This document shows positions 1 through 64,000 of a DNA stretch of 64,000 nucleotides, one piece after another (within the stretch, counting starts at the first letter, position 1; each line of letters opens with the position of its first letter). The position numbers and the translations under genes were made by a program. The notes beneath the pieces were generated by a model. It searched no databases. It was given only the letters and a program-made list of their open reading frames with translations, and had not been told where the DNA came from. The stretch lies in NCBI RefSeq assembly GCF_057098645.1, contig NZ_CM169472.1; one strand, given 5' to 3'.

Positions 1-1014
1 AAATGCCCTGGCACCGAAGTGCGTGAAGAGTACAAACGTGGATTCGGCGTACCGACGCTGATTGCCGTTCACCCGGAAAACGATCCGAAAGGCGAAGGTA
101 TGGCGATCGCTAAAGCATGGGCGGCAGCAACCGGTGGTCACCGTGCGGGCGTGCTGGAATCGTCCTTCGTTGCGGAAGTGAAATCTGACCTGATGGGCGA
201 GCAAACCATTCTGTGCGGTATGTTGCAGGCTGGCTCGCTGCTGTGCTTCGACAAGCTGGTGGAAGAAGGCACCGACCCGGCATATGCAGAAAAACTGATT
301 CAGTTCGGCTGGGAAACCATCACCGAAGCGCTGAAACAGGGCGGCATCACCCTGATGATGGACCGTCTCTCTAACCCGGCGAAACTGCGTGCTTACGCGC
401 TGTCAGAACAGCTGAAAGAGATCATGGCGCCGCTGTTCCAGAAACATATGGACGACATCATCTCCGGCGAATTCTCCTCCGGTATGATGGCGGACTGGGC
501 CAACGATGATAAGAAACTGCTGACCTGGCGTGAAGAGACCGGCAAAACCGCGTTTGAAACCGCGCCGCAGTATGAAGGCAAAATCGGCGAGCAGGAGTAC
601 TTCGATAAAGGCGTACTGATGATCGCGATGGTGAAAGCGGGCGTTGAGCTGGCATTTGAAACCATGGTTGATTCCGGCATCATCGAAGAATCTGCTTACT
701 ATGAATCACTGCACGAACTGCCGCTGATTGCCAACACCATCGCCCGTAAGCGTCTGTACGAAATGAACGTGGTTATCTCTGATACCGCCGAGTACGGTAA
801 CTATCTGTTCTCTTACGCTTGTGTGCCGTTGCTGAAACCGTTTATGGCAGAGCTGCAACCGGGCGACCTGGGTAAAGCTATTCCGGAAGGTGCGGTAGAT
901 AACGCGCAACTGCGTGATGTGAACGAAGCGATTCGCAGCCATGCAATTGAGCAGGTAGGTAAGAAACTGCGCGGCTATATGACAGATATGAAACGCATTG
1001 CTGTTGCGGGTTAA
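1..1014 (+). CDS. ilvC: ketol-acid reductoisomerase, 3' portion; gene begins upstream of the window (ORF-track start at 19 is an artefact)
   Basis: 331-aa in-frame translation ending at stop 1012-1014 matches the C-terminal domain of KARI; convergent with ppiC across a shared hairpin. Confidence 0.9.
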
Positions 1015-1030
1015 TAGCGATTCAGAGTTC

Positions 1031-1055
1031 AAGGCCTTCTCCCGGAGAAGGCCTT
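1031..1055. terminator. bidirectional hairpin between convergent ilvC and ppiC
   Basis: inverted repeat aaggccttc / gaaggcctt immediately after both stop codons. Confidence 0.6.
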
Positions 1056-1059
1056 ACTG

Positions 1060-1365
<306 letters not shown>

Positions 1366-1539
1366 TCAGGCGGCGATTTTAGCATGATCCGCAGATGCTA
1401 ACGTAATTGTCAGTCAGGGAGGGGCTGGTACATATATGGCAAAAGCCCGGAAAATCCGGGCTTCGCAGGTCCCTCAAGGGGAGAAAACTTAGGGCCTCTA
1501 TGGGCTACAAAGTCATTATCGGGGATGGTGATTTTATTG

Positions 1540-2043
1540 TCAATTTATGAGCGATATGGCATTGATTGACTTGATGACCGCCCTCTGTATGTCTGCAACC
1601 AACTCATGTGGCAAACATTGATTAAGATACCCTCTGTAAGTTCTTGCTCTGTTTAATCTGTTTCGACTGACTTGTTGTACCAGGTCGGCTTTGGCCCAAC
1701 GAATCTGCTGATCAAAGAATTGCAGGTCATTGATAATATTACTGGCTATTTCAACATGCATTCCACGATTTAACTTGTCATGGTCGCGAGTGGTTGATAA
1801 TGGAACGACGATACATGCGTTGCCATTAATTTTTCCGTTGAGCACGACAACTAACCTGTTTTTTATCATTTCAGGAGGAATGCGGCCATCGTAATACGTG
1901 GTGCTGAACGGTCCATTTTGGCTAACAGGATAGTTACCAAAGTTGCATTCCAGTATTTCACCAACCTTAGGGCTGAAATTAATCGCCACGAGTAAACCTC
2001 TCCTTAGTAAACTCTGAAAAAGTAATAACACAACGTTACGACC
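1540..2043 (-). pseudogene. yifN: orphan PemK/MazF-family toxin-like ORF (yifN-like); 5' region abutted by IS2, no antitoxin partner visible; an intact reading frame from GTG at 2031 is possible
   Basis: translation contains MazF/PemK-like motifs (GEILECNFG..., PPEMIKNRLVVVLNG, ACIVVPLSTT); the ORF-track N-terminus (2044-2178) lies inside IS2 and is fortuitous. Confidence 0.5.
2039..2043. repeat. IS2 target-site duplication, left copy (CGACC)
   Basis: identical 5-mer directly flanks both IS2 termini (2039-2043 and 3375-3379). Confidence 0.8.
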
Positions 2044-2134
2044 TAGACTGGCCCCCTGAATCTCCAGACAACCAGTATCACTTAAATAAGTGATAGTCTT
2101 AATACTAGTTTTTAGACTAGTCATTGGAGAACAG

Positions 2135-2500
2135 ATGATTGATGTCTTAGGGCCGGAGAAACGCAGACGGCGTACCACACAGGAAAAGATCGCAATTGTT
2201 CAGCAGAGCTTTGAACCGGGGATGACGGTCTCCCTCGTTGCCCGGCAACATGGTGTAGCAGCCAGCCAGTTATTTCTCTGGCGTAAGCAATACCAGGAAG
2301 GAAGTCTTACTGCTGTGGCCGCCGGAGAACAGGTTGTTCCTGCCTCTGAACTTGCTGCCGCCATGAAGCAGATTAAAGAACTCCAGCGCCTGCTCGGCAA
2401 GAAAACGATGGAAAATGAACTCCTCAAAGAAGCCGTTGAATATGGACGGGCAAAAAAGTGGATAGCGCACGCGCCCTTATTGCCCGGGGATGGGGAGTAA
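2135..2500 (+). CDS. insC: IS2 OrfA (InsC), helix-turn-helix regulator/transposase N-terminal part
   Basis: 121-aa product [56 protein letters not shown]... Confidence 0.93.
2452..2458 (+). promoter_or_regulatory. programmed -1 ribosomal frameshift heptamer AAAAAAG joining insC to insD
   Basis: A6G motif sits in the orfA/orfB overlap, as in IS3-family elements. Confidence 0.7.
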
Positions 2501-3363
2501 GCTTAGTCAGCCGTTGTCTCCGGGTGTCGCGTGCGCAGTTGCACGTCATTCTCAGACGAACCGATGACTGGATGGATGGCCGCCGCAGTCGTCACACTGA
2601 TGATACGGATGTGCTTCTCCGTATACACCATGTTATCGGAGAGCTGCCCACGTATGGTTATCGTCGGGTATGGGCGCTGCTTCGCAGACAGGCAGAACTT
2701 GATGGTATGCCTGCGATCAATGCCAAACGTGTTTACCGGATCATGCGCCAGAATGCGCTGTTGCTTGAGCGAAAACCTGCTGTACCGCCATCGAAACGGG
2801 CACATACAGGCAGAGTGGCCGTGAAAGAAAGCAATCAGCGATGGTGCTCTGACGGGTTCGAGTTCTGCTGTGATAACGGAGAGAGACTGCGTGTCACGTT
2901 CGCGCTGGACTGCTGTGATCGTGAGGCACTGCACTGGGCGGTGACTACCGGCGGCTTCAACAGTGAAACAGTACAGGACGTCATGCTGGGAGCGGTGGAA
3001 CGCCGCTTCGGCAACGATCTTCCGTCGTCTCCAGTGGAGTGGCTGACGGATAATGGTTCATGCTACCGGGCTAATGAAACACGCCAGTTCGCCCGGATGT
3101 TGGGACTTGAACCGAAGAACACGGCGGTGCGGAGTCCGGAGAGTAACGGAATAGCAGAGAGCTTCGTGAAAACGATAAAGCGTGACTACATCAGTATCAT
3201 GCCCAAACCAGACGGGTTAACGGCAGCAAAGAACCTTGCAGAGGCGTTCGAGCATTATAACGAATGGCATCCGCATAGTGCGCTGGGTTATCGCTCGCCA
3301 CGGGAATATCTGCGGCAGCGGGCTTGTAATGGGTTAAGTGATAACAGATGTCTGGAAATATAG
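2458..3363 (+). CDS. insD: IS2 OrfB (InsD), DDE transposase catalytic part; normally expressed as an InsCD fusion
   Basis: 301-aa ORF with integrase-core (DDE) motifs, in the -1 frame relative to insC. Confidence 0.93.
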
Positions 3364-3374
3364 GGGCAAATCCA

Positions 3375-3379
3375 CGACC
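3375..3379. repeat. IS2 target-site duplication, right copy (CGACC)
   Basis: matches 2039-2043. Confidence 0.8.
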
Positions 3380-3541
3380 CGATATTTTCTAAGTCTAATG
3401 GATTCACGATGAACTCCGATTTCGGTCTTCTCTCTCTGATTTAAACATCCGCAGCCAACCGGTTAGCGGCTTACACGCGGTCACATTCAAATGCGATTCT
3501 GCTACAATCCTCCCCCCGTTCGAAGATTGAGCAATACACCT

Positions 3542-5563
3542 ATGCGTCTAAACCCCGGCCAACAACAAGCTGTCGAATTCGTTACCGGCCCCTGCCTGGT
3601 GCTGGCGGGCGCGGGTTCCGGTAAAACTCGCGTGATCACCAATAAAATCGCCCATCTGATCCGCGGTTGCGGTTATCAGGCGCGACATATCGCGGCGGTG
3701 ACCTTTACCAATAAGGCGGCGCGCGAGATGAAAGAGCGTGTAGGGCAGACGCTGGGGCGCAAAGAGGCGCGTGGGCTGATGATCTCCACTTTCCATACGT
3801 TGGGGCTGGATATCATCAAACGCGAGTATGCGGCGCTTGGGATGAAAGCGAACTTCTCGTTGTTTGACGATACCGATCAGCTTGCTTTGCTTAAAGAGTT
3901 GACCGAGGGGCTGATTGAAGATGACAAAGTTCTCCTGCAACAACTGATTTCGACCATCTCTAACTGGAAGAACGATCTCAAAACTCCGGCGCAGGCGGCG
4001 GCAGAGGCAAAGGGCGAGCGGGATCGTATTTTTGCCCATTGTTATGGGCTGTATGATGCACACCTGAAAGCCTGTAACGTTCTCGACTTCGATGACCTGA
4101 TTTTATTGCCGACGTTGCTGCTGCAACGCAATGAAGAAGTACGCGAACGCTGGCAGAACAAAATTCGCTACCTGCTGGTGGATGAGTATCAGGACACCAA
4201 CACCAGCCAGTATGAACTGGTGAAACTGCTGGTGGGCAGCCGCGCGCGCTTTACCGTGGTGGGTGACGATGACCAGTCGATCTACTCCTGGCGCGGTGCA
4301 CGTCCGCAAAACCTGGTGCTGCTGAGTCAGGATTTTCCGGCGCTGAAGGTGATTAAGCTTGAGCAGAACTATCGCTCTTCCGGGCGTATTCTGAAAGCGG
4401 CGAACATCCTGATCGCCAATAACCCGCACGTCTTTGAAAAGCGTCTGTTCTCCGAACTGGGTTACGGCACAGAGCTAAAAGTTTTAAGCGCGAATAACGA
4501 GGAACATGAAGCCGAGCGCGTTACTGGCGAGCTGATCGCCCATCACTTCGTCAATAAAACGCAGTACAAAGATTACGCCATTCTTTATCGCGGCAACCAT
4601 CAGTCGCGGGTATTTGAAAAATTCCTGATGCAAAACCGCATCCCGTACAAAATATCCGGTGGTACGTCGTTTTTCTCTCGTCCTGAAATCAAGGACTTGC
4701 TGGCTTATCTGCGCGTGCTGACTAACCCGGACGATGACAGCGCATTTCTGCGTATCGTTAACACGCCGAAGCGAGAGATTGGCCCGGCGACGCTGAAAAA
4801 GTTGGGTGAATGGGCGATGACGCGCAATAAAAGCATGTTTACCGCCAGCTTTGATATGGGCCTGAGTCAGACGCTTAGCGGACGTGGTTATGAAGCATTG
4901 ACCCGCTTCACTCACTGGTTGGCAGAAATCCAGCGTCTGGCGGAGCGGGAGCCGATTGCCGCGGTGCGTGATCTGATCCATGGCATGGATTATGAATCCT
5001 GGCTGTACGAAACATCGCCCAGCCCGAAAGCCGCCGAAATGCGCATGAAGAACGTCAACCAACTGTTTAGCTGGATGACGGAGATGCTGGAAGGCAGTGA
5101 ACTGGATGAGCCGATGACGCTCACCCAGGTGGTGACGCGCTTTACTTTGCGCGACATGATGGAGCGTGGTGAGAGTGAAGAAGAGCTGGATCAGGTGCAA
5201 CTGATGACTCTCCACGCGTCAAAAGGACTGGAGTTTCCTTATGTCTACATGGTCGGTATGGAAGAAGGGTTTTTGCCGCACCAGAGCAGTATCGATGAAG
5301 ATAATATCGATGAGGAGCGGCGGCTGGCCTATGTCGGCATTACCCGCGCCCAGAAGGAATTGACCTTTACGCTGTGTAAAGAACGCCGTCAGTACGGCGA
5401 ACTGGTGCGCCCGGAGCCGAGCCGCTTTTTGCTGGAGCTGCCGCAGGATGATCTGATTTGGGAACAGGAGCGCAAAGTGGTCAGCGCCGAAGAACGGATG
5501 CAGAAAGGGCAAAGCCATCTGGCGAATCTGAAAGCGATGATGGCGGCAAAACGAGGGAAATAA
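3542..5563 (+). CDS. rep: ATP-dependent DNA helicase Rep (SF1)
   Basis: 673-aa product from ATG 3542 ([29 protein letters not shown]...), Walker A and UvrD/Rep helicase motifs; the ORF-track start at 3491 is an upstream extension. Confidence 0.95.
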
Positions 5564-5567
5564 TCAA

Positions 5568-5601
5568 GGCCGGAAAAGATGCGTCAGCATCGCATCCGGC
5601 A
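5568..5601. repeat. REP-like palindromic element / terminator between convergent rep and gppA
   Basis: gccggaaaagatgcgtcagcatcgcatccggc inverted repeat. Confidence 0.6.
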
Positions 5602-5609
5602 CTTACTCA

Positions 5610-7094
5610 TTAATGCACTTCCAGCGGCCAGTGGACATAGCTCTGCCACTGGCTTTCCTGAGCAATAATCTCTTTACCCAGCGGATGTTGGGTTAGCCAA
5701 CCTTGCGGAAGCGTCAAGGTCAACAGTTCATGGTTAGCCTGTAATGTCATCTCTGGCACGAGATCGTCACGGCGACGGCTGGCAAAAATGATGGCCAGGC
5801 GTAGTAAACGGCAGAGTTGTTCTGCGACGCGCGGCGGTACGGCATTTTGCTGATGCAGCGATGAGAGATCGATCGGATTAGTCTGGTTGAGCAGTAGTGT
5901 CGCCAGCAATTTTTTCTGTGCGGGGGTAAAACCGGGAAGATCCAGATTACGCACCAGATAAGCAGCGTGTTGCGGCGCTTGTTTGAAGTCAACGCTCAGG
6001 CCGATTTCATGAAGCTGACAGGCGCTGATGAGCAAATCGCGGCTTATTGCTTCAAGATGCCATTCGTTTTCCACCTGATCGAAGAAGTTAGCCGCAACTT
6101 TGGCTACGCGCTGTGCCTGATCAATATCGATCATAAAGCGGCGTTGAATATTACGCAGCGTACGGCTGCGAATATCCTGCTCGACGGCCAGATGCAACAT
6201 GCCGTAGACCAGGCCTTCACGCAGCGCACCGCCCGCCAGGGTCATACACTGAATATTCAGTTCGGTAAAAATGGCGATCAGGATCGCCAGACCACTCGGG
6301 AACACTAACGCACGTTCCAGCGTCAGCCCGTCAATCTCTAGCTCTTCCAGCCGACCGCAATGAATGGCGCGTTGTTTCAGTTGCTGCAACTTTTCCAGGG
6401 TAATGCGTTCATCCATCCCCTGTGCCATCATGATTTCCTGTAACGCCTGCACGGTGCCGGAAGCACCAACGCACACTTTCCAGCCGTGATACCGTAATTC
6501 ATCGGCAACCGGACGTAACACTTCGCGTGCCGCTTTTTCTGCAGCATCAAAATTTTCCTGCCCCAGATTACGATCGGCAAAATAGCGTTCCAGCCAGGTG
6601 ACGCAGCCCATCGACAGGCTGAACAACGAGGTGGTTTGTGCACCCGTGCCGGTTACCAGTTCAGTACTGGCTCCGCCTATATCCACCACCAGGCGCTGAT
6701 CGGCACCACCAGTGGTGTGAGCAACGCCCTGATAAATCAGACGTGCTTCCTCTTCACCGCTGATCACCTGTACCGGACAACCGAGAATTTCCTGCGCTTT
6801 GGCAATAAAATCACCCGCATTGACGGCAAGGCGTAACGTCGCCGTAGCGACAACGCGAATTTGCGAGGGAGGAATATCTTGCAGACGTTCAGCAAACAGG
6901 CGCAGACATTGCCAACCGCGCTCCATTGCTTCATTGGAGAGGGCATTTTCGCTATTCAGGCCAGCAGCCAGACGCACTTTGCGTTTTATTCGCGTCAGCG
7001 TCTGGATGCTTCCAGCCACCTCGCGCACAACCAGCATATGAAAACTATTCGAACCGAGATCAATGGCTGCATACAGCGACGAGGTGGAACCCAT
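5610..7094 (-). CDS. gppA: guanosine pentaphosphate phosphohydrolase / exopolyphosphatase
   Basis: Ppx/GppA-family [26 protein letters not shown]... N-terminus. Confidence 0.93.
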
Positions 7095-7139
7095 ACTCTT
7101 CATCCTTCAATCTGTCTCTGTGTTGGCTGCATTCTTTCA

Positions 7140-7171
7140 CCTGAATCACTTACTACAGTAAGTGATTCAGG
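7140..7171. terminator. perfect 15-bp-arm inverted repeat (2-nt spacer) between the rhlB 3' end and gppA 5' end
   Basis: cctgaatcacttact-ac-agtaagtgattcagg. Confidence 0.5.
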
Positions 7172-7227
7172 ATTCATTCTCTTGCCATCTTGATACAGTT
7201 TGAATGATTTTGAGTATGACATTTTAT

Positions 7228-8493
7228 TTAACCTGAACGACGACGATTACGCGGAGCGCCAGTACGACGCGGACCATTGCCTGTACGTGGGCGCGTGAGG
7301 CGCAGCGGTTTTGGCAGATCGGTCATCAATGTGTCCGGATTGTATTTGCTTACCGGAATTGAGTGACCAATATAGGTTTCAATAGCAGGCAAATTCAATG
7401 CATACTCTTCACACGCCAGGCTGATAGAGTGACCGCTTGCGCCTGCGCGACCTGTACGACCAATACGGTGAACGTAATCTTCACAGTCATCGGGTAAATC
7501 GTAGTTAAAGACGTGCGTCACTGCCGGAATATGCAAACCACGCGCGGCAACGTCGGTGGCAACCAGAATATCCAGATCGCCACGGGTAAATTCATCAAGA
7601 ATACGCAGACGTTTTTTCTGCGCGACATCGCCTGTCAACAAACCGACACGATGACCATCTGCCGCCAGGTGGCCCCAGATCTCTTCACAACGGTGTTTGG
7701 TATTGGCGAAAATAATCGCTCTGTCTGGCCACTCTTCTTCGATCAGCGTTTGCAGCAAACGCATTTTTTCTTCGTTAGAAGGGTAGAAAAGCTCTTCTTT
7801 AATACGGTGGCCCGTTTTCTGTTCCGGTTCCACTTCAATATATTCGGCATTGTTCATCTGCTCGAACGCCAGTTCACGTACCCGGTACGAAAGCGTGGCG
7901 GAGAACAGCATGTTGAGGCGCTGGTTTGCAGGCGGCATACGGCGGAACAGCCAGCGGATATCTTTAATAAAGCCCAGATCGTACATGCGATCGGCTTCGT
8001 CCAGTACCACTACCTGAATGGCACCGAGGTTAATGTGGTTCTGCTTGGCGTAGTCAATTAAACGACCCGTGGTGCCAATCAGAATGTCAACGCCGCTTTC
8101 CAGCACTTTCAGCTGTTTGTCGTAACCATCACCACCGTAAGCCAGACCCAGCTTCAGGCCGGTAGCTTCCGCCAGCGGTTCCGCATCGGCATGGATCTGC
8201 ACGGCAAGTTCACGCGTCGGTGCCATAATTAAGGCACGCGGCTGATTCACCTTGCGATCGGCAATCGCAGGATGAGAGAGAAGATAATGAAACGTTGACG
8301 TAAGAAACGCCATCGTTTTCCCGGTACCGGTTTGCGCCTGCCCGGCTACGTCACGACCCGCCAGCGTCAGCGGAAGGGCCAGTGCCTGAATGGGCGTACA
8401 GTTATGAAACCCTTTTTTTTCAAGGGCTTCTACAACCTTCGGATGCAGGGCGAAGTCGGAAAACTTCTGTTCTGTTAAATGTGTTTTGCTCAT
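7228..8493 (-). CDS. rhlB: ATP-dependent RNA helicase RhlB (degradosome DEAD-box helicase)
   Basis: 421-aa ORF with DEAD-box motifs ([12 protein letters not shown]), Arg-rich C-terminus. Confidence 0.95.
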
Positions 8494-8623
8494 AGTGTGG
8501 TAGAATATCAGCTTACTATTGCTTTACGAAAGCGTATCCGGTGAAATAAAGTCAACCTTTAGTTGGTTAATGTTACACCAACAACGAAACCAACACGCCA
8601 GGCTTATTCCTGTGGAGTTATAT

Positions 8624-8953
8624 ATGAGCGATAAAATTATTCACCTGACTGACGACAGTTTTGACACGGATGTACTCAAAGCGGACGGGGCGATCCTCGT
8701 CGATTTCTGGGCAGAGTGGTGCGGTCCGTGCAAAATGATCGCCCCGATTCTGGATGAAATCGCTGACGAATATCAGGGCAAACTGACCGTTGCAAAACTG
8801 AACATCGATCAAAACCCTGGCACTGCGCCGAAATATGGCATCCGTGGTATCCCGACTCTGCTGCTGTTCAAAAACGGTGAAGTGGCGGCAACCAAAGTGG
8901 GCGCACTGTCTAAAGGTCAGTTGAAAGAGTTCCTCGACGCTAACCTGGCGTAA
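8624..8953 (+). CDS. trxA: thioredoxin 1
   Basis: [50 protein letters not shown]..., WCGPC active site; start ATG 8624 inside the longer track ORF. Confidence 0.96.
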
Positions 8954-9093
8954 GGGAATTTCATGTTCGGGTGCCCCGTCGCTAAAAACTGGACGCCCGG
9001 CGTGAGTCATGCTAACTTAGTGTTGACTTCGTATTAAACATACCTTATTAAGTTTGAATCTTGTAATTTCCAACGCTTCCCATTTTATCTTAA

Positions 9094-9195
9094 ATGCGAA
9101 GTGAACAGATTTCTGGCTCGTCGCTCAATCCGTCTTGTCGTTTCAGTTCTGCGTACTCTCCTGTGACCAGGCAGCGAAAAGACATGAGTCGATGA
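9094..9195 (+). CDS. rhoL: rho operon leader peptide (attenuation region upstream of rho)
   Basis: 33-codon ORF MRSEQISGSSLNPSCRFSSAYSPVTRQRKDMSR in the long rho leader. Confidence 0.75.
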   Translation: MRSEQISGSSLNPSCRFSSAYSPVTRQRKDMSR

Positions 9196-9279
9196 CCGTA
9201 AACAGGCATGGATGATCCTGCCATACCATTCACAACATTAAGTTCGAGATTTACCCCAAGTTTAAGAACTCACACCACT

Positions 9280-10539
9280 ATGAATCTTACCGAATTAAAG
9301 AATACGCCGGTTTCTGAGCTGATCACTCTCGGCGAAAATATGGGGCTGGAAAACCTGGCTCGTATGCGTAAGCAGGACATTATTTTTGCCATCCTGAAGC
9401 AGCACGCAAAGAGTGGCGAAGATATCTTTGGTGATGGCGTACTGGAGATATTGCAGGATGGATTTGGTTTCCTCCGTTCCGCAGACAGCTCCTACCTCGC
9501 CGGTCCTGATGACATCTACGTTTCCCCTAGCCAAATCCGCCGTTTCAACCTCCGCACTGGTGATACCATCTCTGGTAAGATTCGCCCGCCGAAAGAAGGT
9601 GAACGCTATTTTGCGCTGCTGAAAGTTAACGAAGTTAACTTCGACAAACCTGAAAACGCCCGCAACAAAATCCTCTTTGAGAACTTAACCCCGCTGCACG
9701 CAAACTCTCGTCTGCGTATGGAACGTGGTAACGGTTCTACTGAAGATTTAACTGCTCGCGTACTGGATCTGGCATCACCTATCGGTCGTGGTCAGCGTGG
9801 TCTGATTGTGGCACCGCCGAAAGCCGGTAAAACCATGCTGCTGCAGAACATTGCTCAGAGCATTGCTTACAACCACCCGGATTGTGTGCTGATGGTTCTG
9901 CTGATCGACGAACGTCCGGAAGAAGTAACCGAGATGCAGCGTCTGGTAAAAGGTGAAGTTGTTGCTTCTACCTTTGACGAACCCGCATCTCGCCACGTTC
10001 AGGTTGCGGAAATGGTGATCGAGAAGGCGAAACGCCTGGTTGAGCACAAGAAAGACGTTATCATTCTGCTCGACTCCATCACTCGTCTGGCGCGCGCTTA
10101 CAACACCGTTGTTCCGGCGTCAGGTAAAGTGTTGACCGGTGGTGTGGATGCCAACGCCCTGCATCGTCCGAAACGCTTCTTCGGTGCGGCGCGTAACGTG
10201 GAAGAGGGCGGCAGCCTGACCATTATCGCGACGGCGCTTATCGATACCGGTTCTAAAATGGACGAAGTTATTTACGAAGAGTTTAAAGGTACAGGCAACA
10301 TGGAACTGCACCTCTCTCGTAAGATCGCTGAAAAACGCGTCTTCCCGGCTATCGACTACAACCGTTCCGGTACCCGTAAAGAAGAGCTGCTCACGACTCA
10401 GGAAGAACTGCAGAAAATGTGGATCCTGCGCAAAATCATTCACCCGATGGGCGAAATCGATGCAATGGAATTCCTCATTAATAAACTGGCAATGACCAAG
10501 ACCAATGACGATTTCTTCGAAATGATGAAACGCTCATAA
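9280..10539 (+). CDS. rho: transcription termination factor Rho
   Basis: 419-aa product from ATG 9280 ([40 protein letters not shown]...). Confidence 0.97.
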
Positions 10540-10556
10540 ATTTGTCTTATGCCAAA

Positions 10557-10588
10557 AACGCCACGTGTTTACGTGGCGTTTTGCTTTT
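10557..10588 (+). terminator. intrinsic terminator after rho
   Basis: aacgccacgt-gttt-acgtggcgtt hairpin followed by a T-run. Confidence 0.8.
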
Positions 10589-10778
10589 ATATCTGTAATC
10601 TTAATGCCGCGCTGGCGATGTTAGGAAAATTCCTGGAATTTGCTGGCATGTTATGCAATTTGCATATCAAATGGTTAATTTTTGCACAGGGCTGGTGGAT
10701 TCGGAACGGACTTTCCCTTCTGAATAAAGGTCTTCGAGGTTATACTTCTGCTAATAATTTTCTCTGAGAGCATGCATT

Positions 10779-11882
10779 GTGAATTTACTGACAGTGAGTA
10801 CTGATCTCATCAGTATTTTTTTATTCACGACACTGTTTCTGTTTTTTGCCCGTAAGGTGGCAAAAAAAGTCGGTTTAGTGGATAAACCAAACTTCCGCAA
10901 ACGTCACCAGGGATTGATACCTCTCGTTGGGGGGATTTCGGTTTACGCAGGGATTTGCTTCACGTTCGGAATTGTCGATTACTATATTCCGCATGCATCT
11001 CTCTATCTCGCTTGTGCCGGTGTGCTTGTTTTCATTGGCGCGCTGGATGACCGTTTTGATATCAGCGTAAAAATCCGTGCCACCATACAGGCCGCTGTTG
11101 GCATTGTTATGATGGTGTTCGGCAAACTTTATCTCAGTAGCCTGGGTTATATCTTTGGCTCCTGGGAGATGGTGCTCGGACCGTTTGGTTACTTCCTGAC
11201 GCTATTTGCCGTCTGGGCGGCCATTAATGCGTTCAACATGGTTGATGGCATTGATGGCTTGCTGGGCGGGTTGTCCTGCGTCTCGTTTGCAGCAATCGGT
11301 ATGATTTTGTGGTTCGACGGGCAAACCAGCCTCGCAATCTGGTGCTTTGCGATGATCGCCGCCATCCTGCCATACATCATGCTTAACCTTGGTATCCTGG
11401 GTCGCCGCTACAAAGTCTTTATGGGTGATGCGGGCAGTACGCTGATTGGTTTTACCGTGATCTGGATCCTGCTCGAAACGACCCAGGGCAAAACCCATCC
11501 CATCAGCCCGGTTACCGCTTTGTGGATAATCGCCATTCCGCTAATGGATATGGTGGCGATTATGTACCGTCGCCTGCGTAAAGGCATGAGCCCATTCTCT
11601 CCTGACCGTCAGCATATTCACCATTTGATCATGCGTGCCGGGTTTACTTCCCGCCAGGCGTTTGTGCTGATTACCCTTGCCGCAGCACTGCTCGCTTCCA
11701 TTGGCGTGCTGGCAGAATATTCTCATTTTGTCCCGGAGTGGGTCATGCTGGTGCTCTTTTTGCTAGCATTCTTCCTCTATGGATATTGCATTAAGCGTGC
11801 CTGGAAAGTTGCTCGCTTTATTAAGCGCGTAAAACGCAGACTGCGTAGAAATCGTGGTGGCAGCCCCAATTTAACCAAATAA
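10779..11882 (+). CDS. wecA: UDP-GlcNAc:undecaprenyl-phosphate GlcNAc-1-phosphate transferase
   Basis: 367-aa polytopic membrane protein (MraY/WecA family), GTG start, first gene of the ECA cluster. Confidence 0.93.
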   Translation: MNLLTVSTDLISIFLFTTLFLFFARKVAKKVGLVDKPNFRKRHQGLIPLVGGISVYAGICFTFGIVDYYIPHASLYLACAGVLVFIGALDDRFDISVKIRATIQAAVGIVMMVFGKLYLSSLGYIFGSWEMVLGPFGYFLTLFAVWAAINAFNMVDGIDGLLGGLSCVSFAAIGMILWFDGQTSLAIWCFAMIAAILPYIMLNLGILGRRYKVFMGDAGSTLIGFTVIWILLETTQGKTHPISPVTALWIIAIPLMDMVAIMYRRLRKGMSPFSPDRQHIHHLIMRAGFTSRQAFVLITLAAALLASIGVLAEYSHFVPEWVMLVLFLLAFFLYGYCIKRAWKVARFIKRVKRRLRRNRGGSPNLTK

Positions 11883-11893
11883 ATGAGGATGTG

Positions 11894-12940
11894 ATGACAC
11901 AACCAATGCCTGGGAAACCGGCCGAAGACGCTGAAAATGAACTGGATATTCGTGGGTTGTTTCGTACCTTGTGGGCTGGGAAGCTATGGATTATTGGCAT
12001 GGGGCTGGCGTTTGCGTTAATCGCGCTGGCGTATACGTTTTTTGCTCGTCAGGAGTGGAGCTCGACGGCGATTACCGATCGTCCAACGGTGAATATGCTG
12101 GGGGGATATTACTCGCAGCAGCAATTTTTGCGTAACCTGGATGTCCGTTCAAACATGGCTTCTGCCGACCAACCATCGGTCATGGACGAAGCCTATAAAG
12201 AGTTTGTTATGCAACTGGCCTCGTGGGATACCCGCAGAGAGTTCTGGCTGCAAACCGACTATTACAAGCAGCGGATGGTGGGCAACAGCAAAGCCGATGC
12301 GGCGTTGCTGGATGAAATGATTAACAACATCCAGTTTATCCCCGGAGACTTTACCCGCGCGGTCAATGACAGCGTGAAGCTTATTGCCGAAACCGCGCCT
12401 GACGCTAATAACCTGTTACGTCAGTATGTTGCTTTTGCCAGCCAGCGTGCAGCCAGCCATCTGAATGATGAGCTGAAAGGCGCATGGGCGGCACGCACCA
12501 TCCAGATGAAAGCTCAGGTGAAGCGTCAGGAAGAGGTGGCGAAAGCCATCTACGACCGCCGGATGAACAGCATTGAGCAGGCGCTGAAAATTGCTGAGCA
12601 GCATAATATTTCGCGCAGTGCGACAGATGTGCCTGCCGAGGAATTACCTGATTCAGAAATGTTCCTGCTTGGGCGTCCAATGCTCCAGGCTCGACTGGAA
12701 AATTTACAGGCCGTCGGTCCGGCCTTTGATCTCGACTATGATCAGAATCGGGCCATGTTAAACACCCTGAATGTTGGTCCAACCCTGGATCCGCGTTTTC
12801 AGACCTATCGCTATTTGCGTACGCCGGAAGAACCGGTAAAACGCGATAGCCCACGTCGTGCCTTCCTGATGATTATGTGGGGCATTGTCGGGGGGCTGAT
12901 CGGGGCTGGTGTCGCATTAACCCGCCGTTGCTCGAAATAG
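11894..12940 (+). CDS. wzzE: ECA polysaccharide chain-length modulation protein
   Basis: 348-aa Wzz-family protein with N- and C-terminal TM segments. Confidence 0.92.
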
Positions 12941-12995
12941 CAACACTGCTGCGGTGAGCGCAAAGGTGCTCGCCGCTTATTCGAAGAGAATCGAT

Positions 12996-14126
12996 GTGAA
13001 AGTACTGACTGTATTTGGTACGCGCCCGGAAGCCATCAAGATGGCTCCGTTGGTGCATGCGTTGGCAAAAGATCCTTTTTTTGAGGCTAAAGTTTGCGTC
13101 ACTGCGCAGCATCGGGAGATGCTCGATCAGGTGCTGAAACTCTTTTCCATTGTACCTGACTACGATCTCAACATAATGCAGCCAGGACAGGGCCTGACAG
13201 AGATAACCTGTCGGATTCTGGAAGGGCTAAAACCTATTCTTGCCGAGTTCAAACCAGACGTCGTGCTGGTTCACGGCGATACGACGACGACGCTGGCAAC
13301 CAGCCTGGCGGCGTTTTATCAGCGTATTCCTGTTGGTCACGTTGAGGCTGGTTTACGCACGGGCGATCTCTATTCGCCGTGGCCGGAAGAGGCTAACCGT
13401 ACATTGACCGGGCATCTGGCGATGTATCATTTCTCCCCAACCGAAACTTCCCGGCAAAACTTGCTGCGTGAAAACGTTGCGGATAGCCGAATCTTCATTA
13501 CCGGTAATACAGTCATTGATGCACTGTTATGGGTGCGTGACCAGGTGATGAGCAGCGACACGCTGCGTTCAGAACTGGCGGCAAATTACCCGTTTATCGA
13601 CCCCGATAAAAAGATAATTCTGGTGACCGGTCATAGGCGTGAGAGTTTCGGTCGTGGCTTTGAAGAAATCTGCCACGCGCTGGCAGACATCGCCACCACG
13701 CACCAGGACATCCAGATTGTCTATCCGGTGCATCTCAACCCGAACGTCAGAGAGCCGGTCAATCGCATTCTGGGGCATGTGAAAAATGTCATTCTGATCG
13801 ATCCCCAGGAGTATTTACCGTTTGTCTGGCTGATGAACCACGCCTGGCTGATTTTGACCGACTCAGGCGGCATTCAGGAAGAAGCGCCTTCGCTGGGGAA
13901 ACCGGTGCTGGTGATGCGCGATACCACTGAGCGTCCGGAAGCGGTGACGGCGGGTACGGTGCGTCTGGTAGGCACGGATAAGCAGCGAATTGTCGAGGAA
14001 GTGACGCGTCTTTTAAAAGACGAAAACGAATATCAAACTATGAGCCGCGCCCATAACCCGTATGGTGATGGTCAGGCATGCTCTCGCATTCTGGAAGCGT
14101 TAAAAAATAATCGGATATCACTATGA
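12996..14126 (+). CDS. wecB: UDP-N-acetylglucosamine 2-epimerase
   Basis: GTG start; [19 protein letters not shown]... epimerase motifs. Confidence 0.93.
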
Positions 14127-15385
14127 GTTTTGCGACCATTTCTGTTATCGGACTGGGTTACATCGGGCTGCCTACAGCAGCAGCGTTTGCCTCACGGCAA
14201 AAACAGGTGATTGGTGTCGATATCAACCAACACGCGGTTGATACCATCAATCGTGGCGAAATCCATATCGTCGAGCCTGATTTGGCGAGCGTAGTAAAAA
14301 CTGCCGTAGAAGGCGGTTTTTTACGAGCGAGCACGACGCCAGTTGAAGCGGATGCCTGGCTGATTGCTGTACCCACGCCGTTTAAAGGCGATCATGAGCC
14401 AGATATGACCTACGTTGAATCGGCTGCTCGCTCCATTGCGCCAGTGCTGAAAAAAGGCGCGCTGGTGATCCTTGAATCCACCTCGCCGGTGGGGTCAACC
14501 GAGAAGATGGCAGAATGGTTAGCAGAGATGCGTCCGGATCTCACTTTCCCACAGCAGGTGGGCGAGCAGGCGGACGTCAACATTGCTTACTGCCCGGAAC
14601 GCGTGTTACCGGGCCAGGTTATGGTCGAGCTGATTAAAAACGATCGCGTGATTGGTGGTATGACGCCGGTTTGTTCGGCCCGCGCCAGCGAACTGTACAA
14701 AATTTTCCTCGAAGGTGAGTGTGTCGTCACTAACTCGCGGACGGCGGAAATGTGTAAGCTCACCGAAAACAGCTTCCGCGATGTGAATATCGCTTTTGCT
14801 AATGAATTGTCGCTGATTTGTGCCGATCAGGGGATTAACGTCTGGGAACTGATTCGCCTGGCGAATCGTCACCCTCGCGTTAATATTCTTCAGCCCGGCC
14901 CTGGCGTGGGCGGTCACTGCATTGCTGTTGATCCGTGGTTTATCGTGGCACAGAACCCCCAGCAGGCGCGGCTTATCCGTACCGCGCGCGAAGTGAACGA
15001 TCACAAACCGTTCTGGGTTATCGATCAGGTGAAAGCGGCGGTGGCTGATTGCCTGGCGGCTACCGATAAACGCGCCAGTGAACTGAAAATCGCCTGCTTT
15101 GGTCTGGCGTTTAAACCGAATATTGATGACCTGCGCGAAAGCCCGGCGATGGAAATCGCTGAACTGATCGCCCAGTGGCATAGCGGCGAAACTCTGGTTG
15201 TTGAGCCTAACATCCACCAGTTGCCGAAAAAACTGACCGGGCTTTGTACTCTGGCGCAGCTTGACGAGGCGCTGGCAACGGCAGACGTGCTGGTGATGCT
15301 GGTCGATCATAGTCAGTTCAAAGTTATCAATGGCGACAATGTCCATCAGCAGTATGTCGTCGATGCCAAAGGAGTCTGGCGCTGA
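14123..15385 (+). CDS. wecC: UDP-N-acetyl-D-mannosamine dehydrogenase
   Basis: 420-aa UDP-sugar dehydrogenase with N-terminal Rossmann motif GLGYIGLP; 4-bp overlap with wecB. Confidence 0.93.
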
Positions 15386-16452
15386 TGAGAAAAATTCTGA
15401 TAACAGGTGGTGCCGGGTTTATTGGCTCGGCGCTGGTGCGTTATATCATCAACGAAACGAGCGACGCGGTGGTAGTGGTCGATAAGCTGACCTACGCCGG
15501 AAACCTGATGTCGCTGGCACCGGTCGCGCAAAGCGAGCGCTTTTCCTTTGAGAAAGTTGATATCTGCGATCGGGCAGAACTGGCGCGCGTATTCACTGAG
15601 CATCAGCCAGACTGTGTCATGCATCTGGCAGCCGAAAGCCATGTTGACCGTTCTATTGACGGCCCGGCAGCGTTTATTGAAACCAACATTGTCGGGACTT
15701 ATACATTGCTTGAAGCGGCGCGGGCTTACTGGAATGCGCTGACGGAAGATAAAAAATCAGCGTTCCGTTTTCATCATATCTCCACTGACGAAGTATATGG
15801 TGACCTGCACTCGACGGATGATTTCTTCACTGAAACCACGCCGTATGCGCCGAGCAGCCCTTATTCCGCGTCAAAAGCCAGCAGCGACCATCTGGTGCGC
15901 GCCTGGCTGCGAACCTATGGTATGCCAACGCTTATCACCAACTGCTCGAATAACTACGGTCCTTACCACTTTCCGGAAAAACTGATCCCGCTGATGATCC
16001 TCAACGCGCTGGCGGGTAAATCGCTGCCGGTATATGGCAACGGGCAGCAAATCCGTGACTGGCTGTATGTGGAAGATCACGCCCGCGCGCTGTATTGCGT
16101 GGCGACCACCGGGAAAGTCGGTGAAACCTATAATATTGGTGGTCACAACGAGCGTAAGAATCTCGATGTTGTGGAAACCATTTGCGAGCTGCTGGAAGAA
16201 CTGGCTCCGAACAAGCCGCACGGCGTGGCGCACTATCGTGACCTGATCACCTTTGTCGCTGACCGTCCGGGGCATGATCTGCGTTATGCCATTGATGCTT
16301 CGAAAATTGCCCGTGAACTTGGCTGGCTGCCGCAGGAAACCTTTGAAAGTGGAATGCGTAAAACGGTTCAGTGGTATCTGGCTAATGAAAGCTGGTGGAA
16401 GCAGGTGCAGGACGGCAGCTATCAGGGCGAGCGTTTAGGTCTGAAAGGCTAA
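15385..16452 (+). CDS. rffG: dTDP-glucose 4,6-dehydratase
   Basis: 355-aa SDR-family dehydratase (TGGAGFIGS...YSASK). Confidence 0.93.
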
Positions 16453-16470
16453 TTTTCAGCGGAGGCAAAC

Positions 16471-17352
16471 ATGAAAGGTATTATCCTGGCGGGCGGTTCC
16501 GGCACCCGATTGCATCCGATTACGCGCGGCGTATCGAAGCAACTGTTGCCGATTTACGATAAACCAATGATTTACTATCCGCTGTCGGTGCTGATGCTGG
16601 CCGGTATCCGCGAAATTCTCATCATCACTACGCCGGAAGATAAAGGTTATTTCCAGCGCCTGCTGGGCGATGGTAGTGAGTTCGGTATCCAGCTGGAATA
16701 TGCCGAACAGCCCAGCCCGGACGGTCTGGCGCAGGCCTTTATCATCGGTGAAACCTTCCTTAATGGTGAACCTTCTTGTCTGGTGCTGGGCGATAACATC
16801 TTCTTCGGTCAGGGCTTCAGTCCGAAGCTGCGTCATGTTGCGGCGCGCACGGAAGGGGCGACGGTTTTTGGCTATCAGGTGATGGACCCGGAACGCTTTG
16901 GCGTGGTGGAGTTTGACGACAATTTCCGCGCTATCTCGCTGGAAGAAAAGCCAAAACAGCCGAAGTCAAACTGGGCGGTGACCGGGCTTTATTTCTACGA
17001 CAGTAAAGTCGTGGAGTACGCAAAGCAGGTGAAGCCGTCGGAGCGTGGTGAACTGGAGATTACCTCCATCAACCAGATGTACCTCGAGGCGGGCAACCTG
17101 ACCGTTGAACTGCTCGGGCGCGGATTTGCCTGGCTGGACACTGGCACTCACGACAGCCTGATTGAAGCCAGCACCTTTGTACAGACGGTGGAAAAACGAC
17201 AGGGCTTTAAGATTGCCTGCCTGGAAGAGATCGCCTGGCGTAACGGCTGGCTCGATGACGAGGGTGTGAAGCGTGCTGCCAGTTCATTAGCGAAAACTGG
17301 CTACGGCCAATATCTGCTGGAGTTACTTCGTGCCCGTCCGCGCCAGTATTGA
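16471..17352 (+). CDS. rffH: glucose-1-phosphate thymidylyltransferase
   Basis: [18 protein letters not shown]... nucleotidyltransferase signature. Confidence 0.93.
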
Positions 17353-18004
17353 GCCACTAACCTGGGAAAACGCCTTCTTTGGTGTTAACAGCGCCATCGT
17401 GCGCATTACGTCTGAAGCACCGCTCCTGACGCCAGACGCGTTAGCGCCGTGGTCACGGGTGCAGGCCAAAATTGCGGCATCAAATACGGGTGAACTGGAT
17501 GCCCTGCAACAGCTGGGATTCTCCCTGGTAGAAGGTGAAGTTGATTTGGCGCTACCCGTGAACAATGCCAGTGATAGCGGTGCTGTAGTGGCACAAGAGA
17601 CCGATATTCCCGCATTACGTCAGTTAGCCAGCGCCGCATTTGCGCAAAGCCGTTTTCGTGCGCCGTGGTATGCGCCTGACGCCAGCAGTCGCTTTTATGC
17701 ACAGTGGATTGAAAATGCCGTGCGCGGCACCTTTGATCATCAATGTCTGATTTTACGTGCGGCGTCCGGCGATATTCGCGGCTATGTCTCTTTACGGGAA
17801 CTCAATGCGACAGATGCGCGAATTGGCCTGCTGGCTGGACGCGGTGCAGGTGCTGAGCTGATGCAAACGGCGCTAAACTGGGCGTATGCTCGCGGTAAAA
17901 CAACTTTGCGGGTGGCGACCCAAATGGGCAACACCGCCGCGCTTAAACGATACATACAAAGTGGTGCGAATGTAGAAAGCACCGCGTACTGGTTATACAG
18001 GTGA
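17330..18004 (+). CDS. wecD: dTDP-fucosamine acetyltransferase (GNAT)
   Basis: 224-aa ORF with GTG start, overlaps rffH 3' end by 23 bp. Confidence 0.88.
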
Positions 18005-18008
18005 TCAC

Positions 18009-19139
18009 ATGATTCCATTTAACGCACCGCCGGTGGTGGGAACCGAACTCGACTATATGCAGTCGGCAATGGGTAGCGGCAAACTGTGTGGCGATGGCGG
18101 TTTTACCCGTCGCTGCCAGCAGTGGCTGGAGCAACGTTTTGGCAGCGCCAAAGTGTTACTGACGCCGTCCTGCACCGCTTCGCTGGAGATGGCGGCGCTG
18201 CTGCTCGATATCCAGCCTGGCGATGAAGTGATCATGCCGAGCTACACCTTTGTCTCCACCGCCAATGCCTTTGTGCTGCGTGGCGCAAAAATCGTTTTTG
18301 TGGATGTTCGCCCGGACACCATGAACATCGACGAAACGCTGATTGAAGCGGCGATCACCGACAAAACGCGCGTTATCGTGCCGGTCCATTACGCGGGTGT
18401 GGCCTGCGAAATGGACACCATTATGGCGTTGGCAAAAAAGCATAATTTGTTTGTGGTAGAAGATGCCGCTCAGGGCGTGATGTCCACTTACAAAGGGCGT
18501 GCACTGGGAACCATTGGTCATATTGGCTGCTTTAGCTTCCATGAAACCAAAAACTACACGGCGGGTGGTGAAGGCGGCGCGACGCTGATTAACGATAAAG
18601 CGTTAATCGAACGAGCCGAGATCATCCGTGAAAAGGGCACTAACCGCAGCCAGTTCTTCCGTGGTCAGGTCGATAAATATACCTGGCGCGATATTGGCTC
18701 CAGCTATTTGATGTCCGATCTGCAAGCTGCGTACCTGTGGGCGCAACTGGAAGCAGCGGATCGTATCAACCAGCAACGTCTGGCGCTGTGGCAAAACTAC
18801 TACGATGCGTTAGCACCTCTGGCGAAAGCCGGGCGTATCGAGCTGCCGTCGATTCCCGATGGCTGCGTGCAGAACGCGCATATGTTCTACATTAAACTGC
18901 GGGATATTGATGACCGGAGCGCGTTGATTAACTTTCTGAAAGAAGCGGAAATTATGGCGGTGTTCCATTACATTCCGCTGCACGGTTGCCCTGCGGGGGA
19001 ACGCTTTGGTGAGTTCCACGGTGAAGATCGCTACACCACCAAAGAGAGCGAGCGCCTGCTGCGCCTGCCGCTGTTCTACAACCTGTCGCCCGTCAATCAG
19101 CGTACGGTAATTGCGACTTTGTTGAACTACTTCTCCTGA
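18009..19139 (+). CDS. wecE: dTDP-4-amino-4,6-dideoxygalactose transaminase (DegT/PLP-dependent)
   Basis: 376-aa DegT/DnrJ/EryC1-family aminotransferase. Confidence 0.93.
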   Translation: MIPFNAPPVVGTELDYMQSAMGSGKLCGDGGFTRRCQQWLEQRFGSAKVLLTPSCTASLEMAALLLDIQPGDEVIMPSYTFVSTANAFVLRGAKIVFVDVRPDTMNIDETLIEAAITDKTRVIVPVHYAGVACEMDTIMALAKKHNLFVVEDAAQGVMSTYKGRALGTIGHIGCFSFHETKNYTAGGEGGATLINDKALIERAEIIREKGTNRSQFFRGQVDKYTWRDIGSSYLMSDLQAAYLWAQLEAADRINQQRLALWQNYYDALAPLAKAGRIELPSIPDGCVQNAHMFYIKLRDIDDRSALINFLKEAEIMAVFHYIPLHGCPAGERFGEFHGEDRYTTKESERLLRLPLFYNLSPVNQRTVIATLLNYFS

Positions 19140-19140
19140 T

Positions 19141-20391
19141 ATGTCGTTGGCGAAAGCGTCCTTGTGGACGGCGGCCAGTACACTGGTCAAGATTGGGGCC
19201 GGGTTACTGGTCGGTAAGTTGCTGGCGGTGTCATTTGGTCCTGCGGGGCTTGGGCTGGCGGCAAATTTCCGCCAGTTGATTACCGTGCTCGGCGTGCTTG
19301 CCGGGGCTGGCATCTTTAACGGTGTAACCAAATACGTTGCCCAGTACCATGATAATCCGCAACAGCTGCGCCGCGTGGTCGGCACTTCATCAGCGATGGT
19401 ACTTGGTTTCTCTACGCTGATGGCGCTGGTTTTTGTGCTGGCAGCAGCGCCAATCAGCCAGGGATTGTTTGGTAATACCGACTATCAGGGGCTGGTACGT
19501 TTAGTGGCGTTGGTGCAAATGGGGATTGCCTGGGGCAACCTGTTACTGGCGTTGATGAAAGGCTTTCGCGATGCCGCAGGTAATGCGTTATCTCTGATTG
19601 TTGGCAGCTTGATTGGCGTTCTTGCGTACTACGTCAGTTACCGTTTGGGCGGTTATGAAGGGGCGTTGCTGGGTCTGGCGCTGATTCCCGCGCTGGTGGT
19701 AATTCCTGCCGCCATCATGTTGATCAAACGTGGTGTCATCCCGTTAAGCTATCTGAAACCCAGCTGGGATAACGGTCTGGCAGGGCAGTTGAGCAAATTT
19801 ACGCTCATGGCGTTGATTACGTCGGTGACCTTGCCTGTTGCTTACATCATGATGCGTAAACTGCTGGCGGCGCAGTATAGCTGGGATGAAGTGGGGATCT
19901 GGCAAGGGGTGAGCAGTATTTCCGATGCCTACCTGCAATTTATTACGGCATCGTTCAGCGTATATTTACTGCCCACGTTGTCGCGGCTAACGGAAAAGCG
20001 CGATATCACCCGGGAAGTGGTTAAATCGCTGAAATTCGTCTTACCGGCAGTGGCGGCGGCGAGTTTTACCGTCTGGTTGCTGCGTGATTTTGCTATCTGG
20101 CTGCTGTTGTCGAATAAATTTACCGCTATGCGCGATCTCTTTGCCTGGCAGTTGGTGGGTGATGTGTTAAAAGTGGGCGCTTATGTCTTTGGTTATCTGG
20201 TGATCGCCAAAGCTTCACTGCGGTTTTATATTCTGGCGGAAGTCAGCCAGTTCACTTTATTGATGGTATTTGCCCACTGGCTAATCCCTGCGCATGGTGC
20301 ACTGGGCGCGGCGCAGGCCTATATGGCAACCTATATCGTCTATTTTTCTCTTTGTTGTGGCGTGTTTTTACTCTGGCGTAGGCGGGCATGA
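19141..20391 (+). CDS. wzxE: ECA lipid III flippase (Wzx family)
   Basis: 416-aa multi-TM protein. Confidence 0.92.
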
Positions 20392-21467
20392 CTGTACTGA
20401 TTCACGTACTGGGATCGGATATCCCTCACCATAACCGAACCGTTTTGCGGTTTTTCAATGACGCGCTGGCCGCGACGAGCGAGCACGCGCGCGAGTTTAT
20501 GGTTGTTGGCAAGGACGACGGCTTAAGTGATAGCTGTCCGGCGCTTTCTGTGCAATTTTTCCCTGGGAAAAAATCGCTGGCGGAAGCGGTCATCGCGAAA
20601 GCAAAAGCTAACCGTCAGCAGCGTTTTTTCTTCCACGGTCAGTTCAATCCCACACTGTGGCTGGCTTTGCTGAGTGGTGGCATTAAGTCCCGCCAGTTTT
20701 TCTGGCATATCTGGGGGGCAGATCTGTATGAGCTTTCCAGTGGCTTGAGATATAAGCTTTTTTACCCGCTACGTCGCCTGGCGCAAAAGCGAGTCGGCTG
20801 TGTATTTGCCACCCGCGGTGATTTGAGCTTTTTTGCCAAAACGCATCCAAAGGTGCGGGGCGAACTGCTGTACTTCCCGACGCGGATGGATCCTTCTCTC
20901 AATACGATGGCGAACGATCGGCAACGTGAAGGGAAAATGACCATTCTGGTGGGGAACTCCGGCGACCGCAGCAATGAGCATATTGCTGCCTTGCGCGCCG
21001 TTCATCAGCAATTTGGCGATACGGTAAAAGTGGTGGTGCCGATGGGATATCCGCCTAATAACGAAGCGTACATCGAGGAAGTTCGTCAGGCGGGGCTGGA
21101 GTTATTCAGCGAAGAAAATCTGCAAGTTCTGAGCGAAAAACTGGAATTTGACGCCTATCTGACGCTACTTCGTCAGTGCGATCTCGGTTACTTTATTTTT
21201 GCCCGCCAGCAGGGCATCGGCACGCTGTGCTTGTTGATTCAGGCGGGCATTCCTTGTGTGCTTAACCGGGAAAATCCGTTCTGGCAGGATATGACGGAAC
21301 AGCATTTGCCGGTGCTGTTTACTACCGACGATCTCAACGAGGATATTGTGCGTGAAGCGCAGCGCCAGTTGGCGTCGGTGGATAAAAACACCATTGCCTT
21401 CTTTAGCCCGAACTATCTGCAAGGCTGGCAGCGGGCGCTGGCTATTGCCGCCGGGGAGGTTGCATGA
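20388..21467 (+). CDS. wecF: TDP-Fuc4NAc:lipid II Fuc4NAc transferase
   Basis: 359-aa ORF, position and overlap pattern within the ECA operon. Confidence 0.9.
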
Positions 21468-22816
21468 GTCTGCTGCAATTCAGTGGCCTGTTTGTTGTCT
21501 GGCTGCTCTGCACGCTGTTTATTGCCACGCTGACCTGGTTTGAGTTTCGCCGTGTGCGCTTTAACTTCAATGTCTTCTTTTCATTGCTGTTTTTGCTCAC
21601 CTTTTTCTTCGGCTTCCCGCTGACCAGCGTGCTGGTATTTCGCTTTGATGTTGGTGTCGCGCCGCCAGAAATCTTGTTGCAGGCGTTGCTTTCTGCGGGC
21701 TGCTTCTACGCGGTTTACTATGTCACCTACAAAACCCGCCTACGCAAACGCGTTGCTGATGTACCGCGCCGTCCGCTGTTTACCATGAACCGCGTGGAGA
21801 CCAATCTTACGTGGGTGATCCTGATGGGTATCGCGCTGGTAAGCGTCGGCATCTTCTTCATGCACAACGGCTTTTTGCTGTTCCGGCTTAACTCCTACAG
21901 TCAGATCTTTTCCAGTGAAGTCTCCGGCGTGGCGTTAAAACGCTTCTTTTACTTTTTCATCCCGGCGATGCTGGTGGTCTACTTTCTGCGCCAGGACAGC
22001 AAAGCGTGGCTGTTTTTCCTCGTCAGCACGGTCGCCTTTGGCCTGCTGACTTACATGATTGTCGGCGGTACTCGCGCCAATATCATCATCGCATTCGCTA
22101 TCTTCCTGTTTATCGGCATTATTCGCGGCTGGATTTCACTGTGGATGCTGGCGGCGGCGGGCGTGCTGGGGATTGTTGGCATGTTCTGGCTGGCGCTAAA
22201 ACGCTACGGAATGAACGTGAGCGGCGATGAGGCGTTCTATACATTTCTCTATCTCACTCGCGACACCTTCTCGCCGTGGGAGAATCTGGCGTTGCTGTTG
22301 CAGAACTACGACAACATCGACTTCCAGGGACTGGCGCCAATTGTCCGCGATTTCTATGTCTTTATCCCTTCCTGGCTGTGGCCGGGGCGCCCGAGTCTGG
22401 TGCTGAACTCCGCCAACTACTTTACCTGGGAAGTGCTGAATAACCACTCCGGTCTGGCGATCTCGCCTACGCTTATTGGTTCACTGGTTGTTATGGGCGG
22501 CGTGCTGTTTATTCCTCTGGGGGCGATTGTGGTTGGTCTGATCATCAAATGGTTCGACTGGCTGTATGAGCTGGGCAACCGCGAAACTAATCGCTATAAG
22601 GCTGCGATATTGCACAGTTTCTGCTTCGGGGCAATCTTCAATATGATCGTGCTGGCGCGTGAAGGGCTGGATTCGTTTGTCTCACGCGTAGTCTTTTTTA
22701 TCGTGGTCTTCGGCGCATGTCTGATGATCGCAAAACTGTTGTACTGGCTTTTTGAAAGCGCCGGACTCATTCATAAACGTACAAAATCATCGCTCCGGAC
22801 GCAGGTTGAAGGATAA
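21464..22816 (+). CDS. wzyE: ECA polymerase (Wzy family)
   Basis: 450-aa highly hydrophobic multi-TM protein. Confidence 0.9.
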
Positions 22817-22818
22817 CA

Positions 22819-23559
22819 ATGAATAACAACACCACGGCACCGACCTATACGCTGCGTGGCTTACAGTTGATTGGTTGGCGTGATATGCAGCACGCCCTCG
22901 ATTATCTGTTTGCTGACGGGCAGCTTAAGCAGGGAACGCTGGTTGCCATTAATGCTGAAAAAATGCTGACCATTGAAGATAACGCCGAGGTCAGGGAGTT
23001 AATTAACGCTGCCGAATTTAAATATGCGGATGGCATCAGCGTTGTACGTTCAGTACGTAAAAAGTACCCGCAGGCGCAGGTTTCCCGCGTTGCCGGTGCC
23101 GATCTCTGGGAAGAGCTGATGGCGCGCGCAGGCAAAGAAGGGACGCCAGTATTTCTTGTGGGCGGTAAACCTGAAGTGCTGGCGCAAACTGAAGCTAAAC
23201 TGCGCAACCAATGGAATGTGAATATCGTTGGCAGTCAGGATGGTTATTTTAAACCCGAGCAGCGTCAGGCGCTGTTTGAACGCATTCATGCCAGCGGAGC
23301 GCAAATCGTCACCGTTGCGATGGGATCGCCAAAGCAGGAGATCTTCATGCGCGACTGCCGTCTGGTGCATCCAGATGCGCTGTATATGGGCGTTGGCGGG
23401 ACTTACGATGTTTTCACCGGTCACGTAAAACGCGCACCGAAAATCTGGCAAACGCTGGGACTGGAGTGGCTCTACCGCCTGCTTTCGCAGCCGAGCCGCA
23501 TTAAGCGTCAGCTTCGTTTGCTGCGTTATTTACGCTGGCACTACACCGGCAACCTCTGA
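22819..23559 (+). CDS. wecG: UDP-ManNAcA:lipid I transferase (WecG/TagA glycosyltransferase)
   Basis: 246-aa ORF, last gene of the ECA cluster. Confidence 0.92.
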
Positions 23560-23575
23560 TTTTCCTCTCTTTGTA

Positions 23576-23616
23576 AAGCGACGGAGTGGTCACTTCGTCG
23601 CCTGTCTGCTTTTTTA
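23576..23616 (+). terminator. probable intrinsic terminator after wecG
   Basis: GC-rich imperfect hairpin followed by ctgcttttttatt. Confidence 0.45.
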
Positions 23617-23749
23617 TTACACAAAGCATTCAAATTTTTAATGCTTTATTTGCCATTTCTCCTGAATTACGAAAACATTCGCAACACTCGATGTACCCAT
23701 AACGATAACCGGTAACACCGGAAAGCATGCAAACACAACACGAGGATTT

Positions 23750-25135
23750 ATGGCAGATAACAAACCAGAGCTACAGCGTGGGCTGGAAGCTCGACATATC
23801 GAACTCATCGCCCTGGGGGGCACCATTGGCGTCGGCCTGTTTATGGGGGCCGCCAGTACCCTGAAATGGGCCGGGCCATCCGTATTGTTGGCCTATATCA
23901 TCGCCGGGCTGTTCGTCTTTTTCATCATGCGTTCAATGGGCGAAATGTTGTTCCTCGAACCGGTTACCGGTTCGTTCGCAGTTTATGCGCATCGTTATAT
24001 GAGCCCGTTCTTTGGCTATCTCACCGCCTGGTCTTACTGGTTTATGTGGATGGCGGTGGGGATCTCTGAAATCACCGCCATTGGCGTTTATGTCCAGTTC
24101 TGGTTCCCGGAGATGGCGCAGTGGATACCCGCATTGATCGCAGTGGCGCTGGTGGCGTTGGCGAATCTGGCGGCGGTGCGGTTGTACGGCGAAATCGAGT
24201 TCTGGTTCGCGATGATCAAAGTCACCACGATTATCGTGATGATTGTCATTGGCCTGGGCGTGATTTTCTTTGGCTTTGGCAATGGCGGGCAGTCGATTGG
24301 TTTTAGCAATCTCACAGAGCATGGCGGTTTCTTTGCGGGTGGCTGGAAAGGGTTCCTGACCGCACTGTGTATTGTGGTGGCGTCCTACCAGGGCGTGGAG
24401 CTGATTGGCATTACTGCCGGTGAAGCGAAGAATCCGCAGGTGACGCTGCGCAGTGCCGTAGGCAAGGTGCTGTGGCGGATCCTGATTTTCTACGTAGGCG
24501 CGATTTTCGTTATCGTCACCATCTTCCCGTGGAATGAAATAGGCAGCAACGGCAGCCCGTTCGTACTGACTTTTGCCAAAATCGGTATTACCGCAGCAGC
24601 GGGCATTATCAACTTTGTGGTGCTGACGGCTGCGCTCTCTGGCTGTAACAGCGGCATGTACAGTTGCGGACGTATGCTCTACGCACTGGCGAAAAACCGT
24701 CAGTTACCGGCGGCGATGGCGAAAGTTTCCCGTCACGGCGTACCAGTTGCGGGTGTGGCAGTATCTATTGCTATTCTGCTAATTGGCTCATGCCTGAACT
24801 ACATCATTCCCAATCCGCAGCGTGTGTTTGTCTACGTCTACAGTGCCAGCGTGCTTCCGGGGATGGTGCCATGGTTTGTGATATTGATAAGCCAGCTGCG
24901 TTTTCGGCGTGCACATAAAGCGGCGATTGCCAGCCATCCGTTCCGCTCAATCCTGTTCCCGTGGGCCAACTACGTAACGATGGCATTCCTGATTTGCGTT
25001 TTGATCGGCATGTACTTTAATGAAGATACGCGTATGTCGCTGTTTGTTGGCATCATCTTTATGCTGGCGGTGACGGCGATTTATAAAGTTTTTGGCCTTA
25101 ATCGCCACGGGAAAGCGCATAAACTGGAGGAATAA
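23750..25135 (+). CDS. yifK: APC-family amino-acid permease
   Basis: 461-aa 12-TM amino-acid transporter. Confidence 0.9.
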
Positions 25136-25187
25136 GCAGCAAAACGCACAAACCGTAACCAAATGCGCAATTTATTTAAAAAGGGAC

Positions 25188-25216
25188 TAGACAGAGGGGT
25201 GGGAAGTCCGTATTAT
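25188..25216 (+). promoter_or_regulatory. sigma70 promoter of the tRNA operon with GC-rich discriminator
   Basis: TAGACA-17bp-TATTAT followed by ccaccccc, about 20 bp upstream of the first tRNA. Confidence 0.6.
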
Positions 25217-25237
25217 CCACCCCCGCAACGGCGCTAA

Positions 25238-25314
<77 letters not shown>

Positions 25315-25371
25315 TTTAGTCCCGGCGCTTGAGCTGCGGTGGTAGTAATACCGCGTAACAAGATTTGTAGT

Positions 25372-25448
25372 GGTGGCTATAGCTCAGTTGGTAGAGCCCT
25401 GGATTGTGATTCCAGTTGTCGTGGGTTCGAATCCCATTAGCCACCCCA
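25372..25448 (+). tRNA. hisR: tRNA-His (anticodon GTG)
   Basis: canonical tRNA-His with extra 5' G, ...GATTGTGATTC... anticodon loop, CCA end. Confidence 0.95.
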
Positions 25449-25468
25449 TTATTAGAAGTTGTGACAAT

Positions 25469-25555
25469 GCGAAGGTGGCGGAATTGGTAGACGCGCTAGC
25501 TTCAGGTGTTAGTGTCCTTACGGACGTGGGGGTTCAAGTCCCCCCCCTCGCACCA
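25469..25555 (+). tRNA. leuT: tRNA-Leu (anticodon CAG), long variable arm
   Basis: 87-nt class II tRNA, anticodon loop cttCAGgtg, CCA end. Confidence 0.95.
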
Positions 25556-25597
25556 CGACTTTAAAGAATTGAACTAAAAATTCAAAAAGCAGTATTT

Positions 25598-25674
25598 CGG
25601 CGAGTAGCGCAGCTTGGTAGCGCAACTGGTTTGGGACCAGTGGGTCGGAGGTTCGAATCCTCTCTCGCCGACCA
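25598..25674 (+). tRNA. proM: tRNA-Pro (anticodon TGG)
   Basis: CGGCGAGTAGCGCAGCTTGGTAGCGCAACTGGTTTGGGACCAG... CCA end. Confidence 0.95.
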
Positions 25675-25680
25675 ATTTTG

Positions 25681-25709
25681 AACCCCGCTTCGGCGGGGTT
25701 TTTTGTTTT
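25681..25709 (+). terminator. intrinsic terminator of the tRNA operon
   Basis: aaccccgc-ttcg-gcggggtt followed by ttttttgtttt. Confidence 0.85.
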
Positions 25710-25820
25710 CTGTGCATTTCGTCACCCTCCCTTCGCAATAAACGCCCGTAATAACTCATTGCCCCACGGTATGATTTCGCCCTTAACGTATTGAAGGATG
25801 ACTTCAGGCAAGGAGCGACC

Positions 25821-27056
25821 ATGCTGCAACAGGTTCCAACGCGTGCTTTTCATGTGATGGCGAAACCGAGCGGTTCCGATTGTAATCTGAACTGTGACTA
25901 CTGTTTTTATCTCGAAAAACAATCCCTTTACCGCGAAAAGCCAGTCACGCATATGGACGATGACACGCTGGAAGCGTATGTCCGTCACTATATCGCTGCC
26001 AGCGAAACCCAAAACGAAGTGGCTTTTACCTGGCAGGGCGGCGAACCAACGTTACTCGGGCTGGATTTTTACCGCCGTGCCGTGGCTCTACAGGCGAAAT
26101 ATGGTGCTGGCAGGAAGATAAGTAACAGCTTCCAGACTAACGGCGTACTGCTCGATGATGAATGGTGTGCATTTCTGGCAGAAAATCATTTTCTTGTTGG
26201 GTTATCGCTGGATGGTCCGGCTGAGATCCACAATCAATATCGCGTGACCAAAGGTGGCAGACCAACGCATAAGCTGGTGATGCGTGCCCTGACGCTGCTG
26301 CAAAAACATCATGTCGACTATAACGTGCTGGTCTGCGTCAACCGCACCAGCGCGCAGCAACCGTTGCAGGTTTATGATTTTTTGTGCGATGCGGGAGTGG
26401 AATTCATCCAGTTTATTCCGGTGGTCGAGCGCCTGGCTGATGAAACAGCTGCCCGCGATGGACTGAAACTACATGCGCCTGGTGATATTCAGGGGGAACT
26501 GACGGAATGGTCGGTGCGCCCCGATGAATTTGGTGAATTTCTGGTGGCGATATTCGACCACTGGATCAAACGCGACGTCGGCAAGATTTTCGTGATGAAT
26601 ATCGAATGGGCGTTTGCCAATTTTGTCGGTGCGCCGGGTGCGGTTTGCCATCATCAGCCAACCTGTGGGCGCTCGGTGATTGTTGAGCACAACGGCGACG
26701 TTTACGCCTGCGATCACTATGTTTATCCGCAATATCGGTTGGGGAATATGCACCAGCAAACAATTGCAGAAATGGTAGATTCTCCGCAGCAGCAGGCTTT
26801 TGGTGAAGATAAATTTAAGCAGTTACCGGCGCAGTGTCGCAGTTGCAACGTGTTAAAAGCGTGCTGGGGAGGCTGCCCGAAACACCGCTTCATGCTCAAT
26901 GCCAGCGGTAAACCGGGGCTGAATTATTTGTGTGCCGGGTATCAGCGTTATTTCCGCCATCTACCGCCATATCTTAAAGCAATGGCTGATTTGCTGGCGC
27001 ACGGTCGCCCGGCCAGTGACATTATGCAGGCACATTTGCTGGTGGTGAGTAAGTAG
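25821..27056 (+). CDS. aslB: anaerobic sulfatase-maturating enzyme (radical SAM)
   Basis: CNLNCDYCFY radical-SAM cysteine motif plus C-terminal Cys clusters; start ATG 25821 (MLQQVPTRAF...). Confidence 0.9.
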   Translation: MLQQVPTRAFHVMAKPSGSDCNLNCDYCFYLEKQSLYREKPVTHMDDDTLEAYVRHYIAASETQNEVAFTWQGGEPTLLGLDFYRRAVALQAKYGAGRKISNSFQTNGVLLDDEWCAFLAENHFLVGLSLDGPAEIHNQYRVTKGGRPTHKLVMRALTLLQKHHVDYNVLVCVNRTSAQQPLQVYDFLCDAGVEFIQFIPVVERLADETAARDGLKLHAPGDIQGELTEWSVRPDEFGEFLVAIFDHWIKRDVGKIFVMNIEWAFANFVGAPGAVCHHQPTCGRSVIVEHNGDVYACDHYVYPQYRLGNMHQQTIAEMVDSPQQQAFGEDKFKQLPAQCRSCNVLKACWGGCPKHRFMLNASGKPGLNYLCAGYQRYFRHLPPYLKAMADLLAHGRPASDIMQAHLLVVSK

Positions 27057-27082
27057 AAATCGGCGGCCGCCTGCGGTTGATT

Positions 27083-27190
27083 GCCGGATGCGATGCTGAC
27101 CGCATCTTATCCGGCCTACAGAACGCTACAATTTATTGAATTTGCAAGGCTTGTAGGCCGGATAAGGCGTTCACGCCGCATCCGGCAAGG
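27083..27190. repeat. BIME: two REP elements in inverted orientation between convergent aslB and aslA
   Basis: gccggatgcgatgctgaccgcatcttatccggcctaca ... tgtaggccggataaggcgttcacgccgcatccggca. Confidence 0.8.
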
Positions 27191-27222
27191 TCAGTGTGGC
27201 CCGATGTAGCGATATCGCCGGC

Positions 27223-28878
27223 TTAATCAGATTTAATCTGCGCGCGTGGTGGATATTTTTTCAGGATCTCCATATACGCGTGCATTTCGGTCTGTAGCGG
27301 TACACCCATCGGAATATGGCGCACGCCGATAGAGTCGCTCTCCTGCGGATCGGTGTACAGGTTAAACACCGACGATCCGGCTGTTTGCATTACTGTGCCG
27401 GTGAATCCACCCTGATATCCGCTCTGGGTATAAGCGTAAGGTTGCTGAATCAGGACGTGATACTTGAATTCATCCATACGCACAGCAGCGAGTTTACCGT
27501 TGAGGAAGTAGTGCTCGGCCTTACGGTTAGACTGACCATTTGTTCCCAGGAAGAAAGATGTCTGGTCCACACCATCGATAAAGGTGGTTTTCGGCACTAA
27601 ATTCGCCACTTTCGCGCCAGGATGCCCTGCCAGATCCAGCGCGGTAGGGAAGAGATCTGCCAGATCGACAATACCGTCAGATTTACGCGGTTGGATCATC
27701 CCTTTCCAGTACACGAAAGTCGGAACGCGAACGCCGCCTTCCCAGGTCGAACCTTTCGCACCACGGAACGGTGTGCGTCCGTGCGGCGGTACTTCGGCTT
27801 CCGGTCCGTTATCGGAGGTAAAGACAATCAGCGTGTTATCAAGCTGACCGTTTTTTTCCAGTGCTTTATACAGATTAGCGAACACATCGTTCATTTCCAC
27901 CATGCAGTCGCCATACGAGGTGCGTGCCGGAGAGCTACCCGCATATTTGGCGTTCGGGTAGTTATCGAAGTGACAGCCGCGAGTGCCGTAATAGAGGAAG
28001 AAAGGCTTATCACTCTTCGCCATCTTGTCGAGGAACTTAACGCCATATTCCATCCAGCGTTGATCCAGATCTTCCATATATTTCGGCGTAATGTCGGCAA
28101 TGGCCTGTTGTTCGCCGCCGCGCACCGCATGAACGTCATCTTTGCTAAATGGTAATTGCTTGATGTATTCAGAACGGTCCGGACTCAGGGCCACTTCCGG
28201 GTTTACGTGAACGTCGCGCCATTCGGTGTACATATCAGACACCGAGTTAAAGCCACGGAAATCATCAAAGCCAACGTTCTGCGGCTGCGACTCTTTGTTT
28301 TCCCCCATATGCCATTTCCCGATGGCCTGAGTGACGTAGCCCTGATCGTGCAGCAACTGCGGCAGCGTGGTTAACCCTTGCAGCCCGCCCGGTTGCCCAT
28401 ACATTGGCGGCATCAGAATGCCGTGGTGGATGGAGTATTGTCCGGTGAGAATAGTGGCGCGGGTTGGGGAAGAGCTTGGTTGAGAATACGCCGAAGTTAA
28501 AATCAGCCCCTGGCTGGCAACGGCGTCGATATCTGGTGTATGGTTACCCACTGCCACGCCGCCACCGTTAAAACCGACGTCCATCCAGCCCACATCGTCC
28601 AGCAAGAAAACAACCACATTCGGTTTCTTACCGGTTTTTTTCTCAAGTTCTGCCAGCTTCTGCTGGGTTTCTTTATCCTGCGCCGGATGCTGCATTACTG
28701 GCATCATGTTGTCGGCAATAGTGGTCGCCGGTTTAACCAGATACTGGTTTGGGTGATCGTATCCGGCAAAGCCTTTGCGTGCGGTGGCAGTTGACGGGGT
28801 ATCTGCTGCGCTGGCCATGAGAGGAAGAGCGGCGGCGACAGCAACAACAAGACGTTTGGGTGAAAACGAAAATTCCAT
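27223..28878 (-). CDS. aslA: arylsulfatase (sulfatase family, signal peptide)
   Basis: 551-aa ORF with N-terminal signal and the sulfatase CxPxR-type motif region (SSPTRAT). Confidence 0.9.
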
Positions 28879-29302
28879 GCAAAATGCTCCGGTTTCATGT
28901 CATCAAAATGATGACGTAATTAAGCATTGATAATTGAGATCCCTCTCCCTGACAGGATGATTACATAAATAATAGTGATAAAAATAAATTATTTATTTAT
29001 CCAAGAAATGAATTTAAAAATCAGGAGAGCGTTTTCAATCCTACCTCTGGCACAGTTGATATGTAAGGCAGGTTTATTATATCGCGTTGATTATTGATGC
29101 TGTTTTTAGTTTTAACGGCAATTAATATATGTGTTATTAATTGAATGAATTTTATCATTCATAATAAGTATGTGTAGAATCAAGCTCAGGGTAAATATTC
29201 ACTCAGAAAGTTATTACTCAGGAAGCCAAGAGGATTACAGAATTATCTCATAACAAGTGTTAAGGGATGTTATTTCCCGATTCTCTGTGGCATAATAAAC
29301 GA

Positions 29303-29499
29303 GTAGATGCTCATTCCATCTCTTATGTTCGCCTTAGTGCCTCATAAACTCCGGAATGACGCAGAGCCGTTTACGGTGCTTATCGTCCACTGACAGATGT
29401 CGCTTATGCCTCATCAGACACCATGGACACAACGTTGAGTGAAGCACCCACTTGTTGTCATACAGACCTGTTTTAACGCCTGCTCCGTAATAAGAGCAG
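29303..29499 (+). ncRNA. glmZ: small RNA GlmZ (glmS activator) with its intrinsic terminator
   Basis: recognised sequence GTAGATGCTCATTCCATCTCTTATGTTCGCC...; -10 CATAAT at 29291-29296; terminal hairpin ctgctc-cgtaataa-gagcag followed by T7 at 29493-29499. Confidence 0.8.
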
Positions 29500-29556
29500 G
29501 CGTTTTTTTATGTGTCAGGAAGGCCCCGGAGGTGCTTGCCTCCGGGTGAGAAGGAA

Positions 29557-30753
29557 CTACTGTGGTGGGTTGTTCTGCAACGTTAACATCAAACCGTCGC
29601 GACGCATCGCTGCAGCTTCTTCCGGCTTGTGCAGTCTGTCCAGCGCGTCGGCAAGCCATGCGTAATCGTAGGCGTCCGGACGTTGTTTCAGCGCTGCGCG
29701 GAAGGCGAGCGATGCTTCCTGCCATTCTCCGTGCTTCATCAGTGACTGGCCCAGTGTGCTCCACAACAGCGGGCGATCGCCGACGTTTTTGATTTGCTGG
29801 CGCAGCACTTTTTCCAGCTGTTCCGGATTGTTTGTTTTCAGTCGAGGAATCGGCAGCAGTAGGCGATCGTCGTACTGGCGTTTCAGGCCATCGATGATAA
29901 TTTGCTGGGCAGTATCATGATCGTCACATTCAATAAGATGTTCCGCCATTGCCACCTGCAACGCTACCTGATGACGCGTTTTCCGGCTTTGGTTTTTCCA
30001 CCAGTTACGCAAACCTTCGCTACCGTTATCGGCACGCGCCTGATCCATCAGGCCAATCCATGCCTGTTGTTCCAGCATTGCACGATGTTCTTCATCACCA
30101 ACATGGGCTTTCGCCATTGATGGGATAATATCCAGCAGCGAACTCCATGCTCCTGTGCGGATATACGCCTGTTCCGCCAGACGTAATACTTCCGGATGGC
30201 GTGGCGTAACTTCCAGCAGCTTATCCACGCCGTGGCGTGCAGCATGGTTTTCATTACGGGCCAGTTGCAGACGTACACGGGTGATTTCTACCGGAATGGT
30301 GTCATTGCCGGCCAGCTCCGCTGCGCGTTCCAGATGTTGGTTGGCGCGCGCTTCATCACCACGTTGTTGCGCGGCTTCGGCAGCCAGTAGATAGTTCACC
30401 ACCGGTTGTTCAGCGTGATCGGCATTTTTCGCCATCAGCTTTTCAACTTGCTGATAATCGCCTTCCGCCAGTTTCAGCAGCGCCTGTTCGGTCTGCTTAC
30501 GTGCACGGCGACGCTTACGCCCGACAAACCACCCACGGGTGTGCGCGCCAGTGCGGAAGATCCGCCGCAGTAGCCACTCAATGGCAAACAGCACTACCAT
30601 CGCCAGAATCAATATGATCGCCAGGCCCGTGACGCTGGTTTCGATATTGTAGTTGTCGGTCTGGATCAGCACATAACCCTGATGATCGGCAATCATCGGG
30701 CCAACCACGATCCCCGCAATCAGCAACACAAAGAGCAATAACACTTTTAGCAT
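29557..30753 (-). CDS. hemY: HemY protein (TPR-containing inner-membrane protein, heme operon)
   Basis: 398-aa ORF, N-terminal TM segments, position downstream of hemX. Confidence 0.9.
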   Translation of the reverse strand: MLKVLLLFVLLIAGIVVGPMIADHQGYVLIQTDNYNIETSVTGLAIILILAMVVLFAIEWLLRRIFRTGAHTRGWFVGRKRRRARKQTEQALLKLAEGDYQQVEKLMAKNADHAEQPVVNYLLAAEAAQQRGDEARANQHLERAAELAGNDTIPVEITRVRLQLARNENHAARHGVDKLLEVTPRHPEVLRLAEQAYIRTGAWSSLLDIIPSMAKAHVGDEEHRAMLEQQAWIGLMDQARADNGSEGLRNWWKNQSRKTRHQVALQVAMAEHLIECDDHDTAQQIIIDGLKRQYDDRLLLPIPRLKTNNPEQLEKVLRQQIKNVGDRPLLWSTLGQSLMKHGEWQEASLAFRAALKQRPDAYDYAWLADALDRLHKPEEAAAMRRDGLMLTLQNNPPQ

Positions 30754-30755
30754 GG

Positions 30756-31943
30756 TTATTCTCCTTGCGGCGCGGCTGCCGGAGTATCAGCTTGCGGTGC
30801 AGGTGCAGGTGCAGGTTTGGCTTCCGTTGCCCCCGCTGCCGGTTGTGCCAGCAGGTTACGCACGCGAGTCTGCATCAGTTTTTCTAGCATCGTCTGGCTT
30901 TGCAGTGTTTCCGGGAGATCCATCGAAATACTTTGCTGACTTAACTGGTCCACCTCGTCGAGGAATGCTTTGGTCGTTGCATCTTCAGTATCGTAATAAG
31001 CACGAACCCAGGTGGAGACATTCTCCAGTGCCTGGCGGTAAGTCTCTTCCTGATGACGCGGCACAGCTTGTGCGGCGACCAGCAGACGGGAACGAATATT
31101 TTCGCGCAGATAGATATCCTGATTTGGCGCTAACAGCGGTACGGCGGTGTCATCACGACGGCGAATCGTAATGAAGTTGTCCATAAAGTTCTGCCAGCTT
31201 TTTTGCAGATTGATACGCCATTCGCTGATGGAACTGGAAAGCTCTTCACCGTCGGAATCCATCGGCGAACCATCGCTGTCATTATCGGCCAGACGCAGGT
31301 TATCTACCTGATTTGAAAGCTGATTAAGCTTAAGGATGATGCCGTCATAATCCACCTGCGATACTGCAGAAAGGCTGGCGATATCATCGGTAATTGCCCG
31401 ACGAACGGTAATCAGACTTGGGTCATTCATATCCGCCAGGCTGGCGTCTGCACTTTTCAGCAACGCTGCAGCGGTCGTGACGTCCTGATCGCTCCACAGC
31501 TTCCGTCCGGCGAGTTTCACCAGAAAATCGGCCTGAGCCAGCAGCCAGGTTTTAGCATCGCTGCCGGAAATGGTGGCGACCTTTTGTTGGACTTCATCCA
31601 ACTGTTTTGCCAGCGTTTCTTGCTGACGATTCGCCTGTTCAAGCTGTGCAGCTTGTTGCTTGATAATGCCTTCCAGCTCGGCTTTTTGGCTCTCCTGGGC
31701 TTTTTGCAGCGCCGTGAGTTGGCTTGCCAGGGCATCGCTGGTGGCAGTCTGACTGACGGCCTGTTGTTTACCCCAGCCATACAACCCGACGCCTGCTGCC
31801 AGAGCAATGGCGATAGCCACCGCACTGAGAATCAGAGCGGTACTGTTCTTACTCTTCTTTTCTGCAACGACAGGTTGTGGCGTGGTGTCCACGGCCTCCC
31901 TGGTATCTTCAACCACGGCGGAGGTTTTTTCTTGTTCCGTCAT
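30756..31943 (-). CDS. hemX: HemX protein (membrane-anchored, coiled-coil rich)
   Basis: 395-aa ORF with Ala/Gln-rich repeats and one TM segment. Confidence 0.88.
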
Positions 31944-31967
31944 TATGGCTTCCTGTTATGAGAGTTA

Positions 31968-32705
31968 TTATAATGCCCGTAATAGCGCATCGTTGTCAGC
32001 GTTATCGGCGACCTTAATGTCATTCCAGCCCAGTTCCCGGGCGAGTTTCGCCAAACGCTCACTGACGACCAAAAGCCGACAGCGTAGTAACCAGTGCTCA
32101 CGATACCATTGTGGGATCAATGACCAGAGTTGATGCAACATTTCACCGCTGGTAACAACGACGGTAGTCACCTCGCGAGATTGCCAACGCATCGCCTCTT
32201 CTGCACCGTCATAATGAATGGCGCACCGTTGATAACATTCACAAAAAGCGACTTCAGCACCGCGTGCTGTCAGAGTTTCTCCAATCAGCTCACGACCGCC
32301 GTTGCCACGTAATATCAGCGCACGTTTGCCAGCAATATTTTGTAATTCAGGTAATTGTAGCAAGACTTCACTAATTTCCCGATCCTGCGGATAACGAACC
32401 TGGTGTCCACTCACGGTATGCAGCGCCAGCGCAGTGGTGCGGCCGATAGCGAAATAACCAGCAAGTAATGGCCACTTAAGAGCTTGCTGATGCAGTTGCG
32501 ATTGGGCATAAGCAACGGCGTGTTGCGAAAGGGCAAACAACAGATCGCCTTCACCAAGTGCTGATAGCAGGTCGGCAAGTTGTGGTAATTGCCGACCTGG
32601 GGAAAACTCTATCAGTGGAAAATGCCAGGCCACCTGCCCCAGTGTGCGCAGACGGCTCACTAACTCTTCTCCAGCGGGAGACGGGCGGGTGACCAGGATA
32701 CTCAT
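31968..32705 (-). CDS. hemD: uroporphyrinogen-III synthase
   Basis: 245-aa HemD-family ORF overlapping hemC by 4 bp. Confidence 0.92.
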
Positions 32706-33643
32706 GCCGGGGCGTCTCCGTTATAGACTTCAGCGAGGATCTCGCGCGCGCCGTTATTCAGTAGCTCTTCTGCCAGCGAAATGCCCATTTGTTCGGCATC
32801 CTGCGGCGCACCGCGGCGTTCACCGCGAATAATTTGCGAACCGTCCGGCGCGCCGACCAGCGCACGCAGCCAGATTTCGCCATCAATAAGCTCGGCGTAG
32901 CTACCAATTGGCACCTGACATCCGCCTTCGAGACGGGTATTCATGGCGCGTTCTGCGGTAACGCGCAGTGCAGTTTCGTGGTGATTCAGCGCGGCAAGCA
33001 GCTCGCGAGTGCGTGTATCATCAAGGCGGCATTCAATACCGACTGCACCTTGTCCTACCGCCGGAAGAGAAATCTCGGGTGGCAACGCGGCGCGAATGCG
33101 GGACTCCAGACCTAAACGTTTTAGTCCGGCTACGGCAAGAATGATGGCATCGTATTCGCCGTTATCCAGTTTGCTCAGGCGAGTGCCGACGTTGCCGCGC
33201 AGGGAGCGGATAATCAGATCCGGGCGGCGTTCAGCCAGTTGGCACTGGCGACGTAAACTGGACGTCCCGACGATACTGCCTGCCGGTAACGCATCCAGAC
33301 TGTCATAGTTATTGGACACAAAGGCATCGCGAGGATCTTCACGCTCGCAAATAGTGACCAGCCCCAGACCTTGCGGGAATTCAACCGGCACATCTTTCAT
33401 TGAATGTACGGCGATATCGGCGCGATTTTTGAGGAGCGCGACTTCCAGCTCTTTTACAAATAAGCCTTTTCCGCCGACTTTCGCCAGCGGCGTATCAAGA
33501 ATCACATCGCCGCGCGTCACCATCGGTACCAGTTCAACGACCAGGCCCGGATGGCTCGCCATCAACTTGTCTTTGACATAGTGTGCCTGCCAGAGTGCAA
33601 GTGGGCTTTGGCGTGTGGCAATTCTTAAAACATTGTCTAACAT
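32702..33643 (-). CDS. hemC: porphobilinogen deaminase (hydroxymethylbilane synthase)
   Basis: [23 protein letters not shown]... 313 aa from the internal ATG at 33643. Confidence 0.93.
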
Positions 33644-34029
33644 GCTTGTTACCGTCATTATCATCCGTGGTCCATCCTAACATCCTTGCCAGAGTGATGT
33701 CAGTGTTGTGGTGAAACGTAGACGCCTGCGCAAACCGTAAAATGAGGTCTGGCAGTGGATCCTGACAGGCGTTTCACGCCGTCGTAATAAGGAATTTACA
33801 GAGAATAAACGGTGCTACACTTGTATGTAGCGCATCTTTCTTTACGGTCAATCAGCAAGGTGTTAAATTGATCACGTTTTAGACCATTTTTTCGTCGTGA
33901 AACTAAAAAAACCAGGCGCGAAAAGTGGTAACGGTTACCTTTGACATACGAAATATCCCGAATGCCGCGTGTTACCGTTGATGTTGGCGGAATCACAGTC
34001 ATGACGGGTAGCAAATCAGGCGATACGTC

Positions 34030-36576
34030 TTGTACCTCTATATTGAGACTCTGAAACAGAGACTGGATGCCATAAATCAATTGCGTGTGGATCGCGCGCT
34101 TGCTGCTATGGGGCCTGCATTCCAACAGGTCTACAGTCTACTGCCGACATTGTTGCACTATCACCATCCGCTAATGCCGGGTTACCTTGATGGTAACGTT
34201 CCCAAAGGCATTTGCCTTTACACGCCTGATGAAACTCAACGCCACTACCTGAACGAGCTTGAACTGTATCGTGGAATGTCAGTACAGGACCCGCCGAAAG
34301 GTGAGCTTCCAATTACTGGTGTATACACCATGGGCAGCACCTCGTCCGTAGGGCAAAGTTGTTCCTCTGACCTGGATATCTGGGTCTGTCATCAATCCTG
34401 GCTCGATAGCGAAGAGCGCCAGTTGCTACAACGTAAATGCAGCCTGCTGGAAAGCTGGGCCGCCTCGCTGGGTGTGGAAGTTAGCTTCTTCCTGATTGAT
34501 GAAAACCGTTTTCGCCACAACGAGAGTGGCAGTCTGGGGGGCGAAGATTGTGGCTCCACCCAGCATATACTGCTGCTTGATGAATTTTATCGTACCGCCG
34601 TGCGTCTCGCCGGTAAGCGTATTCTGTGGAATATGGTGCCGTGCGACGAAGAAGAGCATTACGATGACTACGTAATGACGCTCTACGCACAAGGCGTGCT
34701 GACGCCAAATGAATGGCTGGATCTCGGTGGCTTAAGCTCGCTTTCTGCTGAAGAGTACTTTGGTGCCAGCCTTTGGCAGCTCTACAAGAGTATCGATTCC
34801 CCATACAAAGCGGTACTGAAAACACTGCTGCTGGAAGCCTATTCCTGGGAATACCCGAACCCACGTCTGCTGGCGAAAGATATCAAACAGCGTTTGCACG
34901 ACGGCGAGATTGTATCGTTTGGTCTCGATCCATACTGCATGATGCTGGAGCGTGTTACTGAATACCTGACGGCGATTGAAGATTTTACCCGTCTGGATTT
35001 AGTACGTCGCTGCTTCTATTTAAAAGTGTGCGAAAAGCTCAGCCGTGAACGCGCCTGCGTAGGCTGGCGTCGCGCAGTGTTGAGCCAGTTAGTGAGCGAG
35101 TGGGGTTGGGACGAAGCTCGTCTGGCAATGCTCGATAACCGTGCTAACTGGAAGATTGATCAGGTGCGTGAGGCGCACAACGAGCTGCTCGACGCGATGA
35201 TGCAGAGCTACCGTAATCTGATCCGCTTTGCGCGTCGCAATAACCTTAGCGTCTCCGCCAGTCCGCAGGATATCGGCGTGCTGACGCGTAAGCTGTATGC
35301 CGCGTTTGAAGCATTACCAGGTAAAGTGACGCTGGTAAACCCGCAGATTTCGCCCGATCTCTCGGAACCGAATCTGACCTTTATTTATGTGCCGCCGGGC
35401 CGGGCTAACCGTTCAGGTTGGTATCTGTATAACCGCGCGCCAAATATTGAGTCGATCATCAGCCATCAGCCGCTGGAATATAACCGTTACCTGAATAAAC
35501 TGGTGGCGTGGGCATGGTTTAACGGCCTGCTGACCTCGCGCACCCGCTTGTATATTAAAGGTAACGGCATTGTCGATTTGCCTAAGTTGCAGGAGATGGT
35601 CGCCGACGTGTCGCACCATTTCCCGCTGCGCTTACCTGCACCGACACCGAAGGCGCTCTACAGTCCGTGTGAGATCCGCCATCTGGCGATTATCGTTAAC
35701 CTGGAATATGACCCGACAGCTGCGTTCCGCAATCAGGTGGTGCATTTCGATTTCCGTAAGCTGGATGTCTTCAGCTTTGGCGAGAATCAAAATTGCCTGG
35801 TAGGTAGCGTTGACCTGCTGTACCGCAACTCGTGGAACGAAGTGCGTACGCTGCACTTCAACGGCGAGCAATCGATGATCGAAGCCCTGAAAACTATTCT
35901 CGGCAAAATGCATCAGGACGCCGCACCGCCAGATAGCGTGGAAGTCTTCTGTTATAGTCAGCATCTGCGCGGCTTAATCCGTACTCGCGTGCAGCAACTG
36001 GTTTCTGAGTGTATTGAACTGCGTCTTTCCAGCACCCGCCAGGAAACCGGACGCTTCAAGGCGCTGCGCGTTTCTGGTCAAACCTGGGGGTTGTTCTTCG
36101 AACGCCTGAATGTATCGGTACAGAAACTGGAAAACGCCATCGAGTTTTATGGCGCGATTTCGCATAACAAACTGCACGGCCTGTCAGTGCAGGTTGAAAC
36201 CAATCACGTCAAATTACCGGCGGTGGTGGACGGCTTTGCCAGCGAAGGGATCATCCAGTTCTTTTTCGAAGAAACGCAAGACGAGAATGGCTTTAATATC
36301 TACATTCTCGACGAAAGCAACCGGGTTGAGGTGTATCACCACTGCGAAGGCAGCAAAGAGGAGCTGGTACGTGACGTCAGTCGCTTCTACTCGTCATCGC
36401 ATGACCGTTTTACCTACGGCTCAAGCTTCATCAACTTCAACCTGCCGCAGTTCTATCAGATTGTGAAGGTTGATGGTCGTGAACAGGTGATTCCGTTCCG
36501 CACAAAATCTATCGGTAACATGCCGCCTGCCAATCAGGATCACGATACGCCGCTATTACAGCAGTATTTTTCGTGA
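34030..36576 (+). CDS. cyaA: adenylate cyclase (class I), TTG start
   Basis: 848-aa [50 protein letters not shown]... Confidence 0.95.
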
Positions 36577-36615
36577 TGAACGTGCCGGAAAGCGAGGCTT
36601 ATCCGGCATGCAATC

Positions 36616-36936
36616 TTAGCGGAAACTGACTGTTTCACCCGCCTGCTGCGTCGCCGCCTGTTCCAGCAAATCCCAGAAGGTTTCGCCGCTGCGATCGCAA
36701 ATCCACTCATCGCCTTTCAGATCAAAATGGTAGCCGCCTTGTTTGGTTGCCAGCCATACCTGGTGCAGCGGTTCCTGGCGGTTGATAATGATTTTGCTGC
36801 CATTCTCAAAGGTAATGGTCAGCACGCCGCCGTTGATTTCGCAGTCGATATCGCTGTCGCCATCCCAGTCGTCCAGACGCTCTTCAATGGTCAGCCACAG
36901 TTGATCAGCCAGGCGATGAAATTCACTGTCGTTCAT
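36616..36936 (-). CDS. cyaY: frataxin homolog CyaY (iron-sulfur cluster assembly)
   Basis: 106-aa [36 protein letters not shown]... Confidence 0.93.
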
Positions 36937-36983
36937 TGTTGTATCCTGTTTTTAAGTGATGGCGGCAGTATAGCGGCATGGGG

Positions 36984-38309
36984 TCAGGGCTTCAAAGTTT
37001 GCACCTCTGCGGCTGCGTTACGGCATGATTCATCCGTCAACGGAATAATAATGTCTCTGTTGTGAAGTTCGCGCACATTCTCTTCTCTGACGCGTGTTTT
37101 CGCCGGGCAGGGGGAGGGTGTAATCCTTACCTCTGTATCGGTCCATGTATAAACATTGCGATCGTCATAAGCGAAGCGATCGTTTTTAGTTAGCGGACCG
37201 TTAACTGGAATAATTTGCACGCTCTTTGACCGTAATTGGCGGATAAAATAAGCATGCTGTTTGCCGCTATTAAATGAGTGATCAATGACCAGGTCTGGCG
37301 TATCCAGCGGGATTATCTCAAGCTGGTCTTCACCAAATGTCGATAATTTTGTTACATACAACCGATCTTTATATTGCGCAATATTGCCAGTAATCAGATG
37401 AAATTGTTCAGGTTCAATACCTGGTAGGTCTATCCACTTGCTCCACTGACGGTCGGGCGTGAGCTGTTTACGCCAGCGAACGCGACTTTCCCCTACTTCA
37501 AAAGAGACGTCATCATCTACGGGTATCGCTTTGCCAGACAATTGCCCAAAGGGATAACGATGCAGACCCTTATTGTCGCGAAAAACCAGCAGTGAATGAG
37601 GTATCCAGCGAATTATCTCAAATGAGTCTGCATTCGCTGTAAGGTGAACGGCATTTAAATAAATATTCTGCCCACTGCGGATAAGCAGATCATTGGAATA
37701 CAAATTTCTGTTTACACTCATAAGACGTGGATTAATACCCCACCATCTTTTTTCTAATACAGTAACATTATTGCTGCTCCCCTGACGTCGACCGGACAAA
37801 TAGAGATTTTTACTATCCACCAGCGTGGTAGAGTTACCTTCGATAGCTTTTAGTGTCGCCAGATCAACACGTGACGCGCCGCTATTACTTTCGGTGCGCT
37901 GTCCATCAAAATAGAGGCTATATTTATCGACCGCGAAGCGGCCCATAGCCTGAAAGCTGGCAATATCGACAGTGGGTGTTCCCGGTGGATTGCTAACGAT
38001 TTTGCCACGCCAGAGAATAACGCGGCCGTCTGTCACCCAGTGGTATTCCTCATTTTTTATGCTTATTTCATCAGTGGGTATATAGCCTTCCACTAACTCC
38101 CGCTCCCCGGATATATTTGTCACAAGGCGCAAATCGGCTCTGTTCATCTTCGGAAATTGGGCAATGATTTTCTCATCCTCCCCATAACCTTTACCGTAAG
38201 ACATAACACCGTGATCATTGTAATAGTCGAACCCTATGGCCTGTGCAGCAGGTGTCAGAAATGTGTGCCCCAACAGGATGAGTGCAACTGTGATTATTTG
38301 ACCCTTCAT
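36984..38309 (-). CDS. secreted repeat protein with DKNYY-like motifs (paralog A), Sec signal peptide, function unknown
   Basis: 441-aa ORF; N-terminus MKGQIITVALILLGHTFLTPAAQA; repeated D-x-N-x-VY-type motifs (DDRNVYTWTD, DKYSLYFDGQRT); clear paralogy with the upstream ORF; ATGA start/stop overlap at 38306-38309. Confidence 0.7.
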   Translation of the reverse strand: MKGQIITVALILLGHTFLTPAAQAIGFDYYNDHGVMSYGKGYGEDEKIIAQFPKMNRADLRLVTNISGERELVEGYIPTDEISIKNEEYHWVTDGRVILWRGKIVSNPPGTPTVDIASFQAMGRFAVDKYSLYFDGQRTESNSGASRVDLATLKAIEGNSTTLVDSKNLYLSGRRQGSSNNVTVLEKRWWGINPRLMSVNRNLYSNDLLIRSGQNIYLNAVHLTANADSFEIIRWIPHSLLVFRDNKGLHRYPFGQLSGKAIPVDDDVSFEVGESRVRWRKQLTPDRQWSKWIDLPGIEPEQFHLITGNIAQYKDRLYVTKLSTFGEDQLEIIPLDTPDLVIDHSFNSGKQHAYFIRQLRSKSVQIIPVNGPLTKNDRFAYDDRNVYTWTDTEVRITPSPCPAKTRVREENVRELHNRDIIIPLTDESCRNAAAEVQTLKP

Positions 38310-39814
38310 TTTGTCGCCTCATTGCGCGGGGCAGGAATAAATTCGCCGTCATCGGTAATTTTTCCGTCCAGATATCCCGTTTTGTAATTTACCCCGTAGC
38401 CATATCCCGAATGTTGTTCCTTCCAGATTAAGCGAACTTGTTTCGGATCAGCGGTGCGGTATCGCCAGAGCTGCGCGCCATCAAAGCTGTAAACGTAGCG
38501 GTTATCGCGGGCATACCATCTGCGCAAAAAGGGATGGTCATTAAGATGGGCTTCGCGTTCATCCGGAGAACGGTTATCCAGTAAGAGCAGCGGTCCGTCA
38601 GATTCAAACACGTGTAAACCGGAATGGTATGGCCACCCTTCGGCACGCGTAAGTAAATAGCCGTGGCGTTTCCCGGCGTTGAAACGTTTGTTGATAATAA
38701 GATTGGGATCATCAAGTTTCACGATCTCCAGCTTGCGGTCACCAGACTCTGTTTCGATGATGGTATAAAGCGAGTCCTGATACTGTGCGACAGCATCACT
38801 GATGGGGTGAAACTGTTCCGGATCGAGTCCCGGTAATTCTTCCTGTTTACAGTCAGGCCCCTGACGCCAGAACACTTTCTTTTCCAGCAGAGAAAAATCC
38901 AGACAGTGCTTTGTTAAATCCTCATCCCACGCCAGATTTTCCTTGTCGAGGACTTTACGCTGTAGCCCGTTTTTATCACGCCAGGTCAAGAGTGAGCCGG
39001 GCATCCAGCGCACGACGGAAAAGGTGTCCGGGTCGGCAACAAGCTGTTCACCGTTGATCAGGATTTTGGTCCGTGTACGAGCCAGGGTATCCCAGGGGCC
39101 GAATGGTACGGCAACGCAGGGGTTAAACGTGGTGGAAAACTTTCCTCGCTGATCCCAGGACTTCTGCGCCAGCACACGGAAACTCTCGGGGTCAGCGAGG
39201 CGATGCCCATTGATATACAAGAAATTAGCGTCACGTAATATCAGCCCCAGTAAGTCAGGAGCCCAGGGAGGCCGGAATTCCACCTGATGCAGCGTTTTGA
39301 TATCTAAGCTATTTCTCCCACCATTGTCATCGGTGCGCTTGCCTTCAAAATAGAGACTGTGTTTATCTGCAGCAAAATCACCCCATGCCTTGAACGAGGC
39401 GACATCGACGGGAGGTGTGCCGGGAGGGTTTTGCACAACTTCACCCGCGTAGAGGATATTGCGACCATCGCTATACCAGGAATAATGAGGATACCAGGCC
39501 TGTGCGCCCTCATAGAGGTAGTCGGTTGTCAAATCAGTCTGAGGCGGTTCTTTATCCCATTCGTCTAGTGTTGTCGGGTCTATTAATAAATTGGGTAACC
39601 GACGCAAACTCTTGTAATTCACGTCAGGTAGAGAAAGATTTGTTTCTTTATAAGGGCGCAGGTACACCACGCCTTTTCCCTGTTTCTGGTAAATATTATG
39701 TTCAGGTGCGGAAAGCCGACATCCCCATGCCGATGATAAGACCAATGAACAAGCCAACAAACAAACCACATTGCGATAGTGCATAAAGCCATCCTGGCGC
39801 GAGGTGCCGATCAC
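38306..39814 (-). CDS. secreted or lipoprotein repeat protein with DKNYY-like motifs (paralog B), function unknown; true start may be the internal ATG at 39784
   Basis: 502-aa ORF; hydrophobic N-terminus VVCLLACSLVLSSAWGC; shares NPPGTPxVDxASFxAxGxFAxDKxSLYFxGxRT and LPGxxPEQFH blocks with paralog A. Confidence 0.7.
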   Translation of the reverse strand: MIGTSRQDGFMHYRNVVCLLACSLVLSSAWGCRLSAPEHNIYQKQGKGVVYLRPYKETNLSLPDVNYKSLRRLPNLLIDPTTLDEWDKEPPQTDLTTDYLYEGAQAWYPHYSWYSDGRNILYAGEVVQNPPGTPPVDVASFKAWGDFAADKHSLYFEGKRTDDNGGRNSLDIKTLHQVEFRPPWAPDLLGLILRDANFLYINGHRLADPESFRVLAQKSWDQRGKFSTTFNPCVAVPFGPWDTLARTRTKILINGEQLVADPDTFSVVRWMPGSLLTWRDKNGLQRKVLDKENLAWDEDLTKHCLDFSLLEKKVFWRQGPDCKQEELPGLDPEQFHPISDAVAQYQDSLYTIIETESGDRKLEIVKLDDPNLIINKRFNAGKRHGYLLTRAEGWPYHSGLHVFESDGPLLLLDNRSPDEREAHLNDHPFLRRWYARDNRYVYSFDGAQLWRYRTADPKQVRLIWKEQHSGYGYGVNYKTGYLDGKITDDGEFIPAPRNEATK

Positions 39815-39972
39815 GAAACTATCAGCAAAACATAAATCCCTACGAGTAAGCGTTATACTCGCAGCATTTCCTCACTTTTCAGACTTCATAAAGAGTCGCT
39901 AAACGCTTGCTTTTACGCCTTCTCCTGCGATGATAGAAAGCAGAAAGCGATGAACTTTACAGGCAATCCATA

Positions 39973-40176
39973 ATGAAAAACGTGTTTAAGGCACTCACTG
40001 TATTACTTACTCTCTTCAGCCTGACGGGCTGCGGTCTGAAAGGTCCGCTCTATTTCCCGCCTGCAGATAAAAACGCACCGCCGCCGACCAAACCGGTAGA
40101 GACGCAAACGCAATCCACGGTGCCGGATAAAAACGACCGCGCCACTGGCGATGGTCCATCCCAGGTGAATTACTAA
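39973..40176 (+). CDS. yifL: small lipoprotein
   Basis: 67-aa ORF MKNVFKALTVLLTLFSLTGCGLKGPLYFPP... with lipobox LTGC, immediately upstream of dapF. Confidence 0.88.
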   Translation: MKNVFKALTVLLTLFSLTGCGLKGPLYFPPADKNAPPPTKPVETQTQSTVPDKNDRATGDGPSQVNY

Positions 40177-40212
40177 AAGTCAGTTTCTGTACCCGCGTGA
40201 TTGGAGTAAATG

Positions 40213-41037
40213 ATGCAGTTCTCGAAAATGCATGGCCTTGGCAACGATTTTATGGTCGTCGACGCGGTAACGCAGAATGTCTTTTTTTCACCGGAGCTGA
40301 TTCGTCGCCTGGCGGATCGGCACCTGGGGGTAGGGTTTGACCAACTGCTGGTGGTTGAGCCGCCGTATGATCCTGAACTGGATTTTCACTATCGCATTTT
40401 CAATGCTGATGGCAGTGAAGTGGCGCAGTGCGGCAACGGTGCGCGCTGCTTTGCCCGTTTTGTGCGCCTGAAAGGGCTGACCAATAAGCGCGATATCCGC
40501 GTCAGCACCGCCAACGGGCGGATGGTTCTGACCGTCACCGATGATGATCTGGTCCGCGTAAATATGGGCGAACCCAACTTCGAACCTTCCGCTGTGCCGT
40601 TTCGCGCTAACAAAGCGGAAAAGACCTACATTATGCGCGCCGCCGAGCAGACAATCTTATGCGGCGTGGTGTCGATGGGAAATCCGCATTGCGTGATTCA
40701 GGTCGATGATGTCGATACCGCGGCGGTAGAAACGCTTGGTCCTGTTCTGGAAAGCCACGAGCGTTTTCCGGAGCGAGCCAATATCGGTTTTATGCAAGTG
40801 GTTAAGCGCGAGCATATTCGTTTACGCGTTTATGAGCGTGGGGCAGGAGAAACCCAGGCCTGCGGCAGCGGCGCATGTGCGGCGGTGGCGGTAGGGATTC
40901 AGCAAGGTTTGCTGGCCGAAGAAGTACGCGTGGAACTCCCCGGCGGTCGTCTTGATATCGCCTGGAAAGGTCCGGGTCACCCGTTATATATGACTGGCCC
41001 GGCGGTACATGTCTACGACGGATTTATTCATCTATGA
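40213..41037 (+). CDS. dapF: diaminopimelate epimerase
   Basis: 274-aa [20 protein letters not shown]... with both catalytic Cys regions. Confidence 0.95.
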
Positions 41038-41741
41038 AGCAACCAGGGGAAGAACTGCAGGAAACACTCACGGAGCTTGATGACCGGGCGGTTGTCGATT
41101 ATCTGATTAAAAATCCTGAGTTTTTTATCCGCAATGCGCGCGCAGTAGAAGCGATACGTGTGCCGCATCCGGTACGCGGCACCGTTTCGTTGGTCGAGTG
41201 GCACATGGCCCGCGCACGTAATCATATTCATGTTCTGGAAGAGAACATGGCGCTGTTGATGGAACAGGCTATCGCCAACGAAGGCCTGTTTTATCGCCTA
41301 CTCTACCTGCAGCGCAGTCTCACCGCCGCCAGCAGTCTCGACGATATGCTGATGCGCTTTCACCGCTGGGCGCGCGATCTCGGCCTGGCAGGTGCGAGTC
41401 TGCGCCTGTTTCCGGATCGCTGGCGCTTAGGTGCGCCGTCGAACCACACTCATCTGGCATTAAGCCGTCAGTCTTTCGAACCGCTGCGTATTCAGCGTTT
41501 GGGGCAGGAACAGCACTATCTTGGGCCGCTTAACGGACCAGAGCTGCTGGTGGTGCTACCGGAAGCGAAAGCGGTGGGATCGGTGGCGATGTCGATGCTG
41601 GGAAGCGATGCTGATTTGGGTGTCGTGCTGTTTACCAGTCGCGATGCCAGTCACTATCAACAAGGGCAGGGAACGCAGTTACTTCATGAAATTGCGCTGA
41701 TGTTGCCGGAGCTTCTGGAGCGTTGGATTGAACGCGTATGA
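41034..41741 (+). CDS. yigA: DUF484-family protein
   Basis: 235-aa ORF overlapping the dapF stop and xerC start, conserved dapF-yigA-xerC-yigB operon. Confidence 0.88.
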
Positions 41742-42634
41742 CCGATTTACACACCGATGTAGAACGCTACCTACGTTATCTGAGCGTGGAGCGTCAGCTT
41801 AGCCCGATAACCCTACTTAACTACCAGCGTCAGCTTGAGGCGATCATCAATTTTGCCAGCGAAAACGGCCTGCAAAGCTGGCAACAATGCGATGCAGCGA
41901 TGGTACGCAATTTTGCTGTACGCAGTCGCCGTAAAGGGCTGGGAGCAGCAAGCCTCGCGTTACGGCTTTCTGCGCTACGTAGCTTTTTTGACTGGCTGGT
42001 CAGCCAGAACGAACTCAAAGCTAACCCGGCGAAAGGTGTTTCGGCACCGAAAGCGCCGCGTCATCTGCCGAAAAACATCGACGTCGACGATATGAATCGG
42101 CTGCTGGATATTGATATCAACGATCCCCTCGCTGTACGCGACCGTGCAATGCTGGAAGTGATGTACGGCGCGGGTCTGCGTCTTTCCGAGCTGGTGGGGC
42201 TGGATATCAAACACCTCGACCTGGAGTCTGGTGAAGTGTGGGTAATGGGGAAAGGCAGCAAAGAGCGCCGCCTGCCGATTGGTCGCAACGCTGTGGCGTG
42301 GATTGAGCACTGGCTTGATTTGCGCGACCTGTTTGGTAGCGAAGACGACGCGCTTTTTCTGTCGAAACTGGGCAAGCGTATCTCCGCGCGTAATGTGCAG
42401 AAACGCTTTGCCGAATGGGGCATAAAACAAGGGCTGAATAATCACGTTCACCCGCATAAATTACGTCACTCGTTCGCTACGCATATGCTGGAGTCGAGCG
42501 GCGATCTTCGTGGTGTGCAGGAGCTGCTGGGTCATGCCAACCTCTCCACCACGCAAATCTATACTCATCTTGATTTTCAACACCTTGCCTCGGTGTACGA
42601 TGCGGCGCATCCACGCGCCAAACGGGGGAAATAA
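41738..42634 (+). CDS. xerC: tyrosine site-specific recombinase XerC
   Basis: 298-aa ORF with R..H..R..Y catalytic residues ([27 protein letters not shown]). Confidence 0.95.
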
Positions 42635-43350
42635 TGCGTTTTTACCGGCCTTTGGGGCGCATCTCGGCGCTCACCTTTGACCTGGATGATACCCTTTACG
42701 ATAACCGTCCGGTGATTTTGCGCACCGAGCGAGAGGCGCTTACCTTTGTGCAAAATTATCATCCGGCGCTGCGCAGCTTCCAGAATGAAGATCTGCAACG
42801 CCTGCGCCAGGCGGTACGGGAAGCGGAACCCGAGATTTATCACGACGTGACGCGTTGGCGTTTTCGTTCGATTGAACAAGCGATGCTCGACGCCGGGCTG
42901 AGTGCCGAAGAAGCCAGTGCAGGCGCACACGCAGCAATGATTAACTTTGCCAAATGGCGCAGCCGAATCGACGTCCCGCAGCAAACTCACGACACCTTAA
43001 AACAGCTGGCGAAGAAATGGCCGCTGGTGGCGATCACCAACGGTAACGCCCAGCCGGAACTGTTTGGTTTGGGGGATTATTTTGAGTTTGTGCTGCGCGC
43101 TGGCCCGCACGGGCGCTCAAAACCGTTCAGCGATATGTACTTTCTGGCTGCGGAAAAACTCAACGTGCCGATCGGCGAGATCTTACATGTTGGGGACGAT
43201 CTCACCACTGACGTGGGTGGGGCAATTCGCAGCGGAATGCAGGCCTGTTGGATCAGACCGGAAAATGGCGATCTGATGCAAACCTGGGACAGCCGTTTAC
43301 TGCCGCATCTGGAAATTTCCCGGTTGGCATCTCTGACCTCGCTGATATAA
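42634..43350 (+). CDS. yigB: HAD-family phosphatase (5-amino-6-(5-phospho-D-ribitylamino)uracil phosphatase)
   Basis: 238-aa ORF with N-terminal DxDxT HAD motif (FDLDDTL). Confidence 0.9.
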
Positions 43351-43359
43351 TCAGCAAAT

Positions 43360-43375
43360 CTGTATATATACCCAG
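43360..43375 (+). promoter_or_regulatory. LexA (SOS) box in the uvrD promoter
   Basis: CTGTATATATACCCAG matches CTGT-N8-ACAG-type consensus, about 60 bp upstream of the uvrD ATG. Confidence 0.8.
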
Positions 43376-43433
43376 CTTTTTGGCGGAGGGCGTTGCGCTT
43401 CTCCGCCCAACCTATTTTTACGCGGCGGTGCCA

Positions 43434-45596
43434 ATGGACGTTTCTTACCTGCTCGACAGCCTTAATGACAAACAGCGCGAAGCGGTGGCCGCGCCACGCA
43501 GCAACCTTCTGGTGCTGGCGGGCGCGGGCAGTGGTAAGACGCGCGTACTGGTGCATCGTATCGCCTGGCTGATGAGCGTGGAAAACTGCTCGCCATACTC
43601 GATTATGGCGGTGACGTTTACCAACAAAGCGGCGGCGGAGATGCGTCATCGTATCGGGCAACTGATGGGCACCAGCCAGGGCGGCATGTGGGTCGGCACC
43701 TTCCACGGGCTGGCGCACCGTTTGCTGCGTGCGCACCATATGGACGCCAATCTGCCGCAGGATTTCCAGATCCTCGACAGTGAAGACCAGCTACGCCTGC
43801 TTAAGCGTCTGATCAAAGCCATGAACCTCGACGAGAAGCAGTGGCCGCCGCGCCAGGCAATGTGGTACATCAACAGCCAGAAAGATGAAGGCCTGCGTCC
43901 GCATCATATTCAAAGCTACGGTAATCCGGTGGAGCAGACCTGGCAGAAGGTGTATCAGGCGTATCAGGAAGCGTGTGACCGCGCGGGTCTGGTGGACTTC
44001 GCCGAGCTGCTGCTGCGCGCCCACGAACTGTGGCTTAACAAGCCGCATATCCTGCAACACTACCGCGAACGTTTTACCAACATCCTGGTGGACGAATTCC
44101 AGGATACCAACAACATTCAGTACGCGTGGATCCGCCTGCTGGCGGGCGATACCGGCAAAGTGATGATCGTTGGCGATGACGACCAGTCAATCTACGGCTG
44201 GCGCGGGGCGCAGGTGGAGAATATTCAGCGTTTCCTTAATGATTTCCCCGGTGCTGAAACTATCCGTCTGGAGCAGAACTACCGCTCTACCAGCAATATT
44301 CTGAGCGCCGCGAACGCCCTGATTGAAAACAACAACGGGCGTCTGGGTAAAAAACTGTGGACCGATGGCGCGGACGGTGAGCCGATTTCCCTCTATTGCG
44401 CTTTTAACGAACTCGACGAAGCGCGTTTTGTGGTTAATCGCATCAAAACCTGGCAGGACAACGGCGGGGCGCTTGCCGAGTGCGCCATTCTCTACCGCAG
44501 CAACGCCCAGTCGCGTGTACTGGAAGAGGCCTTATTACAGGCGAGTATGCCGTACCGTATTTACGGCGGGATGCGATTCTTCGAACGCCAGGAAATCAAA
44601 GATGCGCTCTCGTATCTGCGCCTGATTGCCAACCGCAACGACGACGCGGCCTTTGAGCGTGTGGTGAATACGCCAACGCGGGGTATTGGTGACCGGACGC
44701 TGGACGTGGTACGTCAGACATCGCGCGATCGCCAGTTAACACTCTGGCAGGCATGTCGTGAGCTGTTGCAGGAAAAAGCGCTCGCCGGGCGTGCTGCCAG
44801 CGCCTTACAGAGGTTTATGGAATTAATCGACGCCTTAGCGCAAGAAACTGCCGATATGCCGCTGCATGTACAGACTGACCGGGTAATTAAAGACTCCGGC
44901 CTGCGCACCATGTACGAGCAGGAGAAGGGTGAAAAAGGCCAGACGCGTATCGAAAACTTAGAGGAACTGGTGACGGCAACGCGCCAGTTCAGCTACAACG
45001 AAGAAGATGAAGATTTAATGCCGCTGCAGGCGTTCCTCTCCCATGCGGCACTGGAAGCGGGCGAGGGACAGGCGGATACCTGGCAGGACGCGGTGCAGTT
45101 GATGACGCTACACTCGGCGAAAGGGCTGGAGTTCCCGCAGGTGTTTATCGTCGGTATGGAAGAGGGCATGTTCCCAAGCCAGATGTCGCTGGATGAAGGC
45201 GGTCGTCTGGAAGAAGAACGCCGTCTGGCCTACGTTGGCGTAACCCGTGCGATGCAGAAACTGACGCTGACCTACGCGGAAACTCGCCGTCTGTATGGCA
45301 AAGAGGTTTACCATCGCCCGTCGCGCTTTATCGGTGAGTTGCCGGAAGAGTGTGTGGAAGAGGTGCGCCTACGCGCCACGGTAAGCCGCCCGGTCAGCCA
45401 TCAGCGTATGGGTACGCCGATGGTCGAGAACGACAGCGGCTACAAGCTCGGCCAGCGTGTACGCCACGCTAAGTTTGGTGAAGGCACTATCGTCAATATG
45501 GAAGGCAGCGGCGAGCATAGCCGTTTGCAGGTGGCATTCCAGGGCCAGGGAATCAAATGGCTGGTGGCGGCTTACGCCCGGCTGGAGACGGTATAA
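43434..45596 (+). CDS. uvrD: DNA helicase II (UvrD)
   Basis: 720-aa product from ATG 43434 ([36 protein letters not shown]...); the track ORF is a 5' extension. Confidence 0.96.
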   Translation: MDVSYLLDSLNDKQREAVAAPRSNLLVLAGAGSGKTRVLVHRIAWLMSVENCSPYSIMAVTFTNKAAAEMRHRIGQLMGTSQGGMWVGTFHGLAHRLLRAHHMDANLPQDFQILDSEDQLRLLKRLIKAMNLDEKQWPPRQAMWYINSQKDEGLRPHHIQSYGNPVEQTWQKVYQAYQEACDRAGLVDFAELLLRAHELWLNKPHILQHYRERFTNILVDEFQDTNNIQYAWIRLLAGDTGKVMIVGDDDQSIYGWRGAQVENIQRFLNDFPGAETIRLEQNYRSTSNILSAANALIENNNGRLGKKLWTDGADGEPISLYCAFNELDEARFVVNRIKTWQDNGGALAECAILYRSNAQSRVLEEALLQASMPYRIYGGMRFFERQEIKDALSYLRLIANRNDDAAFERVVNTPTRGIGDRTLDVVRQTSRDRQLTLWQACRELLQEKALAGRAASALQRFMELIDALAQETADMPLHVQTDRVIKDSGLRTMYEQEKGEKGQTRIENLEELVTATRQFSYNEEDEDLMPLQAFLSHAALEAGEGQADTWQDAVQLMTLHSAKGLEFPQVFIVGMEEGMFPSQMSLDEGGRLEEERRLAYVGVTRAMQKLTLTYAETRRLYGKEVYHRPSRFIGELPEECVEEVRLRATVSRPVSHQRMGTPMVENDSGYKLGQRVRHAKFGEGTIVNMEGSGEHSRLQVAFQGQGIKWLVAAYARLETV

Positions 45597-45600
45597 CGTT

Positions 45601-45631
45601 GCGGGATGCGGTGCGCCACACCGCATCCGGC
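45601..45631. repeat. REP-like palindrome / terminator between convergent uvrD and the DUF62 gene
   Basis: gcgggatgcggtgcgccacaccgcatccggc. Confidence 0.6.
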
Positions 45632-45640
45632 ATCAGCACC

Positions 45641-46543
45641 TTACTTATCACATTTCTTCACATCAATATTCCAGTCAGCACCAGACGCAACCTGATGTTT
45701 CTGCGCGAAATTATCCATATTCAGCGCCACGGAAACATTCAATAAGCTGTTCAGATACACCATCGGCTGTCCTTCCGGCACATCGCCGAAGCTGGCGACA
45801 TACGGCATTTTCCCTTCGTATTTTTTCTCGGAACCTTCGGAAATGGTCACACATAACGTATCGTTGAGTTTGATTCCTGCCTGATTCAGCAACTCGTCGC
45901 TGATATTGCTCCAGACGTTACCGTACTGAATATCGAGAATCGGGATATTGCCCTTCACTTCACCTTTTGTCGCTTTCGCTTTCTGATAAGGCAGTTCGAC
46001 AACTTTTGCCGGAAGCTCTGGCCCCACCTGTTCGAACGTGATCGCTCCGGAAGCCAGGCGTGCACCGGTGTAGGCATATACATCGCGACCGTGGAAGGTA
46101 TATGACTTTTCGGAACCTTTCAGGCGGTTGGTTTTTTCATCGATTTGCCGGACGCTCTCAATACCCAGCGATTCCGCCACCAAAGTGAGCGTACCGTTAT
46201 CTGGTGAAACGAAGTATTGACCGTTTTTGGTTTTCAGCACTACCGATTTACGGTCTGTACCAACACCAGGATCGACCACACTGACAAATACCGAACCTTG
46301 CGGCCAGTAACTGGCGGTCTGATACAGGCGGTAAGCGCCTTCCCAGATGTTATACGGTGGAATTTCGTGTGTTAAATCAAATATTTTAAGATTATGGTCA
46401 ACACCGAATGCGACCCCTTTCATCGCCGAGACGGCACCATCTTTCAGGCTAAAATCAGTTTGTAAAATCAAAGCGTTATCCGCATAAGCGGATGATGATC
46501 CCAGACACGTTAATAAAAATAACGTTGCGAGCGTTTTTTTCAT
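45641..46543 (-). CDS. SAM hydroxide adenosyltransferase-family (DUF62, chlorinase/fluorinase-like fold) protein with a predicted N-terminal signal peptide
   Basis: 300-aa ORF; N-terminus MKKTLATLFLLTCLGSSSAYA; DUF62 hallmark blocks TDF, DLTHEIP, VVDPGVGT, PDNG. Confidence 0.7.
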   Translation of the reverse strand: MKKTLATLFLLTCLGSSSAYADNALILQTDFSLKDGAVSAMKGVAFGVDHNLKIFDLTHEIPPYNIWEGAYRLYQTASYWPQGSVFVSVVDPGVGTDRKSVVLKTKNGQYFVSPDNGTLTLVAESLGIESVRQIDEKTNRLKGSEKSYTFHGRDVYAYTGARLASGAITFEQVGPELPAKVVELPYQKAKATKGEVKGNIPILDIQYGNVWSNISDELLNQAGIKLNDTLCVTISEGSEKKYEGKMPYVASFGDVPEGQPMVYLNSLLNVSVALNMDNFAQKHQVASGADWNIDVKKCDK

Positions 46544-46625
46544 TTTTGTTTCCCTTCATTTATCTGATGATTTTCCAGCTGTGTAGCCAGCCCCAGTTTG
46601 TCTGGCCTCCTCGAGTGTACAATGC

Positions 46626-47390
46626 TTAACCTTTCCGCTCGACGGAAATCATGGTGACAAAAGGATAGCGTTGCCACGGGATTGCCCCGCCTTTCATATA
46701 CATATGTGAAATCGTGCCATCAAGATAAAGCAGCTGCTCAACGTTCAGTTTCGCTTTGGCATAACAGGCAAAATCATAAAAATTTGTCGCCTGCTGGCTC
46801 AACAAAAACACGGCATTCCCATGTTTATTAATCCCAACACCGTTACGAATTTTACGTGAGGCGACGTTGGGATGAATACGCGGATTAATTACACTGTTTT
46901 CCATCAACATTGGCCCTGACTGCACCGCAAACTGAATCTCTTTACTGGTTTTGAAGGCATCCAGACGAACGATGCCGACTTTATCTCCCGCGACATAAAA
47001 CACGCCGCCAGGACGGATAAAGAAATTCCCTTCACCTGAAGCGAGATTTAACGCCACCTTCTGCTGACCGTTTTCGATGTACAAACCGAGCGGCGCATAG
47101 CTTTCATCATAGATGCCGCCGTTCATCGCCATCTGCACCTGACCCTGACTATTCATATCCGCCAGCAGAGCATGTAAAGTTCCCCACGCTTCGCCATTGG
47201 CTTTTTGCCAGTACATTTTCACCCGCTCTGTTTGAGGATTAACGGTATACGCCTGTACGGTCAGCGTCGGATCTGAGAGTGCGCAATCATCAGCGGCAAC
47301 AGCAAACAAGGGAAGTAAGGTGAGGGTGAGAAAAATCCGTTTGAGATTCAAGGTGATCATTCCTTTACCAATGAGTAGCCGATGCGCCAT
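46626..47390 (-). CDS. yigE: DUF2233-family exported protein
   Basis: 254-aa ORF with signal peptide (LKRIFLTLTLLPLFAVAA), upstream of corA. Confidence 0.8.
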   Translation of the reverse strand: MAHRLLIGKGMITLNLKRIFLTLTLLPLFAVAADDCALSDPTLTVQAYTVNPQTERVKMYWQKANGEAWGTLHALLADMNSQGQVQMAMNGGIYDESYAPLGLYIENGQQKVALNLASGEGNFFIRPGGVFYVAGDKVGIVRLDAFKTSKEIQFAVQSGPMLMENSVINPRIHPNVASRKIRNGVGINKHGNAVFLLSQQATNFYDFACYAKAKLNVEQLLYLDGTISHMYMKGGAIPWQRYPFVTMISVERKG

Positions 47391-47604
47391 TATAGGTCCT
47401 GGATGTGGGATTTTTTTATCCTGTTAGCGACCTTGACGAGTACCAAAAAGCGCGAAGTTCAACTATTGTTCTGTGGTGTTCTGTTGCGTGTTGACGGCAA
47501 AATTTTGCTGGCGTAACATGCGCGCACGATCACTCTAAGAGGACATTCGCCTTGGACACACCCAGTAGATACTGGCTCACTATCCTGTCATCCAGGATCA
47601 ACTC

Positions 47605-47636
47605 CTAAGGCTATCCCTTTTTGCTGATAGCCTTAG
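47605..47636 (+). promoter_or_regulatory. perfect 11-bp stem-loop in the corA 5' leader (candidate attenuator structure)
   Basis: ctaaggctatc-cctttttgct-gatagccttag; a second hairpin lies at about 47583-47598. Confidence 0.45.
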
Positions 47637-47759
47637 CGGTTGTCAGCGACCTCAATTTTTCCCGTCGCGCTGAGTCAGGCTGTTTAATGGTCTGAAACCC
47701 AATTTGTTTCTGTGTGCCCACCGAACTGTCCGATATTTTAAGCATTGGGAGTCCCGGTC

Positions 47760-48710
47760 ATGCTGAGCGCATTTCAACTGGAAAATAACCGACTGACCCG
47801 GCTGGAAGTCGAAGAGTCACAACCCCTTGTAAATGCAGTATGGATTGATCTTGTCGAACCGGACGACGACGAGCGACTGCGCGTACAATCTGAACTTGGC
47901 CAGAGCCTGGCAACCCGCCCGGAACTGGAAGACATCGAAGCATCGGCACGTTTCTTTGAAGACGACGACGGCCTGCATATTCACTCCTTCTTCTTCTTTG
48001 AAGATGCGGAAGATCACGCCGGTAACTCCACTGTGGCATTTACCATCCGTGATGGTCGTCTGTTTACTCTGCGTGAGCGTGAACTGCCCGCTTTTCGTCT
48101 GTATCGTATGCGTGCCCGTAGCCAGTCGATGGTAGACGGTAACGCCTACGAGTTGCTGCTGGATTTGTTCGAAACCAAAATCGAACAGTTGGCAGATGAA
48201 ATTGAAAATATCTATAGCGACCTGGAGCAATTGAGCCGGGTGATTATGGAAGGGCATCAGGGCGATGAGTACGACGAGGCGCTCTCCACTCTGGCGGAAC
48301 TGGAAGATATCGGCTGGAAAGTTCGCCTGTGTCTGATGGATACCCAGCGCGCTCTCAACTTCCTGGTACGTAAAGCACGCTTACCGGGTGGGCAACTGGA
48401 GCAGGCGCGTGAAATCCTGCGAGATATCGAATCCCTGCTGCCGCATAACGAATCCCTGTTCCAGAAGGTGAACTTCCTGATGCAGGCGGCAATGGGTTTT
48501 ATCAACATCGAGCAGAACCGCATCATCAAAATTTTCTCGGTGGTATCCGTCGTGTTCCTGCCGCCAACGCTGGTTGCTTCCAGCTACGGGATGAACTTTG
48601 AGTTTATGCCAGAACTGAAGTGGAGTTTCGGCTACCCAGGCGCGATTATCTTTATGATCCTCGCGGGCCTGGCACCGTATCTGTACTTTAAGCGGAAGAA
48701 CTGGTTGTAA
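47760..48710 (+). CDS. corA: magnesium/cobalt transport protein CorA
   Basis: 316-aa product [31 protein letters not shown]... ending ...[41 protein letters not shown] (GMN motif). Confidence 0.96.
48574..48710 (+). repeat. direct repeat copy 1: corA 3' terminus (about 94-95% identical to 50277-50413)
   Basis: base-by-base alignment of the two stretches shows the same length, no indels and a handful of substitutions. Confidence 0.85.
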
Positions 48711-48717
48711 TATGAGT

Positions 48718-48745
48718 GCCGGATAAAGCTATTTTTTTATCCGGC
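48718..48745. terminator. hairpin terminator after corA, shared with the convergent islet gene
   Basis: gccggataaa-gctatttt-tttatccggc followed by a T-rich tract. Confidence 0.7.
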
Positions 48746-48751
48746 TTATTT

Positions 48752-49243
48752 CTAAAAATTGTCTTTTTTAAAGTCATGCGGATTGAAAACTCGCTCTATT
48801 TTATTTTCTTGTGTTAATTGATACTCAGTAAAATCGTTAATACCAATATGAGTGTTACGATAAGGGTATTCATTAATAACCATTAAGTAATTTTTCACGA
48901 TGCAATTATCATTGCTCTTAATTGTCGGGAAACAGTAGAGATCTTCATACGGCCCTTCGATATATTTTTTATAGTCAGTGAAGCCATTACCGATATCAAT
49001 GACATACCAGATATGCCAACTACCTTCTGGTAGGGGATGTTGATTTTTAATTTCATTCTGATGCTTCAGATACCAATTTATTTTATCGCTGTCAGTCCAT
49101 GGCAGATGATCAACGACCAGAAAGACTGAATTGCCAGCATCAGAGTATGTATACAAAATCTGTACAGGACGCAATGTCCATAAATTATAGATACAGCATA
49201 GAAGAAATAAACATAATATAATTTTCTGGCGTTTGCTTTTCAT
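48752..49243 (-). CDS. hypothetical membrane-anchored protein (N-terminal TM helix, extracytoplasmic domain); candidate partner of the upstream gene
   Basis: 163-aa ORF MKSKRQKIILCLFLLCCIYNLWTL...; very AT-rich codon usage; starts 27 bp after the upstream gene's stop. Confidence 0.6.
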   Translation of the reverse strand: MKSKRQKIILCLFLLCCIYNLWTLRPVQILYTYSDAGNSVFLVVDHLPWTDSDKINWYLKHQNEIKNQHPLPEGSWHIWYVIDIGNGFTDYKKYIEGPYEDLYCFPTIKSNDNCIVKNYLMVINEYPYRNTHIGINDFTEYQLTQENKIERVFNPHDFKKDNF

Positions 49244-49270
49244 AGATAATTTTCGATTCTTTCGATAGTG

Positions 49271-50084
49271 TTAAAATTGGTGAAAAAAGGTTTGAAAGCA
49301 AAGCCTTTATGCCGTTGTAAAAAGAACCATATGCGAAAAAATCTATATTTGCTGTAAGTCTTGTTTTTGATATCAGTTACATCAAGACCGAAGTGGTCCT
49401 GTGCTACAAAATGAATTGTCGCACTCCACCCTATAGCGTATTTTTGAAAGCTTAAAAGAGATATTTTTTGAGCTGAAATATCATGAACACTGATTCCTAA
49501 GCCATTAAAACTGTCCTCGAAGTCATTAAATTTATTTAGTCTTGATGAAAGTAATTTGGTTTTAATGCTTTGCAGGATAAGAGGTTGGTATCCTGTCGAG
49601 GGAGTTGAATTAATGCCATTTTCGATACATTCTTTGATTATTCGTATTGGACTATTATAACCATATTTATTTTTTCATGAAAAGATAAATTTAATTGTTG
49701 GCTATGAAAATTGCTGCCATTTCCATATCTAAAATGTTCAATCAGATCTTCGATAAGTGTTTTATATTGTCCAAAAAAGGAAAAAATTTTTGCTAGTTCT
49801 TTCATTTCTGCAAATAAAATATCAGTGCATTCACGTTGTGATATTTTTGTTCCGGAACTTGAGGCACTAAAAGCAACATTAATAGAACCTGGGCCAGGGA
49901 AATGGTATTTAATAAGTCTGTAAGGATCAACTTTTGCTGAGATATCGCTTAGGCCGAGTGAGAGAAAATCTTGTTCTACCATATCACCATATTGCATATC
50001 ATCAGCAGAATAATCATCAAATAAACTAATAGTTTCGAAAAGTGTACAGGGAATATTAATTGATGGAAGTAATGTGTTATTCAT
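49271..50084 (-). pseudogene. hypothetical protein of about 270 aa interrupted by a -1 frameshift at an A6 run (148-aa N-terminal ORF plus about 125 in-frame codons lacking any start codon)
   Basis: ORF 49638-50084 ends ...SFHEKINMVIIVQYE*; the next frame stays open from the overlap catgAAAAAAtaaatatgg down to the stop at 49271 and contains no ATG/GTG/TTG. Confidence 0.6.
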
Positions 50085-50209
50085 TTACATTTTCCTTGGT
50101 TATATTTAAGCTCAATATCAATTTGAGAACAAATGCTAGGGTAAAAAAAATTTAAAAAAGAAGTACACTTCACATTTTTATTACATTCCGAAGGGAATCT
50201 CGTTATTGA

Positions 50210-50413
50210 TTGGTTTTGCCCATTGTTAATAACAATATGTTGAATTTACCGATTAGGAAACTTTTTCCTACGCGGATTGCCTCCAGCTATGGGATGAACT
50301 TTGAGTTTATGCCAGAACTGAAGTGGAGTTTCGGCTACCCTGGCGCGATTATCTTTATGATCCTCGCGGGCCTGGCACCGCATCTGTACTTTAAGCGTAA
50401 GAACTGGCTGTAA
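50210..50413 (+). pseudogene. displaced corA 3' fragment (last ~46 codons, [11 protein letters not shown] end); not an independent gene
   Basis: 67-aa ORF whose C-terminal 45 residues equal the CorA C-terminus with one Y to H change; no corA N-terminal region upstream. Confidence 0.8.
50277..50413 (+). repeat. direct repeat copy 2 of the corA 3' terminus
   Basis: offset of exactly 1703 bp from copy 1. Confidence 0.85.
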
Positions 50414-50419
50414 CTATAC

Positions 50420-50462
50420 GATGTCGCTGTGAGTAAGTTAGTGTGCTGACAGCGACATTTTA
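50420..50462. terminator. hairpin terminator after the displaced corA 3' end, shared with the convergent DUF805 gene
   Basis: gatgtcgctgt...acagcgacat inverted repeat followed by tttag. Confidence 0.6.
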
Positions 50463-50824
50463 GCCGAGGGAATCGCAGATAACATAATTGTTGTGAATAA
50501 TATCCATGCCACGTTGAGTTGGACGCTTAATGACTCACATCTCACCCCTTCAATTGCTGCAGAGATAATAGAAAAAAGTGTTAAACCCAATGAAATCAAT
50601 ACAAAGTAGATTGCCTTACATCCAGTATCTCTTATTCTTTTTGCTCCAATATTGATATTTACATAGGTATTATTAATAACCAGAATAAAACTCAAAGCCA
50701 GGTTGATATCATTCAAAGTTATTAATATTGACCATGATGTTAATGTATAGATTATGAACTGAAAGCGTGATAAACGCTCAAGCCTGGATGGGTAGAATAT
50801 ATTTCTGATGGATGATTTGAACAT
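50438..50824 (-). CDS. DUF805-family small inner-membrane protein (yigF-like position)
   Basis: 128-aa ORF with 3-4 TM segments and a KRIRDTG motif resembling the DUF805 RRxHD signature; AT-rich. Confidence 0.6.
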   Translation of the reverse strand: MFKSSIRNIFYPSRLERLSRFQFIIYTLTSWSILITLNDINLALSFILVINNTYVNINIGAKRIRDTGCKAIYFVLISLGLTLFSIISAAIEGVRCESLSVQLNVAWILFTTIMLSAIPSAKMSLSAH

Positions 50825-50883
50825 TTTTTACATTGTTTTATATATATAATTGTTTTGAATATATATTACCTGAATTATGTGGT

Positions 50884-50901
50884 TTGCATATATATATGCA
50901 A
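50884..50901. promoter_or_regulatory. perfect 18-bp palindrome in the AT-rich divergent promoter region
   Basis: TTGCATATATATATGCAA reads identically on both strands. Confidence 0.5.
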
Positions 50902-51063
50902 TATAGCAGTCTTTGCATTGATAACTACACAGTAGTAATTTAGAGTGTGTAAGTTTTTATTGATAGGGTATATTTTAATTAAATATAATTGGAATGTATT
51001 TTTATTCTATAAACAATATATTGGGTGAATGGATTCTATATGGGAAATGGTAACTTTTGGTAG

Positions 51064-51339
51064 TTGTTCTTGGGTAAAGAACCTTACAGCAAAAAATCTG
51101 ATTTTGTTAAGGCATGGTTATTGTGGTGGGCTATTACCATCCTTGTTCTATTTATTTTAAGCCTGACTACGACATTAAATTTAAGAAGTATAGGTATAGG
51201 GTTAAGTTTTGGGTTTTGTCAAATCCTTGGTAGATATACGATGTCTCTAGGATGGAGTAAGTACTGGGGAGTTTTGGGGGTATTTCCTGTAACAAATATT
51301 GTTCTTTTTCTTATCTTAATTTTTTTCAAAAAAAGATAA
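51064..51339 (+). CDS. small hydrophobic inner-membrane protein (yigG-like position), TTG start
   Basis: 91-aa ORF with two or three TM segments, convergent with rarD and sharing a hairpin. Confidence 0.5.
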   Translation: MFLGKEPYSKKSDFVKAWLLWWAITILVLFILSLTTTLNLRSIGIGLSFGFCQILGRYTMSLGWSKYWGVLGVFPVTNIVLFLILIFFKKR

Positions 51340-51348
51340 ATAAGTCAG

Positions 51349-51376
51349 TGGGTAGGCTCTTTAAACGGCCTACCCA
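51349..51376. terminator. bidirectional hairpin between the small membrane gene and rarD
   Basis: gggtaggc-tctttaaacg-gcctaccc. Confidence 0.65.
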
Positions 51377-51385
51377 TGTTAATTC

Positions 51386-52273
51386 TTAACTTTTTCTACG
51401 CTGCGTATAAATCGCATCCATCACAAAAATTGCCAGCGCCACCCAAATAAAGGCGAAAGTCACCATCTTATCGGCACCCGGTTTTTCACCATAAAACGTC
51501 ACAGCCAGCAGGAACATCAGCGTCGGGCCAATGTACTGGAAAAAGCCTAACGTTGAGAGACGCAAGCGCGTGGCAGCGGCAGTAAAACACAACAGCGGTA
51601 CGGTAGTGACAATACCGGCGGCGATCAGCAGTAAATTCAGCGACATCGGGTTTTGCCCCATATGGCTGGTTGAGCTGTCGGCAATAGCAAACAGGTAAAT
51701 CGCCGCCACGGGCAGCAGCCACATGGTTTCAATTAACATGCCGGTTTGTGCTTCTACCGCAATCTTCTTGCGCACCAGGCCGTAGAAGGCAAAACTAAAT
51801 GCCAGCCCCAGCGCGATAATAGGTAGCGAACCAAAAGTCCACAGCTGGACCAACACGCCACATATCGCCAGAATCACCGCCAGCCATTGCATCCGGCGGA
51901 ATCGCTCGCCGAGGAAAATCATCCCCAGCACAATGTTCACCAGCGGGTTAATAAAGTAACCAAGGCTCGCTTCCAGCATATGGTGATTGTTCACAGCCCA
52001 GATAAACAGTAGCCAGTTGCCACCAATCAGCACGGCAGAGACTGCCAGCATAAAAATTTTCTGTGGCGTCTGAATCAGCGTTTTTAAATAGGACCACTGG
52101 CGGCAAATGCTCATCAGCACCACCATAAAGAAAAACGACCAGATCACGCGATGCGTCAGGATTTCATCGGCGGGCACGTAGTAAATCAACTTGAAGTACG
52201 CTGGGGCTATACCCCAAATAAAATAAGCGGCAAGAGCGAGTAATACGCCCTGCCGCGTTTGTTTTGCATCCAT
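51386..52273 (-). CDS. rarD: EamA/DMT-family transporter RarD
   Basis: 295-aa 10-TM protein MDAKQTRQGVLLALAAYFIWGIAPAYFKLIYYVPADEILTHRV... Confidence 0.92.
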   Translation of the reverse strand: MDAKQTRQGVLLALAAYFIWGIAPAYFKLIYYVPADEILTHRVIWSFFFMVVLMSICRQWSYLKTLIQTPQKIFMLAVSAVLIGGNWLLFIWAVNNHHMLEASLGYFINPLVNIVLGMIFLGERFRRMQWLAVILAICGVLVQLWTFGSLPIIALGLAFSFAFYGLVRKKIAVEAQTGMLIETMWLLPVAAIYLFAIADSSTSHMGQNPMSLNLLLIAAGIVTTVPLLCFTAAATRLRLSTLGFFQYIGPTLMFLLAVTFYGEKPGADKMVTFAFIWVALAIFVMDAIYTQRRKS

Positions 52274-52324
52274 CGGGAATACTCATTTTTAATTGGTAAC
52301 AGCAGTTTACCTGCTTTTATGTCT

Positions 52325-52792
52325 TCAACCTACCATATAGGTGGCGGTGGCACTGGCAATATAAAGCTGTTCTTCATTGTGTAATTCAACGCGGGCGACG
52401 GCGACTTTATTGCCTGCACGCAACAGGCTACTGGTTGCAGTAAAACGCTCGCCCCTGCCTGGGCGCAGATAATCAACGCGAAGATCAATGGTCCCCATCC
52501 GCGATAGCCGCTGGCGTAGTTCATCTTCACTGATGGTTTCGTGGCGGGTTAAGGTACTTCCCACGCACACCAGACCTGCGGCGACATCCAGCGCCGACGC
52601 AATGACCCCGCCGTGCAAAATGCTTTGCGCCCAGTTACCCACCATCATCGGCTGATTTTTAAAGGCCAGCTGTGCGAACTCTTTTTCGTAACGCTCCAGT
52701 TCCATCCCCAATGCGCGGTTAAATGGCATGTGATAAACAAACATCTCACCCACTAATTTCAGGGCTTGTTCAGCGGTCAGTACGGCAGACAT
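52325..52792 (-). CDS. yigI: hotdog-fold (PaaI-type) thioesterase
   Basis: 155-aa product from the internal ATG ([32 protein letters not shown]...). Confidence 0.88.
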
Positions 52793-52956
52793 ATCATCCT
52801 TACACTTCATTGGTTAATGAAATGTTGATTTTATGCTTCTTTGTTGTTGGTTTCTACTTTAGGAAGGGATAACTAACGGCAATGGAGTTAAGTATGTAAA
52901 ATAGCCCGCAGAAAAACATTCACCTTATCAATAATTCGTTACGGAGAACACGACCG

Positions 52957-53826
52957 ATGCGGACTCTGCAGGGCTGGTTGTTGCCGGTGTTTATGTTGCC
53001 TATGGCAGTATATGCACAAGAGGCAACGGTGAAAGAGGTGCATGACGCGCCAGCGGTGCGTGGCAGTATTATCGCCAATATGCTGCAGGAGCATGACAAT
53101 CCGTTCACGCTCTATCCTTATGACACCAACTACCTCATCTACACCCAAACCAGCGATCTGAATAAAGAAGCGATTGCCAGTTACGACTGGGCGGAAAATG
53201 CGCGTAAGGATGAAGTAAAGTTTCAGTTGAGCCTGGCATTTCCGCTGTGGCGTGGGATTTTAGGCCCGAACTCGGTGTTGGGTGCGTCTTATACGCAAAA
53301 ATCCTGGTGGCAACTGTCCAATAGCGAAGAGTCTTCACCGTTTCGTGAAACCAACTACGAACCGCAATTGTTCCTCGGTTTTGCCACCGATTACCGTTTT
53401 GCAGGTTGGACGCTGCGCGATGTGGAGATGGGGTATAACCATGACTCTAACGGGCGTTCAGACCCGACCTCCCGCAGCTGGAACCGCCTTTATACTCGCC
53501 TGATGGCAGAAAACGGTAACTGGCTGGTAGAAGTGAAGCCGTGGTATGTAGTGGGTAATACTGACGATAACCCGGATATCACCAAATATATGGGTTACTA
53601 CCAGCTTAAAATCGGCTATCACCTCGGTGATGCGGTGCTCAGTGCGAAAGGACAGTACAACTGGAACACCGGCTACGGCGGCGCGGAATTAGGCTTAAGT
53701 TACCCGATCACCAAACATGTGCGCCTTTATACTCAGGTTTACAGCGGCTATGGCGAATCGCTCATCGACTATAACTTCAACCAGACCCGTGTCGGTGTGG
53801 GGGTTATGCTAAACGATTTGTTTTGA
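52957..53826 (+). CDS. pldA: outer-membrane phospholipase A
   Basis: 289-aa ORF with signal peptide and the conserved YTQ...HDSNG catalytic region. Confidence 0.95.
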   Translation: MRTLQGWLLPVFMLPMAVYAQEATVKEVHDAPAVRGSIIANMLQEHDNPFTLYPYDTNYLIYTQTSDLNKEAIASYDWAENARKDEVKFQLSLAFPLWRGILGPNSVLGASYTQKSWWQLSNSEESSPFRETNYEPQLFLGFATDYRFAGWTLRDVEMGYNHDSNGRSDPTSRSWNRLYTRLMAENGNWLVEVKPWYVVGNTDDNPDITKYMGYYQLKIGYHLGDAVLSAKGQYNWNTGYGGAELGLSYPITKHVRLYTQVYSGYGESLIDYNFNQTRVGVGVMLNDLF

Positions 53827-53906
53827 TGAACGGTTGAGTGGTTGGCAAATCTGGAATCCAGCATCCAGGATTACCCTCTCAGAGACTAAAAGCATTGCAG
53901 TTTCTC

Positions 53907-53937
53907 GCGCAGGCGCTGAAAATAGCGCCTGTTTTTA
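53907..53937 (+). terminator. intrinsic terminator after pldA
   Basis: aggcgct-gaaaat-agcgcct followed by gttttta. Confidence 0.7.
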
Positions 53938-53958
53938 TTTCAGGCAATCGGGGTGAAT

Positions 53959-55788
53959 GTGGCGCAGGCGGAAGTGTTGAATCTGGAGTCCGGAGCTAAA
54001 CAGGTTTTACAAGAAACCTTTGGCTACCAACAGTTTCGCCCCGGCCAGGAAGAAATTATCGACACTGTGCTTTCCGGTCGCGATTGCCTGGTCGTCATGC
54101 CCACCGGTGGCGGAAAATCCCTTTGCTATCAAATTCCTGCCTTATTGCTAAACGGCCTTACCGTGGTTGTTTCACCGCTGATTTCGTTGATGAAAGATCA
54201 GGTGGATCAACTGCAAGCCAACGGCGTGGCGGCGGCGTGCCTTAACTCGACGCAAACCCGCGAACAGCAACTTGAAGTGATGACAGGCTGCCGCACCGGG
54301 CAAATTCGTCTGCTTTATATCGCCCCGGAACGCCTGATGCTGGATAACTTTCTTGAGCATCTGGCGCACTGGAATCCGGTGTTATTAGCCGTTGATGAAG
54401 CGCACTGTATCTCCCAATGGGGCCACGATTTCCGCCCGGAATATGCCGCGCTCGGTCAGTTGCGCCAGCGGTTCCCGACGCTGCCATTTATGGCGCTGAC
54501 CGCCACAGCCGACGACACCACGCGCCAGGATATCGTGCGCCTGCTGGGGCTGAACGATCCGCTGATTCAAATCAGCAGTTTTGACCGTCCGAATATTCGC
54601 TACATGCTGATGGAGAAATTCAAACCGCTCGATCAGTTGATGCGCTACGTGCAGGAACAGCGCGGTAAGTCCGGCATTATCTACTGCAACAGCCGGGCGA
54701 AAGTAGAAGACACCGCTGCGCGCCTGCAAAGCAAGGGTATTAGCGCGGCGGCCTATCATGCCGGGCTGGAAAATAATGTCCGCGCCGACGTGCAGGAGAA
54801 ATTCCAGCGCGATGACCTGCAAATTGTGGTGGCGACGGTGGCGTTCGGCATGGGCATCAATAAACCAAACGTTCGCTTCGTGGTCCACTTTGATATTCCG
54901 CGCAATATCGAATCCTATTATCAGGAAACCGGTCGCGCCGGGCGTGATGGCCTGCCTGCGGAAGCGATGCTGTTTTACGATCCGGCTGATATGGCGTGGC
55001 TGCGCCGTTGTCTGGAAGAGAAGCCGCAGGGGCAGTTGCAGGATATCGAGCGCCACAAACTCAATGCGATGGGCGCGTTTGCCGAAGCGCAAACTTGCCG
55101 TCGTCTGGTATTGCTGAACTATTTTGGCGAAGGGCGTCAGGAGCCGTGCGGGAACTGCGATATCTGCCTCGATCCGCCGAAACAGTACGACGGTTCAACC
55201 GATGCTCAGATTGCCCTTTCCACCATTGGACGTGTGAATCAGCGGTTTGGGATGGGTTATGTGGTGGAAGTGATTCGTGGTGCTAATAACCAGCGTATCC
55301 GCGACTATGGTCATGACAAACTGAAAGTCTATGGCATGGGCCGTGATAAAAGCCATGAACATTGGGTGAGCGTGATCCGCCAGCTGATTCACCTCGGCCT
55401 GGTGACGCAAAATATTGCCCAGCATTCTGCCCTACAACTGACAGAGGCCGCGCGCCCGGTGCTGCGCGGCGAATCCTCTTTGCAACTTGCCGTGCCGCGT
55501 ATCGTGGCGCTCAAACCGAAAGCGATGCAGAAATCGTTCGGCGGCAACTATGATCGCAAACTGTTCGCCAAATTACGCAAACTGCGTAAATCGATTGCCG
55601 ATGAAAGTAATGTCCCGCCGTACGTGGTGTTTAACGACGCAACCTTGATTGAGATGGCTGAACAGATGCCGATCACCGCCAGCGAAATGCTCAGCGTTAA
55701 CGGCGTTGGGATGCGCAAGCTGGAACGCTTTGGTAAACCGTTTATGGCGCTGATTCGTGCGCATGTCGATGGCGACGACGAAGAGTAG
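53959..55788 (+). CDS. recQ: ATP-dependent DNA helicase RecQ
   Basis: 609-aa product ([34 protein letters not shown]...), DEAH box, zinc-binding and HRDC regions. Confidence 0.95.
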
Positions 55789-55851
55789 TCAGCAGCATAA
55801 AAAAGTGCCAGGATGAAGACTCCGTAAACGTTTCCCCCGCGAGTCAAATGT

Positions 55852-56472
55852 ATGTTGATGTTATTTCTCACCGTCGCCATGGTGCACATTGTGGCGCTTA
55901 TGAGTCCCGGTCCCGATTTCTTTTTTGTCTCTCAGACCGCTGTCAGTCGTTCCCGTAAAGAAGCGATGATGGGCGTGCTGGGTATTACCTGCGGCGTTAT
56001 GGTTTGGGCAGGGATTGCGTTGCTTGGCCTGCATTTGATTATCGAAAAAATGGCCTGGCTGCATACGCTGATTATGGTTGGCGGTGGCCTGTATCTCTGC
56101 TGGATGGGTTACCAGATGCTGCGCGGCGCGCTGAAAAAAGAGGCGGTTTCTGCACCTGCGCCACAGGTCGAGCTGGCGAAAAGTGGGCGCAGTTTCCTGA
56201 AAGGTTTACTGACCAATCTCGCTAATCCGAAAGCGATTATCTACTTTGGCTCGGTGTTCTCATTGTTTGTCGGTGATAACGTTGGCACTACCGCGCGCTG
56301 GGGCATTTTTGCGCTGATCATTGTCGAAACACTGGCGTGGTTTACCGTCGTTGCCAGCCTGTTTGCCCTGCCGCAAATGCGCCGTGGTTATCAACGTCTG
56401 GCGAAGTGGATTGATGGTTTTGCCGGGGCGTTATTTGCCGGATTTGGCATTCATTTGATTATTTCGCGGTGA
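55852..56472 (+). CDS. rhtC: threonine efflux protein (LysE/RhtB family)
   Basis: 206-aa 6-TM ORF. Confidence 0.92.
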   Translation: MLMLFLTVAMVHIVALMSPGPDFFFVSQTAVSRSRKEAMMGVLGITCGVMVWAGIALLGLHLIIEKMAWLHTLIMVGGGLYLCWMGYQMLRGALKKEAVSAPAPQVELAKSGRSFLKGLLTNLANPKAIIYFGSVFSLFVGDNVGTTARWGIFALIIVETLAWFTVVASLFALPQMRRGYQRLAKWIDGFAGALFAGFGIHLIISR

Positions 56473-56495
56473 TGCCAGACGCGTCTTCAGAGTAA

Positions 56496-56527
56496 GTCGG
56501 ATAAGGCGTTTACGCCGCATCCGACAT
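56496..56527. repeat. REP element between convergent rhtC and rhtB
   Basis: gtcggataaggcgtttacgccgcatccgac. Confidence 0.75.
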
Positions 56528-56533
56528 TATTTT

Positions 56534-57154
56534 TCACGCATGCCTCGCCGATGCTAACAGTGCTCCCACCAGCATAAACAACGAGCCGAAAATCTTATTC
56601 AGCGCCTTCATCTGCTTTGGTCCTTTAATCCATAGAGCAATCCGTTGAGCAAGGGTGGCGTAACCGATCATCACAATAATATCGACCACAATAGTGGTGA
56701 CGCCGAGCACGATATACTGCATCAGTTGCGGCTGTTGCGGCATGATGAATTGCGGAAATAGCGCCGCCAGAAACACAATACTTTTGGGATTGGTGAGATT
56801 CACAAAAACTGCGCGCTGGAACAAATGTCGACGCGATTGAGTAGAGGCCAGCGATTTAAGATCAATTGCGCCAGCGGCGCGCCATTGCTGTATTCCCAGC
56901 CAAATCAAGTAAGCCGCGCCTGCCCACTTCAACACTTCAAACGCAATCACTGAGCGGGAAAATAGCGTCCCCAACCCCACGCCAACCAGCACAATATGAA
57001 TCGCCAGTCCGGTCTGAAGCCCAGCAATAGACGCCACCGCGCCGCGATAACCGTGGTTGAGCGAGGTGGTCATAGTGTTGATTGCACCAGAGCCTGGCGA
57101 CAGGCTTAAAATGATCGATGTCAGCAGGTAGGCAAACCACCATTCTAAGGTCAT
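56534..57154 (-). CDS. rhtB: homoserine/homoserine-lactone efflux protein (LysE/RhtB family)
   Basis: 206-aa 6-[35 protein letters not shown]... Confidence 0.92.
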
Positions 57155-57264
57155 GATGAACTCCCGGTGTGTCTATTTTTGTGCCACAATACGCTACTGT
57201 CGCAGCGTTGTGTCAGGCACGCTAAAAAAAACGATTTTACGTGGTTTAAGAGGCAGATTACCCG

Positions 57265-58287
57265 ATGTTTCAGCAGCAAAAAGACTGGGAAACAAGAGAA
57301 AACGCGTTTGCTGCTTTTACCATGGGACCGCTGACTGATTTCTGGCGTCAGCGTGATGAAGCAGAGTTTACTGGTGTGGATGACATTCCGGTGCGCTTTG
57401 TCCGTTTTCGCGCACAGCACCATGACCGGGTGGTAGTCATCTGCCCGGGGCGTATTGAGAGCTACGTAAAATATGCGGAACTGGCCTACGATTTGTTCCA
57501 TTTGGGGTTTGATGTCTTAATCATCGACCATCGCGGGCAGGGACGTTCCGGTCGCCTGTTAGCCGATCCGCATCTCGGGCATGTTAATCGCTTTAATGAT
57601 TATGTTGATGATCTGGCGGCATTCTGGCAACAGGAGGTCCAGCCCGGTCCGTGGCGTAAACGCTACATACTGGCACATTCGATGGGCGGTGCGATCTCCA
57701 CATTATTTCTGCAACGCCATCCAGGTGTATGTGACGCCATTGCGCTAACTGCGCCAATGTTTGGGATCGTGATTCGTATGCCGTCATTTATGGCACGGCA
57801 GATCCTCAACTGGGCCGAAGCGCATCCACGTTTCCGTGATGGCTATGCAATAGGCACCGGGCGCTGGCGCGCGTTGCCGTTTGCTATCAACGTACTGACC
57901 CACAGCAGACAGCGATATCGACGTAACTTACGCTTCTATGCTGATGACCCAACGATTCGCGTCGGTGGGCCGACCTACCATTGGGTACGCGAAAGTATTC
58001 TGGCTGGCGAACAGGTGTTAGCCGGTGCGGGTGATGACGCCACGCCAACGCTTCTCTTGCAGGCTGAAGAGGAACGCGTGGTGGATAACCGCATGCATGA
58101 CCGTTTTTGTGAACTCCGCACCGCCGCGGGCCATCCTGTCGAAGGAGGACGGCCGTTGGTAATTAAAGGTGCTTACCATGAGATCCTTTTTGAAAAGGAC
58201 GCAATGCGCTCAGTCGCGCTCCACGCCATCGTTGATTTTTTCAACAGGCATAACTCACCCAGCGGAAACCGCTCTACAGAGGTTTAA
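57265..58287 (+). CDS. pldB: lysophospholipase L2
   Basis: 340-aa alpha/beta-hydrolase ORF with GHSMGG nucleophile elbow. Confidence 0.93.
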   Translation: MFQQQKDWETRENAFAAFTMGPLTDFWRQRDEAEFTGVDDIPVRFVRFRAQHHDRVVVICPGRIESYVKYAELAYDLFHLGFDVLIIDHRGQGRSGRLLADPHLGHVNRFNDYVDDLAAFWQQEVQPGPWRKRYILAHSMGGAISTLFLQRHPGVCDAIALTAPMFGIVIRMPSFMARQILNWAEAHPRFRDGYAIGTGRWRALPFAINVLTHSRQRYRRNLRFYADDPTIRVGGPTYHWVRESILAGEQVLAGAGDDATPTLLLQAEEERVVDNRMHDRFCELRTAAGHPVEGGRPLVIKGAYHEILFEKDAMRSVALHAIVDFFNRHNSPSGNRSTEV

Positions 58288-58294
58288 ATTTCTT

Positions 58295-59095
58295 ATGTAC
58301 CAGGTTGTTGCGTCTGATTTAGATGGCACGTTACTTTCTCCCGACCATACGTTATCCCCTTACGCCAAAGAAACTCTGAAGCTGCTCACCGCGCGCGGCA
58401 TCAACTTTGTGTTTGCGACCGGTCGTCACCACGTTGATGTGGGGCAAATTCGCGATAATCTGGAGATTAAGTCTTACATGATTACCTCCAATGGTGCGCG
58501 CGTTCACGATCTGGATGGTAATCTGATTTTTGCTCATAACCTGGATCGCGACATTGCCAGCGATCTGTTTGGCGTAGTCAACGACAATCCGGACATCATT
58601 ACTAACGTTTATCGCGACGACGAATGGTTTATGAATCGCCATCGCCCGGAAGAGATGCGCTTTTTTAAAGAAGCGGTGTTCAAATATGCGCTGTATGAGC
58701 CTGGATTACTGGAGCCGGAAGGCGTCAGCAAAGTGTTCTTTACCTGCGATTCCCATGAACAACTGCTGCCGCTGGAGCAGGCGATTAACGCTCGCTGGGG
58801 CGATCGCGTCAACGTCAGTTTCTCTACCTTAACTTGTCTGGAAGTGATGGCGGGCGGCGTGTCGAAAGGCCATGCGCTGGAAGCGGTGGTGAAGAAACTG
58901 GGCTACAGCCTGAAGGATTGTATTGCGTTTGGTGACGGGATGAACGACGCCGAAATGCTGTCGATGGCGGGGAAAGGCTGCATTATGGGCAGTGCGCACC
59001 AGCGTCTGAAAGATCTGCATTCGGAGCTGGAAGTGATTGGTACTAATGCCGAAGACGCGGTACCGCATTATCTGCGTAAACTCTATTTATCGTAA
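58295..59095 (+). CDS. yigL: HAD-family sugar phosphatase (Cof subfamily)
   Basis: 266-aa product from ATG 58295 (MYQVVASDLDGTLL...). Confidence 0.9.
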   Translation: MYQVVASDLDGTLLSPDHTLSPYAKETLKLLTARGINFVFATGRHHVDVGQIRDNLEIKSYMITSNGARVHDLDGNLIFAHNLDRDIASDLFGVVNDNPDIITNVYRDDEWFMNRHRPEEMRFFKEAVFKYALYEPGLLEPEGVSKVFFTCDSHEQLLPLEQAINARWGDRVNVSFSTLTCLEVMAGGVSKGHALEAVVKKLGYSLKDCIAFGDGMNDAEMLSMAGKGCIMGSAHQRLKDLHSELEVIGTNAEDAVPHYLRKLYLS

Positions 59096-59170
59096 TCGTT
59101 CTTTATTTGGTCAGTTGTCAACCTGATACTTCGCTACAATGGATACTCGTTAATCAAAGAGTTTTCCATT

Positions 59171-60070
59171 GTGGCGCTACTTATCATCACCACGATTCTG
59201 TGGGCCTTCTCCTTTAGCTTTTATGGCGAGTACCTTGCGGGGCACGTCGATAGCTATTTTGCGGTGCTGGTGCGCGTTGGCCTGGCGGCACTCGTTTTTC
59301 TGCCGTTTCTGCGTACCCGTGGCAATAGCCTGAAAACAGTCGGCCTGTATATGCTGGTGGGCGCGATGCAGCTCGGCGTGATGTATATGCTGAGTTTCCG
59401 CGCTTATCTCTACCTGACGGTTTCCGAACTGCTGCTGTTCACCGTACTGACGCCGCTCTACATCACGCTGATTTATGACATCATGAGTAAGCGCCGTCTG
59501 CGCTGGGGATATGCTTTTAGTGCCTTGTTGGCGGTGATTGGTGCCGGGATTATTCGCTATGATCAGGTCACCGACCATTTCTGGACTGGCTTGTTGCTGG
59601 TGCAACTCTCCAATATCACTTTTGCCATCGGCATGGTGGGTTACAAACGCCTGATGGAAACTCGCCCGATGCCGCAGCATAACGCCTTTGCGTGGTTCTA
59701 TCTTGGCGCGTTCCTGGTGGCGGTAATTGCATGTTTCTTGCTGGGAAATGCGCAGAAAATGCCGCAAACCACGTTGCAATGGGGCATTCTGGTGTTTCTT
59801 GGCGTGGTGGCTTCCGGGATTGGCTACTTTATGTGGAACTACGGCGCAACCCAAGTAGACGCCGGAACGCTGGGCATTATGAATAATATGCACGTTCCGG
59901 CAGGGCTGCTGGTTAACCTGGCTATCTGGCACCAACAGCCGCACTGGCCAACGTTTATTACAGGCGCGCTGGTGATCCTGGCCTCACTGTGGGTGCATCG
60001 TAAGTGGGTCGCTCCGCGCTCTTCACAAACGGCAGATGATCGCAGGCGTGATTGCGCGCTGAGCGAATAA
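59171..60070 (+). CDS. yigM: EamA-family transporter (biotin uptake)
   Basis: 299-aa 10-TM ORF; 3' end overlaps the convergent metR 3' end. Confidence 0.85.
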
Positions 60071-60911
60071 ATGCTTCTGTAATCGGCTGACGCTGCTCGC
60101 CATCGCGCACGGCGGCGTACAGCCGGCTCCACAAGCCTTCGCCCAGGGTTTTGGTCGCCACCAGATCCTGGCGCTCAAAACTCTCTACTACCCAATGTGG
60201 TAGCGCGGCAATACCCATCCGCGCGGCAACCATCTGAATCAACAATAAGGTGTTATCGATGCTTTTCAGTGACGGGCTGACGCCTGCCGGCTGAAGAAAA
60301 TGCCGCCAGACATCCAGTCGACTACGCTGCACCGGATAAATTAATAGCGTCTCGCTGGCGAGATCTTCCGGTGTAATACGCGTTTTTGCCGCCAGTGGAT
60401 GGTCAGGTGCTAACACCAGGCGTACTTCATAATCGAACATCGGCGAATAATGCAGGCCACTGCGCGGCAGGATATCGGAGGTCATCACCAGATCCAGCTC
60501 GCCCTGTTGCAACGCGGGCTGCGGGTCAAACGTCACGCCCGATTTAAAATCCATCTCTACCTGCGGCCAGTTCTTATGGAAATTTTCTAACGCGGGTGTC
60601 AGCCACTGAATACAGCTATGGCACTCAATGGCAATGCGCAGACGCGTCTGCTGCGGTTCATTGCAGGCTTGCAGTGCCTGGCTGATTTGCGGCAGCACCT
60701 GGTTTGCCAGTTGCAACAGGATTTCTCCCTGCGGTGTAAAGCGTAGCGGCTGGCTCTTACGCACAAATAGCCGGAAGCCAAGGCGTTGTTCCAGATCGCT
60801 AAACTGGTGAGACAGGGCGGATTGCGTCTGATGCAACGTCGCCGCAGCGGCTGCGAGAGAGCCGCAGTTCCGCAACGCTTGTAGCGTTTTCAGGTGTTTT
60901 ACTTCGATCAT
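59958..60911 (-). CDS. metR: LysR-family transcriptional activator MetR
   Basis: 317-aa [57 protein letters not shown]... Confidence 0.95.
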
Positions 60912-61146
60912 GAAAGTCCTTCACTTCGGCATGAATAATTTGCGCTTGAGGAATATACAGTAACCGCCAATTATGGATGTGTAAACATCTGGACGGCTAA
61001 AATCATTCGTCTTTTAAATTTATGGTGCGTTGGCTGCGTTTCTCCACCCCGGTCACTTACTTCAGTAAGCTCCCGGGGATGAATAAACTTGCCGCCTTCC
61101 CTAAATTCAAAATCCATAGGATTTACATATAATTAGAGGAAGAAAA

Positions 61147-63408
61147 ATGACAATATTGAATCACACCCTCGGTTTCCCTCGCGTTGGCCTGCGTCGCGAG
61201 CTGAAAAAAGCGCAAGAGAGTTATTGGGCGGGGAACTCCACGCGTGAAGAACTGCTGGCGGTAGGGCGTGAATTGCGTGCTCGTCACTGGGATCAACAAA
61301 AGCAAGCGGGTATCGACCTGCTGCCGGTGGGCGATTTTGCCTGGTACGATCATGTACTGACCACCAGTCTGCTGCTGGGTAACGTTCCAGCGCGTCATCA
61401 GAACAAAGATGGTTCGGTAGATATCGACACCCTGTTCCGTATTGGTCGTGGACGTGCGCCGACTGGCGAACCTGCGGCGGCAGCGGAAATGACCAAATGG
61501 TTTAACACCAACTATCACTACATGGTGCCGGAATTCGTTAAAGGCCAACAGTTCAAACTGACCTGGACGCAGCTGCTGGAGGAAGTGGACGAGGCGCTGG
61601 CGCTGGGCCACAACGTTAAGCCTGTGCTGCTGGGGCCGGTTACCTGGCTGTGGCTGGGGAAAGTGAAAGGTGAACAGTTTGACCGCCTTAGCCTGCTGAA
61701 CGCCATTCTGCCGGTTTATCAGCAAGTGCTGGCAGAACTGGCGAAACGCGGCATCGAGTGGGTACAGATTGATGAACCCGCGCTGGTACTGGAACTACCA
61801 CAGGCGTGGCTGGACGCATACAAACCCGCTTACGACGCGCTCCAGGGACAGGTGAAACTGCTGCTGACCACCTATTTTGAAGGCGTAACGCCAAATCTCG
61901 ACACGATTACTGCGCTGCCTGTTCAGGGGCTACATGTGGACCTTGTACATGGTAAAGATGACGTTGTTGAACTGCACAAGCGCCTGCCTTCTGACTGGCT
62001 GCTGTCTGCGGGTCTGATCAATGGTCGTAACGTCTGGCGCGCCGATCTTACCGAGAAATATGCGCAAATTAAGGACATTGTCGGCAAACGTGATTTGTGG
62101 GTGGCATCTTCCTGCTCGTTGCTGCACAGCCCCATCGACCTGAGCGTGGAAACGCGTCTTGATGCAGAAGTGAAAAGCTGGTTTGCCTTCGCCCTACAAA
62201 AATGCCATGAACTGGCACTGCTGCGCGATGCGCTGAACAGTGGTGACACGGCAGCTCTGGCAGAGTGGAGCGCCCCAATTCAGGCGCGTCGTCACTCTAC
62301 TCGTGTACATAATCCGGCGGTAGAAAAGCGTCTGGCGGCGATCACCGCCCAGGACAGCCAGCGTGCGAATGTCTATGAAGTGCGTGCTGAAGCCCAGCGT
62401 GCGCGTTTTAAACTGCCAGCGTGGCCGACCACCACGATTGGTTCCTTCCCGCAAACCACGGAAATTCGTACCCTGCGTCTGGATTTCAAAAAGGGCAATC
62501 TCGACGCCAATAACTACCGCACGGGCATTGCGGAACATATCAGGCAGGCCATTGTTGAACAGGAACGTTTGGGACTGGATGTGCTGGTACATGGCGAGGC
62601 CGAGCGTAATGACATGGTGGAATACTTTGGCGAGCACCTCGACGGGTTTGTCTTTACGCAAAACGGTTGGGTACAGAGCTACGGTTCCCGCTGCGTGAAG
62701 CCACCGATTGTTATTGGTGACGTTAGTCGCCCGGCACCGATTACCGTGGAGTGGGCGAAGTATGCGCAATCTCTGACTGATAAACCGGTGAAAGGGATGC
62801 TGACTGGCCCGGTGACCATTCTCTGCTGGTCGTTCCCGCGTGAAGATGTCAGCCGTGAAACCATCGCCAAACAAATTGCGCTGGCGCTGCGTGATGAAGT
62901 GGCGGACCTGGAAGCCGCAGGAATTGGCATCATCCAGATTGATGAACCGGCGCTGCGCGAAGGTTTACCGCTGCGTCGTAGCGACTGGGATGCATATCTC
63001 CAGTGGGGCGTGGAGGCCTTCCGTATCAACGCCGCCGTGGCGAAAGATGACACACAAATCCACACTCACATGTGTTATTGCGAGTTCAACGACATCATGG
63101 ATTCGATTGCGGCACTGGACGCAGACGTCATCACCATCGAAACCTCGCGTTCTGACATGGAGTTGCTGGAGTCGTTCGAAGAGTTTGATTATCCGAATGA
63201 AATCGGTCCAGGCGTCTATGACATTCACTCGCCAAACGTACCGAGCGTGGAATGGATTGAAGCCTTGCTGAAGAAAGCGGCAAAACGCATTCCGGCAGAG
63301 CGCCTGTGGGTCAACCCGGACTGTGGCCTGAAAACGCGCGGCTGGCCAGAAACCCGCGCGGCACTGGCGAACATGGTGCAGGCGGCGCAGAACTTGCGTC
63401 GGGGATGA
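61147..63408 (+). CDS. metE: cobalamin-independent methionine synthase
   Basis: 753-aa [33 protein letters not shown]... Confidence 0.96.
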
Positions 63409-63518
63409 TGAATATTAACGAGTCACTGTAAATTGCAGTACGATGAAAGAGGCAAAACTGCCTGATACCAGGCCTACATAATTTATGCAATTTATTGAAT
63501 TTTAGGGTTTTGTTGGCT

Positions 63519-63548
63519 GGACAAGGCGTTCACGCCGCATCCGGCATG
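63519..63548. repeat. REP element downstream of metE
   Basis: ggacaaggcgttcacgccgcatccggcatg. Confidence 0.7.
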
Positions 63549-63692
63549 AACAACGCGCACTTTGCCAATAATCTGATGGCTTCCATCACCGGAAGCCATT
63601 TTGCTATCTGCGCCCGTTCAGATACAGAAATAACCGAATCATTTTTACGCAAAATATAATCCTGAGCGATTTGTTCAGTAATCAACGCTACG

Positions 63693-63968
63693 TTATTTAT
63701 TCTCACTTTTCACGAAATTGTATCCCTTTTCAGTAACGTGGTAGTGAGGCATAGACTTATGTCCGCTATCCTCAATAATAACCAAACCCTCGTTAGCTAA
63801 TTTGTTAACAATGTTAACAACATTACCGAATCCTGGAATTTGCCTTATGGATAGTGTGCGATCGAGATTCATCCAGTTCCAGTTTATATCTTTCTCAGCC
63901 ATAACTTTCAGTACGTTAATTTCAGTTTCAGTTATCATAGTCAAGTGCATCCTGGTGGTATAAGTCAT
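63693..63968 (-). CDS. small winged-helix (MarR/PadR-like) DNA-binding protein, hypothetical; AT-rich accessory ORF
   Basis: 91-aa ORF with strong RBS (aagggagaa) 8 bp before ATG 63968; abrupt drop in GC relative to metE. Confidence 0.55.
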   Translation of the reverse strand: MTYTTRMHLTMITETEINVLKVMAEKDINWNWMNLDRTLSIRQIPGFGNVVNIVNKLANEGLVIIEDSGHKSMPHYHVTEKGYNFVKSENK

Positions 63969-64000
63969 TAAGTTCTCCCTTAAGTTTATAATCTTCTAGA

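Follow-up and report, generated by a model that had tools for sequence, protein, structure and literature searches.

Toxins of the MazF/PemK/Kid family (PF02452) are the textbook examples of type II toxin-antitoxin systems, defined by an adjacent, co-transcribed gene coding for a protein antitoxin. In type III systems, such as ToxIN, CptIN and TenpIN, the antitoxin is an RNA, encoded by a tandem-repeat array located upstream of the gene for a ToxN or AbiQ toxin; a terminator lies between the two, and the toxin processes the RNA. The fold of ToxN is Kid/MazF-like, and inhibition of such a fold by RNA thus has a precedent. Type I systems combine an antisense RNA with a small hydrophobic toxin. 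MicL and DapZ are sRNAs of another kind, lineage-specific regulators whose promoters lie within the 3' end of the coding sequence that precedes them. The YifN subfamily is annotated everywhere as 'type II toxin', and is treated in E. coli as an orphan or a pseudogene; the comparisons reported here indicate that this widespread subfamily travels instead with a conserved, unnamed sRNA gene.

The locus was analyzed within a window of 64,000 nucleotides, which comes from an E. coli O145:H28-type chromosome. The site was reconstructed as it would be without IS2 and without one copy of the target duplication, and proved identical, in one piece and at 875 of 875 nucleotides, to that of the IS-free E. 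coli O145 strain RM9872. The next 19.6 kb on the right match O145:H28 genomes at 100% identity; IS2 occupies this place in 23 genomes, and these O145:H28 ones are not among them, in keeping with a recent insertion. The features identified are collected in Table 1.

Table 1. Features of the yifN-rep region; positions are those of the window.
Feature	Position	Strand	Basis or remark
AT-rich islet containing yifN (about 785 bp when IS2 is left out)	1387-3507		comparison with the islet-free locus L006
Conserved structured sRNA gene, about 71 nt, three hairpins, the last a terminator-like stem	1438-1508	-	covariance model, alignments, covariation
sRNA promoter TTGACA-17-GATAAT, 11/12 consensus match	1515-1543	-	promoter scan
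yifN, intact, 149-aa protein of predicted PemK/MazF fold, stop codon included	1540-1989	-	start GTG 1989; Pfam, RefSeq, model
Shine-Dalgarno AAGGAGAGG, 7 nt upstream of GTG 1989	1997-2005	-	read directly from the sequence
In-frame upstream GTG, start proposed in the first-pass annotation	2029-2031	-	at most an alternative or minor upstream initiation site
Target duplication CGACC, 5 bp, left copy	2039-2043		read from the sequence; empty-site comparison
Complete IS2, 1331 bp	2044-3374	+	length, ends, both ORFs, domain matches
Target duplication CGACC, 5 bp, right copy	3375-3379		read from the sequence; empty-site comparison
Native yifN-rep intergenic DNA, cut off from yifN by IS2	3380-3541		presumed home of the yifN promoter and upstream elements (inferred)
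rep promoter candidate GTCACA-17-TACAAT, intact	3480-3508	+	promoter scan; 106 bp beyond IRR

The IS2 copy is structurally complete. Its terminal inverted repeats are imperfect (IRL at about 2044-2085, IRR at about 3334-3374), in line with the lengths of 42 and 41 bp reported for the element (PMC3299598), and its ends, TAGACTGG...AAATCCA, are those expected. Both reading frames are open: orfA (2135-2500) contains a HTH_Tnp_1 domain (E 2e-19) and orfB (2458-3363) the DDE/rve integrase core (rve, E 1e-18); the two overlap in the -1 frame, and the slippery site for the frameshift, AAAAAAG, occupies 2451-2457. Annotated IS2 copies differ from it at 2 to 8 of the 1331 positions. The transposase genes are antiparallel to yifN, toward which IRL is turned. 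The first-pass annotation had described a complete element, flanked on both sides by a CGACC duplication and brought in by simple transposition rather than by rearrangement; all of this is confirmed, the last point by the clean duplication and by the exact empty site in RM9872. IS2 thus arrived by standard transposition, with its 5-bp duplication, into the divergent yifN-rep spacer.

The start codon of yifN has to be moved with respect to the initial proposal, which had placed it at GTG 2031 and IS2 about 12 bp upstream of it. The identical IS-free allele of RM9872 is annotated by RefSeq as the 149-aa protein WP_000996686.1, starting at the GTG equivalent to 1989, which is preceded by a strong Shine-Dalgarno sequence. 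The N-terminus encoded from this codon, M-[A/P]-I-N-F-S-P-K-V-G, is conserved among 38 family members, while the extension starting from GTG 2031 is not conserved in the family. Because the start codon is GTG 1989, IS2 lies 54 nt, and not 12, upstream of the gene. The in-frame stop, earlier noted four codons upstream of the junction, is present in the empty site, and the placement of IS2 within the 5' control region, outside the coding sequence, holds. A Ribo-RET study reported that yifN has a further initiation site upstream, for which no coordinates were given and which may be GTG 2031. The reading frame is intact both here and in the IS-free sibling strains, where it is not truncated.

The MazF/PemK-like motifs initially recognized by eye correspond to a significant match of YifN with Pfam PF02452 (E 9.4e-11; score 42.3 bits, cutoff 23.1). 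An AlphaFold2 model (pLDDT 79.8) predicts the MazF/Kid SH3-like barrel fold with a C-terminal helix; when used for a structure search, it retrieved 47 PDB matches at E<=0.001, all of them MazF-family toxins, with target-normalised TM-scores between 0.62 and 0.80. Residues R45 and S65, invariant in 38 YifN-family sequences, align with R29 and T52 of E. coli MazF in a low-confidence hhalign match, which agrees with an alignment made by eye. YifN is therefore predicted to be a MazF-fold protein, retaining the catalytic Arg and Ser/Thr positions. A literature search for experimental data on RNase activity or growth inhibition by YifN returned none. No match to a known defence or named family was found by PADLOC, NCBIfam and PDB sequence searches. 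A helicase adjoins the gene of a 72%-identical YifN homologue, as rep does in E. coli, which suggested a functional link to UvrD/Rep-like helicases. The link was judged a coincidence, because other YifN contexts contain no helicase and because this second helicase is a STM2767-family protein, located in an island which also carries a PADLOC candidate defence gene.

A protein antitoxin was searched for on both sides of the gene. In the empty site no ORF longer than 11 aa is found upstream of yifN, and downstream only an implausible 32-aa ORF is present. Eight distant loci were then compared for every ORF of 18 aa or more lying up to 600 nt from either side of yifN, and no conserved ORF was found beside yifN in any of these contexts; the only matches corresponded to the margins of yifN itself or to DNA-level homology between close relatives, and a missed small antitoxin was discarded as an explanation. 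No adjacent, co-transcribed protein antitoxin gene of the type II kind is thus found at yifN. The absence of an antitoxin-sized ORF, noted in the first-pass annotation for this locus, extends to the eight distant ones. The 'orphan' label given there stands as far as a protein partner is concerned, and falls short in that a conserved RNA gene, directly downstream, had been overlooked.

This gene encodes a small structured RNA, 5'-GUAGCCCAUAGAGGCCCUAAGUUUUCUCCCCUUGAGGGACCUGCGAAGCCCGGAUUUUCCGGGCUUUUGCC, transcribed from the same strand as yifN by a predicted promoter of its own, whose -35 hexamer overlaps the TGA stop codon of yifN (1542-1540). In nearly all of 38 aligned copies, both promoter elements (-35 and -10) lie at a constant distance from the 5' end of the RNA. 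The covariance model detects it with 86 bits (E 7e-18), as the sole match in the 64-kb window. In the alignment, 97.4% of the cells are paired, 13 of 18 pairs feature compensatory changes and none of 500 shuffles is as good, values which flatter the structure, the alignment being fitted to the model; the z-score of the single-sequence fold is -2.8. An alternative long hairpin, suggested by the single-sequence MFE fold, was discarded on inspection by eye, with no formal count, as unsupported in Pseudomonas sequences. The 4227 covariance models of Rfam 15 gave no match at E<=1 between positions 1000 and 3700, apart from a viral hairpin, matched by chance at another place in this interval. In K-12, RNA-seq and northern blotting had revealed a sRNA 'downstream of yifN on the same strand' (Romero et al. 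2014, PMC4681348); a link between this RNA and the YifN family was not found in the literature searched.

The association between the two genes was evaluated in both directions. Starting from the protein, the RNA is present in all of 38 full-length YifN-family loci, in 35 of them at the canonical position, 35-100 nt downstream of the yifN-family gene on the same strand; starting from the RNA, yifN is found upstream in 25 of 25 matches. A single copy is present per locus, the only exception being L063, with two. The linkage spans Gamma- and Betaproteobacteria, and the cassette is found on chromosomes, genomic islands and conjugative plasmids, including pCAR1 and E. coli IncF and IncX1 plasmids. 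Nucleotide identity is 66-97% in the sRNA versus 56-78% in the adjacent coding sequence. A scan of viral contigs for the RNA gave two pattern matches, one of which is the metagenome contig of locus L165, failing the covariance model, which locus L088 also failed; a search for YifN among phage proteins was empty. In E. coli the sRNA region is intact in all 4015 genomes carrying it, and yifN is frameshifted or IS-disrupted in many. No IS2 insertion falls within the 136-bp sRNA region, where about 1.8 would be expected, a difference not significant alone. By these sequence comparisons yifN is not a decayed orphan, but belongs to a family without a protein partner, yet strictly tied to a conserved sRNA gene.

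The two genes lie within an AT-rich islet, with a GC content of 41-42% versus 50-58% in the flanks, which is carried by 4017 of 5426 genomes and absent from about 26% of E. coli, in which just 120 bp separate ppiC from rep. Seven independent IS2 insertions were identified between positions 1595 and 2043, i.e. within 450 bp, all in the same orientation, five of them in yifN and two only one base apart. Each is marked by a distinct duplication (GCAAC, GATAC, GTTTA, CTAAC, GCTGA, ACGAC and CGACC), and the copies differ from each other at up to 59 of 1331 positions. The genomes occupied by IS2 are about 22, against about 1.6 expected from the genome-wide density, by our own arithmetic, which is confounded by clonality and by the tolerance of dispensable DNA for insertions. 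The K-12 pseudogene yifN' carries a 1-bp deletion at nucleotide 210, and K-12 lines already carrying a frameshifted yifN were hit in this gene by IS2 as well, one case being a de novo insertion in an evolution experiment (PMC4340650). Inactivation is therefore not needed to explain the targeting, which points to a target preference; IS2 target choice has been described as regional and linked to curvature (PMC3299598). For IS2 the islet is a regional hot target, and the papers searched do not describe it as one. It resembles the hot region of phage P1 and hemB in offering many insertion points within a short stretch of AT-rich or curved DNA; a distinctive trait is that all seven insertions strictly share a single orientation. 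The insertion in the window is in itself routine, and adds a data point for a sharply defined natural hot target with orientation bias, useful for studying target choice by IS3-family elements.

The consequences of the insertion for expression depend on the promoters at hand. No consensus yifN promoter was found by promoter scan, even in the empty site. In the IS-bearing sequence, the scan predicted no promoter-like site facing yifN, none crossing the IRL-flank junction on the minus strand and none crossing the IRR-flank junction on the plus strand; hybrid outward promoters were also sought by hand at the IS2 ends and discarded, as TGGAGA on the IRL side and TGGAAA on the IRR side have no usable -10. 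Hybrid promoters are formed by IS2 at chromosomal insertion sites too. The outward -35 hexamer in IRR can build them, an example being the minicircle junction promoter Pjunc (PMC3299598), and could activate or rewire yifN or rep; this is nevertheless highly improbable here, since yifN is faced by IRL and not by IRR, both junctions are devoid of predicted promoter-like sites and the rep promoter candidate is left unchanged. Silencing of yifN, which the first-pass annotation had suggested, is plausible but unproven. A stronger version, in which an orphan toxin has no antitoxin and IS2 was selected in its 5' region for silencing a harmful gene, could invoke the position of IS2 between yifN and its upstream region, the lack of a protein antitoxin and the repeated loss of yifN in E. 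coli by K-12-type frameshift, by the five in-gene IS2 insertions and by absence of the islet. Selection of this kind is quite unlikely, given that IS2 also hit the gene when already frameshifted, that the shared orientation and the two insertions one base apart fit a target preference, that the intact 149-aa allele is widespread, its protein cluster comprising 1975 member sequences, and that yifN has an RNA partner gene. Reasonably likely, on the whole, is a combined explanation, in which a near-neutral IS2 hit in a hot target uncoupled yifN from its upstream region, and the sRNA is the functional partner of YifN. The insertion would be recent and essentially neutral, driven by a preference for AT-rich, dispensable DNA and not selected for silencing. 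By separating yifN from its native upstream promoter region it would probably reduce transcription, a guess made because neither the 54 nt still attached to yifN nor the IRL end shows a promoter-like site. The rep promoter would be unaffected, as would the sRNA gene at a distance of 480 bp. With the sRNA kept while toxin expression is lowered, the insertion would be harmless.

As to what the sRNA does for YifN, it would most likely be an abundant RNA antitoxin or a pseudo-substrate binding the predicted RNase, with a mode of action like that of a type III system and a different architecture. The corresponding proposal, that YifN and the sRNA make up an unrecognised class of toxin-antitoxin systems, in which a dedicated structured sRNA, single-copy and transcribed independently, takes the place of a protein in neutralising an RNase of the MazF/PemK family, is put forward tentatively, at somewhat less than even chances. 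The RNA might instead travel with yifN as a trans-acting regulator, a substrate or product of YifN, a cofactor in a ribonucleoprotein, or a stabilising 3' end or terminator, YifN itself being perhaps a non-toxic, specialised RNase. The single downstream copy, unlike type III arrays, would fit such roles, and so would the translation of yifN in normal growth (Ribo-RET), the lack of a YifN model in PADLOC or NCBIfam and the conservation and expression of the sRNA in K-12 despite a dead yifN. Antitoxins, however, are commonly kept after toxin decay; moreover, the linkage is strict both ways across Gamma- and Betaproteobacteria and plasmids, the RNA owns a strong, conserved promoter, its primary sequence is conserved above that of the coding sequence, and a plain terminator would not keep two extra hairpins and single-stranded stretches. 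A role other than that of antitoxin is on this evidence rather unlikely, though a good deal less so than a type I-like one, in which the sRNA would act as an antisense antitoxin pairing with the ribosome-binding region of yifN. Read by eye, the C/U-rich stretch UCUCCCCUU of the sRNA could pair imperfectly with the Shine-Dalgarno sequence, but RNAduplex pairing of the sRNA body with its own yifN from -60 to +30, computed in 33 loci, did not surpass that of shuffled sRNA (mean z -0.23), and YifN is a 149-aa soluble protein of predicted RNase fold, not a small membrane peptide; antisense pairing is very unlikely, and the pair of an antisense RNA with a small hydrophobic toxin that marks type I is not found here.

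If the proposed toxin-antitoxin pair is real, the K-12 sRNA seen by northern blot would be the surviving antitoxin of a dead toxin, and many annotated 'solitary PemK/MazF toxins' would not be orphans. An antitoxin role of the RNA would also bridge type II and type III systems, and a sRNA of E. coli, now without function, would gain one.

Compared with the systems described so far, YifN shares with the MazF/PemK/Kid type II toxins the Pfam match, the predicted fold, a P..G motif at the N-terminus and residues equivalent to the catalytic Arg and Thr/Ser, and differs in being about 40 residues longer, through loop insertions; its family has no MazE/PemI-type antitoxin gene and is coupled to a sRNA gene instead. 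The locus in the window is the same as that of K-12 yifN' and of the sRNA of Romero et al. 2014, here with an intact allele plus IS2. As with MicL and DapZ, the promoter of the sRNA reaches into the end of the coding sequence before it, and sRNA and mRNA have their terminator in common; unlike these lineage-specific RNAs, the YifN sRNA co-migrates with the gene preceding it, in two classes of Proteobacteria and also onto plasmids. The cassette resembles type III systems in the strict tie between a gene for a protein of endoribonuclease fold and a small structured ncRNA, and in its mobility on plasmids. It departs from them in that the toxin-like protein belongs to PF02452 and that the RNA, in place of an upstream tandem-repeat array with an intervening terminator, is encoded by a single downstream copy with its own promoter.

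The IS2 element of the window is complete, has imperfect terminal inverted repeats and contains two reading frames, with the domains HTH_Tnp_1 and rve/rve_3; compared with copies that other genomes list as 'IS3-like element IS2', it has only 2-8 differences in 1331 positions. The empty site, rebuilt by removing IS2 and one copy of the CGACC duplication, matches E. coli O145 RM9872 as a single piece at 875/875 positions, fully confirming the first-pass annotation, which had proposed a complete IS2 inserted by simple transposition. In addition, the next 19.6 kb to the right is 100% identical to O145:H28 genomes, none of which is among the 23 genomes carrying IS2 at the yifN locus. Because of the exact empty site and of these IS2-free matches, the insertion is regarded as recent and strain-specific.

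Features of the yifN region and positions of independent IS2 insertions (window coordinates)
Feature	Position	Strand	Remarks
ilvC, 3' part	start of window
ppiC	1060-1341	minus
sRNA gene	1438-1508	minus	about 71 nt
Terminator-like hairpin			~70 nt downstream, beyond the sRNA promoter
sRNA promoter	1543-1515	minus	TTGACA-17-GATAAT, near-consensus; -35 hexamer overlaps the yifN TGA stop codon
yifN ORF	ends at 1540	minus	between ppiC and the insertion sequence
Shine-Dalgarno AAGGAGAGG			7 nt upstream of GTG 1989
CGACC duplication	2039-2043 and 3375-3379		flanks IS2 on either side
IS2	2044-3374		1331 bp; ends TAGACTGG...AAATCCA
AAAAAAG slippery site	2451-2457		overlap of the two IS2 reading frames
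rep promoter candidate	3480-3508		GTCACA-17-TACAAT, 106 bp past the right terminal repeat (IRR), unchanged
rep	ATG 3542		beyond the insertion sequence, followed by gppA
IS2 insertion, strain N51	1595-99		duplication GCAAC
IS2 insertion, ten ETEC-type genomes	~1626-30		duplication GATAC
IS2 insertion, seven W3110-P laboratory lines	1651-55		duplication GTTTA
IS2 insertion, EPSSH018	~1851-55		duplication CTAAC
IS2 insertion, MB06101	1972-76		duplication GCTGA
IS2 insertion, Z226-5/6	2038-42		duplication ACGAC

The protein read from 1989 to 1543 matches PF02452 (PemK_toxin) with E 9.4e-11 (42.3 bits, cutoff 23.1), in agreement with the initial description of the ORF as MazF/PemK-like. An AlphaFold2 model, obtained with 38 homologues as input (mean pLDDT 79.8), gave 47 PDB matches at E<=0.001, all to toxins of the MazF family (TM-score 0.80 at most). 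Residues R45 and S65, invariant across the family, align with MazF R29 and T52 in a weak profile match, with which a by-eye alignment agrees. The native start had been placed at GTG 2031; the evidence favours GTG 1989 instead, on the basis of the Shine-Dalgarno sequence, of the RefSeq entry for the identical IS-free allele (WP_000996686.1, 149 aa), which starts at the equivalent codon, and of the N-terminus M-[A/P]-I-N-F-S-P-K-V-G, kept in 38/38 aligned relatives from Enterobacterales to Betaproteobacteria. IS2 therefore lies 54 nt, and not about 12, upstream of the start codon. In retapamulin ribosome profiling, yifN was reported to initiate both at the annotated start and at an upstream one, for which GTG 2031 is the sole canonical in-frame candidate.

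The yifN locus was found in 4017 of 5426 complete E. coli genomes, the others showing no match to it. In the one genome without yifN that was inspected (L006), the whole islet of about 785 bp is missing and the gap between ppiC and rep is 120 bp; the GC content of the islet is 41-42%, against 50-58% in the flanks. In strains without yifN, an unrelated 41-bp spacer (L006 2538-2578) takes the place of the islet (window 1387-3507). Since the latter holds the rep promoter candidate and the ppiC upstream region, the promoter-proximal DNA of both genes depends on whether a strain has yifN. Alleles of the K-12 type lack 1 bp at nucleotide 210 and bear a frameshift annotation; the window allele is the intact one, and the ORF is not truncated alike in IS-free strains.

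IS2 was present inside the query region in 23 genomes. Junction mapping assigned one insertion to ilvC and six others to positions within or just before yifN, each separate and each with a clean 5-bp duplication. The former, found in the laboratory strain OV2, is an IS2 that matches the K-12 copy exactly and splits ilvC (L007 1501-2831) about 0.8 kb from yifN. The insertion of Z226-5/6 is 1 base off the CGACC of the window and involves an IS2 variant with 29 differing positions; up to 59 positions differ among the copies at the islet. Including the window, seven independent events fall within 450 bp (1595-2043). According to a crude density estimate (~23,700 IS2-like places in 5,290 genomes of ~5 Mb), about 1.6 occupied genomes are expected for a 450-bp segment that 4017 genomes possess, versus 22 observed, an excess inflated by clonality and by tolerance of dispensable DNA. 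Its direction is that of the documented IS2 target choice, which is regional and associated with curvature (PMC3299598). New transposition of IS2 into yifN' was also reported in a K-12 evolution experiment (PMC4340650). Both there and in the W3110-P lines the starting allele was a frameshifted pseudogene, so that selection for toxin inactivation cannot explain these insertions. All seven islet insertions have the transposase antiparallel to yifN, on the rep/ilvC strand, with the left terminal repeat (IRL) towards ppiC; the chance of the six others sharing the window orientation at random is about 1/64, and the uniformity could derive from target asymmetry, replication direction or selection. 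It is concluded that the window insertion, ordinary in itself, reflects a hot target for IS2.

The end facing yifN is IRL, within which the IS2 promoter points inward (PMC3299598). On the yifN strand, consensus scans detected nothing promoter-like in the 54 nt that remain or across the junction, and the empty site likewise had none ahead of yifN; the native promoter would therefore be weak or non-canonical. The most likely effect of IS2 would be reduced yifN transcription through loss of contact with the upstream region. An adaptive reading of the silencing first suggested is possible, though not needed as an explanation.

The toxin had also been defined an orphan, which holds for a protein antitoxin: the upstream spacer of the empty site can code for at most 11 codons, and no conserved ORF is shared beside yifN homologues from Serratia, Photorhabdus, Roseateles, Pseudomonas, a Klebsiella-like genome and a metagenomic island. 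The term does not hold for RNA, as a conserved sRNA gene adjoins yifN. The resulting yifN-sRNA cassette was the unexpected result of the analysis. An sRNA 'downstream of yifN on the same strand' had been detected by northern blot in an E. coli transcription-map paper (PMC4681348).

When the downstream regions from seven distant homologues were aligned, an element of about 71 nt stood out by its striking conservation, and a covariance model was built on it. The model detected the sRNA in 38/38 genome loci whose YifN relative is full-length and shares at least 39% identity (two weak detections appeared only with filters off). In 35 of these it has the canonical placement, following yifN at 35-100 nt in the same orientation; in three the arrangement differs. 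None was detected beside 12 more distant PemK relatives or beside N-terminal yifN gene fragments. Conversely, when metagenomes were scanned with a sequence pattern for the RNA, 25 model-confirmed matches were obtained, with yifN or its pseudogene directly upstream in 25/25. The predicted structure consists of three hairpins, in which 97.4% of cells pair and 13/18 pairs show compensatory changes; 0/500 shuffles were as good and slid controls collapsed, in an alignment which, being fitted to the model, favours structure. Identity to the E. coli copy is 66-97% for the sRNA versus 56-78% for the adjacent coding sequence, the distance from the -35/-10 elements to the 5' G of the RNA is fixed in nearly all loci, and Rfam 15 gave no match at E<=1. 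The 136-nt segment of sRNA and promoter is retained, at a coverage of at least 80%, in 4015/4015 E. coli genomes possessing it, whereas the neighbouring yifN is often frameshifted or IS-disrupted.

Some variants were observed among the loci. Five Pseudomonas loci (L071, L080, L082, L083, L085) retain only residues 1 to 25-65 of YifN, have no sRNA and look like decayed or truncated cassettes. Strain MB06101, with IS2 in yifN codons 5-6, also carries an IS481-family element (L008), inserted precisely where the stop codon of yifN and the -35 hexamer of the sRNA lie (window 1543-1548), the sole lesion seen next to the sRNA promoter, coinciding with a disrupted toxin gene. An inverted repeat, TTGACr-N2-4-yGTCAA, covers the -35 hexamer and spacer in many loci (L011, L024, L030, L031, L040, L053, L054), the E. 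coli version being weak. It may serve as an operator or form a hairpin at the 3' end of the yifN mRNA. In a K-12 line grown for 1000 generations in simulated microgravity, a C->T change was reported at MG1655 3,957,957, which is 78 nt past yifN and 121 nt ahead of ppiC (PMC5460176); this corresponds to window ~1461-1462, inside the sRNA terminator stem. The sRNA lies upstream of yifN on the opposite strand in Massilia (L060, 636-714) and, as two tandem copies about 800 nt away, in Herbaspirillum (L063, 482-560 and 639-719); in Shewanella (L051, 724-799) it follows yifN directly, inverted.

Where yifN is plasmid-borne, on pCAR1 and on IncF/IncX1 plasmids of E. coli, the sRNA accompanies it too. 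The plasmid pW1316-2 (L200, IncFIA/FIC/X1), the one examined, encodes, within a few kb of repA, a 157-aa paralogue (56% identity with chromosomal YifN) that has its own sRNA copy; the paralogue occurs on 60 other plasmids at >=99% identity and is common on E. coli plasmids. These contexts are consistent with a role in plasmid maintenance. A 72%-identical homologue (L023-L025) lies with its sRNA in an integrase-bearing island, where its neighbours are a helicase of the STM2767 family (NCBIfam E 1e-272) and a candidate defence protein, PDC-S32/AbiJ_NTD4 (PADLOC E 1e-32). A search of phage proteins found no YifN.

Strict two-way linkage, an independent strong promoter and plasmid mobility fit a toxin-antitoxin-like cassette with a putative RNA antitoxin. 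The sRNA could also be a cofactor, a substrate or an unrelated regulator. Antisense control is unlikely, as duplexes between the sRNA and the 5' region of its own yifN are no better than those of shuffled sRNA (mean z -0.23). In the favoured model, that of an RNA antitoxin, the IS2 insertion would lower toxin expression and leave the sRNA intact, and would thus be harmless.

Having no protein antitoxin, the cassette does not belong to type II systems; architecture and toxin family likewise separate it from type III. ToxN toxins of type III systems have a Kid/MazF-like fold, and their inhibition by an RNA which binds the protein provides a precedent for a putative inhibition of YifN by the sRNA. 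Unlike the type III RNA, the yifN sRNA is single copy, located downstream and transcribed from its own promoter. The cassette may work like a type III system, rather than being a member of that class.

Follow-up and report, generated by a model that had tools for sequence, protein, structure and literature searches.

The window, a stretch of 64,000 nucleotides from contig NZ_CM169472.1 of the RefSeq assembly GCF_057098645.1, carries a complete copy of IS2, an element of the IS3 family of 1331 bp (2044..3374, + strand), which is inserted in the divergent intergenic region between yifN and rep. On its left, yifN (1540..1989, - strand; GTG start at 1989) codes for an intact PemK/MazF-family toxin-like protein of 149 aa (Pfam PemK_toxin, E = 9.4e-11), and in O157 and O145 genomes the gene bears the annotation of a type II toxin-antitoxin PemK/MazF family toxin. 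On its right, the retained native yifN-rep intergenic DNA (3380..3541, + strand), which is 100% identical to that of O145 and O157 strains, leads to rep (3542..5563, + strand; ATG at 3542-3544), an open reading frame that codes for an intact DNA helicase Rep with the 673 aa expected of this protein. The last base of IS2 and the A of the rep ATG are separated by 167 bp (3542-3374 = 168), and a first-pass annotation, which placed the right end of IS2 at 3374, 168 bp from the rep ATG at 3542 and in the same orientation, gave coordinates that match the sequence exactly.

The element is flanked on both sides by a perfect 5-bp direct duplication of the target, CGACC (left copy 2039..2043, right copy 3375..3379), and its first and last letters read TAGACTGGCCCCC and GGGGCAAATCCA, respectively. 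The 42-bp left inverted repeat (IRL, 2044..2085, + strand) starts with TAGACTGG and has a TA tip, while the 41-bp right inverted repeat (IRR, 3334..3374, + strand) ends with AATCCA and has a CA tip, the two lengths being those published for IS2 (PMC3299598); an oligonucleotide with the IRL sequence has also been published (PMC3219604). Inward of the IRL, TGaTAGTCT (2091..2099, + strand) putatively corresponds to PIRL, the weak promoter of extended -10 type that serves the transposase genes; it was matched to the published description and oligonucleotide of PIRL (PMC3219604). The coding part consists of insC (orfA; 2135..2500, + strand; 121 aa; Pfam HTH_Tnp_1, E = 1.8e-19), of the A6G window of programmed -1 frameshifting (AAAAAAG, 2452..2458, + strand; motif as in PMC3219604), and of the insD (orfB) frame (2458..3363, + strand), taken from the list of open reading frames, with a DDE integrase core (Pfam rve, 1.1e-18, rve_3, and HTH_21). 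Length and inverted repeats, orfA and orfB with the A6G frameshift, the 5-bp duplication, and near-identity to annotated copies all assign the element to IS2; specifically, its identity is 99.7% to the W3110-P copy, whose annotation reads "IS3-like element IS2 family transposase", and 99.4-99.85% to the annotated IS2 of W3110-P, ST540, MB06101, and N51. In comparison with the known E. coli IS2 (insC/insD), it shares the length, the imperfect 42/41-bp repeats, the A6G frameshift, the HTH and rve domains, and the 5-bp duplication, and it shows no structural difference; one IRL base differs (a G at IRL position 32, window position 2075, where the published IS2 and the copy of Z226-5 have an A), and the chromosomal location is new.

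The nearest genomes to the window are those of O145:H28 strains in which the site is empty. With E. coli O145:H28 RM13514, identity is 100% over positions 1-2043 and 99.96% across the next 47.9 kb, the IS2 insertion is the sole structural difference, and the empty site of RM13514 contains CGACC only once. The exact junction of the window is carried by none of 5426 complete E. coli genomes (0/5426), and, because it is absent from all of them and the near-identical RM13514 has an empty site, the insertion appears to be recent. On these genome comparisons, it is best read as a strain-specific copy-out/paste-in event that delivered an intact IS2 to the divergent yifN-rep region of an O145:H28-like chromosome, and the IS2 copy may be employed as a clean lineage marker to tell this O145:H28-like strain from its sequenced relatives with the empty site.

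The predicted native promoter of rep lies entirely within the retained intergenic DNA. It consists of GTCACA, a 17-bp spacer, and TACAAT with an upstream TG (3480..3508, + strand, with the extended -10 TGcTACAAT at 3500-3508), it was located by promoter scan and conservation, and it is the sole sigma-70-like site that the scan found in 1900-3700. The extended -10 follows the end of IS2 at a distance of 125 bp, and transcription is predicted to start near 3515. In 47 unique enterobacterial sequences from upstream of rep, including those of Hafnia and Edwardsiella, conservation of the core CTTTCTGCTACAATC is 90% or more, and the core is located 32-36 bp before the rep ATG in 42 of the 48 loci. 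The element thus combines the TGn, the A at position 2, and the T at position 6 of an extended -10 sigma-70 promoter with conservation and a suitable distance from the ATG. Upstream of the extended -10 block, no conserved sequence is found across the 47 enterobacterial regions; in Hafnia and Edwardsiella this stretch is unalignable, and the terminator hairpin of another gene often lies in it within about 25-50 bp. The cross-genus comparison narrows the promoter of rep down to a short element of the extended -10 type, which is predicted to belong to rep itself and to be untouched by IS2. As IS2 leaves this promoter as it is, rep would still be transcribed from TGcTACAAT (3500-3508) and its expression is probably unchanged; with both the helicase gene and its conserved promoter intact, the insertion should have little consequence for the biology of rep, and any change in expression is expected to be small.

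The first-pass annotation had proposed that rep expression may be altered in this strain, either by read-through from IS2 or by a hybrid promoter, on the ground that IS2 is known to affect neighbouring genes. The ground is documented: IS2 activates both ampC and acrEF through fusion promoters (PMC9330008, PMC9783932), and, in these cases as at rep, the same element has an end facing a downstream chromosomal gene. For the hybrid promoter, the proposal would be that, in the way known from ampC, the -35 of the IRR combines with a -10-like hexamer of the flank into a new promoter directed at rep. Fusion promoters are indeed reported for ampC, acrEF, and neoR (PMC9330008, PMC3299598, PMC3219604), and the outward -35 in the IRR is employed in the promoter of the minicircle junction, where the IRR contributes 16 bp and the junction 1 bp to the 17-bp spacer and the -10 is located at the IRL tip (PMC3299598, PMC3219604). 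However, this outward -35 functions only with a 17-bp spacer (PMC3219604, PMC3299598), and the position that can be deduced for it from the published spacer (TGGAAA, 3353..3358, + strand) leaves it facing GACCCG at 17 bp (3376-3381), with CGACCC and ACCCGA as the 16- and 18-bp alternatives. Since GACCCG occupies the -10 position at the mandatory spacing, no hybrid promoter is expected, and the outward -35 of IS2 would remain without a -10 partner in the flank. At ampC, on the contrary, IS2 placed its -35 17 bp from a resident -10 (Jaurin and Normark 1983; PMC9330008). Moreover, the promoter scan across the IS2-flank junction found no promoter-like site, and the -10-like GATATT (3381-3386) and TATTTT (3383-3388) of the flank have no -35-like partner. 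The published geometry of Pjunc set against the flank sequence, together with the scan, rules out the hybrid promoter as a candidate, and a new promoter toward rep is extremely improbable.

Read-through has a firmer physical basis. The transposase genes and rep lie on the same strand and run in the same direction, as the first-pass annotation had pointed out for insD, and the scan found no terminator-like sites in 1900-3700 and thus none between insD and rep. Folding of the RNA of 3340-3545 shows nothing out of the ordinary (z = -0.22), the junction is devoid of a stable hairpin, and an Rfam search of 1-8500 gave no match; with the scan, the fold, and Rfam all empty, the idea that a terminator or a structured RNA lies between the two genes was discarded. 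Co-direction, the lack of a terminator, the unremarkable fold, and the IS2 activation documented elsewhere make read-through physically possible, and it is this part of the altered-rep interpretation that stands, whereas its hybrid-promoter route fails and rep retains the native promoter. Co-orientation and the lack of a terminator-like site or of a stable junction hairpin would permit transcripts from PIRL or from outside IS2 to run through insCD and the IRR into rep and to raise the Rep helicase measurably. Such an activation would also be in line with the orientation of the independent IS2 insertions known in this interval, seven of eight of which share that of rep, and with the activation of the acrEF operon by IS2 located 86-90 bp upstream of acrE (PMC9783932), because of which an action of IS2 over some 100 bp is conceivable in principle. 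Conversely, PIRL, the indigenous E-10 promoter, is described as weak, and the IRL contains a sequence to which OrfA binds in its role as a repressor (PMC3299598, PMC3219604). The same-strand genes upstream of the element stop at ilvC, and, since ilvC ends at 1014 and ppiC and yifN are oppositely oriented, no strong transcription is expected to enter IS2. In addition, acrEF is silent without an IS (PMC9783932), whereas rep is not silent and has a conserved promoter of its own, and in ST540 the same site is occupied by an IS2 in the opposite orientation. A measurable rise of Rep helicase by read-through is therefore judged unlikely; at most, a weak trickle from the weak, OrfA-repressed PIRL would possibly reach rep across the terminator-free stretch between insD and the gene.

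The comparison of natural and laboratory genomes, from which the inference of a hot spot is drawn, indicates that the window is one of several cases in which IS2 has landed in this place. Eight independent IS2 insertions, told apart by distinct target duplications or by orientation, fall within 450 bp of the yifN-rep interval, and control loci of similar or lower GC show 1 and 0 independent IS2 events. Three insertions lie within 1 bp of each other, one of them in the opposite orientation, and involve two IS2 sequence variants and both orientations: besides the window, there is Z226-5, in which an IS2 variant of 97.8% identity lies 1 bp away with ACGAC as its target duplication, and ST540, whose IS2 occupies the same CGACC but is oriented the other way. 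The other insertions occupy five further positions, the farthest of them about 610 bp upstream of rep. With a GC content of 0.40-0.44, the interval is poorer in GC than its flanks (0.50-0.58). Insertions that arose independently at one nucleotide or at neighbouring ones, in a cluster denser than at the control loci, mark a hot spot, so that this AT-rich, apparently dispensable interval of about 450 bp is best described as a recurrent target of IS2. The insertions within 1 bp, the opposite orientation at the same site, and the five other positions favour target preference, and the pattern argues for such a preference rather than for selection on rep, although the co-orientation of 7 of the 8 insertions with rep (two-sided binomial p ~0.07) could instead result from selection acting through some effect on either rep or yifN.

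Regional IS2 insertion hot spots were reportedly described by Sengstag and Arber in 1983 and 1987, for example in bacteriophage P1; the yifN-rep interval resembles those of P1 in its non-random clustering, short region, and lack of a strict target consensus, but it is chromosomal and is deduced from genomes rather than from a transposition assay. No earlier description of yifN-rep as an IS2 hot spot was found, and the sole related report is one table entry, which records a de novo IS2 hop into the yifN' of K-12 in experimental evolution (PMC4340650). The interval is therefore a candidate natural IS2 hot spot and a possible target for transposition assays, and IS2 hits in it in evolution experiments may be misread as adaptive.

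The gene more plausibly affected than rep is yifN. The insertion lies 54 bp upstream of its GTG, and all native DNA farther upstream than these 54 bp is now 1.3 kb away, beyond IS2; this PemK-like toxin homologue is cut off from that DNA and would be likelier than rep to feel the insertion. The effect on yifN is presented as an inference from this layout because the promoter scan gave no minus-strand yifN promoter, no minus-strand promoter-like match being present in the intergenic region. The first-pass annotation made no mention of the divergent yifN 54 bp from the insertion. Taken together, the evidence supports, with a probability of roughly 0.7, a joint reading in which a recent and ordinary IS2 has entered a recurrently hit interval, the rep promoter has not been rebuilt, read-through amounts at most to a trickle, and yifN is the likelier of the two genes to be affected. 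The feature is an ordinary strain-specific IS2 insertion of a known kind, notable only for its repeatedly hit site.

A quite improbable extension of the effect on yifN is that selection favoured the insertion for silencing or deregulating this gene, with rep as a bystander and with the recurrence of IS2 reflecting repeated selection against yifN. Of the eight insertions, five disrupt the coding sequence of yifN and three are located 53-54 bp upstream of its start; no antitoxin-like open reading frame is evident adjoining yifN, just mechanical ones of 22-28 aa. Furthermore, yifN already carries a frameshift in Z226-5 and ST540 and is called a pseudogene in K-12 (PMC4340650), which suggests that its loss is tolerated or favoured. 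The same frameshifts, however, preceded the insertion in Z226-5 and ST540, and, since yifN was already a frameshifted pseudogene there, its inactivation would have conferred no selective advantage in these two strains. Selection against yifN also leaves the three insertions within 1 bp unexplained, and a simple knockout would not predict a strong orientation bias. Target preference, as set out above, is the reading that we retain for the recurrence.

As to what might direct IS2 to the site, the retained flank contains AGTCTA-A-TGGATT (3392..3404, + strand; found by motif search), the reverse complement of abutted IS2 tips and thus a mimic of the minicircle junction, which is probably coincidental. 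The motif (AGTCTANTGGATT) is unique in the window, where 0.2 matches would be expected at <=1 mismatch. When the entire junction is aligned locally to the target, the result does not stand out, its score being one that 45 of 312 control windows also reach; none of the five other yifN insertions has the motif nearby; and at 41 independent IS2 target sites in viral contigs it shows no enrichment over shuffled sequence. Recruitment of the transposase by AGTCTANTGGATT as a general determinant was consequently rejected, the control alignments, the five yifN sites, and the 41 targets being all against it. It is doubtful, too, that CGACC/ACGAC is a true sequence- or structure-directed hot spot and not just a place where IS2 is tolerated, that the 7:1 bias (with rep and with replication) reflects orientation-specific targeting or a benefit of IS2-driven rep transcription, and that AGTCTA-A-TGGATT recruits the transposase locally at that one site. 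Lastly, a strict IS2 target consensus was discarded, as the 41 sites show weak biases only: T seldom occupies the first duplicated base (2/41), A seldom the fifth (2/41), and C seldom position -3 (1/41).

Read directly across window positions 1900-3900, IS2 (IS3 family) occupies 1331 bp, from its left end at 2044 (TAGACTGGCCCCCTGAATCTCC) to its right end at 3374 (...GGGGCAAATCCA), and is bracketed by a perfect 5-bp direct repeat of the target, CGACC (2039-2043 and 3375-3379). The element carries insC (2135-2500; Pfam HTH_Tnp_1, 1.8e-19), the A6G frameshift window (2452-2458), and the insD frame (2458-3363; Pfam rve, 1.1e-18, plus rve_3 and HTH_21), is 99.7% identical to the annotated IS2 of the laboratory lineage W3110-P, and is an ordinary, intact, recently transposed copy. 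At position 32 of the left inverted repeat (IRL), within its inner part, the window's copy has G (window 2075; AACCAGTAT), where A is found in the oligonucleotide published for IS2 IRL and in the copy of Z226-5 (AACCAATAT). rep is oriented like the transposase genes, with 167 bp between the IS2 terminus and its start codon (ATG 3542, ORF end 5563; 673 aa, matching the Rep annotation in related genomes); the coordinates given in the first-pass annotation are exact. With an in-frame ATG at 3491, the mechanical ORF of rep reaches 690 aa (additional segment 3491-3541); as a start codon this ATG is a poor candidate, and its use is very unlikely, since it lies within the predicted promoter and upstream of the predicted transcription start.

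The sequence around the element is 100% identical to E. coli O145:H28 strain RM13514 and to a dozen further O145 strains over positions 1-2043 and matches RM13514 at 99.96% over 3374-51281, which identifies the window as essentially an O145:H28 chromosome. IS2 is the sole structural difference from RM13514, where the site is empty and holds one CGACC. The exact insertion was found in none of 5426 complete E. coli assemblies and, together with the empty site in RM13514, this absence points to a transposition that is recent and lineage-specific.

The yifN-rep interval is a recurrent target of IS2, which is a small new point. A chimeric query joining 100 bp of the IS2 right end to 200 bp of rep flank retrieved 25 records with IS2 near rep, each of which was mapped onto the empty-site reference, with distinct 5-bp duplications marking independent events. 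Insertions oriented like rep were placed at reference positions 1595 in N51 (GCAAC), 1626 in an ETEC group (GATAC; a 95.7% IS2 variant), 1651 in the W3110-P lineage (GTTTA), 1851 in EPSSH018 (CTAAC; a 97.7% variant), 1972 in MB06101 (GCTGA), 2038 in Z226-5/6 (ACGAC; a 97.8% variant with 29 mismatches), and 2039 in this window (CGACC). The Z226-5/6 insertion is therefore 1 bp from the window's site, and a mirror-image query recovered ST540, in which IS2 occupies position 2039 itself (CGACC) in the orientation opposite to rep. A ninth event is a de novo hop of IS2 into K-12 yifN' during an evolution experiment (PMC4340650). The same chimeric design was applied to two control loci of this window: the aslA-hemY intergenic region (GC 0.37) returned six records sharing one identical junction, and hence one event, and the yigE region (GC 0.435) returned no events. 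The collection holds at most ~18,500 IS2 right ends (23,950 places minus ~5,400 rep-flank places); by a rough estimate, uniform insertion would leave at most ~0.01 further copies within 1 bp of a given site, where two independent ones were observed.

Occupation of the identical site in the opposite orientation and the spread of insertions up to ~610 bp upstream of rep argue that IS2 lands here through target preference and neutrality, not through changing rep. Only the 7:1 bias towards co-orientation with rep (two-sided binomial p ~0.07) still allows for selection or orientation-specific targeting.

As to the basis of this target preference, 41 IS2 target sites collected from viral contigs (loci L130-L249), independent of one another and each with a verified 5-bp duplication, display only a weak preference of a faintly palindromic V-N-N-N-B pattern: T is rare at the first duplicated base (2/41), A at the fifth (2/41), and C at position -3 (1/41). 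CGACC is compatible with these preferences. The hot spot is accordingly treated as one of the regional, loosely specified kind that Sengstag and Arber reportedly attributed to IS2 in their P1 work; a further contribution probably comes from the tolerance of insertions by a gene that is dispensable and in many cases already pseudogenised. A separate candidate was the motif AGTCTA-A-TGGATT (3392-3404), which is unique in the window, lies 13 bases rightward of the duplication, and in reverse complement reads as two IS2 tips abutted with the correct 1-bp spacer. It is treated as a coincidence because the whole junction aligns unexceptionally with the target, none of the other five yifN insertions has the motif nearby, and motifs resembling it are not more frequent at the 41 target sites than in shuffled sequence.

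With regard to the expression of rep, a single sigma-70-like site was predicted in positions 1900-3700, GTCACA-17 bp-TACAAT with a TG just upstream (3480-3508), and it is also present in the empty-site strain. Species-representative genomes were searched for exact matches to a degenerate version of the first ten codons of rep, giving 117 loci with at least 200 bp upstream of rep, of which 48 contain TGnTAnAAT within 100 bp of the rep ATG, 32-36 bp before it in 42/48. Anchored on this element, CTTTCTGCTACAATC is conserved at 90% or more in 47 unique sequences from genera that include Klebsiella, Raoultella, Kluyvera, Lelliottia, Trabulsiella, Hafnia, and Edwardsiella. The aligned regions show no conservation upstream of the extended -10 block, and in many species the terminator hairpin of another gene lies within ~25-50 bp of the rep -10, a pattern characteristic of compact extended -10 promoters, which would need little upstream DNA. 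IS2 ends 125 bp before the promoter TG, which lies downstream of it, and every conserved element of this promoter, assigned from consensus and conservation, is thus untouched.

Across Enterobacterales, two unrelated forms of rep upstream DNA occur (window 3440-3541 set against loci L010-L129). Type A (48/117 loci, among them the E. coli window, Klebsiella, Hafnia, and Edwardsiella) contains the conserved CTTTCTGCTACAATC; in type B (58 loci, among them E. albertii, E. whittamii, Enterobacter cloacae, and Cedecea), ppiC and rep are direct divergent neighbours and GGCTATACTACCACGC replaces CTTTCTGCTACAATC. Only the last ~25 bp before the rep ATG are common to both, so the rep promoter region seems to have undergone a swap in the course of evolution.

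The first-pass annotation had proposed that IS2 might alter rep expression through a hybrid promoter or read-through. In IS2, a -35 element within the right inverted repeat (IRR) reads outward and forms a strong junction promoter with a -10 at the IRL tip, for which a 17-bp spacer is mandatory and the terminal IRR bases supply 16 of the 17 bp (PMC3219604, PMC3299598). These 16 bases place the outward -35 here at TGGAAA (3353-3358). The hexamer found 17 bp away is GACCCG (3376-3381), those at 16 and 18 bp are CGACCC and ACCCGA, and a promoter scan across the IS2-flank junction reported no site; the hybrid promoter is thereby excluded by sequence, and the IS2 fusion promoter of ampC is a mechanism without a counterpart at this junction. 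Weak read-through into rep is possible but unproven, given that positions 1900-3700 contain no terminator-like site and that RNA spanning 3340-3545 folds no more stably than shuffled sequence does (z = -0.22). Since ppiC and yifN, upstream of the element, lie on the opposite strand and ilvC ends at 1014, the only predicted source of such transcripts would be PIRL, the weak extended -10 promoter of the IS2 transposase, and IRL also contains the sequence that OrfA binds when acting as a repressor (PMC3219604, PMC3299598). Inserted 86-90 bp upstream, IS2 activates acrEF, an operon that is silent when no IS is present (PMC9783932), whereas rep has a conserved promoter.

Any functional consequence most likely falls on yifN rather than rep. 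The insertion site is a divergent intergenic region in which yifN, an intact 149-aa PemK/MazF-family gene (1540-1989, minus strand; Pfam 9.4e-11 and annotation), runs leftward from a GTG start just 54 bp from the IS2 left end. yifN and the adjoining intergenic DNA (1540-2043, 3380-3480) form an AT-rich patch with a GC of 0.40-0.44 versus 0.50-0.58 in both flanks, and the ilvC-ppiC-yifN segment is covered at 80% or more in just 4012/5425 genomes, so the region is variable between E. coli strains; in Z226-5 and ST540, yifN is frameshifted. In the mechanical ORF list, the yifN frame continues uninterrupted across the IS2 left end to a GTG at 2178 (212 aa; minus strand, 1540-2178), and leftward transcription out of IS2 could in principle yield an N-terminally extended YifN.

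Elsewhere in the window, the Rfam TrxA 5' UTR thermometer (RF02773, 78.8 bits) lies at 8554-8653 on the plus strand upstream of trxA, as expected at this locus. A 150-bp segment from the 3' end of corA (48564-48713) is repeated ~1.7 kb downstream at 50267-50417 with 93% identity, where RM13514 is annotated with a partial CorA-family pseudogene; the repeat brackets AT-rich DUF943 and YPO3983-family genes (GC ~0.30), and the arrangement looks like an island that inserted beside corA.

Follow-up and report, generated by a model that had tools for sequence, protein, structure and literature searches.

A perfect palindrome between rhlB and gppA of Escherichia coli, identified from its sequence as the core of an ERIC/IRU repeat

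The palindrome at positions 7140-7171 of the window (the whole stretch of 64,000 nucleotides under analysis) is, as judged by alignment and folding, the core of an ERIC/IRU repeat that fills the entire spacer between rhlB and gppA. Taking the evidence together, we consider it highly probable that it is the central stem of an ERIC inserted in codon 2 of the ancestral gppA, that its perfection results from a template switch, and that it forms a hairpin within the rhlB-gppA mRNA which is neither a terminator nor an operator. The finding is an ordinary one because the palindrome is the centre of a known repeat and is perfect only in a minority lineage of E. coli. It is already known in kind; the perfect allele and an open frame that crosses the element are refinements and define no new class.

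The palindrome and the repeat that carries it

The inverted repeat has two 15-nt arms of 100% complementarity, CCTGAATCACTTACT at 7140-7154 and AGTAAGTGATTCAGG at 7157-7171, separated by a 2-nt spacer (AC). No longer perfect inverted repeat with a short spacer is found within the 64-kb window. Base composition predicts about 4e-4 such repeats per 64 kb by chance, and the longest arm is 8-12 nt across 20 mononucleotide shuffles versus the 15 nt observed. The preliminary description, which had called the palindrome unusually long and perfect and placed it between rhlB and gppA, is borne out on both points, the two genes lying on the minus strand. In RNA the palindrome adopts a 14-bp stem with a 4-nt loop (-20.5 kcal/mol), because the innermost pair is unable to close a loop of 2 nt; 6 of the 14 pairs of the stem are G-C. 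Other copies of the 15-mer arm were sought in the window, where the only matches carry 3 mismatches and occur at chance level. The features of the spacer and its neighbours are as follows.

7092..7218, minus strand: ERIC/IRU element, 127 nt including the degenerate copies of the TA duplication, now CA and TG (consensus alignment and fold)
7140..7171, no strand assigned: perfect palindrome, central stem of the ERIC element (repeat search and RNA folding)
7228..8493, minus strand: rhlB coding sequence, 421 aa (RefSeq annotation of the identical E. coli sequence)
5610..7094, minus strand: gppA coding sequence, 494 aa (RefSeq annotation of the identical E. coli sequence)

ERIC/IRU elements are 127-bp non-autonomous miniature transposable repeats of enterobacteria. 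These elements of Enterobacteriaceae, also named RU-1, have reportedly been known since 1990-91 from the work of Sharples & Lloyd (1990) and Hulton et al. (1991), and Wilson & Sharp are said to have catalogued the E. coli copies in 2006. The lead to this family came from the centre of the spacer, which resembles ERIC primer sites, and a 44-nt ERIC core was used as query. Exact matches to this core occur in more than 4,700 E. coli genomes, with a median of 10 sites per genome. The core region covered by primers ERIC1R and ERIC2 is recognisable in the spacer (...GAATCC..N..CTTAC-NNNN-GTAAGTGA..). It is more diverged there than in typical copies and gives the 44-nt consensus query a 9-nt seed only. 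The core of the subfamily occurs on at least 120 metagenome stretches, several per contig.

Delihas 2007 (PMC2759123) reproduces the E. coli ERIC consensus of Wilson & Sharp; a gap-free alignment of it with the minus strand of window 7092-7218 gives 90 identities in 127 positions (blastn E = 2e-14), and the segment scores far lower in the opposite orientation. Nor did the spacer fail to align with independent ERIC copies, since it can be aligned over its entire length with the canonical ERIC between ybhJ and ybhI. These two alignments lead to the assignment of the palindrome as the central stem of an ERIC/IRU element. The minimum free energy fold of the spacer is one long imperfect hairpin extending over the whole element, with z scores of -6.1 and -7.5 for the two strands. 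The palindrome is only the tip of this hairpin, which covers the entire intergenic region. The structure is retained in 17 orthologous sequences, and compensatory changes are found across genera at 6 of its 35 predicted pairs. The ends of the element now read CA and TG, and the comparison of empty and filled sites described below fits insertion at TA followed by one change in each copy of the duplication. The element thus has the length, the full-length similarity, the hairpin, the core, the copy number and the transcribed extragenic location of an ERIC.

The RefSeq record of K-12 has no ERIC annotated at rhlB-gpp. This absence is uninformative because the copy between metR and metE is likewise unannotated there. 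The latter is a second ERIC of the window, with its core at 61026-61098 (82% identity to the published consensus over 73 nt) and the whole element at roughly 61000-61125, between metR (59958-60911, minus strand) and metE (61147-63408, plus strand). Full-text literature searches for rhlB with gppA and ERIC, or for rhlB with ERIC, returned nothing relevant; these narrow searches found no report of the perfect allele or of the open frame.

A search of Rfam assigned the spacer to no family at gathering score and gave a weak match over the full length of V_AS5 (24.7 bits). This Vibrio antisense RNA also hits a canonical E. coli ERIC copy at 46.9 bits (E = 1.5e-8), below its gathering score. Both V_AS5 and the Yersinia sRNA Ysr49 match canonical ERICs over the full length of their models (L001:259-382 and L211:1058-1232), and the K-12 region orthologous to the metR-metE element has weak matches to the two of them. 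V_AS5 and Ysr49 appear, from these similarities, to be ERIC-derived transcripts. Since V_AS5 matches here as well as on a canonical ERIC, it looks derived from the repeat and provides no independent identity for the spacer.

Probable insertion of the element and proposed rewriting of its stem

The rhlB-gppA junction was surveyed in one genome per species with GppA, yielding 80 loci of Enterobacteriaceae (L002-L081), 77 of them scorable. The rhlB stop is separated from the gppA ATG by 3-11 nt in 54 of the 77 species, as in TAAGAAAATATGCTCAGC. The other 23 have a gap of 88-205 nt occupied by the element, whose orientation and ends are the same throughout. The filled species include four Escherichia, several Citrobacter, four Klebsiella, a Kluyvera, Raoultella terrigena, a Lelliottia and Intestinirhabdus. 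Within Salmonella, S. enterica diarizonae is filled and arizonae is empty. The empty site of S. arizonae is ATGCTAAAT (ATG-CTA-AAT) and the filled one of S. diarizonae reads ATGC-CA-[TACAC...GTGTA]-TG-AAT, a comparison which indicates that the element entered the TA of gppA codon 2. We propose that the ERIC inserted at this TA when the ancestral gppA started only a few nucleotides after rhlB. The old gppA ATG would have stayed to the left of the element. The new ATG would have been built at the right junction from three bases: the last A of the element, the T of the TA duplicate, and a G substituted at the second base of that duplicate.

Presence of the element differs between close relatives, as in strains labelled C. 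amalonaticus and in Kluyvera genomospecies 1 compared with K. cryocrescens. In the coding sequence on either side, divergence tracks the relatedness of the species, S. diarizonae and S. arizonae being 94-95% identical. For Citrobacter wls619 and C. youngae the identity is 98% on the rhlB side and 89% on the gppA side. Between S. diarizonae and one Citrobacter the element differs at about 6 positions only, with flanks that are 82-84% identical. This patchy distribution possibly reflects short-tract horizontal transfer or strong constraint. An independent insertion in each genus is unlikely because the filled loci share the site, the orientation and locus-specific end sequences. Precise excision was rejected as a source of the empty sites, given that a deletion between ATG repeats would not restore the extra CTN codon. 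Some copies have been remodelled internally: those of Enterobacter sp. 10-1 (L046) and Raoultella terrigena (L050) carry a 72-nt insertion inside the right half of the element, while internal deletions of 21 and 45 nt remove the central palindrome in E. albertii (L005) and in two Citrobacter (L009 and L065). ERIC variants with such an insertion and with such internal deletions were reportedly described by Sharp and colleagues.

K-12 has an imperfect central stem, and so do all the other genera in which the element occurs. The arm that sets the window apart is the following.

7156..7171, minus strand: rewritten arm, the 5' (left) arm on this strand, CCTGAATCACTTACT in place of the CCCGATGAGCTTACT of other E. 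coli (allele comparison)

The left arm is CCCGATGAGCTTACT or a close variant in eight other E. coli alleles and in K-12; the right arm is exactly AGTAAGTGATTCAGG in seven of these nine, K-12 included. Some 4,500 further E. coli genomes share the imperfect left arm of K-12. Relative to the K-12-type left arm, the window has five changes within 7 nt, each of which creates complementarity to the unchanged right arm. The two alleles of the site, CCCGATGAG versus CCTGAATCA, differ in the predicted stability of the core RNA hairpin, the perfect form being stronger by 12.7 kcal/mol than the K-12 one (-7.8 kcal/mol). An allele census with a 60-nt query centred on the palindrome found the exact perfect form in 132 of 5,426 complete E. 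coli genomes (2.4%), including O145:H28, O169:H41, O157:H16 and ST361. There are essentially no intermediates, because a single genome matches the query at 95-99% identity and 4,517 do so at 90-95%. The new CCTGAA end matches the TTCAGG present in the right arm of the same locus. TTCAGG is found also in one Escherichia sp. (L002), the other genera having TTCGGG, TTTGGG or other variants.

We infer that these five clustered changes without intermediates bear the mark of template switching within a quasipalindrome, which is an established source of mutations in E. coli (PMC7202029). The starting form would be that of most E. coli, a central stem with internal mismatches typical of the ERIC family. 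In the lineage of the window a single template switch during replication would have used the right arm of the quasipalindrome as template for the left, rewriting five bases together and generating the perfect palindrome with its 15-nt arms. As the changes form one arm-templated block, the perfection of the palindrome is best read as a recent mutational by-product and not as a conserved signal. Conversion from an unseen donor sequence is formally conceivable as the origin of the five changes. The template switch, which we favour, would make this locus a clear case, found in nature, of a quasipalindrome in which several bases were corrected together and which then grew common in an E. coli lineage. 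Events of this kind leave clusters of what look like point mutations, a possible source of error in phylogenetic and selection analyses.

Transcription across the spacer and possible roles of the hairpin

Published work offers different views of the transcription of this region. PMC9239193 cites SMRT-Cappable-seq for co-transcription of E. coli rhlB and gppA; the searchable supplements of SMRT-Cappable-seq make no mention of rhlB or gpp. Co-transcription of the two genes is proven for V. cholerae, whose rhlB-gppA gap measures 7 bp, and rhlB-gppA-pehV form a single transcription unit in Dickeya. E. coli gppA has also been treated as monocistronic, on the basis of a promoter in the spacer that is predicted only (PMC7552824). 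Our search of the sense strand of the spacer found no sigma-70-like promoter. We privilege the view that the ERIC is transcribed as part of the rhlB-gppA mRNA and would act, if at all, as an RNA hairpin within it.

RNase III usually needs a substrate of roughly two helical turns, longer than the 14-bp perfect stem. This bears on the alternative that survives best, in which the hairpin is an RNA processing or stability element: cleavage by RNase E or RNase III, or a block to exonucleases, would give differential levels of rhlB and gppA mRNA. Such a role is compatible with the ERIC identity and rivals our reading only as to the function of the element. Two reviews (PMC2229807 and PMC3184786) report that Yersinia ERICs are co-transcribed with their neighbours and that ribosomes expose an RNase E site in them which, for one orientation of the repeat, lowers the stability of upstream transcripts. 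The conservation of the hairpin across genera, with its compensatory changes, also speaks for this role. However, Term-seq of K-12 detects no stable 3' end in the spacer and one searchable RNase III supplement lists neither rhlB nor gpp. A role tied to perfection could not be general, because the perfect stem is limited to 2.4% of the genomes. On balance we regard RNA processing as rather unlikely.

Termination or pausing of transcription is much less probable still. It could take the form of a Rho-dependent or hairpin pause for rhlB, or of an intrinsic terminator acting on antisense transcripts of the plus strand. The strength of the perfect stem would suit such a function and, on the plus strand, the stem is followed by AUUCAUUCUC / ATTCATTCTC, a stretch flagged as terminator-like by a simple scan. 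Yet no gene converges on the palindrome or reads into it on that strand. The rhlB/gppA sense (minus) strand has no U-tract, since UGAAAGAAUG lies directly 3' of the stem. The published K-12 Term-seq tables (Adams et al. 2021, two conditions) contain no 3' end in the spacer (3964230-3964364); the nearest ones of the minus strand are at 3962698 (the gpp terminator) and 3965375 (within rhlB), and neither strand has any in the interval that they bound. The hairpin is thus no terminator in K-12; these data, like those on co-transcription, concern the imperfect K-12 allele, whose stem is 12.7 kcal/mol weaker than the perfect one. The spacer RNA is C-poor (20 C versus 28 G in 133 nt), which makes it a poor loading site for Rho, and the ancestral arrangement of the locus is a tight rhlB-gppA operon.

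The same Term-seq data show a strong ORF-internal 3' end about 255 nt into rhlB, at K-12 3965375 on the minus strand (roughly window 8240), in the two conditions. It is unrelated to the palindrome.

Least probable of all is that a dimeric DNA-binding protein regulates gppA or rhlB from the palindrome: its two-fold symmetry is perfect over 32 bp, far beyond chance, and it lies 45 bp upstream of the gppA start, but K-12, about 97% of E. coli genomes and the other genera in which the element occurs all lack this symmetry, the sequence is one member of a dispersed repeat family, the search of the sense strand gave no sigma-70-like promoter, and a known mutational mechanism explains the five changes.

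The preliminary description is accordingly upheld in part. It had noted that the rhlB strand lacks a convincing U-tract, which is correct, and had doubted that the hairpin is an intrinsic terminator, which is probably right. Its proposal to map the 3' ends of rhlB transcripts by Term-seq is answered, for the K-12 allele, by the published tables, which have no such end at the hairpin. The protein operator that it suggested is not supported. The comparison across Enterobacteriaceae which it advised reveals that perfect symmetry is not conserved, the palindrome being perfect in the 132 E. coli genomes and imperfect in K-12 and the other genera; an operator is unlikely for this reason. The Rho-dependent pause it also suggested finds no support in a spacer RNA that is C-poor and probably translated, and the ERIC identity was missed. 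The RNase processing site, its remaining suggestion, is conceivable by analogy with the Yersinia ERICs. As the core of a catalogued repeat family, the palindrome next to rhlB and gppA, which are RNA- and stress-related genes, can be closed as an operator or terminator candidate.

The open frame across the element and comparison with known systems

An open reading frame crosses the element from the apparent old start codon of gppA nearly to the present one, corresponding to complement(3964235..3964357) in K-12. The features concerned are these.

7100..7222, minus strand: 40-codon ORF, from the apparent ancestral gppA ATG to a TGA 5 nt upstream of the present ATG (ORF list and alignments)
7231..7234, minus strand: AGGU in the last rhlB codons, presumed ancestral gppA Shine-Dalgarno (conservation; the role is presumed)
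7092..7107, minus strand: present gppA initiation region, AAGGAUGAAGAGUAUG, composed of the right end of the element and the junction (alignment and fold)

The AGGU is now 8 nt upstream of the ATG of the 40-codon ORF. Its context, CAGGTTAA, is found in nearly all the loci examined, with three others reading GGCTAA. GGATGAAGNGTATG, which comprises the stop of the ORF and the start of gppA, is invariant across 17 aligned orthologues. The E. coli ERIC consensus has three internal stops in the frame of the ORF. Of 24 rhlB-gppA loci, 19 have no stop in this frame along the span that was aligned, and three of the five exceptions still run for 35-38 codons; for the remaining two sense frames only 2 and 1 of these loci are open. 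Length variants of the element remain in frame and keep the same stop (E. albertii -21 nt, two Citrobacter -45, a Klebsiella MAG -9, Intestinirhabdus +30).

As a control, a metagenome scan for the subfamily core provided 78 copies that adjoin neither rhlB nor gppA. The frame is open in 10 of these same-subfamily copies versus 19 of 24 here (Fisher p = 2e-9, for sequences that are phylogenetically non-independent). Some control copies, such as L108, L146 and L162, have a single stop in the frame, the subfamily being already low in stops elsewhere. A crude simulation puts the chance of a lineage staying stop-free at 0.18-0.77, for which reason we take the maintenance of the frame as suggestive and not decisive.

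The 40-aa product is recorded in GenBank and UniRef as 'addiction module toxin RelE' from E. coli, Shigella, Citrobacter and Salmonella (P0001-P0026), and the ORF is not called in the current RefSeq records examined. RelE proteins are about 95 aa long. The name was rejected: the product has no Pfam or NCBIfam match at E <= 10, and it is also much shorter than RelE. The label is probably a propagated misannotation. One searchable small-ORF ribosome-profiling supplement does not list the 40-codon ORF.

In the consensus fold the first codons of the ORF, at the left end of the element, are base-paired to the gppA AUG and to some of its Shine-Dalgarno, and the outer stem has one compensatory change, A-U to U-A, at the pairing of this AUG. 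When the left arm is held open in silico, most of the gppA initiation region is freed in the minimum-energy structure, while its unpaired probability in the ensemble increases only from 0.27 to 0.38. The frame being open far more often here than in other ERIC copies suggests, without proving it, a translational relay to gppA. Ribosomes finishing rhlB would restart at the old gppA start codon which, with the Shine-Dalgarno in the end of rhlB, would drive translation of the 40 codons across the hairpin. The stem in which the gppA ribosome-binding site is sequestered would thereby open, and the ribosomes would stop 5 nt before the new gppA AUG and pass on to gppA. In at least eight genera selection would have preserved the open frame, even in copies that underwent in-frame deletion or insertion. 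We put forward only tentatively this conversion of a transposable repeat into a translational-coupling bridge within an operon, built on conserved sequence and predicted folds; it is a possibility somewhat less probable than its absence. The locus shows an operon junction that survived insertion of a repeat in a start-codon region, possibly by translation through the insert. If the relay operates, E. coli gppA expression depends on a small unannotated ORF and the published monocistronic view of this gene needs revision.

Coupling of translation by unmasking of a sequestered ribosome-binding site is the mode of control of the phage MS2 coat-replicase pair and of rpmI-rplT. The rhlB-gppA locus shares with these systems a downstream initiation region paired with a segment of the upstream ORF, here as a prediction, and a stop codon 5 nt from the start. 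It differs in that the upstream frame would be a remnant of gppA's own 5' end fused to a transposable repeat. The contribution of codons by a repeat to an annotatable ORF has parallels in ORF-carrying ERICs and other miniature repeats (Delihas 2007, PMC2759123). The 42-aa RU-1 frame reported in that study lies on the reverse complement of the consensus, whereas the 40-codon frame lies on the consensus strand, where the consensus has its three stops.

The proposed origin of the perfect allele resembles the quasipalindrome template-switch mutations of E. coli studied by Ripley and by the Lovett laboratory (PMC7202029), with clustered changes in one arm that raise complementarity in one event. 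Those were mutations in reporter genes; the rhlB-gppA case is a natural polymorphism common in a lineage (132 of 5,426 genomes), for which the mechanism is deduced from the pattern of changes. With the ERIC/IRU family the element has in common its 127 nt, the gap-free alignment to the consensus, the long imperfect hairpin, the membership of a multi-copy family, a probable insertion at TA and a position in a transcribed spacer between two co-oriented genes. It departs from the family in three respects. Its central stem is perfect in the window allele, where the consensus core has a 3-nt GAG:TCA mismatch, its flanking TA copies have decayed to CA and TG, and it lies within the former 5' end of a gene, with an open 40-codon frame that most copies lack.

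Follow-up and report, generated by a model that had tools for sequence, protein, structure and literature searches.

The AT-rich spacer between aslA and glmZ of Escherichia coli: a control region that probably belongs to an aslB-aslA module inserted upstream of a sigma70-dependent sRNA gene

The interval between aslA and hemY in Escherichia coli is probably best read as the known small RNA gene glmZ together with a 424-bp divergent control region, which would serve mostly aslA and would represent the right-hand end of an inserted aslB-aslA module. The glmZ gene, its promoter, the dispensability of the DNA upstream of that promoter, and the in vitro binding of H-NS and RNA polymerase (RNAP) to the spacer are all already known, and the locus is an ordinary one. 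What the present comparison adds is a structural reason for the escape of E. coli glmZ from GlrR and sigma54, in which the enhancer would have been physically replaced by the aslB-aslA module.

The window analyzed here is one strand of a 64,000-nucleotide stretch of contig NZ_CM169472.1 (assembly GCF_057098645.1), in which the ORF list and the annotation place the aslA-hemY spacer at 28879..29556. Its left side begins with the tRNA cluster argX-hisR-leuT-proM (25238..25674, plus strand), identified by ARAGORN, and continues with aslB (25791..27056, plus strand), an anaerobic sulfatase maturase assigned to the inserted module and known from the ORF list and from the RefSeq annotation of an identical O145 record. 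Between the convergent aslB and aslA lie REP/BIME-type palindromic repeats (27061..27223, both strands), recognized through sub-threshold Rfam matches to naRNA4/ES036, and these are followed by aslA itself (27223..28878, minus strand), a putative arylsulfatase of 551 aa which is supported by its ORF, by the annotation, and by a Pfam Sulfatase domain (PF00884, E 1.3e-71). The estimate given in an earlier note on this DNA, of a 680-bp spacer with about 420 bp unassigned, proved accurate, given that the spacer has 678 bp, of which 424 bp (28879..29302) carry no annotated feature in either the PGAP records or the curated MG1655 record. The same holds in MG1655 (NC_000913.3), where the counterpart of these 424 bp extends over 3986008-3986431, from aslA (b3801) to glmZ (b4456). 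The 424-bp sequence is 100% identical to that of E. coli O145 RM9872 and 97.6% identical to that of K-12.

The 3' part of the spacer is GlmZ, as had been recognized by sequence in the earlier note. A covariance-model search matched Rfam RF00083 (GlmZ_SraJ) at 29303..29509 on the plus strand, over 207 nt, scoring 218.4 bits (gathering score, 60; E 2.4e-57), and the model was covered end to end (positions 1-214 of 214). Over these 207 nt the gene shows 100% identity to K-12 glmZ (SraJ/RyiA), and its divergence across the eight Escherichia sequences compared is only 0-1.4%. In comparison with K-12 GlmZ (b4456), the sequence, the position, the sigma70 promoter, and the terminator are all the same, and there is no substantive difference. 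The RefSeq/PGAP records leave the gene unannotated, and the MG1655 record gives it 172 nt, versus a primary transcript of 207 nt. The -10 CATAAT and the terminal hairpin with T7 described previously were both seen, at 29291-29296 and at 29475-29509, respectively; the terminator consists of an 11-bp stem (29475-29504) and then the T7 tract (29503-29509), and a terminator scan detected it as well. The stop codon of hemY (29557..30753, minus strand; ORF and annotation) is found 47 bp 3' of this terminator, and the convergence with the end of the hemCDXY operon is preserved, an arrangement found likewise in the Enterobacteriaceae (Göpel 2011, PMC3045617). Judging from the literature on the identical K-12 sRNA, the GlmZ of the window would activate glmS by base pairing and would undergo RapZ-dependent processing. 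An FNR ChIP peak reported within glmZ, at 3984609 of MG1655 (U00096.2), was called by one of four peak callers, over a weak motif, and was discounted as probably artefactual, owing to high expression.

The core promoter of glmZ (29263..29302, plus strand, -40..-1) is delimited by its sequence, by the mutants of Göpel 2011, and by its conservation in Escherichia. It has a weak -35-like element, ATGTTA (29267-29272), and a TG at 29288-29289 which makes an extended -10 (TGgCATAAT, -15..-7) in front of the +1 G at 29303, and the segment from -40 to +1 is identical to that of K-12. Mutation of the -35 or the -10 abolishes activity, whereas 5' deletions show that the DNA upstream of -40 is dispensable for the promoter; in addition, the -424..+32 fragment of E. 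coli glmZ was not bound by GlrR in EMSA, and a glmZ'-lacZ fusion was indifferent to the deletion of glrR or rpoN, which led the authors to conclude that E. coli glmZ is driven by a single constitutive sigma70 promoter (Göpel 2011, PMC3045617). This literature shows that only the last ~40 bp of the 424 serve glmZ, as a sigma70 promoter which is constitutive and combines an extended -10 with a weak -35. The remaining ~380 bp would be made up of the 5' leader, the promoter, and a silencing region of aslA. A natural variant agrees with this boundary: in strain PSS-16, an IS1A-associated deletion has taken out the 5' half of aslA and has run through the spacer to about -50 of glmZ, an endpoint which fits the published -40 limit.

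The description of the upstream part as extremely AT-rich was borne out by measurement, given that the 424 bp have a G+C of 0.316, against a mean of 0.514 in the window, and that a G+C this low occurs in only 1.5% of the windows of 424 bp across the 64 kb. The frequency of TpA is 0.101, versus 0.045 for the window, and runs such as aaataaattatttatttat (28982-29000) are present, so that the spacer is, over its 424 bp, an AT-rich and TpA-elevated tract of the kind that marks H-NS-bound silenced regions, with a length sufficient for filaments to form. On the other hand, scans of the spacer for the consensus sequences of H-NS, IHF, Fis, FNR, CRP, and Fur returned nothing above chance; the high-affinity H-NS motif TCGATAAATT has one match, with two mismatches, against 1.23 +/- 1.10 in shuffled sequences, which is no enrichment. 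The backing for the earlier proposal of nucleoid-protein-bound regulatory DNA comes from the literature, specifically from in vitro H-NS SELEX, in which the aslA/glmZ spacer, one of the divergent spacers bound by the RpoD holoenzyme in vitro (Table 1), is marked "HNS" for its overlap with one of 987 genomic-SELEX H-NS sites (Shimada 2014, PMC3946193). The same study gives the best-matching hexamers, predicted from sequence, as TTAACA-18-TGTAAT towards aslA and TTGAGA-17-GATGAT rightwards (Shimada 2014, PMC3946193). The supplement of Higashi 2016 has entries for aslB and hemY but none for aslA.

The promoter of aslA is likely to be within the spacer, and the AT-rich core (28939..29158), distinguished by its composition, its conservation profile, and its promoter-like sites, and containing A/T tracts and short palindromes, is presumed to hold this promoter together with H-NS-binding DNA. 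Three candidates for the promoter were considered, namely TTAACA-18-TGTAAT (29264-29235), TTGAAA-16-TAAATT (29038-29011), and TATAAT (29081-29076), and as each is degenerate in some close relatives, none was assigned. The promoter-like hexamers of the spacer are poorly conserved even between O145 and K-12 or B2. RNAP-sigma70 and H-NS would both bind this AT-rich, TpA-rich DNA, as they do in vitro in the published work, and H-NS may polymerize on the AT-rich core and, in ordinary conditions, almost completely silence one or more promoters of aslA. The spacer thus resembles the AT-rich, H-NS-bound promoters of the xenogeneic-silencing type found at E. coli genes that are accessory or little expressed, such as the HNS-marked spacers of Shimada 2014, in its ~68% A+T over ~400 bp, in its doubled TpA and many promoter-like hexamers, in its binding of RNAP-sigma70 and H-NS in vitro, and in adjoining a gene (aslA) with no known condition of expression. 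It differs from them in that the flanking aslA and aslB are of ordinary G+C (0.49-0.59), with the AT-richness confined to the control region, and in that one edge of the tract bears the strong constitutive promoter of an sRNA, glmZ.

The internal anatomy of the spacer was examined through a conservation profile of eight Escherichia sequences, with the O145 sequence as the reference. The best-conserved part is the aslA-proximal leader block (28879..28938, minus strand), defined by invariant runs at 28879-28899 and 28915-28938, beside the aslA start codon, the longest of which has 24 bp (permutation P=0.004). The Shine-Dalgarno sequence (SD) of aslA, GGAG, appears here as the plus-strand CTCC at 28887-28890, and between the two runs there is a palindrome, GTCATCA-AAA-TGATGAC (28899-28915), which contains all of the variation found in that segment and keeps its symmetry while differing in sequence among K-12-type strains, E. 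albertii (GACATCAA/TTGATGTC), and strain 702/18 (CGTCAA/TTGACG). Outside it, AATGCT (28883-28888) and AGCATT (28923-28928) are complementary and would be able to cover the SD of aslA in the RNA. The helix has one compensatory pair among five distinct sequences, a score reached by 103 of 500 shuffles, so that a leader hairpin with an SD-occluding stem, through which the translation of aslA might be damped, is suggestive only, and is offered as a lead rather than as a finding.

Further from aslA, two blocks within the AT-rich core (29020-29050 and 29059-29112) show moderate conservation that extends to E. albertii and a divergent Escherichia lineage, and the ~65 bp that immediately precede glmZ are conserved as well. 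Between these lies a hypervariable zone (29159..29235) in which 21-25 of 30 columns are variable, and which appears to be unconstrained. It contains the direct repeats ACTCAGAAAG and ACTCAGGAAG (29201-29210 and 29216-29225), and strain 702/18 has lost 15 bp from the zone by slippage between the ACTCAGGAAG repeats. Apart from the ACTCAG(A/G)AAG pair, a search for repeats in the spacer found only short AT-rich families at the level of chance.

The distribution of the spacer is almost universal in the species, as it was found in 5,423 of 5,426 complete E. coli genomes, essentially once in each, and at a coverage of at least 80% in 5,406 of them, with identities from about 90% to 100%. The body of aslA, by contrast with the spacer, is present in 3,697 of the 5,426, and the ~32% of genomes without it (which include HS, an O26 strain, and LY180) have kept a 138-bp 5' stub of the gene and the whole of the spacer, which indicates that the persistence of the spacer is independent of aslA, although the absence may derive from a single inherited deletion.

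These same data permit a second reading, namely that the spacer, besides the ~40-bp glmZ promoter and the ribosome-binding region of aslA, is largely functionless filler, unconstrained and AT-rich by mutational bias, with the binding of H-NS and RNAP being incidental. The rates of divergence lend it some weight, since, relative to O145, the spacer differs by 7% in B2-type E. coli, near the rate at third codon positions (15% in aslA and 9.5% in hemY), and by 19-23% in other Escherichia, where third codon positions differ by 22-31%; the rate in the middle of the spacer is from about half to equal that of third codon positions. The hypervariable zone and its slippage deletion are also what filler would be expected to produce, as are the alignment with Pseudocitrobacter in patches only, the failure to align with Kluyvera or Superficieibacter, the natural IS1 deletion of most of the spacer, its passive retention in the aslA-deleted genomes, and the use of the aslA site, or of the DNA between aslA and glmZ, by several laboratories as a neutral place for the integration of reporters. 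The IS1 deletion and the use for integration, as signs that disruption is tolerated, speak for the favored reading too. However, conservation is significantly non-uniform, both in the longest invariant run and in the 90-bp window with the fewest variable sites (P=0.007), the two moderately conserved blocks are kept in E. albertii and the divergent Escherichia, and aslA requires a promoter somewhere in this DNA. In addition, the aslA-linked spacers of four genera all have a G+C of 28-34% despite the turnover of their sequences, which suggests that the composition itself is maintained. Given this, filler is an unlikely account of the spacer as a whole, although it retains an appreciable share of the probability.

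A good deal less probable is an additional, unannotated product, whether an sRNA, a 5'-extended isoform of GlmZ, an antisense of the aslA leader, or a small protein. Promoter-like hexamer pairs are in excess on the two strands of the spacer (6, against 2.1 +/- 1.2 expected), with sites on the plus strand at 28934-28961, 28949-28976, and 29152-29180, to which the published rightward candidate may be added, but AT-rich DNA yields such matches by composition alone. The spacer also has folding z-scores of -2.9 and -2.5 relative to shuffled sequences, which are alike on the two strands, and a strand-symmetric signal of this type points to scattered DNA palindromes rather than to an RNA gene. A search of Rfam over 27000-31500 (E<=1) found no family in the spacer other than GlmZ, and the only intrinsic terminator on either strand from aslA to hemY is that of glmZ, with none inside the spacer. 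The earlier statement that the region has no ORF needs qualification, given that mechanical ORFs of 40 aa (28975..29097, plus strand) and 45 aa (29021..29158, minus strand) do exist; it stands in that neither is conserved as an ORF. The first is interrupted by in-frame stop codons in E. albertii, the divergent Escherichia, and two strains of E. coli, and of the six E. coli sequences compared, four have lost the ATG of the second, so that both were rejected as genes, and the variable sites by codon position number 9/9/15 and 11/17/11, respectively. An independent sRNA gene is thus not supported, as promoter and terminator together, strand-specific structure, and a known family were not found, and neither is a small protein gene, for which a preserved ORF that varies mainly at third codon positions would be expected. 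The suggestion of an additional small transcript, made in the earlier note, is not upheld by this combination of no Rfam match, no terminator of its own, broken ORFs, and symmetric folding, nor does the curated MG1655 record annotate any product there.

The reading of the spacer as the end of an aslB-aslA module is based on the comparison of the interval between proM and glmZ across genera. The scan used a conserved pattern of the GlmZ core, with one genome per species, and gave at least 120 loci, of which ~95 of those listed have a real glmZ. In most of the loci listed, the 40 bp before glmZ contain TGGCAC-N6-TGCAATAAT, a sigma54 promoter with which a sigma70 -10 overlaps, with one to three TGTC-N10-GACA GlrR sites farther upstream and an upstream G+C of 0.40-0.50, in agreement with the GlrR sites at about -150, -214, and -250 and the sigma54 promoter which precede glmZ in most Enterobacterales (Göpel 2011, PMC3045617, and the present comparison). 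The distance from proM to glmZ is 164-332 bp in 12 genera, usually with TGTC-N10-GACA and TGGCAC-N6-TGCA, and from the end of proM to the +1 of glmZ it is 297-332 bp in Salmonella, Citrobacter, Enterobacter, Kosakonia, Atlantibacter, and Mangrovibacter. In Escherichia and Superficieibacter, by comparison, it is ~3.6 kb (3,628 bp in the window), and the interval is occupied in the window by aslB, the REP repeats, aslA, and the AT-rich spacer, a module of ~3.55 kb.

Both ends of the module can be placed. On the left, the 38 bp after proM, which include the terminator and reach to about 25712, are common to all of the genera, and E. coli diverges beyond them. On the right, the agreement of E. coli with 37 relatives of the sigma54 type is 0.69 at -10..-1, 0.54 at -20..-11, and 0.20 at -30..-21, so that it is low exactly where the sigma54-type consensus is strongest, and it is near background farther upstream; the similarity is thus limited to the segment from -1 to about -18/-20. 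Among the loci listed, aslA is found directly upstream of glmZ in E. coli, E. albertii, the divergent Escherichia, Superficieibacter, Kluyvera, and Pseudocitrobacter, and in all six the upstream DNA has a G+C of 28-34% and lacks GlrR sites. The sigma54 motif is missing from all six of these aslA-adjacent loci, whereas 74 of the 81 other loci listed have it (Fisher p=3e-6, uncorrected for phylogeny). Raoultella, Pluralibacter, and some Citrobacter have likewise lost the sigma54 element, without any involvement of aslA. A recent horizontal transfer of aslA is not supported, given that the divergence of AslA between genera is similar to that of HemY, and it follows from this similarity that the event which brought in the module was not recent.

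When set beside the sigma54/GlrR(QseF)/IHF-dependent promoters of glmY and glmZ in Salmonella, Yersinia, Citrobacter, and Enterobacter (Göpel 2011), the E. coli locus shares the sRNA, its position next to hemY, and the segment from -10 to +1 (TGTGCAATAATATACGG versus TGTGGCATAATAAACGA), but it has neither the -24 element nor the GlrR and IHF sites, and its spacer, which GlrR does not bind and glmZ expression does not need, stands in place of a segment of ~300 bp. Specifically, the -24/-12 element TGGCAC-N5/6-TGCA is absent before E. coli glmZ, there is no TGTC-N10-GACA in the 424-bp spacer, and the IHF consensus WATCARNNNNTTR occurs on neither of its strands. That the spacer might nevertheless be the decayed remnant, still in place, of the ancestral GlrR/IHF/sigma54 enhancer, perhaps still modulating glmZ, as could be imagined from the prevalence of that enhancer in Enterobacterales and from the homology between the -10 region in E. 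coli and the -12/-10 portion of sigma54-type promoters, is highly improbable, given the missing GlrR, IHF, and -24 elements, the lack of GlrR binding and the unchanged activity of the glmZ promoter when the spacer is removed (Göpel 2011, PMC3045617), the similarity at background upstream of about -20, and the occupation of the ancestral segment's place, from proM to glmZ, by 3.6 kb of different DNA.

As the right-hand end of the module, the spacer belongs with aslA rather than with a decayed enhancer of glmZ, and the filling of the enhancer position by the 3.55-kb module accounts for the sole dependence of glmZ on sigma70 in E. coli. The existence of two classes of glmZ promoter that cannot be aligned, and of a "variable" upstream region, had already been noted (Göpel 2011, PMC3045617); the searched portions of the text of that paper contain no link of these classes to aslA. 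The scenario slightly favored here is a rewiring of regulation by insertion, in which the arrival of the aslB-aslA module between proM and glmZ would have displaced the GlrR/IHF/sigma54 enhancer and provided a new -35 region, turning glmZ from a gene controlled by QseE/QseF (GlrK/GlrR) into a constitutive sigma70 gene in Escherichia, Kluyvera, Pseudocitrobacter, and Superficieibacter. Insertion, and not gradual decay, would then have been what ended the sigma54 control of glmZ in the lineages that bear aslA.

Finally, the reading has two consequences. For those who use the "neutral" integration site, it is relevant that this site is probably in H-NS-bound DNA, beside the strong promoter of an sRNA. 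For the family, the replacement of the enhancer by the aslB-aslA module has a bearing on the difference in the wiring of the GlmY/GlmZ cascade between E. coli and Salmonella or Yersinia.

The body of aslA is missing from 1,729 of the 5,426 complete E. coli genomes (~32%), in which a 138-bp 5' stub of the gene and the whole AT-rich spacer (28879-29302) have been kept, as in E. coli S19-141, where the stub occupies positions 1863-2000 of the compared locus (L128), and in HS, O26 RM8426, and LY180. Given that the end point is common to the genomes without the aslA body, a single inherited deletion is suggested. E. coli PSS-16 (locus L124, 5288-6000) carries an IS1A-associated deletion of the 5' half of aslA and the spacer, which stops ~50 bp upstream of the glmZ +1 and leaves the glmZ core promoter intact.

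The hypervariable zone of the spacer (29159-29235) contains ACTCAGAAAG and ACTCAGGAAG as direct repeats at a distance of 15 bp (29201-29225), and exactly one 15-bp repeat unit is gone at this site in strain 702/18 (locus L126), a footprint of replication slippage.

The genes aslB and aslA converge on an interval (27061-27223) filled with REP/BIME-type palindromes, where the Rfam search gave hits for naRNA4 (CssrE) and ES036 on the two strands, all of them below threshold. On the other side of glmZ, an extra segment of ~590 bp separates its terminator from hemY in some strains, such as the B2-type E. coli uk_P46212 (locus L125, 2630-3220; the equivalent site in the window follows ~29512), where it encodes a 196-aa "hypothetical protein" for which the Pfam search gave no match. 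AT content in the window is highest along the ~2.3-kb stretch at 48678-51021 (G+C 0.26-0.33), which comes after a 321-aa ORF on the plus strand and contains three small ORFs on the minus strand (163, 148, and 128 aa).

At the glmZ promoter, two TGTTA pentamers are found 10 bp apart, at -45 and -35 (29258-29272, GTGTTAAGGGATGTTAT), the second of which is itself the -35 element; the pair presumably resembles ArcA-type direct-repeat half-sites. An FNR ChIP peak labelled "5' of glmZ/hemY" has been tabulated at U00096.2 coordinate 3984609 (Myers 2013), which in MG1655 corresponds to window position ~29457, so that the peak centre falls inside glmZ. One algorithm out of four called this peak, and its FNR motif score is weak (-5.16; Myers 2013), so high expression is the probable source of an artefact here.

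Finally, the locus comparison showed that glmZ has lost its upstream sigma54 -24 element in several lineages that have no aslA insertion, namely Raoultella (L097), Pluralibacter (L016 and L078), the Citrobacter youngae-type loci L039 and L047, and the loci L057 and L118, with the proM-glmZ distance shortened to 189 and 164 bp in some such lineages. Given these repeated losses in aslA-free lineages, the loss of GlrR/sigma54 control of glmZ is, on this comparison, recurrent.

Follow-up and report, generated by a model that had tools for sequence, protein, structure and literature searches.

An uncharacterised pair of predicted exported paralogs related to DKNYY proteins between cyaY and lptM in Escherichia coli

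Gene organization of the cyaY-lptM locus

The stretch of DNA that we analyzed, 64,000 nucleotides long and referred to below as the window, carries two neighboring minus-strand genes between cyaY and lptM (yifL), here called P1 and P2. Both frames had been described in an earlier note on this DNA, and the ORF list and the sequence bear out their coordinates and the ATGA overlap between them.

38306..39784, minus strand: P1, 492 aa from ATG; RefSeq CDS WP_022581283.1 begins at the identical ATG
38306..39814, minus strand: maximal ORF of P1, 502 aa counted from GTG 39814 (ORF list)
36984..38309, minus strand: P2, 441 aa (ORF list; RefSeq CDS WP_000678262.1)
38306..38309, minus strand: ATGA, in which the TGA stop of P1 and the ATG start of P2 overlap, visible in the sequence
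39785..39972: divergent P1-lptM (yifL) spacer, 188 bp (alignment of seven loci from at least four genera)
36967..36995, minus strand: sigma-70-like site TTGAAG-17-TATACT (consensus scan), overlapping the final P2 codons, upstream of cyaY

While the length of 441 aa originally given for P2 stands, the 502 aa given for the other gene apply only to the maximal GTG frame, and P1 likely starts at ATG 39784. This start is favored because an AGGA sequence (39795-39792) is located 7 nt 5' of it, homologues from other genera start translation at the Met matching this ATG, and the RefSeq start is the same. With this start the divergent spacer measures 188 bp, which replaces the 158 bp assigned earlier to a control region shared with yifL. 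The spacer half proximal to lptM is nearly invariant between genera in the alignment of seven loci. Scanning for promoters revealed no consensus sigma-70 site for P1, and the number of sites was not above that in shuffled sequences. The TTGAAG-17-TATACT site is probably the cyaY promoter.

A GAGG sequence within P1 (38320-38317), 7 nt before the P2 ATG, is the putative ribosome-binding site of P2. A stop codon that overlaps the next start, together with a ribosome-binding site inside the upstream gene, is what would be expected of a translationally coupled operon, and these two features support the proposed translational coupling of the paralogs. Adjacent paralogs in other loci (L005, L014, L015, L018) likewise overlap or are separated by gaps of at most 29 nt.

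Predicted export of P1 and P2

N-terminal signals for export can be recognized on both proteins.

39719..39784, minus strand: P1 signal peptide, MHYRNVVCLLACSLVLSSAWG followed by C (read off the sequence; Cys22 is the predicted lipidation site)
38238..38309, minus strand: P2 signal peptide, MKGQIITVALILLGHTFLTPAAQA followed by IGF, of signal-peptidase-I type with an AQA cleavage motif and no Cys (read off the sequence)

P1 is called a probable lipoprotein because its signal ends in a family-conserved Cys, and this part of the earlier proposal (export signals on both proteins, one of them probably a lipoprotein) is strengthened by the presence of a Cys immediately after the signal in all P1-type members examined (AWGC, ALAC, SMAC, AQAC, SLAC, SIAC). 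The E. coli lipobox AWGC has an atypical Trp at position -2, and distant P1-type members possess better lipoboxes (ALAC, AQAC, SLAC) than this one. Residue +2 of P1 is Arg, so an Asp inner-membrane retention signal is absent, which leads us to expect sorting to the inner leaflet of the outer membrane; P1 is probably an outer-membrane lipoprotein. The P1 signal is also compatible with cleavage by signal peptidase I after AWG.

P2 is predicted to be a soluble periplasmic paralog of P1. Comparable signals are found in soluble-type homologues (AQA before I or T, IQA before E, VQA before K, ALA before A). Members of this type also have conserved Cys pairs, e.g., CPA...C at the C-terminus, which would fit with an oxidizing compartment.

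Paralogy and relationship to the DKNYY family

BLASTP aligned P1 and P2 with 36% identity across 322 residues (E 3e-62). All three sequence blocks from which paralogy had been deduced fall inside this alignment (NPPGTPxVDxASF..DKxSLYF.G.RT; ADPxSF..RW.P.SLL..RD..GL.R; LPGxxPEQFH), which confirms the deduction.

The suggested comparison with the Pfam DKNYY HMM (PF13644) gave a divided result. With a significance cut-off of 0.001, neither P1 alone (best i-E 1.5) nor P2 alone (best i-E 0.014) produced a significant match, whereas homology emerged at the level of the family: among 15 members, three matched PF13644 at E<=1e-3 and eight at E<=0.1, the best at 9.9e-6. Searches with the P1/P2 family profile recovered canonical DKNYY-repeat proteins at E values between 1e-13 (P0123) and 1e-4, and in the relative P0086 the family core is fused to four or five canonical DKNYY repeats. 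The link of P1 and P2 to Pfam DKNYY is real but remote, with support at the level of the family only. Within each protein, the best DKNYY-type repeat was located as follows.

39335..39409, minus strand: P1 aa 126-150, VDVASFKAWGDFAADKHSLYFEGKR (canonical-repeat HMM domain E 3.6e-6)
37899..37970, minus strand: P2 aa 114-137, VDIASFQAMGRFAVDKYSLYFDGQ (canonical-repeat HMM domain E 9.7e-6)

No other block of the family is as conserved or as confidently modeled as the one in P1, and the P2 unit has a pLDDT >90. Where repeated D-x-N-x-V-Y motifs had been reported, one good DKNYY-type unit per protein is retained and the remainder are degenerate. The family shares with Pfam DKNYY the repeat unit x-D-x-x-(S/T)-F ... 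(A/Y)-x-D-K-x-x-(L/V)-Y-(F/Y)-x-G. It differs in having only one well-preserved repeat per protein, in its branch-specific N-terminal beta domain and C-terminal WRK/LPGxDPEQFH/AQYQDRLY domain, in being nearly confined to Enterobacterales and in its organization as lipoprotein plus soluble pairs.

P1 and P2 are uncharacterized exported paralogs that had been deposited in public databases before, under the names 'DKNYY family protein' (RefSeq, many alleles), 'Lipoprotein' and 'hypothetical protein'. A literature search on DKNYY, PF13644 and the cyaY/yifL island found nothing relevant and no paper that mentions the family, in agreement with the statement that it has no known function.

Structural models

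The AlphaFold2 models of P1 (pLDDT 74) and P2 (pLDDT 82.5, pTM 0.70) show all-beta folds for which the PDB contains no significant relative. The family profile matched no PDB sequence even at E 10, and Foldseek against AFDB50 returned family members only, with uninformative names. NCBIfam and PADLOC gave no matches for P1 or P2. Periplasmic and lipoprotein beta-propeller scaffolds (BamB, TolB) were compared as well, and no significant structural match to solved beta-propellers was found. Inspection by eye of 15- to 29-sequence alignments revealed no recognizable catalytic motif.

Ancestry and loss of the locus

The lptM-cyaY junction houses the locus in Escherichia, Citrobacter, Pseudocitrobacter, Phytobacter and Klebsiella spallanzanii. 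This synteny over several enterobacterial genera argues that the two-gene state at lptM-cyaY is ancestral and not an insertion. Comparison with K-12 by blastn identified the segment that is missing there.

37061..39627: segment missing in K-12 and most other E. coli, a 2,567-bp deletion (blastn)

The flanks of the K-12 locus match positions 36500-37060 and 39628-40300 of the window. The K-12 remnant consists of a degenerate P1 5' end joined to the final ~26 codons of P2, and at the junction RefSeq annotates a 'DKNYY family protein' pseudogene; the TTGAAG-17-TATACT piece survives in the remnant. A recent horizontal insertion was rejected in view of the cross-genus synteny and the retention of both gene ends in K-12. 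The K-12 gene yzcX, an ORF called within the remnant and oriented divergently from cyaY, was also considered and does not correspond to P1 or P2. The tblastn matches to plasmids gave no evidence of plasmid carriage, since they were short remnants or chromosomes that had been filed as plasmids.

In a survey of 5,426 complete E. coli genomes, in which a genome was taken to keep the locus if at least 80% of it was present, 1,394 genomes (26%) kept it and 74% had lost it, through at least two different deletions. The survey upholds the strain variability that had been claimed for the cyaY-yifL junction, but not the idea of an extra operon in a K-12-like junction, since it is K-12 that has a deletion. 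Carriers include Nissle 1917 (full-length match, two annotated CDSs), O145, O26 and many APEC and commensal lineages; the locus is absent from K-12 and O157:H7. P2 is frameshifted in some carriers, e.g., APEC E19025, and copies with frameshifts or reduced to fragments are often found in E. coli and Shigella.

The family is very small, and in a scan of 100,044 species genomes it was confined to Enterobacterales. Of 1.84 billion representative proteins, it accounts for only about 20 full-length clusters at 50% identity, and the 90%-identity clusters of the two proteins have 3,125 and 4,059 member sequences.

Selection and pairing

Both P1 (dN/dS 0.12-0.21 between E. coli alleles) and P2 (0.16-0.32) are under purifying selection; most neighboring genes have values of 0-0.05. 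The P1 alleles form two deep classes that are 86-87% identical in amino acid sequence, with dS 0.4-0.5. In RefSeq annotations, both frames are unbroken in lineages 8-10% apart at the DNA level (e.g., O145, W224N, WS0115A). Judged from these sequence comparisons, P1 and P2 are real genes and probably functional.

Family members usually occur as a pair of a lipoprotein-type and a soluble-type protein, in arrays with as many as four genes or naturally fused to one another. Each enterobacterial locus with at least two copies that was examined (the window, L005, L014, L015, L018, L020 and L021-L023) has at least one lipoprotein-type and at least one signal-peptidase-I-type member; the four-gene array L005 has the order lipo-SPI-SPI-lipo. 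A fusion of 670-685 aa, in which a complete P1 is joined to the P2 C-terminal domain, is present in Salmonella, E. albertii, Pseudocitrobacter and some E. coli, and may be read as a Rosetta-stone-type indication of joint function. Pairing is not obligatory, since single-copy members exist (Leminorella at L004, P0086, P0089).

Proposed role and alternative explanations

From these features we infer a pair of envelope proteins that would be co-expressed, with the ATGA overlap coupling their translation. P1 would be exported and most likely lipid-anchored at Cys22 in the inner leaflet of the outer membrane, and P2 would be exported via its cleavable signal and soluble in the periplasm. Both are modeled as all-beta proteins, in which a short beta domain at the N-terminus is followed by a DKNYY-like central part of degenerate hairpin units and a C-terminal domain with the WRK, LPGxDPEQFH and AQYQDRLY blocks. 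The two proteins may act jointly as a non-enzymatic periplasmic binding module, probably as a heterodimer, to which gene order and the fusions point. An envelope role is plausible, and our best guess is that it would be protective or niche-specific and not housekeeping. The reading as a functional envelope pair that forms a non-enzymatic binding module of the Enterobacterales DKNYY branch is one that we believe and doubt in about equal measure.

A specific form of protection would be orphan immunity against periplasm-acting T6SS or contact-dependent toxins, with lptM-cyaY as a protective immunity-gene array. In about 1,117 E. coli genomes an orphan DUF3304 (Tli1-type) gene lies directly upstream of P1 on the same strand, and its product is 68% identical to the DUF3304 protein of the VgrG-DUF4123-DUF3304-Tle1-VgrG island of E. 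coli ST131, a genuine Tle1 island. DUF3304 is the Tli1 immunity family against Tle1 phospholipases (PMC13133936). Like Tli1 and orphan immunity arrays, which consist of proteins exported to the periplasm or of outer-membrane lipoproteins, P1 and P2 are strain-variable, tandem diverged paralogs (up to four), and their predicted export signals would place them in the periplasm, the compartment expected for T6SS immunity. The deep allelic divergence of P1 (dS 0.4-0.5) and the frequent loss of the locus are also typical of immunity genes, and one report provides a precedent for lipoprotein immunity proteins at the outer membrane, i.e., Tli3 (PMC9860674). On the other hand, no effector was found next to a family member in any of the nine distinct genomic contexts long enough to judge (lptM-cyaY, cycA-ytfE, Pseudocitrobacter L020, Leminorella, P0086, P0099 and P0089 among others), a tally that leaves aside three metagenome contigs that were too short (look-ups of P0090, P0100, P0092 and P0087). 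A VgrG-Rhs array lies ~1 kb from P0089, but P0089 is on the other strand and an unrelated gene intervenes, and an HMM search found no P1/P2 family member in the ST131 Tle1 T6SS island. The family has only about 20 clusters, and an immunity family would be expected to include effector-linked copies as well; that no such homologue was found in the contexts examined sets P1/P2 apart from Tli1 arrays. P1 and P2 have no sequence or fold relationship to DUF3304 (about 180 aa), and a size of 440-500 aa and the conserved lipoprotein/soluble pairing are unusual for immunity proteins. Furthermore, the DUF3304 segment is flanked by direct repeats of 171 bp and seems to have taken the place of an older paralog at a later time, so its adjacency to P1 may be incidental. 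We consider immunity unlikely. The same doubt applies to its most far-reaching version, in which P1/P2, one protein anchored in the outer membrane and the other its soluble paralog, would be a new two-component periplasmic defense module that neutralizes an envelope-targeting toxin, e.g., a T6SS effector, with a fold that is not represented in the PDB, and lptM-cyaY a long-lived orphan-immunity hotspot with a captured Tli1; this, too, is improbable.

The losses allow a different explanation, namely that P1 and P2 are decaying relics without current function that are merely not deleted yet. Loss from 74% of the complete genomes by at least two deletions, the common broken copies in E. coli and Shigella, and dN/dS values several-fold above those of most neighboring genes agree with decay. 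However, dN/dS of 0.12-0.32 at dS up to 0.5 corresponds to sustained purifying selection, the frames are intact in O145, W224N and WS0115A and full-length in Nissle 1917, several genera share the locus, and neither signal peptides nor ribosome-binding sites have been lost, which makes decay distinctly unlikely. We assign a similarly small probability to a surface-exposed or secreted factor (adhesin-like, or a receptor mask) for interaction with host or phage. Neither surface-export machinery encoded nearby nor a PHROG- or defense-type context was seen, P2 has only a Sec signal, and dN/dS well below 1 indicates no whole-gene diversifying selection, although the predicted lipoprotein anchor, the repeat-built beta architecture, the strain-variable presence, the two deep P1 allele classes and the occurrence in pathogens and a probiotic (O145, O26, APEC, Nissle 1917) could be expected of exposed proteins. 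A connection to the divergent LptM, which acts in maturation of the LPS translocon, would give the pair a role in outer-membrane biogenesis; this is very improbable. The head-to-head arrangement with lptM is kept across genera with a partly invariant spacer, and both partners are predicted to be in the outer membrane or periplasm, but the invariant half adjoins lptM and is explained by the promoter of lptM itself, most E. coli retain lptM without the pair, and paralog pairs also occur elsewhere (cycA-ytfE, a transporter/fimbrial region).

As the evidence stands, P1/P2 is an ordinary case of an uncharacterized exported pair that was correctly spotted. The analysis usefully clarifies that the difference goes back to a deletion in K-12 and not to an insertion in the other strains. 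If the role of the envelope pair is protective or niche-specific, P1/P2 would represent a strain-variable envelope trait, which could never surface in laboratory E. coli because the locus is absent from K-12 and O157:H7. To our knowledge, no structure has been solved and no member studied for the DKNYY repeat family, and the proposed role, if true, would provide the first functional handle on this family.

Organization and coding status of the P1-P2 locus

The window is ordinary E. coli chromosome, and positions 36500-40300 (3.8 kb) match E. coli O145 strain RM9872 at 100% identity. The gene order is cyaA (+), cyaY (-), two large minus-strand ORFs, lptM/yifL (+), dapF, yigA and xerC. The two ORFs, here P1 and, downstream of it, P2, lie exactly where the earlier note placed them, including the ATGA overlap.

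38306-39814, minus strand: P1, maximal ORF, 502 aa from GTG
36984-38309, minus strand: P2, 441 aa
38306-38309, minus strand: ATGA overlap of P1 and P2 (P1 stop TGA, P2 start ATG)
36995-36967, minus strand: sigma-70-like site TTGAAG-17-TATACT, overlapping the last P2 codons just upstream of cyaY

The P2 start is preceded by GAGG, 7 nt upstream. The 502-aa ORF of P1 exists as described, but its start is more probably the ATG at 39784, giving 492 aa, since AGGA lies 7 nt upstream, the equivalent Met is the start of P1 homologues in other genera, and RefSeq uses the same codon. No sequence resembling a ribosome-binding site was found upstream of the GTG at 39814. With the start at 39784, the divergent spacer between P1 and lptM is 188 bp rather than the 158 bp originally proposed. 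The half of the spacer near lptM (39880-39972; contains ctttctgctttctatcatcgcaggagaaggcgtaaaagcaagcgtttagc) is almost invariant among Escherichia, Citrobacter, Pseudocitrobacter, Klebsiella spallanzanii and the enterobacterium L005, and the half near P1 varies across the compared genera; the invariant block is probably the lptM promoter or leader. An Rfam search of the window returned the expected GlmZ sRNA (29303-29509), trxA 5' UTR thermometer (8554-8653) and four-tRNA cluster (25238-25671), and no RNA family match within or near P1-P2.

P1 and P2 are indeed paralogs, with 36% identity over 322 residues (E 3e-62) and all the shared blocks quoted in the earlier note present in the alignment. 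Their dN/dS values establish that both genuinely code for protein and are under purifying selection, though less strictly than the housekeeping neighbours. P1 alleles within E. coli form two or more deeply divergent classes, and proteins of different classes are 86-87% identical.

Selection on P1, P2 and neighbouring genes (Nei-Gojobori counting, window allele versus three other E. coli alleles)
P1: dN/dS 0.12-0.21; dS up to 0.51
P2: dN/dS 0.16-0.32; dS 0.08-0.11
cyaY, dapF and most lptM/yigA comparisons: dN/dS 0-0.05; dS 0.01-0.28
yigA, window versus homologous locus L026: dN/dS 0.16; dS 0.01-0.02, substitutions too few to inform
lptM, window versus L002 (E. coli APEC E19025): dN/dS 0.32; dS 0.01-0.02, substitutions too few to inform

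Family assignment, taxonomic range and predicted structure

Taken alone, neither protein gives a significant match to Pfam DKNYY (i-E 1.5 for P1 and 0.014 for P2), and NCBIfam and PADLOC gave no match for either. At the family level the picture is different. PF13644 matches 3 of 15 aligned family members at E<=1e-3, rising to 8 of the 15 at E<=0.1. When a profile of these 15 sequences was run over 1.84 billion representative proteins, its matches included canonical DKNYY-repeat proteins, among them P0123 (E 1.4e-13) with its many YAKDKNNVYY units; in one relative, P0086, four or five canonical repeats follow the family core. Conversely, a canonical-repeat HMM matches a single unit in P1 (aa 126-150) and in P2 (aa 114-137), each at E ~1e-5, along with degenerate units. 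The label 'DKNYY-like' is therefore correct if it is taken to mean a remote and divergent DKNYY branch, to which P1 and P2 belong.

This branch is very small and very narrow in taxonomic range. The profile finds 131 representatives at E<=1e-3, about 20 of them full length, and one genome each of 100,044 species yielded 13 loci, 12 of them from Enterobacterales (Escherichia, Citrobacter, Pseudocitrobacter, Phytobacter, Klebsiella spallanzanii and Leminorella). The remaining one, L011 (JAIJJM010000270.1, 'MAG: Collinsella sp.'), is a 4-kb contig bearing the E. coli locus at 96% protein identity; it is evidently E. coli DNA, almost certainly mis-binned.

AlphaFold2 models built with family alignments are all-beta for both P1 (pLDDT 74.3, pTM 0.65) and P2 (pLDDT 82.5, pTM 0.70). 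Foldseek against AFDB50 returned no protein from outside the family, its matches bearing the names 'DKNYY family protein' or 'Lipoprotein', and a profile search of PDB sequences gave no match. The pair therefore has no solved structural relative, and neither search gave a hint of an enzyme fold.

Export signals

The proposal that both proteins carry export signals, one of them perhaps that of a lipoprotein, is supported. P2 begins with a textbook signal-peptidase-I signal, MKGQIITVALILLGHTFLTPAAQA followed by IGF. P1 begins with MHYRNVVCLLACSLVLSSAWG followed by CRLS, the Cys directly following the hydrophobic core. This Cys is kept in every P1-type relative aligned or read, within AWGC in Escherichia, Salmonella, Citrobacter and Klebsiella spallanzanii and within ALAC, SMAC, AQAC, SLAC or SIAC elsewhere, and its conservation is the main argument for lipidation. 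We grade lipidation only as probable because a lipobox seldom has Trp at -2. In the Lol pathway, residue +2 decides sorting, depending on whether it is Asp or another residue; with Arg at +2, P1 is predicted to be sorted to the outer membrane. The soluble type has a conserved C-terminal Cys pair (CPA...C), consistent with a periplasmic disulfide.

Locus history

Strain variability of the operon was correctly anticipated, although its direction is reversed: K-12 represents a deletion, not the state into which other strains received an insertion. Of 5,426 complete E. coli genomes, no more than one or two fail to match any part of the region, but only 1,394 (26%) retain 80% or more of P1+P2. K-12 lacks window positions 37061-39627. 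Its remnant (approximately 36940-37060 joined to 39628-39972) fuses a degenerate P1 5' end, some 62 codons long and carrying both a stop and a frameshift, to the last ~26 P2 codons, and is annotated in RefSeq as a 'DKNYY family protein' pseudogene. A second remnant class, of which REL606 is an example, gave only a P1 5' fragment in the megablast search, so at least two independent deletions have occurred. The order lptM-[family genes]-cyaY is shared by E. albertii, Citrobacter, Pseudocitrobacter, Phytobacter, K. spallanzanii and L005, so the two-gene state is ancestral and the K-12 state derived.

The K-12 deletion keeps exactly the P2 3' piece with the 36967-36995 site. This site is probably the cyaY promoter, which would explain why the P2 3' end survives in the remnant and suggests a constraint on deletion endpoints. 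The K-12 gene name yzcX, used for a gene that diverges from cyaY (PMC12288877) and included in a list of membrane-protein genes (PMC7414163), is an apparent ORF call within the remnant, on the strand opposite the P1 remnant. Apparent plasmid carriage (PLSDB NZ_OL790696.1 and NZ_CP141089.1) was dismissed, as these 4.8-4.9 Mb records are evidently chromosomes.

Neighbouring DUF3304 gene and locus variants

About 1,117 complete E. coli genomes have a DUF3304 gene upstream of P1 (L002 5140-5694). It is absent from the window, where it would fall between 39784 and 39972. Its product is 68% identical to the DUF3304 protein inside the VgrG-DUF4123-DUF3304-Tle1-VgrG island of E. coli ST131. Since DUF3304 proteins are the Tli1 family, which confers immunity to Tle1 phospholipases (PMC13133936), the gene is an orphan immunity gene. 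On either side of it lie 171-bp direct repeats (89% identical) derived from the P1 promoter and 5' region, and the insert also includes a short relic of the C-terminal domain of a further paralog. Recombination between the repeats would leave the form seen in the window.

With an orphan Tli1-type gene as neighbour, P1 and P2 might themselves be immunity-like. The main prediction of such a role is a homologue beside an effector, yet none was seen in the nine contexts long enough to judge. In the nearest case, the gene for the family-search protein P0089 and a VgrG-Rhs array are ~1 kb apart, on opposite strands and separated by an unrelated gene, and the ST131 T6SS island has no family member. 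We retain an immunity role for the pair as a rival reading, though an unlikely one.

From gene order we propose that the lipoprotein and soluble types act together, as the two are paired at loci and also occur as natural fusions. At least four forms occur in E. coli: remnant only, P1+P2 (the window), DUF3304+P1+P2, and DUF3304 with a single 685-aa fusion. The fusion, a complete P1 followed by the P2 C-terminal domain, is the standard form in Salmonella and E. albertii (670-675 aa). Four tandem paralogs occur in L005 and three in Escherichia sp. MOD1-EC7003. Soluble-type plus lipoprotein-type pairs also lie at the cycA-ytfE junction in E. albertii (L021-L023) and E. whittamii (L022) and in a transporter/fimbrial region of Pseudocitrobacter vendiensis (L020). 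Every enterobacterial locus examined with at least two copies has at least one member of each signal type, and neighbouring family genes overlap or are within 29 nt of each other.

Other features accompany some loci. A further copy, 32% identical, lies elsewhere in one E. coli record. Between its array and cyaY, L005 (11471-12598) encodes a DUF3021 membrane protein and a PAP2 phosphatase, and Salmonella records show a family remnant adjoining a DUF3021 gene.

Overall, the original observation is confirmed and its interpretation largely right. Public databases already list the pair, though it is unstudied, its family is known but uncharacterised, and the whole analysis gave no sign of an unusual mechanism. 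What is added is the corrected P1 start, the very narrow range and lack of a solved structural relative, the neighbouring orphan Tli1 gene, the K-12 deletion as the direction of change, and the pairing of lipoprotein and soluble types together with their natural fusions.
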